Assembly: GCA_010093995.1 (NCBI GenBank)
Contig: ML992532.1
Coordinates: 1 to 58,335 of the forward strand
Source: Elsinoe ampelina
Taxonomy: Eukaryota
Reading direction: 5' to 3'
Length of the DNA: 58,335 bases
The position numbers and the translations under genes are program-made. Shown here piece after piece: positions 1-58,335 of the stretch. Each line of letters opens with the position of its first letter. Positions within the stretch are counted from its first letter, which is position 1. The notes beneath the pieces were generated by a model. The model was given only the letters and a program-made list of their open reading frames with translations, had not been told where the DNA came from and did no database searches.

Positions 1-412
1 CTCTCTTAAGAATCTAAGTCTTAAGCATTTTTACTAATCTAGATATAATAATAGTAATTAGCTAAAGGCTTATTAATTTAATTAATGTAATTAGCTTATT
101 TAAGCTGTTTAAGCTGTTTAATTAAAGGGTTAATACGGGCTACTATAGGTATTTATCTTAATGTAGCTAGTTTAGAATTTAGTATAGGCGGCTTAGTAAT
201 CTTTTTAATAATAACATGCTTAATTTACTATAGCTTTAAGTACTTTTGTAGAAGCGCCGGGCTTATAACCTGTTATAACTAGCAAATCAGATCGAGAGAC
301 GTGTGTTTTATTTAGAGAGTTACAATAACCGATTTATCTACTGTGCGTGCGCTGACTCATCAGTGCCAGTTCTTCAGTACCAGAGAAGCTGTACCAGCCT
401 TCCATTACAACA
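1..412 (-). mobile_element. 5' end of a RIP-mutated Copia-like LTR retrotransposon: LTR about 271-412, PBS 259-270, internal region running off the window
   Basis: 271-412 is bounded by TGTTATAA...TTACAACA, an 8-bp inverted terminus with one transition. On the minus strand it contains AATAAA (307-312) and is followed directly by GGTTATAAGCCC, the Copia/Ty5-type GGTTATGAGCCC tRNA-iMet-fragment PBS with one G>A change. 1-258 is AT/TpA-rich (RIP-like). Confidence 0.7.
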
Positions 413-785
413 CCAAGCTCCGGAGGCTCCGCCCTTGCGCACTCGACACGATTCGCCTTCCAGTCTGTTTGCTTCCTCCTGGTCCGCATTCTCCTCTTCC
501 AACGATAATCTTTTTATATTGAGCTGCAGTACCCGGCGTCAATCCGACTTGGCAGGAGCAGATCGTCTGCCGAATGAGCTGCAGATTCTCGTACAAGCAT
601 TGACAGAAGCAGTAGGTGGCAGTGATAAGCCTTGTATCTTGCTAAACTTGATATGGCACCTGCGGGGCAAAAACTCGACCTGGCAAGCAAGCAATGCCGC
701 CTCTTTGCGCGGGACACTACCAGATAAGTATGCTGTATAGCCTCTCCTTCTTCTCTCAGAAATCTACCTACCGGTACAACTCACC

Positions 786-2918
786 ATGGGTTTGACAAGG
801 GTTGGCCTTCTGGTCTTCGCAGCTAGTATCGTCCAAGCAGTACCTGTCTCCCGTCAAGAACCAGATCCCTTCGCCATCCTCGATCAGCAACGATGGGTCA
901 ATCCCGACAACATGACCTGGGCAGACTTCAAAGCACCGCCAGGCACCGATTGGTCGAACCCTGCAGTCAAAGGCTCCATTCGCAACTTCAACATTGCTCT
1001 CGTGGCCGTCGACTACCCTGATATGGACTTTGTTGTCACGAAGCCTGCACTCTCCGACGTGTTTGGGAATCCACAACCGATCATATCTGATCTGAAGCGG
1101 GAGGATGTCGTTTCATACTACCACGACCTGCTCAATGTGCCCCAAAGTCTGAACCAAGAGCACACCCTTCACGAGTACTGGATGGAGGATTCCGCTGGTA
1201 GGTACGGCGTCGACCTGACCGGATTCGGGCCATACAGGCTGCCCCGAAAGTCATTCCAGTACGGCATCGATGACACCAGGAACGGCTTCAACCCAGGAGC
1301 ATGCCCCGAGGCCCCTTGCTCAGTCGATTTGAGAACAGATGCACTAGGGGCATGGCGTGCAGAAGTCGGCAATGCCACGGCTGATGCATACGAGCTGGTC
1401 TTCATTCTCTCCGCCGGTCAAGACGAGTCATCCACATGGCAGGAATTTGGCGAGATGAAGTTCTTGACACGCGACGATGTGCCCCCAGAATTCGGTCCGC
1501 CAGGTAATTCTTCTCTTCCCGATTGGGCAGACACTCGATATGTCGACTGGACGTCTTGGGCATCCGCTGCTGCGATCTGGCCAAATGCTGGTAGGGGCTC
1601 CTCTACTCAAGCCGAATCCTCGGGTGCATCTACGTTTGCCCACGAGCTTTCCCATCTTCTCGGTATCGGCGACAACTACAACAATCCTTACGGGGTACCC
1701 GCTCGTCGAGCATATACCGGTCCCTGGTCGATGATGTCCCGCGGCAGCTTCAACGGACCTGGCGGCCCACACACGCGTTGGCAGATTCCTGCCCTACAAG
1801 GAGCAAGCATGGGTTCTCTGCACACCGTTCGTGACAAGACACAACTCGGCCTACTTGACAACTCCTCTGTTCTGACCCTCTCATCCTCTACCCTCGCTGC
1901 ATCTGGCATTCTCACCGCCGAACTGACCGCCCGTGCGATCGACGAACGCCCCTTCAACGGGCTTAAGGGGGTCCGCATCATGCTCCCAGCGGACCTCTCG
2001 CCATTTTGCAATGTGAGCACTACCCCGCTCTGCGACGGCGGTGGTTACAATAATTATGAGCTTGAAGTCATCGACCGTATAGGTCAGGACAGTTTCACTC
2101 CCGACTCGGGTGTCATGATTTCCAAGACCAAGACCAGCGATCGACCTCAGCCTTTCCAGTGGACGATCGATGCCAACCCGCAAGACATCAACGTCGTCGA
2201 CTTCTACCGTCCTGATGGGACAGCCAGCATGCTGACCATCGGCGACTACCGACAGCTGGCGGATGCACTATTCCATGCCGGTACAAGAAGTGGCAGTGAA
2301 TTCGAATACGTCGACGAAGCCAACGGGTTGCATCTGTACGTCATCAGCCCTAGCAGAGACGAGTCTGGCGTGCTCAGATACGTCGTCGCTGCGAGGTCTC
2401 TGGCAGGTTCAGGGCCTAGCACAGTCGGTGTCGAGGTCGCCGAGGGCAAGGCTCGTGGCTCAGCAAATGGCTTGGGGACGACTTGTGATTTCGAGTTGAC
2501 CAACACTGGCACCTACAGCGCAGGTAATGCAAGCAGGGAGTTGGTGGACTACTTTGGCAGCGATGTGTACAGACTCGAGGCCTCTGTGGATGGTGAAGGA
2601 TGGAGAGTGGAAGTGCCGAATGCGCTGGCGAGTGCCAAGTTTGGCGAGAGCACGACTGTCGGTGTTGCTGTTGGAGCTGGAGCTGGTATCGCGGGAGAAG
2701 CAGTGGTGACGCTGACGGCGACGAGCGAGAGCGATGCCACCAAGCAGGCCGTGGCTGAATGCAAAGTCATCGCCGGAGGATACGGGAAGAGGGACGCAAA
2801 GATTGTGGAGGGCACCACCGAAACGGGGCCTGTGGATACGGCCTCTGAGTTCACCCTGCCCGTACCGAAGAAGCGCGAGGTCATTACGGAGGCGGGCGAT
2901 GTGACGATCTGCCCGTAA
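786..2918 (+). CDS. Secreted M6-family (immune inhibitor A-like) zinc metallopeptidase, intronless
   Basis: 710-aa ORF with a signal peptide, the HELSHLLGIGD (HExxHxxGxxD) zinc motif, a WSMMSRGS Met-turn and a YWMEDSAGRYGV block typical of M6-domain proteins. Confidence 0.85.
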   Translation: MGLTRVGLLVFAASIVQAVPVSRQEPDPFAILDQQRWVNPDNMTWADFKAPPGTDWSNPAVKGSIRNFNIALVAVDYPDMDFVVTKPALSDVFGNPQPIISDLKREDVVSYYHDLLNVPQSLNQEHTLHEYWMEDSAGRYGVDLTGFGPYRLPRKSFQYGIDDTRNGFNPGACPEAPCSVDLRTDALGAWRAEVGNATADAYELVFILSAGQDESSTWQEFGEMKFLTRDDVPPEFGPPGNSSLPDWADTRYVDWTSWASAAAIWPNAGRGSSTQAESSGASTFAHELSHLLGIGDNYNNPYGVPARRAYTGPWSMMSRGSFNGPGGPHTRWQIPALQGASMGSLHTVRDKTQLGLLDNSSVLTLSSSTLAASGILTAELTARAIDERPFNGLKGVRIMLPADLSPFCNVSTTPLCDGGGYNNYELEVIDRIGQDSFTPDSGVMISKTKTSDRPQPFQWTIDANPQDINVVDFYRPDGTASMLTIGDYRQLADALFHAGTRSGSEFEYVDEANGLHLYVISPSRDESGVLRYVVAARSLAGSGPSTVGVEVAEGKARGSANGLGTTCDFELTNTGTYSAGNASRELVDYFGSDVYRLEASVDGEGWRVEVPNALASAKFGESTTVGVAVGAGAGIAGEAVVTLTATSESDATKQAVAECKVIAGGYGKRDAKIVEGTTETGPVDTASEFTLPVPKKREVITEAGDVTICP

Positions 2919-3074
2919 ACAATATGGCCGTGGATAAGTACACCAAGCATGACAATGAAAGTCTATTTCTATGTTCATGGCTGAAGCAAGTCTCGTGCTG
3001 TCGTGAAGAAATCCGATATGTGCAGCTGAAAACGACCGCTAACGCGATGCAATCCTACTAGACGTGATACCAAA

Positions 3075-4065
3075 TCATGCCTTGACCTCTTCCTCGCTCA
3101 CCGGTGAATCGGATCCGGCCTCCATGGCGCTTCTCTGTCTTTGCCATCGTCCACCCATGGGAGGGAACCACCAGCCGGGGTGGAAGACGGTGAATGCCAA
3201 TACTGCCAGCGCGATCATCATGCCGTCAAGGACCAAGAATTCCTTTTCGTTTCTCATGAGCGGGTTGCCCCATCCGCCAGCCATTTCTGGGAGACTGTGG
3301 TTGTCAGCACCGACTGGTTACCCATGCTGGTAGGACTTACCGGTATATACACCTGATCAACACCACGACGTAGGCGAAGATCTCGACACCCACAAACACC
3401 AAGAACTTCTTGTAGTTGACCGTCGGACCATTGCTGTACCCTCCCTGATTCTTGCTGACTACCACACCGTTCTTCTTTGCCTTCTTATGACGGAGCATGT
3501 AGTCGAGTGCCAACAGGCCGCAGACGGCCATGGTGACGACCTGGATCGCAATTCCAGTAATGATAAGGTTGTTGCCGGTGTTCAAGAGCTTCCTGTTCTC
3601 TGGGCCCGCAGCTGCTGCGATACCACCTCCTCCAGCCTGGACGATGATTGAGAAGACATCGAACCCGATGAAGATCCAAGTATACAGTCTCGGCTTAAGC
3701 CTGCTGCTCTCTGGCCCAACGTAGAGCACAATGTGCTTCAAGGACAAGTAGATGCCCGCCGCGATGAAACTAGGGGCCAACACCAAACAACAAATCTGGA
3801 TCTTGAATGCCGTCTGGTCCCACACATTGGCGTGCATCATTATCCGTCCTCCGTAGCCTATGGCTTCCATGATCGCTCCGCCAGCCAGGGCGACCATGAA
3901 GGACCACGAGCGGTGGTAGGTGCCGGCGCCGATGTGGAAGAGGGCACAGGCGGCGAACAAGGCGCAGAGGAACGCATTGCCGCCGAGGTTTGGAATGTAG
4001 CCATAAGTGGTGCGGGAGACGGGGCAGATGGAGGTGACTTCAGTGCAGAAGCGGCGGGAGGACAT
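3075..4065 (-). CDS. RTA1/RSB1-family 7-TM protein; exons 4065-3341, 3294-3075
   Basis: YGYIPNLGGN, EAIGYGGR, APSFIAAGIY, QAGGGG and IRCIYR|LPEMAGGW motifs. A 46-nt GT..CAG intron at 3295-3340 with a GCTGAC branch site joins two ORFs in frame. Confidence 0.9.
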
Positions 4066-4841
4066 GGTGGGCGGTCGACGAGAAGAGATGAAGATGTCGA
4101 AGATGGAAGGGAGGTAGAAGAAAAGTAGAAGGGGAGAGGTCAGATCAGTCGGATCTCAACTTGCCGGTGACAGGTGCAGCAAATCTCGTAGATCTGCAAG
4201 CGAAGGGCATGTGCTCCCTGATAACTTCCTGCGAGAAGACTGGGCCTTTGGGCGACGATAGGTGCGGACCATTTCCCATCCATCCGCCAAGTGCTTGCGC
4301 AAGAGAATGACAAGCGAATGACAAGGCCCCTAAACGGAGGAACAGAGATCCTGCGGCATGTCGAAAATCTGACGAGCATGAGCAAACGAACGGAGGTTGT
4401 TTTGGGCCTCGCTTAGCTTCCTTTCCAGGCGGCGCAGTAGGAGATGCTTCTGATCTTCTTCACCACAACTCCAGACTTGTTGTCTGGTGATAGTACGAGA
4501 TATAAGGTACACGTACAGCCATACCGTTGAACGAACGCGCCTCCCCCCTCTTCTTCACCGTCTTAATCTCAGCGCAAATGCGTGAAATGGGAGAGCAGCC
4601 CAGAGGAATGCTAGGCGACCCACTATTGAGCAGCTGCTGTACGCGCAAAAGTCGCCCGATTGAGAAGCCGCTGTACGCGCATGATATGCTTTCTCAGGAC
4701 TAGCTCCGTGACGGGTTCAAGACAAGCTTTCGCATCCTCCACAATTGGCCCCCTGCCGTTTCTCGACACGCGACGGTACAGTAAACAGAAGGGACCACTA
4801 CCTTACTCTCTCTACCACGTCATCGTCAACAACACCACATC

Positions 4842-5135
4842 ATGTCCACCCAGCGCTCGACATCTGGTAGTACTAGCCGCCTTTCTACCCTCCCGGCGTC
4901 AGCGACAAAGCAGCGTCAGCTCTCCCACCTCCATGCCCAACTCGCCCAATTGACAGCGCACATGAGCGACTTGGAGAATCTGCTGAGGATGACGGCGGTG
5001 CAGGCCGAGAGCATGAGAGGCCTAGGAGGCTACACAGGTGGCATGTTCATGGCTGCTAGCAAGGTGCTTGGGGAGGAGACATTCGCGCAGGCTGAGCGAG
5101 GTGTAGAGAAGGATGTGGAAAACAGAGGAGGATGA
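4842..5135 (+). CDS. HSK3: DASH/Dam1 complex subunit Hsk3-like
   Basis: 97-aa ORF with KQRQLSHLHAQLAQLTAHMSDLENLLRMTAVQAESMRGLG, characteristic of fungal Hsk3. Confidence 0.85.
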   Translation: MSTQRSTSGSTSRLSTLPASATKQRQLSHLHAQLAQLTAHMSDLENLLRMTAVQAESMRGLGGYTGGMFMAASKVLGEETFAQAERGVEKDVENRGG

Positions 5136-5340
5136 GAGACGGGATACAGATGGCACACACAAGATTACAACATGATGGCAACAACGAGGAATATGTGAGC
5201 CGACGAACACAGCGACCATCTGGCATGTTCGTGAATCGCTATGGATGAGATCAGGCCACAGCGGAAGCCACAAGATAGCTCGCTGCCCGAGCTGTTGTGT
5301 CCATAGCGCGTGGCGGCCTCTATTGAAGAGCAAAGGCCCA

Positions 5341-7262
5341 CTACGCCTTTGCGGCCGACAGCCTCTTCTCCTCGGCTTCGAGAGATTCTTTGGTCGGTAG
5401 CGGCACAGCCCGGTAGAGGAGGATGAGAGCAGAGTGTGTTTCACCTGTGAAAGAGTCAGCCTGAGAACAGACATGACAAGGGAAAAATGGACTTACCACC
5501 ACCGCACAAGGTCTCGATCTTTTCCGCATCCACCTCTGAAACCTTGTCGTCGTTGAACCACCACCACTTATTCTCCACCGTCCCGTCCTTCTTCGGTCCC
5601 TTCTTGACATACGCCGTGTAGTGACCGCTGTCTGCACTTCCACCTTGATGTGTAACGACGCCGCAGAGTTCATACAGACCCGTCTGATTCGATGCTTCAT
5701 CGGCCGCCAGTTCCGGGTCCACAACAGACAGAAGCTCTTTCTTCATCTCCAGCACCTTGGCTGCCCGCTCGGCATCGATCTCCGCATCCGTCTTGTATGT
5801 CTCCGTTCCACTCATCTCCACGTCCTGGCCGTTCTTCTTCTCCTCCTTCTTGGAACCGCCTTCCTTGGTCTCGCTCTCCTTCTCCTTCTGTCGCTCCGCC
5901 GCAGTCTTCTTCGTCAGCGGCTCGCTGGGTCCGAGTGCGTCCAGGTCGGCTGCCTCCTTTTGTATCCTCTTCTGCCTCTTCTTTGCACGCTCAACATCTT
6001 CCTCCTCTTTACGCACCTCTCGTATCCGATCGCGGACGGGGATGATCTGCTTTCGGAGTTCCTCGGTGCAGAACTCGGCAATGTCAAACTCCATTGGGAA
6101 AGTCACCTTGCGCATGATCTTTGCTTTCTTCTGAGTGTCGCGGCGCCAGAAGAAGCGGACAAAGTGGACGGGGAGATACTTTGGCAGTCGGCTGATGCGG
6201 GATGCTTTGGTGTATGTCGCTTCCCTGTTCAATGATGGGGACTGCTTCTCAATGGTCTCGTTAAGACCAATGCTGACGCCTTCCCGCATGTGGTTGGTAT
6301 CTCCTCGGATATTGCAATCGAGCTTGAAAAAGACATCTTGACTCTTGACCGGCTCTTCCTTGGCTTCTGCGTCGTCGCAGACCATGGTCTGGTCGAATGT
6401 ACCGGCCAGATACTTGTCCACCCAGTTGTTCGTACGAGGCGGAGTGGTCTTGTTGTCGCCTTCCAATCTGAGCTTTTGACGGAGCGTTTGTACGATCGAT
6501 GACCAAGCCTCTTCTGCATCCTGCTGTGCGAATCCGCGACCATCTTTTGCCTTTTGAGCGAATTGAGGAAACTGTGACCGGAGGGAGTTGAGAAGTAGAA
6601 GGGGTGGGAAGCCTTCCTGCGTTTCCGACATTTGCTTGTAGAGATCGCGCAGGGATCCGGTGAGATCAAGTGAAGAACCACCCATGTTGAAGTCGCCGAG
6701 CATGTTGTTTGAAGCTGACCCGGATGCTGAGCTGTACTGCGTTAGCTTGGAGCTCGTCGTGCCAGGCCTTCAACTTACCTGTCTTTGTACTGTGACAGTG
6801 CGTCGTTCAGTTCAGGAATCACTCGTAGTGTTTGCAAGGCCGAGTTGAGGTAGCAGGTATTGCCCAGATTCTGCAGACCCGCAGGGGTGGCACCATCCTG
6901 CTGTGCGAGTTCTGCTTCCGTCATGTCCTCTGCAAACTTAATCTGCTCCGTTGGTCGCGTGATGGTGCTCGATGCATCTCCAGACGGCGTGCCCATCATC
7001 ATGAATGTCTGTCCTTTCTTCGCATTCAGGGACGACAGAGGGGTGTCATCCTTGAGTTGGCCGCCCTTGATCAAGATCTTCTGTCGCTCTGGTTCGACGT
7101 TGGTCAGAGAGTATAGCTGCATTTTGAGCTCCTCGCCCGTGGCCGATGGGTCAAGCTCGACCTCATGCTTCTTGCCCTGGTGTTTGATGATGACTATTAC
7201 ACGTGTTAGCTGCCGAAGCGGTGAATAGCCCGCGCAAAGTACTGACCTGGAATCGACGCCAT
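5341..7262 (-). CDS. UBP6: Proteasome-associated deubiquitinase Ubp6/USP14; exons 7262-7247, 7193-6779, 6731-5497, 5444-5341
   Basis: N-terminal UBL (VEPERQKILIKGGQLKDD), Cys box GLQNLGNTCYLNS, QQDAEE and His box THQG..ADSGHY. Three canonical 47-53 nt introns give a continuous frame. Confidence 0.95.
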
Positions 7263-7716
7263 GGTTTCTGTGTCGTTCGAGATGGCCTGTGTCAACACAA
7301 GTGTACACAACAGTGTGAGGTGATGAGAGTCGATGAAGCGCTAATGACACAGGAATCTATATGATGAGCGACGGAGAAGTGATTGAAGTCGATAGCCGGT
7401 TCTGGAATTTTGTTTGGACAGGCGATGTCATCGGTGTACAGGGTCTGCCGACATTAGCTGAGCTTGCCCTCCTCTCTCTGCCCCTCCACCGCCTTCTTCT
7501 TTTGCCCGTGCCTCCGCATGTTCGGGGCATCATTACTGTGCCAAGGCGAGCTTCGTCGACTTCACGCTTGTCACCTTGACAGACACAATTATATTCAATT
7601 GCTCATCGCATCCACCACTCAGCTAAAGACTGCGAGTCACTCCGAACCGCTCTGCAGTGAACCCTCGCAGTCAATTGATATCTCAGTGACCGCGACGCTC
7701 TCCGAACAGTCTCAAA

Positions 7717-8417
7717 ATGGTAGGGGAACATATCCATGGCTTGGTGCCTGAACTGACGACCATTCAGTCGCAATCACTACGGCCATACCTGCAATGTGTT
7801 CGATCTTCTCTTACAGCCGCCATGTCACTTTCCGACTTTGCCTCTCAAACAGCTGAACGACACAATGTGCCCGAAGTCGAAGCTCAGACGTCGCCAGAAG
7901 TCCTGCTGAATCCCCTCACCGTGTCGAGAAACGAGAATGAGAAGGTCTTCATCGAGCCGAGTATCAACAGCGTGCGGATCAGCATACGGATCAAACAGGC
8001 GGACGAGATTGAGCATATTCTGGTACACAAGTTCACAAGGTTCTTGACACAAAGAGCGGAAGCCTTCTTCATCTTGAGGAGGAAGCCGATCAAGGCAGGC
8101 ACAACGACAAGCAAGACCCAAAGACTTGGCTGACTTACATAGGGCTACGACATTTCTTTCCTAATCACCAACTATCACACCGCGGAGATGCTGAAGCACA
8201 AGCTGGTCGACTTCATAATACAGTTCATGGAAGAGGTAGACAAGGAGATTTCGGAGATGAAGCTTTTCGTACGTGTAATGTCTACCACATGCAGAGCACC
8301 TATTGACAGACAATAGCTGAATGCGAGAGCTCGATTCGTTGCTGAATCATTCCTGACACCTGTATGTACGCCGCGATGTCGAAGCCGGCGACGACTAATA
8401 TCTGCCAGTTCGATTAA
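7717..8417 (+). CDS. ARC19: Arp2/3 complex subunit 4 (ARPC4/Arc19); exons 7717-7719, 7768-8094, 8143-8268, 8317-8361, 8409-8417
   Basis: The spliced product reads [13 protein letters not shown]...ERHNVPEVE...[20 protein letters not shown]...[29 protein letters not shown]. It has an ATG-only first exon and one GC-AG intron. Confidence 0.95.
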
Positions 8418-9371
8418 AGTGCAGCATCGATGAGTCGACAGCTCATAGTTTCTGGCGCTCTGGCCCTTGATGATCAATCTTAGCGACAAAAGAATTCAAC
8501 GCTTCCATCGACGACCAATGCGCCGCCTGCGATGTGACGGCGCAGTAGTACACATAGATGAATGTAACGTGATCAAGAGTTCCTCACAGATGTCACAGTC
8601 CTTGAATATGTAGTTTTGGACCAGGTAAGCAAGGTGAAGTCATTCAACTATCTCTCACTCCCTCTGCTTTGATCATGAAACCTCCGCCTGCAACCCGGCG
8701 GCCAAGATTATGCATTGAGATATCAAGAATTACTCCCCGCTGCCTCTTGTTTCAGGCTTCGTCCGATCCGCCCTCCCAATTCCCACCGCTATGGTAGCCA
8801 ATGGATTGCGTCAATCCAACCACGTCAGAGCCGCAATATCAAGCTCAGGCCAGGCACATGTCACATCACCACGGCGATGCTCGTCTTTTCACAAAGAGAT
8901 TCCTGCCTGGTATGACATTCACCCACCTTCTATTCGTCTTCTTTTACTCTTCAATAACACAACAATCGATCAGACAGATCAATTGCCCACAGCCAAACAG
9001 CTGTACAGTTCTGAATCATATTGTTGTATCTTTCTCTTGCCACATACCGACTGTCCGACATCCTCACCAACCCCGCTGCCGACTCGTGGCGTACCGCCAG
9101 CTGTCACGAGCATCGTCACCTCCGCCCCGCTCTGTTTGATATAGCGGGTAGTGCGCTGTCATTCAGTCCTTTGCAAATTACTACGTCGTCACAAGCTGGT
9201 AGCGGGATCGATCGGTGAGTACACAATTTTTCTATTTCCTCCGGCTTCAGCTTCACCTCAAAAACACAACAACGAGTCCCAACACCTCACATCACTGCTC
9301 GACGACTTTGCTGCGCTGCGCTGCGCTGCGACTGACTACTTGTTTACAATATCAATTGACAGATAGCTAAC

Positions 9372-12300
9372 ATGGAAAAAGGCAAGCATAAAATTCCACC
9401 GCCTCCAGACCCCAGGATGGTGATCGGCAACAAGGACTGCAAGAATTGCACCTCACTTCCCACACATCAACTCCTCCCCTGCAAACACACCGTGTGCGCA
9501 ATCCATGTTCGTCAAGCCGCCGAGATCTTTGGGCTTGGGGCTCCGAAATGCGCCGTGTGCAACGCGGTATGCGATCAATCCTCACTTCACTTCACTGTTG
9601 AGATTGCCTGACCATTCACAGATCGTCACTGGCTTGGGCGCTGCCCCTCTTGTTGGTAGCTCGCCACCAGCTGCTTTCCATCCGCTCTCACCAAAGTCCA
9701 ACCCAGTCTCCTCTCCAAGCAGCGCCAGCCGCCCAGGGTTTACCCCTCAGACACCAGTCCCCGGGCGCACCTTCCACCGCCGCAACACCACAAGCTATGG
9801 AGCCAGTCCCCCGGACATCCCTCGTGGGTATCATTACAGTCCAAGCACTGGTAGCCCTGACCGCACCTTGAGCTTGGGCACTCACTCCAACCGTCCCAAC
9901 TGGCTCAACCTCGACTCTGTCCCGGAAGACCCCTTCTACCAGTCCCCACCATCTTCAGGTGACGGCCGCTACGCTCAGACTCGTCCAGGTGCACAAAGCC
10001 CCGCAGGACTTGCTGCTCGCATCAAGAGTCGCAGTGGACGTGCTAGTGTCTCACCTGCTAGCAGTCGCGGCGCTTCTCCTAGCCCTGCCGGCTCTGGTAG
10101 ACGTCGTGGTCGGTTCAGCTTTGGCGCCGCCGCTGGTGATCCTCCCATCCGTCACTGGGACTCACATCTGGACGATGTTGTTCAGGACCCGCCCTTTATG
10201 CTCGCTGCGACTCATGGTGACGGAAGATTGCCAGGAATCGAAGAAGCTGTGTCTCACGTCCCCCTCACCAACCCGGCTATCCACCTCAAGGTCGCCGACA
10301 ATGGAGTCATCAAGATCATCAACGTGAGTCTCATACATCCAGGATTGGGGTCCTTTCAATCTAATTCAACATAGATCCCCTTTGAGTGTACCAAGCAGGA
10401 GATTCTCGCTGCCATCGGTCGCAATGCTCGTGTCGTTCACCAGCCACAGGGCACACCCTTCTACGCCATCCACATCATCATGGATCGCAACACCGGAAAG
10501 ACCAACGAAGCTTTTGTCGAAGTGGACAGCAAGGAGGCCGCCGAAGATGTCATGACTCACTATCATGATCGTCGTCAACGTGGTCGCGCTCCAAAGATTG
10601 GTGATCGCCATGTCGTCATTGAGCTGTCCGACATGCCAACCCTTATGGCGAAGCTCTTCCCGAAGGCCATTTCCCTTCAGTGGTGGGGATCCATTCCAGT
10701 TCCCTTCAAGCCTGCCGATGGCTTCACCACCGGCTTCCGCGGCTTCATCACGATTGAAGAGTGCTCTCAGTTGACAAAGCATGCGGAGGAACCCAAGCGC
10801 GTACGTTGTCTGTCACCTCATTTGATCCCACCTGCTAATCCTACCAGTCTCCCTTCATCAGCCGCTCCTCTAACCGTGTCTATGAGGCGGTTATTAGCAT
10901 CGTCCACAAGTATCCATGGTACAAGCCTGAGCTTATCACCATTGGTGAGCGTGCCATTCTCTTCAAGGCCGCCAAGAGCATGGTGCGCTTGCTTATCAAG
11001 GGACTCGTCTCTGGTGCCGACTCTAACCTCATCACTCCACTCCTGCTTCAGGAGCTTGTGTGCGCGGTCGTCACGGTAAACTTCAGTCACTCGCAGAAGC
11101 ACGAAGTCGTCCAATTTGTCTGCAAAGCTGGCTTTACTGAGATCATTCACAATGTCGGCTATACCCCTGTCGGTGAATGTTCCGCCTACTGGCCTTTCTT
11201 AGTCCTGGATAAGAAGAAGGGTGTCAGGGTCGAAGTAGTTCAGGTAAGTCATGGCGCTCAAAATGCTGTTCATCTGCTAATCTGCTATCAGTTCTACGCC
11301 TCACTCTTCCACAAGGCCAGCATCCTCGCTCACGATGCAATGCTCACCGAAGAACAAGCTGCAGCGGTCTCAGTCAACCCCTTTGGTGCTCTCGTTGTTG
11401 CCTACCCGGACAACATTAGGGAGCTTGATCTTGTGTCGGTCGCCGCTCTTGACTGGGACACGGTTGTCCGAAGCCTACAGCGTGTGCTTAAGAAGAGTCA
11501 GCTGCCAGACATCACCGACTCTACCAGCTCGAGCTCTGTTGTTCATCAGTCTTCCAAAGCTTCCGCTGCATCTTTCAAGTTCGGTCCTCCCTCTGCTGCA
11601 AGCGGACAGTCATTCAAGAAATCATCCGCCGGCTTCGGTGGGAACCCGGCTTCACCCCCACCCAGTGCGTCTTCAAGGCATGCCAGGGTCAGCCCGACTG
11701 GTTCATCTCCTGCTTCACGCTTCGCTTCTGCCGCCAAAGACTCCGACCCCATCAAGCTGTCCGAGTATGCAATGCCCTCTATCGCCAGTATTGCTGGTCT
11801 TGGAGCCCCCGGTTTCGCCAGTCCAGGTCTTCATACCCCTTCTGCCGGGGGTGTCGCACTTCCCCCAACCGTCGCTGGCAAGACCCAACCTCAGTCACCG
11901 AGTCCTGCAACCTCACACCAGCGCGATCCTGTCTTTGAAGATGACTGCATGGCTGATCCATTCATGCCTCTCAATTATGGTAGTGATCAGAGCAAGATGT
12001 GGGACAACAACTTCACTGGTCCTGGATACGATGCTAAGGGTAACTTGATCTATTCTCGCCCCAATGTCGTCAGTGCCAACAACAAGCGCTGGGAGAGTGT
12101 CATCTCCGATCTCCCCAAACGCAGGTCCACTACCAGTCATTGGCAGAACAAGCGATCAGGCCTCGTCCTCCCTCCTGGCATGAAGCTATCTGTCGAGGAT
12201 GAGGCGAAGGATGTCAGCGACATCGAATCTTCTCCCCCTCGCCGTCAGTTCGACCCCACCCCAGGTGGCCATTTACGCAGCGGTTTCACCTCAAGTCCAC

Positions 12301-12923
12301 CTCGCTACAGCAGAGAAGGTGCATCTCCACCAACGTACGAATCTGCTGTTGGTCTCTTCCCGCCACTATCGGGTCCACCTCCGACACAGCCGCTGCCGAC
12401 CGTCCCTGCCGCGGACACTTATGTCCCTAGTGCTCCCATCGACATCGTTCGCCCCAAAGTCCGTACTGAGACTCGCGCCATTCCTGATGACATGATCATC
12501 GGCAAGCCTCGTCCAGGCTCATGCATGCCACCTACTCCTGCAGAAGCCAGGAAGTCTCAGAAGTCTCCCATCCTCGAGCGCTTTACAGACGCTTTCCCAG
12601 ACCTGGGAGCGAAGCCACTCTTCGCTGTCTTTAACAAAGGCAAGAGCAAAGCTACAGCGGACAAGGAGATCCCTGAAGGAGGCATGTTCCCAATGTCACC
12701 TCCCCGTCCATCGACAGACAGCACTGCATGGAAGGGCGGCAAGCTCAACCCGGACGCTGCCTCTTTCACTTCCCCAACTACCGGTACCAGCACCGGACAG
12801 GCCGGCAAGGCGGGGCGTACTGCTCCTACCTTCGCCGAGATCTGTGGCCGCGCTGGTATCAAGCTCGGCAAGGCGGAGGAGAAGGGTGAGAAGGGAAAGG
12901 GGAAGGAGCCTAGCTCCACCTGA
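9372..12923 (+). CDS. SAD-2-like (meiotic silencing scaffold) RRM-like protein with an N-terminal RING-like finger; exons 9372-9566, 9622-10323, 10375-10800, 10848-11243, 11292-12923
   Basis: Four canonical phase-0 introns link four separate ORFs. The core GVIKIINIPF..KQEILAAIGRNA..IHIIMDRNTGKT.EAFVE..IGDR.V.IELS..LMAKLFP..FRGFIT.EE..SPF..YE..KYPWY resembles the remembered Neurospora/Fusarium SAD-2 family block. Flanks are S/P-rich and disordered. Confidence 0.7.
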
Positions 12924-13469
12924 TCCTCTCCGGCTGCCTCTTCATCGACCGCTCCCCATAGCGGTACGGTGAGGCAGGCCTAGTCGGAAGGTGAGGGGGA
13001 GTCAGAGGCGGAGGAGGGGAGGAGAAAGGGGCGCCAGGCTTTTCACGCCTGGCTATGCAAGTGGCATGGCAGATGCCTTGCTTTTTTTCAGAGGAATGTA
13101 CATTGCAATGATCGAGCGATCCAAGTAGGGTAATTTGAGGAGGTTTTAAGAGACAAAATGAAATACAAATCCAAGCAGTAATTCTTGTGATTGTCCCGGG
13201 CTTGTTATATGTGGACATCGTGACCCAAGCCACTCATCAGACGTTCTGATAATCAACAACCTCAATCACCAGATTGGAATGCTCACAGGCGGTCAAAGAA
13301 TATGCATTCGTGATTCTACCATACGGCTAATCGACCTTGTACACCAAAAAAGGCCGTATCTACGGAAGTGAAGACATTCTCGGCCGAGACGGATGCCCGA
13401 GACGCATCTCGGCGCCACCGCAAGACAGAGTATATCGAGTCAATCACGACGCTCCCTCAGACCATCGAA

Positions 13470-15944
13470 ATGGTGCGAAGATCCGGCCGTCTTTCTGGAG
13501 TTACGAATGAGTCATTGGAGACCGTGAACAGAACCAGCAAGAAGCGCTCTCAATCAGGTCCGTCCACTACCCCTCGTGCTACAAAGCAAGCCAAAAAGGC
13601 GACCACGACATCATCAGATAGTAGCACGAGGGCTTTCACACGTCAGAAGACCACACCGAAAAAGAGTCAGCACTTCACCGACAAGCCCAAGCGCGAATAC
13701 GATGACGCCACCGGACTCACCTCCACCGACGAAGGCGACGACGACGCCGAGGACGAGAGCGACTTCTCCGCCGCCGAAGCCAATAGCAAGACTTCCGATC
13801 ATGACGATTCCAGCAATGAAGACGATGGGGAAGACACTGAGGAACCCGAGGAAAGCTCCGAAGGTGACGACAAGAAACGGCGCAGGTCAAAAGGCCGACC
13901 CGCTCCCAAGACAAAGGGCAAGGCTCAACGTGATGTCTACAAGGCCTACGGCAAGGAAGCAAGTCTGATACCACCATCTCGTGATGGGATGAGTGGCAAG
14001 GGTAGTAATGGGTATGGCAATGGGGAGGACGAACTTCCGGAGCCGGGCACTGAGCTTGTCATCAAGAAGCCAAAAGCAAAGCCGGCGGGCAAGACTCCGT
14101 ACAAGGATGGGCGAGTTCATTCGAATACTTTGGAGTTCTTGGGGGAACTGAGGGATAACAATCGAAGAGAATGGTTGAAGTGTGAGTATCGTTGATTGTC
14201 TGAGCTAGCATGCCCATCTGCAGGGCATGCGAGAGTAACCATGACTTTTGAGACTGCGCAGAATATAGCAGATCTGTAGACTTCGGGCTACCTGGGGAGC
14301 TGGAACTGACAGGCTACAGTCCATGATCCTGAATTTCGACAAGCAGAGAATGACTGGAAGAGCTTCGTTGAAAAGCTTACGGAGAAGCTGACAGAAGTGG
14401 ATGATGAGATACCCGAACTACCTGTCAAGGATATCGTAGGTACTCGATTATATGTCAGGGTATGCAGAAGCTCATTCTCAAGGTCTTCCGTATCTACAGA
14501 GATGTTCGCTTCTCTCCCGACCCCACGCCGTACAAGGTGAACAAATCAAACTACCAGTATGGACACGGCGCTGACCACTGCAGGCATACTTCTCAGCCGC
14601 ATGGTCGAGAACAGGTAGAAAAGGTCCATATGCAGCCTATTACATCCAGATTTCTCCGGGGCAGAGCTTTCTAGGTGAGACTGATCCCCGTCCCCTACCA
14701 GTACCTACCTGACATTGATCGCAAGGTGGTGGGTCGTGGTTCCCAGAATCTCAACCTCTCGCACGCCTCCGTACCAACATCGACCGTCGACCTACAGACT
14801 TGAAGTCGATCCTCATGAACGATCGTCTGCGGAAGGAATTCTTGAATGGGGCGCCCAAAACCGAGAAGAAGGTGGTTCAGGCCTTTACCTCGTCCAAGAT
14901 GAATGCGGAAAGTGCGTTGAAGACAAGACCACAGGTGAGTCTACCTACCTGCCGTAAATTCTGTGAATAATGCTTGCAATCATTGTGGTGTTCGCGGCCT
15001 TGATACTGGCTGGCTGGTTGGTACAGTTTCGTACGGCATGATCTAGCACGGAGAGATCACATGTCAAGTCGGGCTCGATCAATATCGACTACAGGTCTTG
15101 AATACATGATGCAACCTCTACAAAAGCTCAAACGCAGGGGTCATGTCCATGGTCTGGGCAATCTGCTGGTTGCGGATAAGATACTCGCGTTTTGCAGGGC
15201 TCTTATCCGCAACCTACAGAGAGCAGGCTTTGCGCCAGAGAGACACACTCTCGGCCATCCTGAACGGGTACCGGCGGGCGTCCTTCATGGATCGGCGCGG
15301 CACAGCATGTCACAAAGGCAAATTAGAGAGCGATTACCAAAAGCCTCCGCGGGTCTTGGTAGTACTGTAGTGTGTCCCTCCGACAAAAATCTGGAGATTC
15401 TCGGAGACGGGCGGGTTGGAGATCTGGAGTCTCTGCTCGCAGACAGTGGTACGCTAAATGAGGGATTCGCGGCATTAGCGAAAGCCAGTCAGCCAGCCAG
15501 CCAGCCCGGGCGGAAGCAAGCCATCCAAGCCCAGAGCAAGCCCTGGAGATAGCTTTCATGACAGGGTGTGATGACAATTGATGTCAAGGAAAGAAGCTAA
15601 TCTGATATTGCACTATAGGGTTACGCCAAGGACCATGTCGACATTGATTTGTTGAGGTTGAAGAATTTTACCGTTGGACGCCAATTGACCGACGAGGAGG
15701 TGGTGAGCCCTGCGTTCTTGGACTTGGTGGCGGACCTCATGGGCGTGATGAAGCCGTTTGTTAGTACCTCCTTGCCTTACCCATCACGCGACGCGAGGCG
15801 GGGCATGCGCGTCCGTGGCTGACTGCTCGACAGATCCGTTACCTGAACAGTATCGTTATGCCTGACCCTGACGCGGAAGAAAGTGATAAAAGCAGTGATG
15901 GGTCATCCGATGGTGGAGACAACAATGGTTCGGGGGACGAATAG
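13470..15944 (+). CDS. DUF2461 (TIGR02453-like) protein with an acidic/basic N-terminal extension; exons 13470-14181, 14320-14435, 14483-14536, 14584-14674, 14726-14934, 15619-15759, 15834-15944
   Basis: LEFLGELRDNNRREWLK, VFRIYRDVRFSPDPTPYK, SAAWSRTGRKGPYA.YY and RPQGYAKDH.DIDLLRLKNF motifs, assembled through six GT-AG introns. Confidence 0.88.
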
Positions 15945-18900
15945 TTTCGCAGCCGTTATTGTCAGAACATGCAGAGCAAATCCTTTGTGTCACCTCAACA
16001 GCTCGCAGATGTACATGTCGTCGTCACCAGTGGTAGGACAAGGATTCCCCTCGTCCTTCAGCCCATTTTGCGGCACGGATAGCTCGACGTCCACCATTTT
16101 CTCGATGACAGCTTGATTAACGTCTGCGCTTTTTCGCCGTCACGAAATTCGACAGCGATCCTTCCACGCCGCAGACGGTGTTTGGTCCTGGCTTGCTGCA
16201 ATCTGCCAACGCATCCGCGCTGCCCGACATGCAAGCCTCTTTTCAGGCGGAATGGCACAGCATAGGTTCTTGATGGGCTCGCACACCTTCTGGCAGGGAG
16301 GTGCATACCCTTGTCATGGCTCGGGTGCGCTAGCGGGCCACGACATGACGCTACGGTCATGTGATATCCCGCGGTCTGGGCAGCCGATCTGTAACCAGAT
16401 TGGATGGTCGGTTGGATTAGCCCAATTTTTGGATGAGGAGCTGCGGGCTCGTTGGGCTTGCGTCCTGATGCATCTCGCCATGCGAGGGGCTGAAAGTGGG
16501 CATTGCGCTGCTGCAGCCAGTGTTGTTGTCCTACCTGTCATCTGATGCTGTACTTTGCAACATCGTGGATCGTGCTGGCTGACGAGGCCTGACGATGGTC
16601 GCTTGCAGAAATTGGTGGTACGATGTGGTAGTAAGCCCTGCCCAGTGTCGTGACTCGCGGGGTTGGTCGTGTAGATTGCACCTTTCGCTGGCTGACCGAC
16701 AAGGTTGCGACCCGCTCCGCTTGGTGTGCACGGCGAGTCCAGATGCCATGTGGCATGGTGAGAACCGTCTCTGTGCTGTTGCTGCCATGAAGAAATGACT
16801 TTGAGTCACAAGCAATGGTGCTCGTGAGTGAAGCCGAGCTCTGCAGCTGCTGGACACCATTTGGAGCACGACGATCGCAGCATGTCTGACAATTGTCCGA
16901 CTGCTCTGCGGCCCATTGGTGCGATTCATGGGCGTGGAGGGACAAGGCGGACATGCGTTCCGTTGTCATGCACTTGGTCTGCAGACTCGACGCACGAAAG
17001 CAGCAAGGTAGAAAAGATCCAAGACAAGCCCCCACCTAGATTCGGCCTTTTCTCATCTCTGACCGACCTTGAATTCTTGAAAGAATGGCAGCGGCTCGGT
17101 GGCACTTGGGCCAAGAGACTCAATGGCCAACATGGCGGCGCGGACCGGACAAATGGTGAGATGCGCGCTTGAACGCTCCTTTGACTGACAAGAGCAAAGA
17201 TCAGCGCTCGGAACGCGGACAAGTCGTCGATGCGGGTCCTGAGATGTGATGAACAAGAAGTCAAGAACCCGACTGCGTCGGAAAGTGCCATGTCATTGTC
17301 CGTATGTGGTAGTTCGACCGGTGAAGGCATCCCTAGCGTCAGGTGATTGAGTGGCAATGCATGCAGCACTGTGACTAAGATACCTGGCTGATTTTGTCAT
17401 GCGTGCGACTAAGACCTGCTAGCTTGCTTGATAGGAAGGGCACGGCTTTCACATAGCAGGGATCCCATTTGCATAAATGCGATCTTCCCGCTCGGGGCGG
17501 GACGTCCGCCCTGGCATTTTGAGACTGGAAGGTTGACTCAAATGCTGGCGATTGCTCTTGATGTCTGATTTGAATTGGATGCCGACCTCACCTCATCGGA
17601 AGTCGGCGTGATAGCAGTCCAGTGCAGCACACTGCTCGTGCTCGATATCGAATGCGTCGCGCCCCTCCATTTCCTGCACGGTGAAATAATTTTGCATGAC
17701 CAATCGGTGATGGTCAAAAGATAGACCGCGACGATCCCACGAATGCCCCACTCTGCATCGTGTGGCAGAAGGGGGGAACGGCAACGACCTCATCCTTCGC
17801 TCCACACCACAGTGCTAGATGTATTTTTGTACCGAATTGTGGTCAGTGTTCATTTCTGCCGAAGACAATGGGTATCTTTAGCGAGCTCTGCAGCAAACCT
17901 CGATGGCACGCATGTACGTGACTAAACACTGCAATACTTGTAGGCGAGCTCGATATGAGCAATACTCGGCATCGATGCTAGGTTCCAGGAGCTGTCTCAT
18001 CAAGTTGGAACGAGAGCGGCCGCAGTCGTGTGATGGACCATTCCTTGAAGCCGTCTGTCACGAACATGTCTCAATCCAATCTGTCGGGACCCACGGGACG
18101 AACCTCAACACGTGGGAACTGTCTTGGCCGGACGGCAAGGTTGCAGCGGCTGTGTCTCAGCTCGCTACCATTGCGGTATGTGGACTTCGACGGACCCAGA
18201 CAGGGACGAGCCGACACGGGCGGATGCAATATTCAGCGGTACCATGAGAATCGTATCACGCACTGCGTTGAGTCGAAGACCTCACCCGCCGGGTTTGCTG
18301 ACAGATAGATTGGTCGGAGTTGTTGAGGAAGGATCTGCTGTTGAACTGTTAATATATGAGCGCATATCATGGATCCTGAACTCGTTTGCGCCTGGAGCAA
18401 GAGGACAGGATTGTCCAAACGACCAACGGGACGATCACTGCGCGTCTTGCACATCATCAACGCAGCCGTGATCATCTTCATCATCATCCCTGCCATTCAC
18501 CCAGATTGGCCCACTGCTTTAATTGCTTGGCAGACCGGCGATAGCCTGTAATGTCTGTACGACAAGGAGACATTATTGCTGGTAGTGCGCCAACCACGCC
18601 GTTCCAAGGGACATGGTACACTGGTAATCTGACTCAGAAATGTGCAAAGAAGAGAGCTCGGCAGTGGGTCGTGCCTTCAACCTTGATGACCGCGACATGT
18701 GGTGACCCCGAAAATCTGGTCTAGCAAGAAAAATTCTGCCATGTGCTTTGCCGGCCCGCTGATCTGCAAAAGTAGACACAAGGAGAAGAAGCAAGAGAGC
18801 AACCATATTCGAGTCAAGCGCGTTTGCGCCGGCAGAAACAAGCTCAGGAGTGGGTCGCAGGGCAGCAACGTGGCATGGAGCACTACCAACACCGATCGAG

Positions 18901-21148
18901 GAAGGTGGCCGTTGCGAACTCGTACTGGAGACTGATGATTCGTCGGTTGTCACGACTGGTGAATGGTGCGACTGAGTCGGGGAAAGAATCTTGACTCGGG
19001 CTCGGAAGCAGCCATGATCGTGGTCGACATCTCATAGACACGAATAGCTGCAGCCTTGTGACTGCTATAGATCAGACCACGTAAGGTGAATGAGAGTGTA
19101 GCTCAGGGTTGCCGGTTCCATTGACCGGGATTGGATTCCCACATGATGCTACATCCCAGTCGTGGACCGTCATCCATGAATCCGTCACGACCGACGAATC
19201 AGAGGTCGAGTTTGGTGATTTTCCCACTCGAAGCTCACGGGTAGACCAATCTCGTGTTCGGTCGGCAGAAAAAAGACCTTCACGTCCTCTTTGCATCTGC
19301 CCAAAGCGAGTCTGAGCAACTGTGGTCCGGGTGGGGTCACTACCGGATTTTTGACAAGTTTGGCATGTCAGGAACAAGGTGGCCCCTGCCCCTACCGTGC
19401 CAGGTATCAGACACCCCCTTCGGCCGTGAGGAAAACTAGCCACGGCATCACTGATCAGCGACCATGCCTCGGTGCACACCGTCCGAGCTCCGTTAGATTG
19501 TGTCCTGCACATGATGGACGCGTGTGTAGCGAGAAATATCCAGCTCAGCCGAGAAACGTTTGCTCACCAGTGGTACGTTTATCAACTGACAGGTCGTTTG
19601 TGCTGTAGATGAGCACAAGGACCGGGACGCGGCTGCGAGGACGGACCGTGACGGCTCTACGACGACAGGCGTGCGAAGAACAAACGGCAGCAAACAGTGG
19701 TACAGAATAAGTTAACGGGGCATCCGCAGCTCTCCGCGTCTCGGAAAGTTGCGTGACGATCATCCTTTCCATCATCTGGATGCTGCCCGGGCCCGTAGCG
19801 CTAATCGTAGAGTGGTCTTGTTGTGCATGGACGTGCCAGGCTCTGGGCCTTGTATAGCAATGGCTTGTCATTGACGCCGCCATCGCGCACGCCGTCGGCA
19901 TCAGCCAGACCGCCACTTGATCAGCGAGCAAGTAAGCGCCGCACGGCATGGTATCGGTCAGAGTCTCAAGCCCAAAGAGAGTGCACGAGTTCCCTGACTA
20001 GCGGCTTTCACTACCACCGATCTGTCCGTGACAAGTTTTTTGCATGGTGCAGAGCGGGCTGCGCAACATGTCGCGTATAGGGGGGCAGCTTCTACGGTTC
20101 TTCTGACGACTCGCGCATACGGCTGTTGGAACTGTCTCAAATTGTGGTCAGCGGTGCGTGACGCCAGCGTTCCGTCCCTCACACCGTCGGCCCTATCGTT
20201 GGGAGAGAGTTGAAGCAGTTAAGCGGCCGCCACTGCTGCAGTGCAAGTACCGTAAACGTCTGCAGGACCTTGTGTTGCTCTTGGAATCGTGAAATAGTCC
20301 GAACAGCCAGCCAACCGAGTGTCGACCTTGTGATTGAAGACTACAACCTTGCAGCTATCCTGACGGGAACTTGACACGCATCTGACGTGCCAGAGGACGA
20401 CAGACAACAAGACTGACTCGCCGGATAGACTAGACTGATCCAGCGGTACCACCAGGGGAAGGACGTACCACATTCCTACGTGCCCTTGCAGGTGCCAGAG
20501 AAGGCAGCCCGGACTTGCAGAATACAACGCATACAAGACGCAAGCCGCCGGACACTGACAAGCAGTAACTCATTAGGAGCAGGCACGCCGCATACGACCA
20601 ATTTAGCCGTTCTTGACCAGTCACGATCAATCTGCGTGCGTGGTCGCTTGCTTTTTGGGCGGTCAAAAAATCTACTCGTACCTCTTTGAACCTTTCCTGC
20701 GACCTTTTTGGCTGACATCAAACCCGCTCTTTCCTCCTCTTTTTTTTTCTCATCCACCACAACTGCCACTTACCTACCTCTCACACCAGATCGGACCGCA
20801 TCGCACGTCCGTCCGGAGCCTATCCTTCCATCTTGGTCATCTACCTGGTGGTATTTCTGGGTTTGCATCGTCGTCGCCGCTTTCCCAGCAAAAGCGCACC
20901 GAACCCGGCCCCGCGGGTCGACTTTCGTCACTTTCTTCGGGCCGGACCTTCGCGACTTTCGCCTGCGCAACGTCTCGTCCCTCCCTCCCTTCACTCGATT
21001 CTTTCTTGAGAGGAGCTTGAACGTCCGCGCATTGCGATCCACGCCGTGACGCGTTCGACACATATAGCGCCGGCCTCTACCGTCACCCTGCCTCTCACCT
21101 CCTTGCCAGTCGCGTCAAACTCACGCGACAACAACCACAATCCTCACC

Positions 21149-22585
21149 ATGTATCCGAATCCAGGCCAGACAGGCCAGTGGAGTCCTAATCCTCCTCCGC
21201 CTTCGTCGTCGGCCGGTCCACAGCAAGGACAGCCGCAGTGGGCTCCTCCTCCGCAGCAACAAGGTCAACATCAGCCAAACGGTCAATATCGCGGTCCACC
21301 ACCGAATCAAGTGAGTCCTAAGCCCACATTCACTGCCCTCGGCGACCTTTTCTGACCTCGAGCAGATTCCTCCCATCACACAGGGACAGCATCCCCAGGC
21401 TCCGACCATGCAGACCCTACAACCTCAGCACCCCGACCAGTATCGCTCGCTCCCGCCGCCGGGTCAGATGTATGCGCATTCGCCATACCATCCGCAACCT
21501 CCTATCCAGTATCCTCCACAGCCAGCCCCGAGGCAGCGCACAGCTATTGCGTGCCGCTACTGCAGACGCCGGAAGGTGAGTCAAGATCAAGAGCAAGGAC
21601 GAAGATTGGACACCTGCTGATACTCTTTCTCCAGATCCGCTGCTCCGGCTTCGATCAGTCCGAGGACGGCCGCTGCACAAACTGCCAGCGTTTCTCCCAA
21701 GAGTGCATCTTCACACCAGTCTCACAGCAGACTCAGGCGTTTGTTCCTGCCCACGCAGTGATGAGGAACCAGGGTCAAATGCCTCCACAGTTGTACGGAG
21801 CCTATGGTCAGCCCCTTCCTCAAGGCCAATACGGATACCCACCGCAGTATGCGCCGCCGCCGAATGGCTACCAGTACCCTCCACAGCACCAGTCGCCAAT
21901 GCAGGGTCAACCTGGCCAACAACCCCCCCCTCCCCAAGGGATGGCCCCACCCCACCAGCAAATGCAACAATCTCCTCAGCAGCAACCTCAGCAGTCTGCT
22001 GGTCAGAAGCGTCCCAACGAGGAACCTCACACGCCTACTCACGCGCCACCGAACCCAGCAAACAATGCACAGATTGGTCAGAACCAGCAGAGGAGCGCAT
22101 CAGGTGAGCACAATCAAGAGCTGGGACCAACAGAGTTGTCAAGACTGACGCAAATCCTTTCCTCAGCGTCATCCAACCAGCAGCCATATTATCCGACAAA
22201 TGGCAATGGTCCCCAGGGTCACCATGCAACTCCGCCCCAGAACAACAACTACACTCACGAGGCACAGCCAAAGCAGGAGCGTCATAACTCGGCTTCCCCG
22301 CAAGTCGCCAACAACACCGCAAGCTATCCCGCCCCTACGTCAGATCCCAACCTCCGTCCACCTCAGGCGGGTCAAGATGGTATGCCTTCCCCCAATGGCT
22401 ACGCGCAGAACAACATGCGAATGAATGGATTGGTAGGCAACGCAGGAGGTCAGACTCCGTCATCACCAGCACAGCAGCAACAAGGTCAAACCCAGGGGCA
22501 AGCTCAAACAGGTCAGCAGAAACCCGACTCACCCCGACTAAGAAGCCTTGCTGACTCGGATATGCTCAGCCAACTAAGCAATTGA
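21149..22585 (+). CDS. Zn(II)2Cys6 transcription factor, P/Q-rich, probably McrA-like; exons 21149-21310, 21366-21575, 21635-22103, 22167-22585
   Basis: RQRTAIACRYCRRRK|IRCSGFDQSEDGRCTNCQRFSQECIFTPVS (CX2CX6CX10CX2CX6C) is split by an intron. The McrA orthology is from memory and unverified. Confidence 0.85.
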
Positions 22586-23550
22586 TTGAAAAGTTCAGCA
22601 AACAGCGAGGCGTCACGATGAGCCGGTCTCATCTGATGACAAAGATTCCATCGCATGCAGCAACAAACAGCGATCGACGACGACGGCACAACTAGGCCCA
22701 TTTCACAAGCTCTTACGACCCTGTTTTACTATACATACAATTATCGCGCAAGCACGACGTTTCCTATTCCCGGTCTCCAGCACAACTATACTAGGAGGTT
22801 TTCTACTTTCCACTTTCCAAAAACTGTCGTTTTCTACGCCGCAAGCCGCTGCTTCCGCGGATTCGAAAAAGGGGCGGTCAAATTCGGAATGTTTTTCCAT
22901 CGCAATCGTCCAATTGAATGGACTTGGGAGGCTTTACTGAGCGATTATCGTTGTTTACGTCGCTGATTCGTCTACAATGGACGAGACGGTCAGAGCTTGA
23001 TGGCCACAGACTCATCGGCAAGGCGGGTCGAGGGTCGAACACGACGGTCTAGCCTTGTCCGTGATCGAGTGGTTGATACACCTTGCAGAATGAGGAATGG
23101 TGACCTGAGTGCCGGGAAGCTCGTCTGCCTGGCTATTCAATGTCTACCCGCTAGATTGCCAGATTGTTTTGTAACATCAATATCGTCTAAAGTAATCAGT
23201 CGTTTCTGCTCCAGTCCGCTTTCACCAAGTGGTGGTCCACAATCGTGCCGTTCCGTTCTCTACCTGCCTGTCCAGAGATATAGCCTACCACGTGCCAAAT
23301 CTGAATGCCCGTTCCGTCTGCGATCCGGCCCGTCAGTCAAAATTTAGATTGAAAGACGCAGGTGAAGCACAGATCGAGTCATCGTGGAAGGGCGACGGGC
23401 GGGTGGCGGGAGCATCCTCTTTCCCCAGACAAAATGTGATATCAGACGTGCGGCTCCGGGTAAAGTCCGACATCTTTCACATCGTCGTCATCAAACAGCA
23501 GAATCTCGAGAACATCTTCGAATTTTGGCGTTCGTATTTGACAGGTTCCC

Positions 23551-25302
23551 ATGGCTAGCGACGTATTATCATGGGCTCTGTCCCGTCTCGAGAAGTTGCT
23601 ACCGCTGGACCATGAATCTCTCAGAGAGATCCTCAACTACGTCAATTCGCTGCCGAAAGATGCATCGGCAGATCACCTGAAGAACCTGCTGGGCGACTCG
23701 GCACAAGCACTGGAGTTCATATCCTCGTTCAATCAGCGCCGCAAGAATGCGCCCTCACCAATGACATCAACACCTGGATCAAGGACTCCATCCCGCCAGC
23801 CCTCGCCACCTGAAGACGGTCCACCGAGATCGAGACCACGACAGCAGAAGAAGAAACAGAATATACATGCACTTCCAGCTAGGCAGATCCAAGCGCCTGC
23901 CGATGTCACCGGGGCCTATGTCAAAAAAGACGAGCAGGACTATATGGCTGCATCGTCGAGACAACCAAAGCCCAAAGGGAACAGTCTTGCTTCCGCCATT
24001 TCGTTATCATCTACACCCTCGATTGTTGCTCAGCCGCCAACCACATCAAACTTGGCTGTATCTACACCGCCCGGACCTGCAGCTCACTCTCCAGCCGTGA
24101 CGCCCCGCTCGTCACGAACATCATCGCCAGCACCTAAACCCTCTCCCGCCAAATCATCCAATCCGAAGGCCAAGATCACCCTTGTCGGAGGGAAAGCGAT
24201 GCATGGAGCTTCAACAGCTTTGAATGATTTGGACTCAGCTATCCGCTCCCTCGAGCTTCAGACCAATCCCCTCCTTACTTCGGCCGAGGATGATGCCAAA
24301 CGGCAGTGCTCCTGCATGGCGACACAACATCCTCTCCTCACCACCGCACCCAATTGCACCAGATGTGGCAAGATAATCTGCGTGAAGCAGGGCTTGGGAC
24401 CATGTACATTCTGCAAGACACCCCTTCTCAGCTCCGATGAGCTTCAGTCAATCCTCCGGGTCCTTAAAGACGAGCGTGGCAAGGAGCGACAGACGGCCAA
24501 CAACGCAGCGCACAAGCGTGCCGAGGTTGCTCAAAAGCCAAAAGCCTTCTCTGGTCGAGACTTTCTATCTGCAAATACATCGACCACGGTATCTCCGCTC
24601 GCTTCGAACGGTCCCTCGCCAGCTGGTAGTAGGAATGCTAGTCCGGGACCGACTGCGAGTGGCAGTGCAACTTTGCTCTCATCATCGACCTCGCAAGGCA
24701 CTTCCAGCGCCGACCTCGCCCGCGCCAAAGAACACAGGGACAAACTCCTGCACTTCCAGGCCCAGAATGCGAAGCGGACACAGATTCACGACGAAGCCGC
24801 CGACTACGCCATGCCAGTCCTCAGCGGTGACGGTGGGATGAGAGGTAACATGTGGGCTAGTCCAGCTGAGAGGGCAATGGAGTTGAAACGGCAGCAGAAG
24901 GTCTTGAGGGAGATGGAATTCAATGCCAGGCCGGAGTGGGAGAAGAAGAAGGTGGTGGGGAGCATCGATATCAGTTCAGGAAAAATCGTGAGGAGATTTG
25001 TGAAGGAGAAATTCCGGGATAGTGAGGAGGATGCTGGGGAACAGGAGTTAGAGGAGATTCCACATAGTCACAGTACGGTGGCAGAGAGCAGAGGGGAGGG
25101 AGCGTTCAGCAAAAATCCATTGTTGGGCAAGATGATAAGGCCAGTGTGGAAGGCAGAGGAGCAGGAGAAGAGCAAGGGGAAAGTGGCGGAACAGGAAGAG
25201 CAAAAGAGGAAGAAATGGAGGAGAGTGCAGGATGATCTTGATGATAACGAGGGTGTTATCCTGGACGGAGGTGTGTATGGAAGGGATATCAGAGTCGCTT
25301 GA
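23551..25302 (+). CDS. RQT4: zf-C2HC5 protein, ASC-1/TRIP4/Rqt4 homolog
   Basis: CSCMATQHPL..APNCTRCGKIICVKQGLGPCTFC zinc finger and the RDKLLHFQ..AKRTQIHDEAADY block; 583-aa intronless ORF. Confidence 0.88.
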   Translation: MASDVLSWALSRLEKLLPLDHESLREILNYVNSLPKDASADHLKNLLGDSAQALEFISSFNQRRKNAPSPMTSTPGSRTPSRQPSPPEDGPPRSRPRQQKKKQNIHALPARQIQAPADVTGAYVKKDEQDYMAASSRQPKPKGNSLASAISLSSTPSIVAQPPTTSNLAVSTPPGPAAHSPAVTPRSSRTSSPAPKPSPAKSSNPKAKITLVGGKAMHGASTALNDLDSAIRSLELQTNPLLTSAEDDAKRQCSCMATQHPLLTTAPNCTRCGKIICVKQGLGPCTFCKTPLLSSDELQSILRVLKDERGKERQTANNAAHKRAEVAQKPKAFSGRDFLSANTSTTVSPLASNGPSPAGSRNASPGPTASGSATLLSSSTSQGTSSADLARAKEHRDKLLHFQAQNAKRTQIHDEAADYAMPVLSGDGGMRGNMWASPAERAMELKRQQKVLREMEFNARPEWEKKKVVGSIDISSGKIVRRFVKEKFRDSEEDAGEQELEEIPHSHSTVAESRGEGAFSKNPLLGKMIRPVWKAEEQEKSKGKVAEQEEQKRKKWRRVQDDLDDNEGVILDGGVYGRDIRVA

Positions 25303-25411
25303 GATTTCCCGTCAGTAGGAAGAACAAGTAATTGCATGTGCTTGAGCTTTAGGAGAGATGTCACTTTGACACTGTCAGACCACAATTCCCTAACATCTGT
25401 GATACCGATTC

Positions 25412-26324
25412 TCATACGTGCTGTCTCACAAGGTCGTTTGTACTGATGTATCTGGACAGGAAGATCCACCCGTAGCGAAACCAAAGCATTTGACTCTTAT
25501 GACAGTTCGTCATGGATCTTTGTGCCTTTCGATATCCTGAGAAGTTGCTGAAGAAGAGCATGCGGTCCGGAAGGGATGAGTACGGCGCCGTTGGGGCTCG
25601 ATGAAGCAGGTATAGGATCAATGACAACGGAACGTCGAAGATAGCCAGATACTTGCGGACTATATTGGTAGTTATGAGAGAATAGAGTGCCACATTAGCT
25701 TGATTCGAAGTGGACGAACTCTGGATATAATGTCTGGCTCCGGCGAGCAGGGAGATATGGTTTGCGTGCGAGGAAATACCTTTGTGATCGAAGGTAATGA
25801 TGATATCCAGACTCGGGGATGTTCCAGAGGCGTATTTGACCGACAAAGCTTCCGTGACCTTATCAGACGACCAGTAGGTCGTCATGCTGTCGGGATACGA
25901 GTCTTCATCGTCCAGGCATGTCACATCTTGTGGTGACTTCAATCCGAGATTAGCAGCCGAGCGAAGCAATTCATCGCTTCTAGTACTTCGAAGAGCTGGA
26001 TCCTCGCCTGTTCACCATCAGCGAGGATGAGTGGCAGTGATGTGGAGACCTACCATTCGACAAGCACAAAATCTCGACATGGTTCTGTAGAGCTGGAGCC
26101 GCAAGTCGAATGACTGTTGGTGAGAAGAACATTGCCTCGTCATCGCAGTGAGCAATCAAGAGACATATTCTCTTCTTACTTGGATATGGACACAGTCTGT
26201 TGATCAAGACCGCGAGAGAGATCCGAGCCGATATGACGATGACAGGTAATGCGACTAATGCTAAAAGGCCCATGATGCTTAATGCGTGGTCTGCGTCACT
26301 CGAGGTGCGTCCAAGGATGAACAT
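25412..26324 (-). CDS. GPI12: GlcNAc-PI de-N-acetylase (PIG-L/Gpi12); intron 26008-26053; alternative start at 26273
   Basis: N-terminal TM, LLIAHCDDEAMFFSPT, ILCLSNG, ITFDHKGISSHANH and HKSQMLWFR motifs. A 46-nt intron restores the frame. Confidence 0.88.
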
Positions 26325-26779
26325 TGAGGGTTCAATGTCTTATAGACTCCATCTGCAAAAATTCATGGTAAGTTATGCCACTCGCGTCGACGCAAGCGCT
26401 GGTGGTGTTTCGAAAATATTACGATGGACGTAGGAGGATGAATGACATCCAATGAGTCTTTGCTATATAGTGCCTTGGCGCAGTGTGCATCTGAAGCCTA
26501 TGCCGTCCTTGACTTCCTCCTGCATTCTCATATCTGCTGTGCCACCATCAAACTTAGGGTTATCATGCCGCTCGAATCCTGCCATTCGCTCATTCAGCGC
26601 CCAGATGAAGGACGCTGTATGAGGGTAGACAGAGTCACAATGGCGGGTCGTCGCTCATGGGCGCCGATGAGCTTGGTCCAGCGCTTACAGTGGTAGGTGG
26701 AAAGGTCCCCAGTTGTACTCATGCTTGCCTTGATGACCTAGATTCTCTATAATCTTCCTCTCGCCAGGTCTGTTGGAAT

Positions 26780-27976
26780 ATGGTGAATTCGAAGGATGAG
26801 ATTACTGGTGGATGGTACAACGGAGACGATATCCGCAGCTCTTGGAACATTCTCTGGAGCTGCGGAGCCACCATCTTTGCCTGCACGTGGACTGTACTCC
26901 ACCTTGGTATCCCGGAAGCTGGAATCACCGATAGACAATTATTTCTCCGCAAGATGCGATTGCTCGTGGTCACGGCCATGGCTCCAGAAGTCATCACTGC
27001 GTACGCTTTTGGAGAACTCCTAGCCGCGAGAAGACTATTCAAACAGCTTCGAGAAAGTGGTATTGCACCGGACGGGTAGGAGCTGGCACATGCTTACTAT
27101 CTCGGCATGGGCTCGCTCCACATTCTCTCGAGCGATGGTTACGAGATCCCGATATGCCTCCCAACCAAAACCGGAGATGATTGGCATACGCTTGTTTGCA
27201 GTCCCGTCATCATCGAACTGATGCAGTTGGAGAAACTCAAACCTCAAGCAATCAGCAAGCGGGACATACAAGATCGGAACAAGGCCGACTCATTCACGAA
27301 AGTCTTCACCCTCGCACAAAGCACTTGGTTCGTTTTTCAATCACTAGCCAGAGTGGTTGCCCATCTTCCGATCAGTCCTCTGGAAGTTAGTGCACTAGCC
27401 TACGTCTTTTGCACCGCTGTCACGTATCTATGCTGGTGGAGCAAGCCCAAAGACGTTCTCACCGTATTGAAGCTATCGGATCCTCTCTGTGTCGCAGTCC
27501 TACCAGATGATCTCCAGGACCGGATCAAGCAGTATGATTCGCACCAGGGCGTGGCTTGCCATTATCGTTGGAAGGTGTTCCGGCTGCCCTCCACCGAGGC
27601 GGAGATACTCGCTGTAATTCGACAGCGCTGGCCAGCGCTTGTCGGACTTATTACAGGGATCATATTCTGTTGCATCCATCTCAGCGCCTGGAACTTTTCC
27701 TTTCCAACAGAGACCGAAAAGATATTGTGGTGGGCATGCAGCATCGCATCTGCTACTGTCCCATTGCTTTCGTTCATCGCAGTCTTCCTCAGAAGCCTCT
27801 CACCAAAACGATTTGACAGTCTCTGGCCGCTAGTCCTGGCGATATACTGCACAATCATGCTAATCTATATCATGTGCCGACTTATCCTCTGTGTCATCAT
27901 GTTGACAACCATGCGATACCTACCCGAGGGCTCATTCACGTCCATCAATTGGGCTCTACGATTTCCGCATATCTAA
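26780..27976 (+). CDS. Uncharacterised fungal multi-pass membrane protein interrupted by a single in-frame TAG (27077-27079) at a Trp position; pseudogene or recoded gene
   Basis: ORFs 26780-27079 and 27107-27976 share a frame. Family motifs WSC..TIFACTWTVLH, APE, (W)xxxHAYYLGMG, DIQDRNKAD.FTK, LEV..LAY, WWSKPKDV and IH..AWNF.FPT.TE..LW are all intact. Confidence 0.75.
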
Positions 27977-28044
27977 TCAGCCCGGAAAAACAAACGCAGT
28001 TTGCAAAGCTCCAATTCCAATTCGCAATCAAATTTACATATATA

Positions 28045-28700
28045 CTAATTGGAATACTCTATTCTCCCTTTCTGGGGACTCCCGCGGTCTTGAGCTTTCT
28101 CGGCTTCATCTATATCGACTACTTTGCTCATCGGCTTCTTGTCCTTCTCGAATAAGAAAGCAAACTCTTCCAGAGTGGGGCCTCGGGTCTCAACAAAGAA
28201 GAAATAGACAAAAGCAAACACGACCGCCACCTATACGCAGTAATAGATGTAGAATTTCCAGCCAAGGTTCTCGATACCGATCGGATTGATGTAGTTGCCA
28301 TAGATACCGGAGACGAAGATGACGAGCAAGACGTAGCTCCGTCCCTTGGCTCGGAAATTGTATGATAGAATTTCCAGAGGATAGGTGACTACCAGGTTGA
28401 GCCAGGCAACGGTATAGAAGGGCTGGAAGAGGAAGACAGCAGCCACTACGAAGCGACCCGCCACCAGAGAGTCCTTGTCAACAGACTGCTGCGCTGCAAT
28501 TGTCCAGGTGACAAGGTTCGACAAAGTGGTGGATGAGCGTTTCCGCTTGGTACGCCAGGAGATCATGGTCGAGCTATGCGCCGACTTTGTCTGTCACGGA
28601 TGATATGGACAAATCATGGCACAGTCCCCGCATGGTCGAAGAAGCTTTCCGATGCTCTTGAGTCCAGCCGCGTCAGAACATCAGGCAAGGCCTCGAAATC
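28045..28700 (-). pseudogene. Truncated MFS sugar (lactose permease/cellodextrin-like) transporter, C-terminal fragment
   Basis: YPLEILSYNFRAKG, YINPIGIENLGWKFYIYYCV*, FFFVETRGPTLEE. TAG at 28231-28233 replaces the expected Trp. The upstream sequence is frameshifted and the N-terminal half is missing. Confidence 0.8.
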
Positions 28701-28881
28701 CCGCTGCGCTCTCCCCGCGATCTGTTAATTCTCCTGATTCTGTGAGATCTCAAGGAGCGCCGCACCAACTTGTCGGACCTTCTCCACCCGGATAAGATTA
28801 GTCCAGACCTTGTCGGCAGAGCGTCTTACCATGCTTACCCCAGGCCTCGCCATTCAGTCTCAATGCCGCAAAACCCGCTAG

Positions 28882-29250
28882 CTATACCATCCGGACCATC
28901 TTTCGGGCAATCTCCGTTCGCTTCAGATCCAGCAGATGACGTTCCTGGCTGAGACCTAGTACGATGTGGGCGCCCAGGTTGGCGAAATGCTGGACGAGTA
29001 GCAGATGCAGGAACGGATGCGTGATGGACAATTTGACTGCCTGAATCTGATACATAAGTGGAACAGTCTGTTGTCTTCCGATGGATGTGAGGGGAATGCT
29101 GTGGAAGGCCTTCAACGCCTCTGGACCTCCGTCAAGTGCCCAGGTGAATTGCAGATAGACGCTCGTCATGCGATGTCTCTGCTTGGGTGGCACGTTGTCC
29201 AGATCGATGACGCCGGAAGAGCTGTGATATTTGGAGGCAATTCGGAGTTC
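28882..29250 (-). pseudogene. Possible fragment of a fungal transcription factor gene
   Basis: FHSIPLTSIG..YQ..KLSITHPFLHLLL loosely resembles the HPFLMH block of Zn2Cys6 middle regions. No DNA-binding domain is visible. Confidence 0.3.
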
Positions 29251-29339
29251 TAAAAGTAGCTCTGATGCCAGTCCAAAGAGCTTGTGACACCAATTGAAGC
29301 TGGTGAGGAGGTTTCGCTGCGTTCTACGAACATCTTCTT

Positions 29340-30229
29340 CTACACCAAGACATGAACCCGCCGATGAACAGCACATCAGACTACTGGCATGGTATGATAG
29401 GACTGCACAGGCGGTCCGTTCTGTCGATCCGGATCACATCCTCTTCGTCGAGGGTAACACTTACTCCATGGATTTCAGCCGCTTCGAGGCTATTATTCCA
29501 AATGCCGTTTATGCTTGTCATGATTATTTCAAGATGGAGTTTCCGATCGCTGGACAGACACCGTATAGTGGCAGTCGAGAACAAAAGGCCAAGCTTCGGT
29601 CTCAGTTTGAACGCACAGTGTCGCTCATGCGTGAGCGGAAGGTTCCCATCTGGAACGGGGATTTTGGTCCTGTGTATGCCAATCCTCTGGAGGACGCCAA
29701 TGCCGATACCACGAATATGGCTCGTTATCGACTCTTACAGGAGCAGCTGAAAATATATGCCGAGACGAAGGCCCACTGGACCATCCGGCTATACAAAGAT
29801 ATAGGATACCAGGGTACGGTGTTTGTTGATCCTGCCACACCATATATGCAACTGGTGGATAGTTTCGTCAAGAAGAAGCAAAAGCTTGCCCTCGACTTCT
29901 GAGGATCCCCGAGTTAGGATGCGATCCACGAGAAGACGTACGCACCATTCTTTGCACAGCTTCGGGATATGGTACCACAACATTTGTTGGACAACAAGTA
30001 TTCAAAGATCTTCAACTTCAAAAGGCAGTTTGAGCGGGTCATTCGGGAATGTGCCCTGAGCGAATATATGGTCTGGGAGTTTGCTGAGCTGTTCAAGGGC
30101 AGAACGATGGAAGGGCTCGATGCAATGGCGCAGAGTTTCTCACTAGGAAATTGCGTCAAGCGGCAGGGCTTGAACAGTATCTTGCGACTTGACGCCTCAC
30201 TGCATCGTGATAGCAGAATTGGCAAGTAG
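29340..30229 (+). pseudogene. Glycoside hydrolase family 5 pseudogene (C-terminal half)
   Basis: HEPADEQH (NEP degenerate), VDPDHILFVEGNTY, YACHDY, IWNGDFGPVY (nucleophile E>D), YKDIGYQG. TGA at 29900-29902 stands where W is expected, followed by a frameshift. The N-terminus is absent. Confidence 0.8.
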
Positions 30230-30328
30230 GTTGGATTGTACATTGAGTAAACGTTGGCTGGATATAGGTATATGGTCACCGCTCGAGCGCAGCAAATGGT
30301 CATGACGTCGTTCCATAACATACGAGGC

Positions 30329-31513
30329 TTACCCGCTGGGGGTTTCAGCGGGCAAGGCGAAGAATTTGGATAGATCGTCCATCAAATCTGGCACAACGAC
30401 GGCGCTAATGGACTCCTGGACGGCTTGCTTGACATGGTCTTTTGCAATCCAGTAATGTCGCACAAATTTGCCGGTACACTTCTTGTCCCCTTCGAGCTGA
30501 TGTTCTGGCGCACCATTCACATCGTTGCAAGCCACTTCCCGGACATGGTCTAGGTAGTCGTATCGGACCAGCTCGGACCAGGCAGATTGTTCGTGCCAGA
30601 AGACATCTTTCCAATCCGAGCAAGTGGGATATTTTACGTTGGTGGGACACTCGATCCAGTCTTTGAGTAGCTGGGCAGTCACAGGGGTATCCTGCACGAC
30701 CATGAAACCGGAGTTGATCATCCGTCGATGATGGGTATGGTCGTACTTTTCCTTTTCGTCCGGAGCATAGCCAGCAGTGACGGCGATCTCGGAGGTGACG
30801 TTCCATTCAGTAAGCATGTATTCCATCGGCAGTCGTAGGTGAGGGAACATTACGTCGGAGTCGGTGAAAACTACGAACTTGTATCCTTCCTGCAACACTT
30901 GCTGTATAGCTTCGATCTTGACCCAAGTGGCATGCGTCCCCTTTGGTGGGGCTGGTGCTTGAACAAACTTGTAGTCGTACCCATGCATTTTTGCATAGAG
31001 ATAGTGGTTTAATCGGCCGTAACTCAGCTGTGACATGTCTTTCAGGCTATCGACCCGCCATGGCCTTGTGTCCACATCAAGAATGACCAGACGCTTCCCG
31101 AGCTTATTCGGATATAGATGATCGCTCATACCGGCCGTGATCTCCGCAGGTCCGATGGATGAGTCATGGTGCTGTTTGGCAATAACTCGGATAGTGGTCA
31201 CATCGGAGAGTGCTTGGAATCTGTTTTGATCAGTACCGCATTGCGTTGGATATGAGGAGTTTGCTCACCCTTGCCATGCAAAGCATAGGAATACCAGAGT
31301 AGCTATTACCGCAACTACTTTGCCAATCCTGCTTGTGATTTTAGGCAATCTACTTGGAGCCGAGTCGGTGGGTCGTCGGTCCAGCCATTTCGGTTCTCGA
31401 ATTCCGAAGAAGAAGGTGGGACTGGGTAATGTTGACTGTCTCTCGAGATGTGAGGGCTCGTCGTCGCTCGCACGCTGGTAGATACGGATTTGGCGGAACT
31501 TGTCAGCGAGCAT
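30329..31513 (-). CDS. Type II membrane GT-A glycosyltransferase (GT34/galactosyltransferase-like); exons 31513-31269, 31220-30329
   Basis: Cytosolic tail plus one TM. Motifs LNHYLYAKMHGYDY, TWVK, DxD (FTDSDV), NSGF, HEQSA and VRHYW. 48-nt intron. Confidence 0.85.
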
Positions 31514-33052
31514 TGTGCGATTCAAGAGAAGATTCAAGAGGAGACGCAAAGAGAGAAACAAGATGCGTCACTCGAATGAAAGACGATCATAATAATGATG
31601 CATCACCTTGCTCAAAGGCCAGATGCGCAGAGGGGCGACCGTTGTTGAATTGGCCTGGACCGTTGCAAAGGGGCCGATTCGTCGAGCCTTTCTGACCTGG
31701 CGCTCGAGTTTGACCTCTCTCAGCTGGTGATATCGAGTTTGGTGTTTGATGACCATCAAGTGATGGGAACAACAGCTCGAAGCTGTATCTGTGTTGCTGG
31801 AGATGAATGTTGGTTTGACATGTTGGAGGTGGCTGATGTTGGAAGGCTTTGGCACGGCTGCCGCCCATTCGATGCTCCTTTGCCATGACAAAGGACGCTC
31901 CTGGCCGACTACAAGGTTCTATCAAGATTGGCCTTGAATCTTGGTCAGGTGGTGGAGGGTGACGAACCTGGTTCTAGTGACGGGAGGTGTATCAAGCTGT
32001 CATTAGTGAGAGACGCCTGTCAAGTGCGACGGCGACCATCCATGGCTTCGATAACAATGACGAGCATGTTCCAAACACGTTGACCACTGTCGTGACTGAT
32101 GTCCAAGATTTGGCGGCGGTTGCAGGAGTGGGCAACAGTTGATAGTTGCGGCCGGAAGGGTTAGATTGTTTTGCAACGATGGCGAAAGTGAGGAATTTCT
32201 GGGGGCCGTCCGGCCGACGGTCAAAAGTCGGCAATGGCATTTGGCTAAAGTTTAGCTGAAGTTTGGCTGAAGTTCGGCCGCGTGCCGTGCAGAGATGGGG
32301 GCCTTGTAGGGGCCTTTTTTGTTGAACCCTGAATCCTTCTGTTCGTTCCGGGGCCCCTTTGAAGCAGAAGCTGCTACCTTCATCTAATAACAACCACTTC
32401 TCTGACTGTCAACTCGACGGCTCATTCTCGAAGAACGCGAGCGCACTATGCTGTCGTCAATGCTGCTGCCAACGCAAAATGCGACCATGTCTATGATGCT
32501 GCATCGTTCTCTGGCGTCGTCGTTCGATTGACTGACGACAACTGCTGATAGCCACGCATCCTGGTGGACACCATAACGGCCGTGGAAACATTGCACCCAA
32601 GGGACCTCACTACTGACGCAGGCACCGCGTGGCAGTCGAAGTCAAAGACAACGGTACCTGCATACTTCTCACACATCTAGACACCTTTCCCGCTTATGCA
32701 TACACCATCTTCCAACGTCCGCTACAAGCGTGCCAACCATCGACGACGCCGTTGCAAACTCCCTTGACGCACTGTTGCGCCTGTCCCTAGCACCATGCCA
32801 TCCTCCTTGGCGTCGTCGTACGCCCCTGGTATTCCCACTCCCTACGCAGCAAATGCTGCCGTCTCGGTCCACTCGGGAGATTAACTTTTGTTCTGCCAAG
32901 TCGCCTTTCAACTGTACCCAGACCGACGTTATCCTCTTAGCACCTGTATGCCCATCGGTGCGGCAGGGACTGATGTGCCGGGACTTCTGTCACTTTTGTC
33001 ATAAACAAGGTAAGCCGCAAGCAAATGACTTTGCACAACTCTCACCAACAAA

Positions 33053-35046
33053 ATGCCTTTGCCACTATCCCTTGTTGCATGGATATTGGCATGTACGGCA
33101 TCCGTCAAAGCTATTGACGCACAGGAAGATGGCTCAGCAGTCGCCCGAAACCCCTTTGATCCGACTCAGACCGCAGATTTGACTTCGTACGTCTCTGTAA
33201 GCTTTGCACTGTTTGTGCTCCTTCGTATTCTCATCCTTCGCAGCGTCCGGATATCAGAGCTCCAAAATGGAACATCACCCGACATAGTACGAAAAAGTCT
33301 AGTGACGGTCACTGGTTCGTCGCTCCTTACGGCCACTTCTATACACTTTGGGGCCGTCCAGAGTACAGTCCATGTCAAGTCGGACCAACCATTTACGATC
33401 ATGATGGGGAATTGGTCTGGTCCGGCGCATGCCTAGATCAGAATCGCAATGTCTTCGATTTCCGCCCATTCACCGTCGGTGGGGAGACGAGACTCTCCTA
33501 TATATATGCTCCGCAATGGGGTGCTGAGGCTGGACCCGACTATCCGCATCTCCTCGGTTACGCCGTCCTTATGGACTCCAACTACAATGTCTACAAGGAA
33601 ATCTCCCCGGCCGAAGGAACGAACGGCATCAATCCCCACGAGCTGCTGGTAAGGGATGAAGGCAAGCGAGCATTCATGATTGAAAGCCGCATTGAGCAAT
33701 TCGATGACTCTGAACCCACGGAACGACTACGCAATGATCACTTCGTGCACGATTCGATTGTCGAGCTGGATACCAAGTCAGGGGAGCCCATCTATCGCTG
33801 GTCTGCTCATCGTCATGGTATTATGCCAAACGAAACGCAACTTGTCAATGCTACAGAGTCTTGGAATTCAACCGAGATGTGGGATCTACTGTGAGTGTAC
33901 CATGTCTTCTCGTACTACTGTCTGACCCAATTCAGCCATATCAATTCTGTGGAGCCAACTGCTTCAGGCGACTTTATCACATCAGCCCGACACTCATCCA
34001 CTATATACAAGATACAGCGCTCTACAGGAAATGTACTTTGGCGTTTGGGTGGAGAACTGTCCTCTTTCTCACAGGACTTTAACTTCACCTGGCAGCACGA
34101 TGCGCGGGTGGTCTTCGAGAATGAGACCACAACGATATTAAGCTTCTTTGACAATGCGTCGCAGAACGTGCTGACCACGCCTCCATCAGCAGTCTCCTCG
34201 ACAGCAAAGCTGGTTGCGCTCGACACTGAGAATATGAAAGCAACGCTGCTCACCGAATGGCGGCGACCCGACGGTGGGCTGACACAACTCCGCGGAAGTG
34301 TTCAAAATCTGCCAGATACTGGCAACATCCTTGTTTCTTGGAGCGAACAAGGATACATGTCAGAGCACACGCAGGAAGGGGAGTTGCTCTGGGAGGCCAA
34401 GTTCTCCACTCCCCGCTTCAACACTTACCGGGCTTATAAGGCACCCTTTGTTGGAACGCCGGCGGAGCCACCAGTCATGAAGTCGATGATGTTCAAGAAG
34501 GGAAGGCTGGACACCGGAACGATGATCTCTTACGTCAGTTGGAACGGAGCGACGGAAGTCAAGGGTTGGAACCTATATGGTAGTACCGGGAATGGCAAGT
34601 GGACGAGTCTGGGACACAGCAAGAAGACGGGCTTTGAGACGATGATGGTAACCTCAGCCGGCTGGTCATATGTCTTTATGGAGGCTATTGACGCCAAGGG
34701 AAAGTCATTGGGGAGGACTATTATTCAGGTCGTGAGCAAGGAGAACGGTGAACTGTCCAAGGACATTGTGGGCGATACGCTTGAGGACATTACAACCGTG
34801 CAGATTGGCAAAGGGGAGGTTGAGGACGTGGTGGGCAATGAAAGCGACGAGGACGGCGAAGGTTTACTAAACTCCTTCACCGTGGGATCCGAGAGCGGGA
34901 GTCGACAATCAGGGGTGAAGATCCGCGAGCCGCCACCGCATACTATCGGAGCGATTGTAATTGCCTTGGTCGTGCTCTTTATGTACTTTCGACGGCACGC
35001 CCGGCGAAAGATGGCATGGCACTATCTCCCTGTTTCTAAGCATTGA
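33053..35046 (+). CDS. Arylsulfotransferase (ASST)-domain type I membrane protein; exons 33053-33196, 33244-33890, 33936-35046
   Basis: Signal peptide, SRPDIRAP, GPTIYD.DGELVWSG, PHE, WD.LHINSV, SARH, WQHDAR, YRAYK and YVSWNGATEV motifs, and a C-terminal TM. Confidence 0.88.
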
Positions 35047-35237
35047 GATTTTGATAGCATGATACCCTGATGATGGATGAATGAAATTCCGCATGAAGAT
35101 GAACTGGAAAGATTCTTGTTCTGACGAAATTGGAACAATGGTTTTCGTGGGCCATATACAGTAGAGATGCTATTTTCAAGAGCACAGCTCTCACCATCAT
35201 GACGTGCAATCCGCCTCGACACCTCACGGAAAACTTG

Positions 35238-36188
35238 ATGACATCCATCTTCCTATCAAAAAAGGCGAAGATCCTTGAGCAACTTTCTACACCTACACAA
35301 GACTACACGGATGCATCACCGAAAGGCAGCGTTGATGCACCCGTGCAAACTCTGGTGAAACAAATCAACGACATCGATTCTCTTGTCACAACCAGCAGCT
35401 GTTCCGGCCGCATTGCAATCTATATTGAAGGAGCAAAGATCGTTTCGACCGAGCCAGAAAACGTGGGCGGAGCCTCCAGTGTAGCCAAATCCAGTCAAGG
35501 CAAAGGTGGCGGATCCTGGCTCTTCGTTTCCCACACACCCCTTGACGATCGATTCGGCGAAGATGCATCAAACTCATTATTCTCACAACTGCTCTCGTCA
35601 GCCCAGAACGAGAGCCATGTCTCTGTCTCGCCGCAGATGCAGACGTCGACAGATTTGCACTCAGCCACGCCCCCTGGAGCCAGACTCCTGCATTTCAAGT
35701 TCGAGCCATTGATCTTACATATACTTTGCTCGTCACTCTGGGCGGCCCGGAAAGTTCTCATTGCTAGTCAAGCTGCTGGCTTTAGAGAAAGTGGTATCTC
35801 TTCTGTTCCCGAGCCTTCCATACCGATCGACGTTGATAGCCGCGAAAAGGCGGAGTCACATGATCTCAATCAAATGAATGCAAGGCAGACCATGGAAGGT
35901 GAGAGTGCTGTCGTGGCTCGTGGCGGAAAGAGGCAATATCCCAAACGTGAACGGAAGTCCCAGAGGCAGACACAGGATGGCCATGTCATGGTGGCAGTCA
36001 GGACGACAGGGCTGACCATGGATGCTCCTATTGGATATCTCGGAGAAGACGACAACATCAAATTGAATGTTAGCGACGCATACCTGGGCAGCTTGATCAA
36101 GATGGGCAATCAGCGCTTTGCGACAAACGAACAAAGGAAGCAGAGGCTGAGGGATGGCATTATGCAGGCCTTTCACATCAATGGTTGA
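35238..36188 (+). CDS. TYW3: tRNA wybutosine-synthesizing methyltransferase TYW3 (start may be 35199)
   Basis: DASPKGSVD, TTSSCSGRI, WLFVSH, FKFEPLILH, AGFRESG and MVAVRT motifs. Confidence 0.92.
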   Translation: MTSIFLSKKAKILEQLSTPTQDYTDASPKGSVDAPVQTLVKQINDIDSLVTTSSCSGRIAIYIEGAKIVSTEPENVGGASSVAKSSQGKGGGSWLFVSHTPLDDRFGEDASNSLFSQLLSSAQNESHVSVSPQMQTSTDLHSATPPGARLLHFKFEPLILHILCSSLWAARKVLIASQAAGFRESGISSVPEPSIPIDVDSREKAESHDLNQMNARQTMEGESAVVARGGKRQYPKRERKSQRQTQDGHVMVAVRTTGLTMDAPIGYLGEDDNIKLNVSDAYLGSLIKMGNQRFATNEQRKQRLRDGIMQAFHING

Positions 36189-36259
36189 GCATCGATGGCT
36201 CGGGATGGTCGTGGTTGTGGTTATAGGTATCGTTCAATCATTATTGCCATGTTGTACTA

Positions 36260-38116
36260 TTACACGACCTGATCACTGGGCGGCAGTGTGTTTTCAGGAA
36301 TCTCGTCCACTGCTCCACCCTCGTCAGGCTCAACATTTCGATCAACGAAGCGCATGAAGCTGTCTTCTGGTTCTCCGGTAATAATCTGCCATGCTTGTTT
36401 GACGGATTCCACCACACCGTCGTCAAAGACCGGACCACTGGGAGGCTCGAGGAAGATTCGCGTGTTTTCGTCGTCTTCATTCCGAATGGATGAAGGTCCG
36501 CCAGGCTGAGAGACAATCTCGTACTTGACGGTCCACAGCACGAGCGGGTGGACAGCTTCTTGTATGGAGGTGAGTAGCGCCTGCACAGCTATCTCGAGTA
36601 ACGGTGATGCATCACCGAGGGGGATCGAAGTCATGGCGTAAATCACACCTGTTGCTGTCAGCATGTGGTCTGGATTGAAGATTGACAAAAACTGTGTGAC
36701 GAAAGAGGCCAGATTCAGGTTGTCAGAGTAGACATCAGCAATGTTGTTGCAGACAATGTAGATAAGTATTCAATATGGTTGTTCATCCTTTGGCTCGGGT
36801 GTTGGAGATGTCGAGGTGCAAGTGGGGAAAGACGAATGACTTACATTGCCCCTTCGGACATTCGCCGGTGTCAGCGGAGTGTACCAGAACGTGTATTGGG
36901 TTCGGGTTGAATCCTTGTCCATCGACGTGGGCGATGGTACCGGAAGGGTACACCACAACTGCTGCTGAAGGAGGTGGGCTGCCCTCGGCGCCCCGAGGAA
37001 AGAGGGCGTCCATTGTGGAGCTTACGACTGAGATACTTCGTGCGCAAACATTGGCCAATTGTTCTTCCGTACCATCAGGCGTGTTCCACGCTTTTGGCAG
37101 CTGGTCGTGTGTGCCAATGAGGTGACTGGTTACAAACTTGTCTCCGCCTTGGAGCACAACTTGTATTCCCGGCTCTTCGTCTGATACTGCATCCACGTTG
37201 TCGATCCCTCGGTTGAGCACATAGACTGCTCCTCCGACCGCAGCTGCTCGACAAGCGACCTGGACGACTTCGGACAAGCCACCGTATTTGGGCAAGACGG
37301 CAGAGAAGCCGGCTCCGAACACCCCCATCGAAGTCAAGTGACGATGAATGTTGGCGAGGGCGAAGTCTGTCGTGACCTTGTCGTCAGGCTTGGAGCTCAT
37401 GCTCAATGCAAGAAGTGGACCATGGAAGTCGGGGGAGATCCTGAATTTCTTGACCAAAAAGTCGGCAAATGATTTATTTTTCCAGTCCGTCCATGTCTCT
37501 TGCTCTTCCTGGTAGACGGCCACAAAGCGAAGGAACTTGACTAGGGCGCCTTTAGCTCGCAGGGTGAGCGCCGGGTTCGAGAAAATATCTTCACGGCTGT
37601 TGGGTACTCGTACGAGCTGGCCGGAGGTTGAACCAGAATCGGACGGAGCTGACTGCTGGTAGACGAACCAACTGCCGACGGCCAGAAACTCGAGCTGTTC
37701 ATGTGCCTTTGAAGACACGAGAGCCAGAAGAAGAGCGGACCTGGTGTAGAGGACACATGGTGACAAAGACAAGCTGTACGCCCGCGGTGCTGCCAGTCTC
37801 ACCGAGTGTTCGGGTGTGGAAGGTGGTTGAATGATCGATGCATTGCGGAAGGGCGATCGTGAAGGATTGGTCTTCTGTCGATCAACCCATGATTCGATTT
37901 CGGTAATGCTGAGAGCAGCTTCTCGTCCGCCGTAGTGGTCGTTGCTGTCGAGGTGAAGGATTTTCTTGTTGGAGCGAGACAAGGCGCTTTATGTGCTGCG
38001 TCAGTCAGAGGAGTACGATTGGGTGCATAAAGAAGTACTTACAGCGCTAGCAGAGCCGGTTGCAAGCCAGTCCCGGCAATGACCACGTCCCAAGACGTGC
38101 CATTCAAGGTGTCCAT
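36260..38116 (-). CDS. MRS6: Rab escort protein / Rab GGTase component A (GDI family); exons 38116-38043, 37986-36845, 36648-36260
   Basis: WDVVIAGTGL..LALSRS.KKILHLD.N.HYGG, QLEFLAVGSW, RVPNSREDIF, PKYGGLSEVVQVACRAAAVGGAVYVL and ECPKGQCVIY after splicing. Confidence 0.9.
36708..36794 (-). ncRNA. Candidate intronic box C/D snoRNA in REP intron 2
   Basis: The intron is 196 nt against the typical 47. It has a C-like box AGGATGA (36789-36783), a D box CTGA (36718-36715), a GCCA/TGGC terminal stem and a C'-like TGATGT. The guides CTCTGACAA and ATTGAATACT are complementary to adjacent conserved 18S rRNA sequence (recalled). Confidence 0.65.
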
Positions 38117-38483
38117 GGGGTGTGGTTGTGGAGCAAATATCGCAGAGCTTGGGAGAGGAAGTGTCAGCTGGGATGACTAAGCGAGCCAGCAAGAAAATCT
38201 CCGAGTCGGCCGCCCTCTCTGTTCTGCAAATAACGCGCATGTCGTCTTGCTTTCTCATAGGTTTGGAAGGAAGATTGGCAATTGTCGGCTTCACTGTCGA
38301 CTCTCATCCGCGCGTGAGACGGATCTGGCGCCCTGTATCTACTGCTCTTGAGATTTGGTCATTGAAGGAAGCAGCTCGAATGAGGCGGCACATCAATTTT
38401 GTGGTGGCATTGGTATCTATGTGATTGATCTATCTTCGACCGCTCTGCTCGACCATTGTGCTTGCTCGCCAACTAGACGCAGC

Positions 38484-39090
38484 TCAGAGTTTGGAGAGCA
38501 CAGCGTCGACAGCGCTGACAGTGACCTGGCTTGGGTTGGACTCGTTCTCAAAGTACGAGATGGTGCCGTCCTTCTCGATGACCAGGGCATAGCGGCCGTT
38601 GCGGTTGGTGTTGCCGGCCATGTAGGCGTGCTTCTTGGAGAAGTCCTTGTCGTCGGACAGGAAGAGCTAGGCTTTGTCAGTATCGTCGTCTATGCCAATC
38701 GTTCCGTATCTTACAATGTCGTCGCCGGTGACCTTGTTGACCTTGCCCCAAGCATTCATGACCCAGCTATCGTTGTAGCCGATCACAGCGACCTGGTCGA
38801 CACCCTTGGACTTGAGATCCTTGAGCTTGTTGATGTAGGGTGGTAGATGGTTTGCCTGACATCCCGGGGTGAAGGCGCCCGGGACGCTGACGAGCACGAC
38901 CTTCTTGCCCTTCCAGTTCTTGCCGGCAGGGTACTCTTGGGGAAGGCCGCACTGAGTTGGGTCTGAGTCGGTGATTGGCACCCAGCTGTGCTTGTCAGCC
39001 TTGTTCGAGTATGTTTCAAGCTCTTGCTTTGCGAACGACCTACCCAAAGGTGACATCTTCGGGGAACTTGTCGCCGACGTTGAGAGGCAT
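38484..39090 (-). CDS. Prx5/AHP1/Asp f3-type peroxiredoxin; exons 39090-39044, 38985-38715, 38666-38484
   Basis: GDKFP, CGLPQEY, KKVVLVSVPGAFTPGC..NHLP, NDSWVMNAWG, LFLSD and RYALVI motifs. Confidence 0.92.
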
Positions 39091-39560
39091 TGTGTGCGAT
39101 TGATGGGTGGAGAATTGAAGTTTGGCGAGTTCGTAGTTCTTCGATGCTATCTTGGAGGGCTGTGTGGTGATGAAGCTTGACTGAGGATCAATTGGAAGAA
39201 GCAGAGCTGTAACGGGCAGAGAAGCTACCTTGATGGGTGGATTACTAAGGGTACGAAGTGCTTTCCGATCTTAGGGAGGACGAGCAATTGTTGGTGAAGA
39301 GCAGGGTTGTTGGCTTCTGTGTTCAGCCTTTCAGAAATTCAAATCATGCCCCTCGTTGCGAGGGGAGGGAGCTCGATTGGGAAGGAATGCCGTGATTTAA
39401 CTCGGCGTCTGCCCCACCATCCCGCCTGATGTCATTTTATTAGGCGGTTATCTCTACCTGTCAGAAGAGGGAGGGTCTAGACGTCGGATCGAGTTGGGAG
39501 CATAGCAGGTTGATGTAGACTACTCTATTCACGTCTTTATACGCCCTCTCGTCAATAGCC

Positions 39561-40063
39561 ATGTCTCTTGCGCCTCCGTTCACGCGAGAGACTGCCCAGG
39601 CCAAAGTGAAGAAGGCACAAGACCTCTGGAACAAGCAGTAGGCTCTATTTCCTCCTCTGTCTATCCTACACAGTCCTAATTGTCAAGGAATCCAGTAGAA
39701 GTGGCAGAGGCTTACACCCCTGACTGTATTTGGCGTAATCGAGACCACTTCTTTTCCGGTACAGAGGCCATTGTCGATTTCTTGACCAAGAAATGGCAGC
39801 GTGAGCAGAACTATCGGCTTCGCAAAGAGTTGTTTGCATTTGGTGACGACAGAATCGCCGTGCAGTTCTGGTACGAGTATCAAGACAGCTCGGATGGGAA
39901 GTGGAAGCGCTGTTATGGCTTAGAAGATTGGACGTTTGCACCAGATGGGAGGATGAGGAAGCGGCAGATGAGCGGGAATGATGTCGTCCTGGCCGAAGAA
40001 CAGCGGTGGTTCCGAGACGGCGTCGATGTAAACGAGGTCAACATCTCAGAGAAGCACTGGTAA
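39561..40063 (+). CDS. DUF1348 (NTF2/SnoaL-like) protein; exons 39561-39637, 39688-40063
   Basis: PPFTRETA..KVKKAQDLWN, AYTPD.IWRNR, FLTKKW.RE..YRLRKELFAF, RIAVQFWYEY and YGLEDW motifs. Confidence 0.9.
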
Positions 40064-40089
40064 GGTCTGGTATTCGTGTGCCTGCAGTT

Positions 40090-40536
40090 TCAAGCTGGCG
40101 GCGTGTCGTGGATCACCACAGCAATGTAATGAGCATCTGCAAAGGTCAATATCCGTCTCTACCAGAATCTGACAGTGAACTTGCCTGGAACAATGACCAG
40201 CTCGCTCCTCTTCATTCTCATCCTCAGCAGTTTCACCTCATCACCTTCAGACGTGGTCATCTCCCTTGCGATCCTGGCCGAGGCTGTCACATAGTTGAAG
40301 ATCATGCTAGCCACCTCCTCGACTGGCTTAAAACTGCCCGTTCGTGCTGCATTTGTGCCTTCTGGTCCGCCTTGACCTATGCCATTGGTTTGAGCGTTGC
40401 TGTCGGCTTTTTCCAGGCCTGATGACTGCACAATGTCACCAGACTGGCGAGACAGAACCAGTGTTGCTTGGACACCGGGCTTATCCGCCAGTCTCGAAAG
40501 CTTTGCAAGTGTGTCTTCGAGGGTCGCTTGCTGCAT
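40090..40536 (-). CDS. Roadblock/LC7 dynein light chain; exons 40536-40185, 40136-40090
   Basis: LSRLADKPGVQATLVLSR..G.I and DEVKLLRMR.KR.ELVIVP|DAHYIAVVIHDTPPA after a GC-AG intron. The start codon is uncertain. Confidence 0.85.
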
Positions 40537-40739
40537 ATTTCCAGATCGTGTCGTGTGGTCAAATGGTGAAGACAGTGGAGACGTTGTTGTGTTTACAAAA
40601 GCTTCAATTTCCAAGAACAAAACACGAATCACTGGAGACAGCCGCGCACATCTCTCGTACCAGCACAGCCAGATGAAAGGCGGTCAAGAGTATTGGAATT
40701 TTCTTTACACATCATACTATCGCGTAGTGTACGAAAGAT

Positions 40740-41560
40740 TTATACCACCAGCTTGTCTACTATCATCAGTTGTTTCTGCATGATGAGAAGCGGTATGATT
40801 TTCACGCCGCCGGTCTTCTCATCAGGAATCTCGTCATGTCGCTTCCCAACAATCCTGTATCCCAGTCTCTGATACCAATCCTCGTTGACTATTTTAGGTC
40901 TTCCGTTGCCGAGGTCATCATAATATGCCCTGAGATACCACTCCTCGCCCTGGAATTCCTTGGTGATCGTGTCTAATGCAGTGCTGGCAGCATTGAACGG
41001 CTTCCTAGAAGCGATCTCTTCAATCGCAAACACGGCTTGCCTGCCTAGACCACTTCCTTGCAGCGCCCATGAAATGTACAGAGATTTCAACCAGATGGTG
41101 GTCTCTGGCGAGTCAACACAGTCGGCCACAGGTGGCGGTGCACGATCGAGCAACACATGGCCTATAGGAATGAAGCTTTTGCTAGTCGGAGTTCGCTCAA
41201 CGAGAGCGATGGTTTTGGCAGTGTCCAAGATTGGTTCACGTTCCTACTGATGATCAGCAATGCCCATCGTCGACTCGAGCTTCATATACCGCTGTATGTC
41301 TCTCCGTGTGCTTCCGCAGGGCTTCCTCCTTGCCAACAAATTCATCGGACAGCGTCTAGGTGATTTATCAGATATTCGGCCCCCAGTACCTGGTAGAGAG
41401 GACTCACGATCCAGTAGACAGCTTTCCGAGCTTCTAAATGCCATTCTTTGTCCTTGCTCGGACTCGGTGGGAACCATCCGAAAGAGACCCGCTGGTCCTG
41501 CATGCGCCGGAAGTGCGCCTCATTCGAGGGGTCCCACGGTATAAGCTCTACTTTGCTCAT
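40740..41560 (-). CDS. GNAT-family acetyltransferase; exons 41560-41408, 41355-41290, 41243-40740
   Basis: LIPWDP..RM.DQR..GW, PIGHV.LD, LYISWALQGSGLGR (AcCoA motif) and WYQRLGY motifs; two canonical introns. Confidence 0.85.
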
Positions 41561-41818
41561 GATGTTGTGCATACAGAGGATTACGACGATGTTTTATGCA
41601 AAACGTGCTGTACCGAATACTTCTGCTGATAAATATCTGCAGATGCACATACGCCCTGTGATCAAATAACGAAAGGCGTGGTAATTAATGCTTGTCGATG
41701 TAACGTTGCATGAAGGACAACGACTGACGCCGGGCTGCCCGAACACTCGACCAATTTGCACCAATCTAAGACATTCGATCTATAGAGGCCATTAGAGCAG
41801 CGAGACGTGCCCGCGATA

Positions 41819-43987
41819 TCATGGTACAGACTTCTTGCTGCGTCCCAGATTCCCGAGATCTCTCATCACACCACGACTGATGTCGAATAATGCCCCTCGG
41901 CTCTCGACAATTGGATACACCACGCAGATGATCATACTGCACCAGACCCAGACAAAGCTCATGACTACCCAGCCCTTGAAGAATGGCCTGTTGAAAACAT
42001 AACCAGTCCCGAACAGGGTAAAAGGTACCAGGATGATCGCAATGAAGAAGAAGATCCAGTTGGCCGTGATTGCAAGACGTTCTGCTTTTCTCACCAAGGC
42101 TGGATCCATAGGCTCCATATGCTTTGCTTCCATTGAATCTACAATCTCGTTGCCAGTCTTGACGAGGCTCTCAGGTTGAGCATTGCTTTCGGGCACAGTA
42201 ATCTTCGGCGACTCGGCTTGCTTCGAGCCAGTTTCCTCGTCAATTTTCTCGCCCGAAGAACCAGCTTCGAGACTGGGCTGATCCAACGCAACGCCAATGA
42301 TGCTAGGTAGCTGGCTCTTGTCGGACGATCTCTGCTTGTCCGGGAACAGTAGCGAGAGGACGACTGCCAGCAATGCTCCGGCACCCCAGCTCGTGATATT
42401 GCCAGCAACTGCGTTCGTGGCATCGCCCGTGGAAAGGACAGTGATCTCTCCGCTACGTTTGCTGGTTGTGACGAACCAGGCAACAAGCCCAAGAGACAAT
42501 GCAATGTATGGAGTTGCGATTGTAGCCACCTTGCTCATGCGTCCCCACAGGAGGACCAGGCCAACCGGAACGCTTGCTCCGCCGACCATGATACCCAAGA
42601 CAGTGAGCAACCATGTGAGGTTAATGTTGATGCGGTTCAAGATGCAGCAGAAGGTGGCAAGTACCAGTGAGTAGATGATGATTCCAAAGTGTGAGACCTT
42701 CACCAGCCTTTGAGATGAGGCTGTGGGCTTGATGTAGGTCTTGTAGATGTCGAACGTGATCAGGGATGATGCAGCAATGAGCTCCGCAGAAGTTGAAGAC
42801 GTCACAGCCATGAATAGCAAAAGTAGCATGAGACCAGCACCTCCAGATCCGAGCAACGTTATCGCAGTAGCAGGAGAGGAGAGACCAGCGCCATTCTGAG
42901 CTTCCGACAGAGGGTTTGGATACGTGGGGAAATTCGGGTGTGTTGACAAAGCCGCACAGCCAAGACCCATACATGTAGCAAATCCGAAAGGTATGCCATA
43001 CCATGCAATGCCTCCCAACAAATATGCCTTGACTGATGTCTCTGGACGAGAAGCGATAGCTCTTTGCCAATATGCCTGATCCAACCAAACGGTGCTGAAA
43101 CCGGCAACCAGAAGGTTGATAGCAAAAATCAGGCCGTTGGTGGAGCGGAAGGTCAAGTAGGAACCATCTCCGGCATTACCTTCGATCGGCATCCGCTCGC
43201 TAGCTTCGACAAGGAGATCGTAGAAGCGATCAAGCCCTCCCACGATATCAGAAGTGGCGTACATCTTGTTGTGTGAGCGTTGAACCTGACTTGTAGGGGT
43301 TGACTTACCACAAAGCAAAAAGTCATTATTGCTATGAACAGGATGACAGTATGGGTGTAGTCCGCGATGAAGGTGCTTCGCAGTCCGCCTACAATAACAT
43401 ACGCAGCGACCTTTCATGATCAGCAAGGTGCATGCTGGGAGAGCGATTTGACTTACCACCAGTGGTATCAGAAAGCAGGCAGCATATACATCCATACCAG
43501 TCAACGCCCCGACCACTTGAGATCCGCCAAGGTTCAGGCATGCTCCTACTAGTAGATTGGTGGCAAAGCCGTTCCACAGATAGGTGACGTGGGCTACGGT
43601 GCCATGCCTGGAGAGCACGATTTCGGGAAAGGTATGAGCCCTCGGGGCGTTGGCCTTGATCTTGATGGCGATGAGAGCAAACAGCAAGATCTGGAATGTG
43701 CCCATCCCGCCGTACCACATCGGCCCATCGATACCGTATGTATATGCGAAGGTCGAGCTAGTCACTAGCGTAGCCGACCAAGTCCAGGAGGAGACGATGC
43801 CGGCTGCAATGAGTCCTGGCTTGACACTGCGGGAAGCTGTGTTGAACTCTTCAGATTGTCCAGTCGAATACAATGTGTAGCGATTCTGTAGGTAGGTGAG
43901 GCCGATCATCATGAGCGCAAAGAATGCGCCGATTCCGATGACGATGCCATAGCCGAAGCCTGGGGTGAGTAGTTGAAAGCCGTCCAT
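41819..43987 (-). CDS. Sodium:solute symporter, DUR3-like urea/polyamine transporter; introns 43411-43456 and 43265-43308
   Basis: GYGIVIGIG.FFA, SEEFNTASRSVKPGL, VSSWTWSATL, AHTFPE, DQAYWQRAIAS, AVTSSTSAELIA.SS..TFDIYK and PIVESR motifs. Confidence 0.9.
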   Translation of the reverse strand: MDGFQLLTPGFGYGIVIGIGAFFALMMIGLTYLQNRYTLYSTGQSEEFNTASRSVKPGLIAAGIVSSWTWSATLVTSSTFAYTYGIDGPMWYGGMGTFQILLFALIAIKIKANAPRAHTFPEIVLSRHGTVAHVTYLWNGFATNLLVGACLNLGGSQVVGALTGMDVYAACFLIPLVVSQIALPACTLLIMKGRCVCYCRRTAKHLHRGLHPYCHPVHSNNDFLLCGKSTPTSQVQRSHNKMYATSDIVGGLDRFYDLLVEASERMPIEGNAGDGSYLTFRSTNGLIFAINLLVAGFSTVWLDQAYWQRAIASRPETSVKAYLLGGIAWYGIPFGFATCMGLGCAALSTHPNFPTYPNPLSEAQNGAGLSSPATAITLLGSGGAGLMLLLLFMAVTSSTSAELIAASSLITFDIYKTYIKPTASSQRLVKVSHFGIIIYSLVLATFCCILNRININLTWLLTVLGIMVGGASVPVGLVLLWGRMSKVATIATPYIALSLGLVAWFVTTSKRSGEITVLSTGDATNAVAGNITSWGAGALLAVVLSLLFPDKQRSSDKSQLPSIIGVALDQPSLEAGSSGEKIDEETGSKQAESPKITVPESNAQPESLVKTGNEIVDSMEAKHMEPMDPALVRKAERLAITANWIFFFIAIILVPFTLFGTGYVFNRPFFKGWVVMSFVWVWCSMIICVVYPIVESRGALFDISRGVMRDLGNLGRSKKSVP

Positions 43988-44140
43988 TGCTGGTAATACT
44001 TGCTGGAACGACGAAGTCGAAACCTGCTCGTAATTGCTATGTGTTTTTGGAACTTGGAGAATAAAAGGAAGACATGGTTATATCTTACCCCGTCTCCAAT
44101 TCGGATGCTTGCGTTGAGCTTGTGCTGGTAATTCCTGCCT

Positions 44141-44707
44141 GATAAGAGAGCGACGATCCCTGCAATCAGAGCTAGAGCAAGTGACGGCAGCGGTATTACT
44201 AGCCGTGGAGACCAGCTCCATGGCTTGATAAGGAATGTCAGGCATGACGAAGTAGTCACACACAGGCTGGAGAATGATATGGCCCTCGGTTTGTAGAATG
44301 CGTTGATGGCAGAAGTGACGGTTTTGATGAGAATAAGAGAATTTGGGACGAGATCAGCCGAGGCCAGAGCTTGATTTCGAGTCGTGAGGCTCTGCCGGTC
44401 GGTGATGCGCGAAGACCCGTGCTTTGGAGCCTTCTGACCCATTCTTGATTCTCCATTTCTCTGCAGGACCTATCGTGCCTACTCTGGCTGTACCAATATC
44501 ATCAGGATAAGTGGGGCTGATCTCGTTCGTCTTGTCATGATATCGGACAAATTTGGCACAGAGTCAACCTCTATGCTCACAATGTAGGCTCATGATTGTA
44601 ACATCGAGCTTTCTCGCTGAAGATAGCAAACGCTGCTGCGAAGACACGAGACGAACCAGTCGCAGATGGAAGCCGAAACATCCGGAGCCTGCATGGTTAG
44701 ACTTATC
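44141..44707. promoter_or_regulatory. GATAAG cluster (AreA/Nit2-type nitrogen regulation) upstream of the DUR3-like gene
   Basis: GATAAG at 44141, 44227 and 44506, and CTTATC at 44702, upstream of a nitrogen-scavenging transporter. Confidence 0.45.
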
Positions 44708-46399
44708 ACGGTGGCGATGCAGAAGCCATGCAACATCAATTTTGTAAGTTCTTACACTTTGCGGCATCCACTCAACCCGGACATCGACCGTCTTCTCCCT
44801 AATTGGTCTTGTCGTATGAACGTCATTCTCCCCGCGGCCGACCAGACGACTCCGCACTACTTCTCAGAGGTTGTTCGTCGCAGCTGTGCCTGCCTGTGAT
44901 CCAAAGTTTAGCACACGCTAAGAACGGCATCACCATCGACTTCGACCACTGGAAGGCGAACAACGATATAATCGATCTGCTTAGCGTCGTTGCGCACTAT
45001 CTTGACCGCGAATACAAACAAAAGACTGTGGTAGTTACTCTGAAAGATGCACTAGGCTCGCACACTAGTGATAACGTTGCTTCACAGCTGATTGAAGTGC
45101 TTCGTGACCATGGTATTGGCGACTGAGTAACATATTTCGCAGCCGATAGTGTCACTAACAACGACAAGGCTCTACGGCTGCTTACACGGAACCTCGAGAT
45201 CGATCCGGTGAAGCAGCGACTTCGTTGTGTCAGGCATATCCTCAACCTTGTGTGCAAAGCCATCCTGTATGGCGTCGACGAAGATTGCATCGCCCGAGTG
45301 CTAGACGAGGGCGCCCTGGTCGACCTTGTAGATGCCTCTGGCGTCACGACTTTTGTGGGGATACTTCGTACTGGTGACGAGGCTAGGCGGCTGGAAGCAT
45401 GGCGTAAGAACGGCCCTATCGGGCGACTTCACAATCTAGTGGTGCACATCAAACACAACAGTAGCCGCCGACTATTCTTCGAGTCGAAGCAGCGTGAAGC
45501 CGCTGGGGATGACGGAGCGAGGCTATATCGCGCAGTGCTAAACGGTGGGATCCGGTGGAACAGCACTGACGAGATGCCGCATCGGGCGTTGCAGTTGAAA
45601 GATGCTTTGACACCAGGATCACTATATCGCTAATCGCAGCCTCGATAGCAGCGACCAAATCTCACCTGATGACTGGCTCCAGCTTGACGAATTGCACAAG
45701 CTCCTCGAACCTGTTCATGAGACCTCGCTCCGTGTACAATCACAGACAGGCATTCACGGGGCGACAGGTTCATTGTACGAGGCATCACCGGCCATGGACT
45801 ACGTCCTCACAAAGCTTGAAGCTGCGAGAGATGCTCTAGGCTACATGCCAGCTAACCACTCAAAAGCCTGCGTCAACCTAGGGTGGAAGAAGCTCGACTA
45901 CTACCACATACTGACTGACAACTCGCCCGCCTACGTGATGGCAGTGTTCCTTCACCCTCATGGACGCCGGCGATGGTTTGAGAGGAAGTGAGTGGGCTGA
46001 TAAGCCGCAGTGGCGCAGGCAGGTCAACAAAACCATCCAGAAGACGTACGACGAGGCAAAGAAGCGTTATGGTAACAGTCTGTCGCCTGAGAGGGTGTTG
46101 CCGCATCGAGAGCTGTCGGACTTTGATGCATACAACAGCTGGGACGGCGACGAGCAACTTGACGAGCTGGCGATGTATTCACAGGAGCTACCAGCTGCGA
46201 GAAGCATCGATCCGCTAGCGTGGTGGAGCGGTAACCAGGAGCGATGCCCCGTGTTGCGGCACCTTGCGCTTGAGTTACTTGCTGCACCGGCGAGAACGGC
46301 TGCCGAAGAGAGACTGTTCAGTCAGGCCGGTCGTGTTGTGAATGATGGCCAATCAAAGTCATACGAAGATCTAGGCTGGCTTAGTAGTGCTAAGGGCTA
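44560..46399 (+). mobile_element. Degenerate hAT-superfamily (Restless-like) transposase
   Basis: TIDFDHW, VVAHYLD, HT.DNVA, AADSVTNND, RLRC..HILNL..KA, IRWNST, FLHP, DPLAWW and ERLFSQAG (dimerisation domain) are spread over frames with stops and frameshifts. No convincing TIRs were found. Confidence 0.85.
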
Positions 46400-48659
46400 A
46401 TCAATATAGGTGATTAGAGTTCTAAAAGCGTACACGGGATAGTAGTATACACGGCCTAGGAAGACTTCTTATATATAGAACTCACTCTAAGACTAGATAG
46501 GTTTTAGTCTACAAAATTTGTCGTTGTATAATTTTAGAAGCAAGCCCGATAAATAGGGCTCACGGAAGAAGGTAATAGAGCTTTATAATAGGACATAAAC
46601 TCGTTAGACTATAGACTCGCTAGAGTAGTACTCTATTATAACAGGTAGCGACCTATAGAGACTTCTCCCGTAGGACTATAGTAATAATAGGCAAGAAGCT
46701 CGAGGTTGCCCTCTATAGCGATATAAATCGATAAGGCAAACTTAGGATATGTTATTTTAGCATAGTTACTTTGCTTCCTATCTACGATGTTTTCCTAGAG
46801 TGTAAAATAGTCCTAGCTTTAAGGGCATTATATTTCTTATTATCTAGCTAAACTATATATACGTAATCTTCGACATACATAAAGTAAATACCTTGTCCTA
46901 GACAAGATTAGAACATATCTACTCTTTTTAATCCTTGTTACTTAAACTCGTAAAGATATATTACTTTGTTCCTACTATTATTTTTATACTCCTCGGTCTA
47001 TTAGCTATTACTACGCTTTTAGGCAATAGATATGTCTATGTAGTACGTATGTATAAGATCTAACATTACACGTTTTCTAACGAAGTCTAGGCACTAGTAA
47101 AGTCAAAGGAGGATATAGCAATAGCTAATTATATAACTAAATATTATTAATATAAACATAGTATATTACTCTAATGTCTAATGTACCTAAAAGGTTACCT
47201 AAAGCTTATATTTCCTATTAGGAGCAATAATAAATATAGTTAACTTCTTTAGTAAAGGAAACTTCTATTGCTATTTTAAAAATAGAATTAATTCTACTAT
47301 TTAGAATAAAGAATACTATTGTAAGTAGTATAGAGATAGAACTTATAGCTACTATAATAGAGTAATATAGACATTATTCACGTAGCTAAGAGAGTATTAG
47401 TAAGCACTATACGGAGTATAGATCGAGGGTCTTACCTAATAGAATATATAGTGTTCCTTAATAAAAAAATTATCTTAGCAAAATCCGTTTCGTAAATGTC
47501 CCTTTAAGATCTAACGTAGTAATATAGTTTTTACCTTTCTATATAAAAGGTTTTCTAGCATCGTAAGGCTTCTTTCTTATTTAAAGAAAAGATTTTACTT
47601 ATAATAATAAAATAGAAAGTAAGACCTAAAGAAGAATAGTAGTATATAGGAGAGACATAGAAGTTGTTACTGTTGTAATTAAGGTTCGTAGAGAAAATAG
47701 ACATACTTCCCTAGGTATAGTATACAATTCTTCTTACACTAGTTCTATTATGCCTAAATATATTCTATCTTTTCTGTCTTTCTTCTCTCTACTTCGATTT
47801 AAATTGTTATAGCTAAATAGAGAACTAAGTAGAGTAATAGGCAACTTCTTAACCTTGTATTATAATCTTTAAAGCTATTATTAACTTAGACTATAAAATA
47901 ATAACTAAAGAGATACGTAAGCTTACTATTTAACTTAGTTACGATAATTAGTATAAAACATCGAAATAGTAGAGGATAGAATAGAAGTATAGAGAGATTA
48001 GGAGGTAGATGTATAATAGACATAGAATTTCTCTATAGATAAAGACCTAGCTACTAGTAGGTATATAATTCGTACGCACTTATTAATAGTTATATAGGGA
48101 AATAATGTTACGTACTTACCTAGCTATTGTCGATCTAGCTATTAAAGTACACGTTAACTAGCTAGAGTTTAACTATATATAATTAGAAAGGATAAACCGA
48201 AAAGATAACGTACTTTAGTACTACTACCTAAGCTAGAGTTATTATTACGTCTAGATCTATCTTTCTTCCTAATATATTCCTAAGTTACCTTTAAACCTAT
48301 TATATGCTCTTTTCCCTAGGGAAACTACCTTACTAATTTTACCTTCCGACTAAATATAAGTATAGAGGATAAGCTATCTCCTATAGAGATCTCTACGTAG
48401 TATAGGAATAAGTAGTTTAGTTAGTAAGAACAAGGTACTAGAGGATAGAAGATCTACGCTGTCTATCCTTGCCTAACTTATATCTAAGTTTCTTTATATA
48501 GGGGAAGACTATTAAGACTAATTAAGTAATTAATAAGTAATATTATAGTACTATCGGAGTTACGCTTATAAATAGAAGCTAAGCTTAAAGGACAAGATAT
48601 GCTAGACATATATATAATAGCAAATCTTCTTTACTAAGTATAGATAGCAACGTTAGTTT

Positions 48660-49311
48660 ATAGTATAGGTAAATAGTAAGGAGAGTAGGTAAAGTAGAGA
48701 GAGTAGGTAAGGTAGGGAAAGTAAGTAAGGTAAAGAGAGTAGATAAGGTAGAGAGAGTAGATAAGGTAAAGAGAGTAGGTAAGATAGAGAGAGTAGGTAA
48801 GGTAGAGAGAGTAGGTAAGGTATAGAGAGTAGGTAAGATAGAGAAAGTAGGTAAGGTAGAGAGAGTAAGTAAGGTAAAGAGAGTAGGTAAGGTAGAGTAA
48901 GTAGGTAAGGTAGAGAGAGTAAGTAAGGTAGAGAGAGTAAGTAAGGTAGAGAGAGTAAGTAAGATAGAGAGAGTAGATAAGGTAAAGAGAGTAAATAAAG
49001 TAGAGAGAGTAAGTAAAGTATAGAGAGTAAATAAGATAAAGAGAGTAAATAGAGTAAGAAAAGTAAGTAAGATAAAGAGAGTAAGTAAAGTAAAGAGAGT
49101 AAGTAAAGTAAAAAGAGTAAGTAAAGTAAAGAGAGTAAGTAAAGTAAAGAGAGTAAATAAGGTAAAGAGAGTAAGTAAAGTAAAAAAAGTAAGTAAAGTA
49201 AAAAGAGTAAGTAAAGTAAAGAGAGTAAGTAAAGTAAAGAGAGTAAATAAAGTAAAGAGAGTAAGTAAAGTAAATAGAGTAAGTAAAGTAAGTAAAGTAG
49301 ATATAATAGAG
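48660..49311. repeat. Degenerate 18-bp (2x9) purine-rich minisatellite, consensus about AGAGAGTA(G/A)GTAA(G/A)GTA
   Basis: Tandem units are visible by eye. The plus strand has no C from 48652 to 49311, and units differ mostly by G/A changes. Confidence 0.9.
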
Positions 49312-49333
49312 CTAGATAAAGAGTAGAGTAGGG

Positions 49334-49703
49334 GTAAAAAGTACATTTAGTATATAGCTACTCTAATATATATATCTAAATCGGTAGTAAATAGTAATTA
49401 TACAACAAAAACAAATCCTATCTAAACTAAATTTTTACTATATTAAATCTACCTCTTTTCTTCTAGAACATAGCAAAAATTATCTAGATCTAATATTAAT
49501 TAATTAAGATATTAGCGTTTCTAGTTAACGCTATATTCTATCTAATTCTATACTCTTATATAAACTAGGTTTATAGATAAGTAGCCTATAAGCTAGTTCT
49601 TAGAGTTAGAGTTAGAGTAAAAAGTATATTTAGTATATAGCTACTCTAATATATATATCTAAATTAGTAGTAAATAGTAATTATATAACAAAAACAAATC
49701 CTA
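49334..49703. repeat. About 87-bp direct repeat (49334-49420 and 49617-49703)
   Basis: GTAAAAAGTA(C/T)ATTTAGTATATAGC...ACAAATCCTA occurs twice at offset 283, differing by transitions. Confidence 0.85.
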
Positions 49704-50337
49704 GATACTATATATCTTAGAAGGAAAGGTATATTCTAATAGTTTTACTAGAGTAGGGTTAGGGTATTTTCCTAGATTCTAATAGAATTCCTAACCTTTA
49801 TTCTTTAGAACTTCCTAAGATTTTTTCCCTTTAAATTTTTTAGAGATTACTTATATTACTTAGGTCCTCTATAATACTTAGTATTATCTAGAATTATCAA
49901 GTATTACTCCTAGAATCTAGGTTATAGTATACTAGGACTATCCTAAAAATCTTTTAAAGTTCCTAAGAAAATATAGAGTAGAGGTCTTAGTAGCTTTACT
50001 TCTAATAGTTAGAAACTCTAGACACTATATATCTTAGGAGGAAGAGTATATTCTAATAGTTTTACTAGAGTAGGGTTAGGGTATTTTCCTAGATTCTAAT
50101 AGAATTCCTAATCTCTATTCTTTAGAACTTCTTAAGATTTTTTCCCTCTAAATTTTTTAGAAATTACTTATATTACCTAGGTCCTCTATAATACTTAGTA
50201 TTATTTAGAATTATCGAGTATTACTCCTAGAATCTAGGTTATAGTATACTAGGACTATCCTAAAAATCTTTTAAAGTTCTTAAGAAAATATAGAGTAGAA
50301 GTCTTAGTAGCTTTACTCCTAATAGTTAGGAACTCTA
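49701..50337. repeat. 317-bp tandem duplication, each copy with TAGGGTTAGGG
   Basis: Copies start at 49701 and 50018, with telomeric seeds at 49754-49764 and 50071-50081. The differences checked are C/T and G/A transitions. Confidence 0.9.
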
Positions 50338-53300
50338 AAATATCCCTATAAATTTAAAGAGGCCTAAGTAGACTAGTAGATAGACATAAAATACATATTA
50401 AAGTAGAATAAATTTCCTAGTAAATAGAAGGTCTAAGAATTATAGATAACTCTATAGTACTTAGATTATATATATAGATATTGCTCTTAGAGTTATTAGG
50501 GAAATCCTAGAGCCTATAATTCTTAATTAAATAATAGACAACTAGGATCTTTAGTAGAAATACCTACCTCCTCTCCTATCTTTATCTTTTCTAACTACCT
50601 CTTAGTATTCCCCTATTATTTTCTAGAGTCTAGGGTTCTTAGGATAGCTAGATTAATATTTAATAGCTTTTTATAATACTAGATTTAGATCTAGTAAGTA
50701 GATTATATTAGTAGGAGTTAGAATAGAATTCTTAAGAGCTTATAGTTCCGCTAGAGTATAGAGCTATAATTATAAGTTTATCTACCTAAAGGTTTAGGCT
50801 ATTATTCCTATTATATTACCTATTATTATATTACTCTAAGCAATAATAAACTTTTATAAGGAATTATTAGTAAGTATTTCTAGTTTAGCCCCTAGTAGCT
50901 AGGCATTAGTTAGTATATCTTAAGTCTCTAGGGATTATAACCTAGGCCTTTTATATACTATATTTATATACTTCTTTATTATTATATTACTCTTTGTTTT
51001 ATATGCCTAACTACCTAGTATAACTTATAGATCTTATATATCTCTTTTATTCCCTCTAGCTTTCTTTCTTTCTCTTCTTATTACCTTTATTATAGTAAGT
51101 TTACTCTATTATAGCTAGATCCTTATCTAGTCTCTTTAAGAGAGTTAAAGTAGCTAGAGATGCTACTATAGAGATTAAACAGCTTTTAATTAGCTTTAGA
51201 AAGAACTAGCTTTATAGCTTACCTATAGCCTTTATAGCCTTTATAGCTTTTATAGAGCTTTTTACTAGTAAGAGATAGATATACCTAGTAGCTCTTTATA
51301 CTAATAAGCCTAGTAGCCTTTATAGTAATATATATAGCTCTATTTAGCCTATAGATCTTATCTCTGCTACTTTAACTCTACTAAGAGGTCTTAAATAAGG
51401 ACCTTTAGTAAATGTAAGCCTTCCTAAGAACCCTAACTAACTATAACTTCTAGTTTTAACCTCCTAGCTCTCTTATAATTTTACCTTCCTTCCTAAATAA
51501 CTTTCTAAGCCTAGCACTCCTAGTAACTATTATAGCTCCTAGAGCCTCGTATACTAGGACTCCTATAACCTTCCTAGCTACTACTAGAGATAGAGTTACT
51601 AACCTAAATACTCTAAGTAAGCCCTAAGTCTCTAATATATATTATAATTTTACTAACACTTCTAGGCTATACCTAGGTTTCTATAACTCTTCCCTTTACC
51701 TAGTAGGTCTAGGCTAACCTCTAGGGACTTAATATAGCCTAGTATAATTCCCTAGATGCCTAGGTTAAACTCCTAGTTAATACTAATCTCTAAGTCTTTA
51801 CTAGGACTAGTCCTAAGTTCTAGCTTAACTAGCCTATTAACCTAAGAACTCCTAGAACAACTATAAACCTTTCTAGATCTAATACTAACTACCTAGTTTC
51901 TTTACTTGTCTATAGCGCTTCTAGGTATACTATCTACCTAGCTAGTTAGAAGTATACTTTCTATACTTAGAGAAATAGCAAATATAACTCCTATATTACT
52001 ATAACTACTCCTAATAGTACTATACTCCTAAGGGGCTCCTATACTAACTATAGCTTCTAGAATAATTACTATAGCTATAGCTTATCTAGTACGTGTTTCT
52101 AAGTTTCCTAATCGATCCTAACTAATATAAGTCCTAGACTACTAAAGAGCTTCTAGACATCTCTCTACTAACTCTACCCCTATACGTCCTAGAGCTTCTA
52201 GACCTATAAGACGCCTTAGAGGTCTCCTAACTAACAATAAGGCTACTAGGGGCTTCCTAATTAAGCTTCCTAACGACTCTAACTCTTCTAAGAACTAGCG
52301 CGCCTTAGATAATTTCCTAGCTCTCCTAGATAATATTAAAGCTTAAGTAACTACTCTAAGGGATAGAGGCTACTTAGTAGAGTAGGACAAGCTTCTAGAT
52401 CTTACTAAGTCTAGACTTATCTTTAATAAGGCTTAGGGCTAGTTAGAATTATATATAGCCTTAGGGTAACTTTAAGAAATATTAGAATAGAGTAGCTAGC
52501 TCTCTTAGTTTTCTTAAGTATAGAGTAAGTAAGTAGCTTTTCTAGGGTTTAGATAGCTTAGTCTAAGTGTTCTAGATGTTATAATAGGCTAGTAAGCTCC
52601 TAGATATTATAACTCTAGTTCTAAATTAGAAATCTTTACTAATAGTCTATTAAATTTCCTAGTATTTCTATAATATATAAGTAATATAGTGTCTTTCTAA
52701 TATGCCTAAACCTTCTAACCTTAGGTTAGAATTCTAAGCTTAGCTAAGAGTTAGAGCAATCTTAGAGTCTTTCTATAATTTATACCTAATATAATATTCT
52801 CCTAATTTACCTAGACTTACTTACCTTAGGATTTTAAGCTAAGTATTTCTAACTATTAGAGTAGTTGCCCTATACTACTAGAGTATCCTAATCTACCTAA
52901 GCCTACTATATATAGGGGCCTTATTATTAGCTAATATAAGTGTAGTTACTATTTTACTTAATTTTATCTAATTAGCAAAAATTTCTCTAGTTAAGCTATC
53001 CTTATGTTCTTAGTTAAGTATAAAGCCTACTCTAACTCTAAAAAACTTAGACTATATTTTTTTAATTTATATCTAGTATAGTAGCTTTCTAATTTGTCTA
53101 GGCCTACTAACCTTAGGGCTTAAACCCTAAGTCCTCTATGTCTTAGTCTACTAAACATCTAAGATCTACTATCTCTTAGAACCTTAGAAGAGTAGTTTAG
53201 AGCTTTAGAGGTTCTCTAATAAAGGTTAAGTCTCTATATAGAATACTAAGCTTTATATAAAAGGTACTACTATTTAATACTTCCTAGATCTATTTAGTTT

Positions 53301-53376
53301 ACTTCTATCTACTATAGTATTCTAGTAAGAACTATAGGTCTCCCTTTAGGTTTTCTATTCTTACCTAGTAAAAGGA

Positions 53377-56300
53377 ATATCCTTTAAGTACTTCTAGTAG
53401 TTTAAAGTAATTATCTATATAGATTACAAGTTTACTATAATCCTTAATTAGGTTACTTTCTACCTAAAGAAGTATTACTCTTCCCTAGTAAAGGATAGAT
53501 AGTAGAACATTATTAGCATAGTAAAAGATATACCAAATTTAGTAAGGAAGAAATTAGATATCTAGTACCTCTACCCTATAGTAGAAGTAATTCTAGAACT
53601 ACCTATTTAAGGTCTAGGCTTTAAGTATATCTATAGAGATACTTAGAAAAGATAGTATAGCTATATTACCTAGTATATTAAGGTTATATAATAGTACTAT
53701 AGCTAGAAGTATAACTAGAAGAGTAATAAGTCTAGGGGAGAGAGTAAGGCTTAGAGAGTAAGACTAAGGAGTAATAAGATATAGGTTAGTAGTATCTAGA
53801 GCTAGAAGTTCTTTTAGGATAAAGCCTAGTAAAAGTCTTTTTAGGTTTAAGTCCTAGATATAGAAGTAGTATAGGAAAGACCTAAGGATAGAGTTAATAT
53901 ATAGTTAAGAATCTATTAGGATACTCTAAGTAGAAGAAACAACTAGAAGGTTATTTAAGGTCTAGGAAATAGATATAAAGTTAATCCCTAGCTAGAAATA
54001 ATAGGTTAGATCTAGTATCTTATAGAATTTAAGTAGCTCTAGGTCCTATAGGCTATTACTCCCCCTAGTTAGGATTCTATCTATTAGCTATATTAGCTCC
54101 CTAGAGCTAGAACATCCTATAGTTATAGGATAAAGTATAGAGTATACCTAATAATAGAGGAATAAGTAGAAGCTTAAGGACAAGTATAGGCTAAGAGAAA
54201 TAGTCGCTTTAGGCACTTTACTAATTAGGAAGTATAAGAGAGAGATACTAGGCTACTAAGAGCTAGCGAGGCAACTAGCATACTTATTAGACTCTATATA
54301 AAGACTACTAAGTAGTCTATAGTAGGAAATATAGTTCTAGAGTTTATTAAAAGACTAGAGGTTAGCGGAAGTAAGGACTAGTAACTATTCTATTCTAAGC
54401 ATAAAGTTAGTACTATTAGAAACTATACTAATGTTTAGGTAAAGCTACTAAGGTTTATCTAGAGGACCTAGGACCTAGCTAAGGGAGATAGACTAGAATA
54501 TAAGCTACTAACTATATAGAGAATATTCCTAATAAATGTTATAGACTTAGTAAGATAAGATAATAGAGATAATAACATTAGAAGCTAACTAGTTAAGAGT
54601 CTTAGGCAATTCTAGCTATCTATATTCTAGTATAAGCTTAGTAATAATTATTATAAAAGTGCTCTAGTTAGTAGACTTACTATTCTTAGCTTAAACACTA
54701 AAGATAGAAGCTAGGCTAGACCTAAGAACTTTAGCTCTACTATTATAGCTCTAGTAACTATTAGTAAGGTACTAGTAGTTAGATAAGTATAGAAGTAGAG
54801 GGAAGATAAGATAGATAACCTAGTTAAAGCTAAGGAGCTTAATAGGTCTAAGGCTAAGGAGATAGTACTAAAAATTCTTATAAGAGTATAGGAGACAGTC
54901 TAGAAGTTTATAGCTATTACTAGCTTCTATAGGCGACTAAATATAATAGACAGGCTAGTTAGGATACTTAAGTATAGTAGGGAAGTTAGGAACACTACTA
55001 AGAGTCTAGCTAGAATTACCTAGGAAGGTAAAGTAATTATAGTTAATAAGGTTAAGTTCTTTATACCTAACCTAAAGATAACTATTTATAGGTTACTAGT
55101 AACCTACTAGAGGCGTATAAGAATTAACTTAATACGTTTAGGAGAGAAAGATAAAAAAAGATAAGAACTACTATCTCTAGAGCTTAGAAACCTATAGGAC
55201 TCTCTAGAAGAAATAAGAGAAGGCTTTAGCTTTCTTACTCTCTAGAGTAATTAATAGTCTATAGATAGGTTATTCTAGCTAGCTTAGAGGCTACTAAGGT
55301 ATATTAGTAGACCTTAAGGTAGTAAAGGCTTTCTCCTAAACTAGAATATAGTTAAGAAATAGGTCTCTTAGCTTAGGAAATTTAAGGAAGAACTATTTAT
55401 CCTAGTATATCTTACTAGAGGCGCTTCTACTAGAGGCACGGAGATAGTTAGTATTAAGTGCTAGAATAGCTCTAATAGGAGAATAGGTAGGGGAATATTT
55501 CTAGATAGAGGCCTAGTTAGCTTTATATTATCCTATTATAAGGTATTTAGGATTAAAAGTAAAGTAAGAATAGTATATAGATATATCTCTTAGAAAGTTA
55601 GCTAGTTAGTAGTATATTATCTCTAGCTTATAAGACCTTTTAGTAGGTAGCTAGATAGCTTCTAGAGGGGTAACTATAAGGATAGTAGGTATCTCTAGGA
55701 GCTAGAACCTAAGGCTAAGTAAAGTAATAAAGAGGTAGAAGATTATAGCTTTAGGTCTAATAGAGGAGAACTTATAGATATTACTAGTTAGGATAAAGAG
55801 GTAAGAGAGTTAGTAGAGACCTTACTACTAGAACTACTAGCTAGATAGCCTAAGAACCTTAATAGATTCTAGAGTACTAATAGGAGAAGAAGAGTACTTA
55901 GTAGGGAGACTTCTAGTTGTATAGGGGCTAGGATTACTATAGTATCCTAAAGGTAGATCTACTCTACTATCTAGAGGAACTATACTAGAGATATATCTAC
56001 TAGGGCTATCCTAGATAATCTATTTACCTATAAAGAGGAGGCTTAGGTAAAGGGCTCGATAGGAAAGAGTAAAGAACTATCCCTAAATATTAAGGAAGAG
56101 TAGTTAGGCTATAGTAAGTAGATAGAAGAGTTAGTATATAGAATTCTCTACTCTAAGTCTCCTAATAGTACTCTATTAAAAAGGGAAGACTTTAGGAAGG
56201 TTAGTATAGATTAGTATAAGTTCCTAAGCTTCTCTTCTATACTAGAAGATTCTATTAAAGGCTCTAAGGCTAGGAGACAAGAAGAACTTTAGCTTAAGGT

Positions 56301-58240
56301 AGACTAGTTCCTTCGCTAGAAGAAGATTAAGACTATCTAGCTTACCTAGGCACTATATTAACTCTATAGGCTAGGTGCTATATTCCGGGGCCTATAGAAG
56401 AAGGCCCTAAAGGCTATTATTAAGGGAGAGTAAAGGCTTATAGTAATTATAGATATAGGAAAGAGAAAGAGCTTATTATTTATACTACTAGTAAAAATAG
56501 TCCCTAGAGGCCTAATAGTAGTTATTATTCCCCTTATCTCCCTAAAGGATAATCTAAAGAGAAGGTATAATTAGTCTAGTATTAGGAGTACTAAATAGTC
56601 TAGTAAGAAGTATACCTTCTAGGTAGATATTATCTTTATTGTCCTAGAATTAGCTATTACTAAGAAATTCTAGAGGTTCTTAAAGTCTAGAAAGCTTATA
56701 GGTAGAGTAGATAGAATTATTCTTAATAAGTGTTATATACTCCTAGACTCCTTTATAGGCTAGAGACTAAAGATACTAGAGCTAGTAAGCATAGTAGATA
56801 AGGGGATATAGCTAATCTTCCTTATAGCTATAATAAAGCTAAAGGATAAACCTAACTTACTTACTATTATAAATCTTAGAGAGAAAGATCTAAGAATTAT
56901 AAGGGAAGAGATAAGTAGAAAGAACCTAGAGTATAGAGTATTAAAGTATAATAGATAAGATAAAGTAATAGAAGTTAGAAGAGTAGTTAAGTAGAAGCTA
57001 AGAGAGTATAAGTAAGAGAAGATTATTATCTATATTAGGGACATTAGGTAGAGTAACCTAATAGCTAATAACCTTAGAGCTAAGGTCTATAATACTTAGA
57101 TTAGGTTAGAGAAAGTTAAGAGAAGAGTACTAAAGAGACTTTAAGAAGGGAAAGAGAAAGTATAAGTCGCTAGTAATACTCTAGGTATTAGGCTTAACAT
57201 ACCTAATATTAGAGTAGTTATTTATATATATATAAGGAGTAAGATAAGGAACTATATCTAGGAAAGTAGTAGAGTAGATAGGGATAGCTAGAAAAGTAAG
57301 GCTATTATTATAGAAGCTTTAGTAGGGTATAAGAGAGATAGGATTTAACTAGGAAGGAGCTATATAGAGGCTAAGATAAAGAAGTACCTTAGTAGAGACT
57401 CCTATAGGCAAAAGGTTATTAATAGAGAAATAGATAGTAGAGGCGATAGACTAGAGTATAAGATTAAAGAGCTAAGGTATAATATATATTAGAGAGTATT
57501 AGTAGGCCCTAAGAGAAGGAGAATTATAGTATAGAATTCTAGGGACTACTTAAGTCTAGGCTAGCTTTAGGAACATCGGGAGAAAGTTATCTAGAGTAGG
57601 GAGAGTTTATATAGCATATAAGAAGTATAGAACTTAGCGGATATAGAGAGAAAGGAGTAGAAACTATCTAGGAAGATTATAGAGTTATAGAGGTAAGAGG
57701 TAGCTCTTAGGGAAAGAGAGGAAGCCTTAGGGATTATTAGTATAGCTTAGAAGAATATTAAAATATTAGAAGAGAAGCTTAAGAATTAGCTAGAGTCCCC
57801 TAGGTATTTTACTCCTAAGCTAGCTATCTCTATAGAAGAAAGCGATGCTAATAGTATATAGAATAGAAGTCTAAAATTAGGTAAGAGGCCTATAGTAATT
57901 ATAAATAGAGTTAGGCTAGACAGTAATAAGAATAACTTAAGTAATAAGTTTAAGAGTTAGGTAAGTATATCTAAGAATCTACTAAACATAATAGAAACCC
58001 TAGAGTACTAGGATTAGGTTTAGTAGAGACATAAGTATATTTTTAAGGAGAGAAAGAGAATTAAGAGGAGACTAGAGAGTAGAGAGGTTATAGAGTAGCT
58101 AGAGATAAAGCTAAGAGCCTAGAGATCTAGCTACCTATTCTATAAGGTTAAAGGCAGGTATAAGTCTTAGAATTATATATAGCCTTTATATAGTAGAATA
58201 TCTTAGGTAGAGAGAGCTAAGTTCTAGCTTAGTATTAAAG
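53377..58240 (+). pseudogene. RIP-inactivated telomere-linked RecQ helicase (TLH) gene: DUF3505-like Zn region, central recombinase-like region, RecQ core, Zn/C-terminal region
   Basis: All motifs lie in frame +1 and are recoverable by reversing RIP transitions: FRGL(Q) at about 56383, motif I (T)GK(G)KSLLF at about 56455, VVIIPLISL at about 56518, DECH as AAT AAG TGT TAT at 56725, LTAT at about 56821, motif V at about 57166-57225, (Q)ES(G)R(A)(G)RD at about 57259, and Cys>Tyr relics of the RecQ Zn site at about 57400-57490. The start position is approximate. Confidence 0.85.
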
Positions 58241-58335
58241 TAGGGTTAGGGTTAGGGTTAGGGTTAGGGTTAGGGTTAGGGTTAGGGTTAGGGTTAGGGT
58301 TAGGGTTAGGGTTAGGGTTAGGGTTAGGGTTAGGG
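58241..58335 (+). repeat. Telomere, TAGGG(TTAGGG)15
   Basis: Perfect TTAGGG array at the window end, with the G-rich strand oriented 5'->3' toward the end. Confidence 0.98.

Follow-up and report, generated by a model that had tools for sequence, protein, structure and literature searches.

A telomere-adjoining fossil gene of Elsinoe ampelina and a predicted tyrosine recombinase/type IB topoisomerase-type domain fused to RecQ in its intact relatives

The end of a contig from the fungus Elsinoe ampelina (GenBank assembly GCA_010093995.1, contig ML992532.1, positions 1 to 58,335, hereinafter the window) raises the question of what kind of domain lies upstream of the helicase core in the telomere-linked RecQ helicases (TLHs). 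This TLH domain was reportedly defined by Rehmeyer et al. in 2009 in Curr Genet. TLHs have long been described in Ustilago, Magnaporthe, fission yeast, Metarhizium and a choanoflagellate. A 2024 Fusarium preprint and a Botrytis preprint depict them as combining N-terminal fingers of the C2H2 type, RecQ motifs and, upstream of the helicase, a conserved domain about 250 aa long; there, the domain is seen as TLH-specific and of undetermined function, and the Fusarium preprint states the same of the TLH protein's function. The words 'recombinase' and 'integrase' occur 0 times in the Fusarium preprint.

The window contains, at positions 53401-58218 of the forward strand, one RIP-degraded TLH pseudogene that is read in a single frame with no frameshift. 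Stops occupy 135 of its 1606 codons (109 TAG, 26 TAA and 0 TGA), the RIP indices are 2.14 for TpA/ApT and 0.09 for (CpA+TpG)/(ApC+GpT), and the GC content is 0.318. This frame (coordinate = 1 mod 3) is the one poorest in stops from about 54.8 kb on, and over 53000-58220 it has 150, compared with 231 and 284 in the other two forward frames. In a tblastn comparison, residues 21-1475 of an intact relative (P0002, 1780 aa) are colinear with positions 53401-57735 in one HSP and one frame, which bears out the earlier claim that the recombinase-like motifs share a frame with the RecQ core. The fossil translation of positions 54802-58218 (P0001, with X at its 80 stops) is 38% identical to P0002 over 941 columns in BLASTP, with a further weak match in the tail that pairs fossil residues 1076-1118 with residues 1577-1619 of P0002. 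The C-terminus of the fossil is cut by the telomere and is about 140 aa shorter than that of P0002; the telomere repeat tract starts 23 bases past the end of the pseudogene frame, and TTAGGGTTAGGG has 14 matches in this terminal tract against 0 in 100 shuffles.

The only Pfam match in the fossil itself is a Helicase_C domain in residues 733-827 (E 3.8e-4, 21.1 bits), under the cut-off of 23.5; the DEAD (1033-1183) and Helicase_C (1240-1329) domains of P0002 both align to the fossil. Residues 14-126 of P0002 match the OrsD family (PF12013, E 3.9e-17), and the corresponding region of the fossil has no Pfam match of its own. The features of the TLH family thus occur together, namely a RecQ core, an upstream TLH domain, C2H2-type fingers and adjoining telomere repeats, and this architecture and telomere-adjoining position match the descriptions given in the Fusarium and Botrytis preprints. 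In addition, the 90%-identity cluster of P0003, a protein that carries all of the predicted catalytic residues, includes a Metarhizium album protein that bears the name 'RecQ helicase TLH3'. A single-protein query for a related locus yielded one 3.4-kb contig, without telomere repeats. The other RIPed block of the window, at 46.5-53.4 kb, matched no Pfam family at E<=0.1 when translated in six frames with X at stops.

Table 1. Positions of the features of the fossil TLH gene and of the adjoining telomere tract in the window
Feature	Position	Strand	Remark
OrsD-type (C2H2-like) zinc-finger remnant, N-terminal	53401..53720, approximate	+	placed by colinearity with P0002 only
Fossil TLH domain	54995..56240, approximate	+	corresponds by alignment to P0110 143-553 and P0002 552-980
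Box I (RGTE): Arg211 (55432-55434) and Glu214 (55441-55443)	55432..55443	+	both intact in the fossil
Lys247, predicted catalytic lysine	55540..55542	+	SYYK in the fossil, Y-H-K in relatives
Arg384, predicted Arg-II	55951..55953	+	VSxRxIY in the fossil, [W/Y]-R-[H/Q] in relatives
Tyr437, at the predicted His-III position	56110..56112	+	TAT in the fossil, His in relatives
Tyr446, predicted nucleophile	56137..56139	+	in LVY, nine residues past the His position
RecQ-type helicase core	56392..57282	+	DEAD/DEAH about 56392-56845; Helicase_C 56998-57282
Telomere repeat tract	58241..58335	+	15.8 copies of TTAGGG, G-rich strand 5' to 3' towards the window end

Tyrosine recombinases have an ordered R...K...HxxR...H/W...Y active site, and it is this signature that the original prediction had proposed for the segment 55381-56145, which is the catalytic core of the fossil TLH domain. 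Arg211 stands in LTRGASTRGTEI; the W and Q codons flanking Arg384 are now TAA and TAG stops; and the codon of the predicted His-III has gone from CAT to TAT, a C-to-T change of the RIP type, such that the fossil reads LGYSK where P0037 has QSGHSK and P0002 has AGHSR. In P0048 and P0037, near relatives that are 67-68% identical to the X-masked fossil, the un-RIPed text survives as HLTGGAPARGTEIVSIKCQN in the former and as SWRQVYPAIQR and QSGHSKWMEELVYG in the latter. The motifs that had been reconstructed by reversal of RIP are therefore real and recur almost letter for letter in intact relatives, and the bracketed reversions to G, P, A, W, Q and H were correct. The copy in the window is dead, with its 135 stops, the replacement of the histidine by tyrosine, and a C-terminus cut by the telomere.

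Intact relatives are numerous: in a HMMER search among 1.84 billion representatives, the matches numbered 3133, 824 and 173 at E-value limits of 1e-3, 1e-10 and 1e-30, respectively. The domain of P0002 (residues 671-1010) is matched by 141 of 185 proteins, and 107 of these, representatives whose mutual identity does not exceed about 50%, cover both halves. Only six columns are fully invariant (107/107) in the MAFFT alignment of these 107 whole-domain homologues, and four of the six correspond to the predicted Arg-I and its Glu, the Lys and Arg-II; the His is present in 106 and the Tyr in 105, and the spacing between them is exactly 9 in 104. Arg-II is preceded by W or Y in 104 of the 107, and the residue after it is H (62 homologues) or Q (25) in most. 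Where His-II of HxxR would be expected, three residues before Arg-II, the commonest residues are S, Q and A (46, 18 and 17 homologues, followed by R in 6, M and L in 4 each, and others). Accordingly, of the ordered set originally proposed, R, K, R, H and Y are conserved across the intact TLHs, and HxxR has no His. Alignments of 109 (A1), 68 (A2), 50 (A3) and 34 (A4) sequences likewise have R, E, K, R, H and Y as invariant residues; of these, A3 includes a helicase-less protein of 916 aa that is encoded on a 2.4-Mb contig and carries the same residues (P0036).

The architecture of the intact relatives consists of N-terminal zinc fingers, the TLH domain, the RecQ core and a C-terminal Cys-rich module. 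Of 50 proteins that bear the domain, 45 have DEAD and 32 have Helicase_C according to Pfam; the recombinase-helicase fusion suggested earlier thus holds at the level of fold and motif, with the same polypeptides carrying DEAD and Helicase_C. In a search for stand-alone versions among proteins of 204-767 aa, all 68 profile matches turned out to be pieces of TLHs, and no Pfam domain was found over the TLH-domain region of these short pieces.

With respect to the fold, AlphaFold2 predictions were obtained for P0110 (579 aa, alignment of 68 sequences; pLDDT 87.7, pTM 0.85) and for the domain alone (411 aa, 34 sequences; pLDDT 86.3, pTM 0.87), and both were compared by VIA-align with 48,161 solved chains. 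The best match is the archaeal Xer 4a8e, with Z 10.4 and an rmsd of 3.6 A over 175 residues for the full model and Z 10.3 and 3.5 A over 172 residues for the domain model; since best Z values of 7-8 are typical of models without a true match, a Z of 10 is only moderately above background. The full model has nothing but Xer, Cre, integrases and type IB topoisomerases in its first 14 ranks, and the first unrelated match (Z 6.3) falls on the N-terminal helices. For the domain model, ranks 1-27 (Z 10.3 to 5.0) comprise 17 recombinases or integrases, 6 topoisomerases, 3 Ndc10 entries and SroF, and the first clearly unrelated match is spectrin at Z 4.6. Foldseek likewise places Xer and Cre chains at the top for both models, with best E-values of 0.44 and 0.21, a probability of about 0.5 and none at E<=1e-3. 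The tyrosine recombinase fold for which the original prediction had called, which is also that of topoisomerase IB, is hence predicted in two models. In the domain model, Arg-I stands at the start of a helix, the Lys occupies the turn after the second strand (185-192) and before the strand 203-209, Arg-II lies inside a helix and the Tyr ends a short helix, positions consistent with a common catalytic pocket; the N-terminus of the domain bears an additional sheet of three strands together with a long helix. Tyrosine recombinases have an N-terminal core-binding domain ahead of the catalytic one; in P0110, the helices of residues 1-145 can be partly superposed on the N-terminal domains of XerH, IntI, Tn1549 Int and lambda Int (rmsd 5.7-7.6 A); on its own, this region is matched by many unrelated helical bundles at Z 5-6. 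Among the language-model neighbours with a Pfam name, the nearest are Phage_integrase, NDC10_II and Integrase_2, with scores of 0.83-0.84 that are leads only.

The comparisons at the sequence level were negative throughout. Five proteins had no Pfam match to Phage_integrase, DUF3435, DUF3504 or topoisomerase at E<=1, and neither DUF3435 nor DUF3504 nor any recombinase, integrase or topoisomerase family is found among the 25 listed of the 51 Pfam families matched by 50 proteins at E<=10. A profile of 34 sequences detected no recombinase at E<=10 among 177,635 PDB sequences, with 7 weak unrelated matches, and hhalign gave a probability of 0.1 for the domain alignment against 13 tyrosine recombinases of E. 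coli K-12, the sole stretch pairing an upstream TLH helix with the box I region of XerD. Weighing the residue invariance among the homologues and the predicted fold against these negative results, we consider the TLH domain most likely to be a catalytically competent domain of the recombinase/topoisomerase IB type fused to RecQ. More specifically, there is good reason to think that the window holds, at the extreme end of a fungal chromosome, the remnant of such a domain and that its intact relatives adopt the recombinase/type IB topoisomerase fold, with the complete R-(E)-K-R-H-Y set and the RecQ fusion, as the models predict.

The closest parallels are with the Xer/Cre/lambda-Int enzymes (PF00589), whose fold resembles the predicted TLH domain (Z 10.3 for 4a8e, 8.5 for Cre and 8.0 for XerD). 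TLH shares with them the RxxE box, a Lys after the second strand, an Arg-II followed by His, and the His-x8-Tyr pattern, as can be seen from the juxtaposition of the XerD text, TGLRVSEL..GKGNKERLVPL..HVLRHAFAT..GHSDLSTTQIY, with that of TLH, TGGAPARGTEI..YHKGY..K.IHRYVP..WRHIYPAI..GHGRYIEEKLY. The RxxE spacing of E. coli XerD (TGLRVSEL) and XerC equals that of TLH box I, the XerD stretch GKGNKERLVPL stands where TLH has the predicted catalytic Lys turn, and the His-to-Tyr spacing is the same in XerD (HSDLSTTQIY), XerC (HANLSTTQIY) and TLH. In contrast to these enzymes, TLH has no His three residues before Arg-II, shows no sequence-profile similarity in the comparisons made, places Lys 34-36 residues after Arg-I (24 in XerD), has a variable acidic insertion between Lys and Arg-II (spacing 76-182), and possesses the extra N-terminal sheet and helix as well as the RecQ helicase fusion. 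The type IB topoisomerases (poxvirus, bacterial and nuclear Top1) have the superfamily fold in common with the TLH model (Z 7.8-5.6), with structural scores lower than those of Xer and Cre and no topoisomerase among the Pfam families listed.

Several other relatives were considered. Cryptons and Starship captains are fungal mobile elements that use tyrosine-recombinase chemistry; like the TLHs, the Cryptons with their DUF3504 derivatives and the Starship Captain (DUF3435) are fungal and multi-copy, and they encode recombinases. The only structure in the list that is possibly Crypton-derived, as we assume for the QRICH1-containing entry 9hjt, has Z 4.6, and the chains compared included no solved Captain; we know of no Crypton or Starship element with a fused RecQ helicase. 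None of the tests supports a particular relationship with Cryptons or Starship captains. The protelomerases (TelK, TelA and ResT) belong to the same superfamily, and the association with telomeres makes them a tempting comparison; they match poorly (Z 4.5 for TelK and 4.1 for TelA, compared with 10.3 for Xer; ResT with a Foldseek E of 5) and the end of the contig has ordinary TTAGGG repeats, not a hairpin, so that we set this reading aside. No particular closeness to Crypton-derived, Starship or protelomerase structures, all named for comparison in the original prediction, was seen in Pfam or in the structure comparison.

The similarity could in principle be fortuitous, in which case the TLH domain would have a fold peculiar to its family, and a common helical arrangement would account for both the R/K/R/H/Y pattern and the structural matches. 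This accords with the negative outcome of every sequence-profile test, with the non-significant Foldseek E-values and with the tool's own note that middling VIA-align Z scores are common; we regard it as very improbable given that two independently built models produce the same ranking, that, out of 48,161 chains, one superfamily takes up ranks 1-27 in the case of the domain model and ranks 1-14 in that of the full model, and that four of the six invariant columns, together with the His and the Tyr, come in the expected order and local contexts, His-x8-Tyr included. A more serious alternative is that the domain derives from a recombinase and is non-catalytic, a DNA-binding or scaffolding module that would place RecQ on subtelomeric DNA, its conserved residues serving for binding only. 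Some proteins with the recombinase fold, Ndc10 among them, are non-catalytic DNA binders, and Ndc10 is found both among the structural matches of the domain model (Z 5.4-5.6) and, as NDC10_II, among the nearest named language-model neighbours; MrpR (Z 4.7) and the QRICH1-containing entry (Z 4.6), both presumably proteins of the recombinase fold, are also in the structural list. The absence of the HxxR His points in the same direction, and the literature searched yielded no enzymatic data on TLH and no biochemical report of DNA cleavage by any TLH. To our knowledge, however, the non-catalytic derivatives of this fold have lost the catalytic residues, whereas the TLHs, at no more than about 50% mutual identity, retain Arg, Arg, Lys and Glu without exception and the His and the Tyr in all but one and two homologues, respectively, with the His-to-Tyr spacing fixed at 9; furthermore, the top structural matches are the active Xer and Cre enzymes, not Ndc10. 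A non-catalytic role therefore appears improbable to us.

The predicted catalytic domain could also act as a swivel of the type IB topoisomerase kind, relaxing the torsion generated by the fused RecQ motor, with no need for a mobile element. Such helicase-topoisomerase logic has analogues in reverse gyrase and in the RecQ-Top3 pairs, and Arg-Lys-Arg-His-Tyr without the HxxR histidine is the type IB topoisomerase pentad, exactly the invariant set of the TLHs. Six topoisomerases are among the top 20 matches (bacterial TopIB 3m4a, Z 7.8; Leishmania, 7.1; variola, 7.0; human, 6.1; 6z01, 5.8; vaccinia, 5.6), but all of them score below Xer, Cre and the phage integrases (Z 10.3-8.0), by a small difference that is not decisive. 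The RxxE box and the [W/Y]-R-H-x-x-x-A-I helix also resemble XerD/XerC, and no Pfam topoisomerase family appears among the matches listed. On balance, the swivel seems to us less likely than not.

Returning to the reading of the TLH domain as a catalytic domain of the recombinase/topoisomerase IB type, the Tyr would attack a DNA phosphodiester activated by the two Arg, the Lys and the His, giving a 3'-phosphotyrosyl link and a free 5'-OH. The cleaved strand could then be rejoined either to itself, in a topoisomerase-like swivel, or to a partner strand, in the manner of a recombinase or Holliday-junction resolvase, while the fused RecQ motor would unwind or branch-migrate the joint; by such means, a TLH enzyme could transfer copies of the subtelomeric TLH block from one chromosome end to another, or exchange the block between them. 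While the fossil and its frame, RIP, the adjoining telomere, the fusion in relatives, the residue invariance and the predicted fold are shown, catalysis by the TLH domain, the choice between recombinase and topoisomerase action and any role in mobility, chromosome-end recombination or DNA relaxation are inferred. If correct, the recombinase/topoisomerase IB reading turns the open question of TLH function into a direct experiment, the change of one tyrosine, and offers a mechanism for the spread of TLHs among chromosome ends; it might also explain how recombination restores the ends once telomerase has failed. A covalent DNA-cleaving domain joined to the RecQ helicase would make this a new kind of enzyme architecture. 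No paper linking the TLH domain to tyrosine recombinases or topoisomerase IB was found in a search that covered few subscription journals.

A further and more speculative possibility, which we consider doubtful at present, is that the TLH is the engine of a new class of selfish elements directed at chromosome ends. As a single protein, it would unite the cleaving and rejoining domain of the recombinase/topoisomerase IB type with a RecQ motor, a 'YR-helicase' comparable to the Rep-helicase of Helitrons, and would carry or copy the subtelomeric block in which it lies from telomere to telomere, now and then even from one species to another. Several observations are fitting hints of this, not proof. 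The family is large and multi-copy, as the 3133 matches indicate; RIP acts on repeated DNA, and it has struck the copy in the window. In the Botrytis preprint, copy number differs between strains, with 14 TLH copies in one and none in two others. Moreover, a single 90%-identity cluster brings together proteins that bear the labels Hortaea, Cladosporium and Metarhizium, an apparent near-identity across classes.

It is quite likely, judging from its predicted fold, that the TLH domain of telomere-linked helicases belongs to the structural superfamily that includes tyrosine recombinases and type IB topoisomerases, and its aligned sequences appear to preserve the full predicted catalytic set. The proteins belong to the telomere-linked helicase family, which is already known (the cluster at 90% identity around P0003, a domain-bearing homolog, includes a relative named 'RecQ helicase TLH3') and in which a single polypeptide combines zinc fingers (OrsD), the TLH domain and then the RecQ helicase core. 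DEAD is detected in 45 and Helicase_C in 32 of 50 domain-bearing proteins. The literature on the family, as far as its text is available, describes the TLH domain, C2H2 fingers and RecQ motifs and calls the function undetermined; the words recombinase and integrase occur 0 times in the available text of a Fusarium preprint, and no link of TLH, tlh1 or subtelomeric RecQ to tyrosine recombinases or integrase-like proteins was found in the openly searchable full-text literature. The connection between TLH and recombinases appears to be new.

When 1.84 billion representative proteins were searched exhaustively with HMMER, 3133 matched at E<=1e-3, of which 173 reached E<=1e-30. From a set of 185 proteins, 141 match residues 671-1010 of P0002, an intact TLH relative of 1780 residues, and 107 span both halves. 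In the MAFFT alignment of these 107 homologs (P0002 numbering), six columns are fully invariant, namely Arg702, Glu705, Arg721, Lys738, Pro770 and Arg886. The conservation expected for the R, K, R, H and Y residues was accordingly found in intact homologs: both arginines and the lysine are present in 107/107, His939 in 106/107 and Tyr948 in 105/107. The distance from His to Tyr is exactly nine residues in 104/107 and that from Arg-I to Lys is 33-36 residues. An acidic insertion makes the stretch from Lys to Arg-II variable in length (76-182 residues). The same residues are invariant in four further tool-made alignments, one of which includes P0036, a divergent Botrytis aclada protein (916 aa, on a 2.4-Mb contig) with an R..E..K..R..H-x8-Y domain and no helicase; thus, the recombinase-like module also exists on its own. 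Invariant or near-invariant residues outside the canonical catalytic set are Arg721, Asn713, Pro770 and Arg751, the places being an Arg before strand 1, an Asn after box I, an Arg and a Pro in K-x-I-H-R-Y-x-P, and a Pro in L-P-F.

A fold of the tyrosine recombinase / type IB topoisomerase superfamily was indeed predicted. AlphaFold2 modeled P0110, a 579-residue protein lacking the helicase part, with a mean pLDDT of 87.7 and pTM of 0.85 (68-sequence alignment), and the domain alone (residues 143-553; 34 sequences) with a pLDDT of 86.3 and pTM of 0.87. In the domain model, Arg-I starts a short helix that follows a long helix, Lys occupies the turn where the second of three strands in a sheet ends, Arg-II is located within a helix and Tyr ends a short helix, which is the layout of tyrosine recombinases. 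VIA-align, which works independently of Foldseek, was used to compare the models with the complete set of 48,161 representative solved chains. For the full model, rows 1-14 held nothing but Xer, Cre, integrases of phages and transposons, and type IB topoisomerases; the best match was the archaeal Xer 4a8e (Z 10.4, rmsd 3.6 A, 175 residues), on a scale where best Z values of 7-8 are common without a true match, and the first unrelated row (Z 6.3) was on the N-terminal helical part. For the domain model, rows 1-27 (Z 10.3-5.0) comprised 17 recombinases or integrases, 6 topoisomerases, 3 Ndc10 entries and SroF, followed by MrpR (Z 4.7), a QRICH1-containing entry (Z 4.6) and the first clearly unrelated chain, spectrin (Z 4.6). 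In Foldseek, too, the top ranks for both models went to Xer and Cre chains, with best E values of only 0.44 and 0.21. Taken as predictions, these structural scores are good, not overwhelming. In a language-model atlas, whose scores are leads only, the nearest clusters were unnamed fungal ones (0.97), and the named clusters were Phage_integrase, NDC10_II and Integrase_2 (0.83-0.84).

This relationship is invisible to every sequence method tried: Pfam gave nothing over the TLH domain in the domain-bearing proteins scanned, a search of PDB sequences with the 34-sequence domain profile retrieved no recombinase at E<=10, and hhalign of the domain alignment against the 13 Phage_integrase-family genes of E. 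coli K-12 gave a probability of 0.1. XerD has TGLRVSEL ... GKGNKERLVPL ... HVLRHAFAT ... GHSDLSTTQIY, and the TLH consensus reads TGGxPARxTEL ... YHKGYxxSxxxKxIHRYLP ... WRHIAIAI ... GHxxxxAxxxY, with K-x-I-H-R-Y-L-P resembling the XerD strand K-E-R-L-V-P-L. In Xer, Cre and Int enzymes the His of HxxR stands three positions before Arg-II; this expected His is missing from the TLH homologs, which mostly have Ser, Gln or Ala there (n=107).

The nucleophile and activating residues are nearly invariant across clusters no more than ~50% identical, which speaks for a catalytic role and against one in DNA binding alone. In any activity that we infer for the TLH domain, the tyrosine could reseal the same strand, acting as a swivel, could exchange strands in recombination or junction resolution, or could move an element. 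The invariant pentad, lacking His-II, would be equally compatible with a recombinase and with a type IB topoisomerase, and the structural ranking, based on models, leans slightly to Xer and Cre. If true, a covalent-cleavage domain of the recombinase/topoisomerase IB type fused to RecQ would be a new architecture, and the function of TLH genes would become testable by a single Tyr-to-Phe change.

The motifs from which the domain was proposed are found at the stated places in the fossil, as seen in its frame translation and its alignment to P0002 (see table), and the RIP reversions originally made, including that of the lost His, were essentially right. The un-RIPed relatives P0037 and P0048 (short matches, 67-68% identical to the masked fossil) read SWRQVYPAIQR and QSGHSKWMEELVYG, and HLTGGAPARGTEIVSIKCQN, respectively.

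Features of the TLH fossil and the adjoining chromosome end
Feature	Position	Strand	Remark
Arg211	55432-55434	+	in TRGASTRGTEI of fossil
Glu214	55441-55443	+	in TRGASTRGTEI of fossil
Lys247	55540-55542	+	in SYYK of fossil
Arg384	55951-55953	+	stop codon on either side in fossil
His position, TAT codon	56110-56112	+	C-to-T change; His lost in fossil
Tyr446	56137-56139	+	nine codons after TAT
Second RIPed AT-rich block	46500-53400		upstream of TLH fossil; TpA/ApT 2.01, (CpA+TpG)/(ApC+GpT) 0.17
Minisatellite	48676-49291		18-bp unit, 34 copies, 87% match, consensus GTAAAGAGAGTAAGTAAG
Tandem repeat	49701-50337		317-bp unit x2, 95% match, inside RIPed block
Telomere tract	58241-58335		15.8 perfect TTAGGG repeats closing window

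The object in the window is itself an ordinary RIPed subtelomeric pseudogene. Over 53000-58220, one plus-strand frame has 150 stops vs. 231 and 284 in the others; its translation over 54802-58218 (P0001, with X at each of 80 stops) is 38% identical to P0002 over 941 columns, and tblastn aligns P0002 residues 21-1475 colinearly with 53401-57735 in a single frame. The stops in 53401-58218 are 109 TAG, 26 TAA and 0 TGA, which fits C-to-T and G-to-A changes at CpA/TpG; thus, the gene was killed by transitions alone, not indels. From a weak tail match (fossil residues 1076-1118 with P0002 1577-1619), ~140 C-terminal residues are probably missing where the telomere begins. The frame ends 23 bases before the telomere tract (junction at 58219-58245), and the corresponding part of P0002, including its Cys-rich end, has no counterpart in the fossil. 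This looks like telomere addition that healed a chromosome end inside the gene, or like terminal erosion. With 135 stops, His changed to Tyr and a truncated end, this copy is unable to do anything.

There are hints of selfish behavior of TLH genes, all of them indirect. The family is large, the window copy was hit by RIP, which acts on repeated DNA, and the available text of one report describes a Botrytis strain with 14 TLH copies and two others with none. The 90% identity cluster of P0003 contains TLH proteins of very different lengths labeled Hortaea werneckii, Cladosporium halotolerans and Metarhizium album, which are from different fungal classes. This pattern would point to horizontal transfer, or else to contamination or mislabeling.

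The terminal TTAGGG repeats identify a chromosome end. The terminal 12 kb are AT-rich (GC 0.25-0.33 from ~47 kb vs. ~0.44-0.59 before), and 53401-58230 carries the RIP dinucleotide signature, with TpA/ApT of 2.14 and (CpA+TpG)/(ApC+GpT) of 0.09 compared to 0.56 and 1.30 in the first 46 kb. The second RIPed block had a Pfam match in 0/6 frames (stops read as X). Because its minisatellite is heavily biased towards purines, none of the three minus-strand frames contains a stop there. The consensus of the 317-bp unit holds a telomere-like GGGTTAGGG, and this repeat may be what remains of a former chromosome end.
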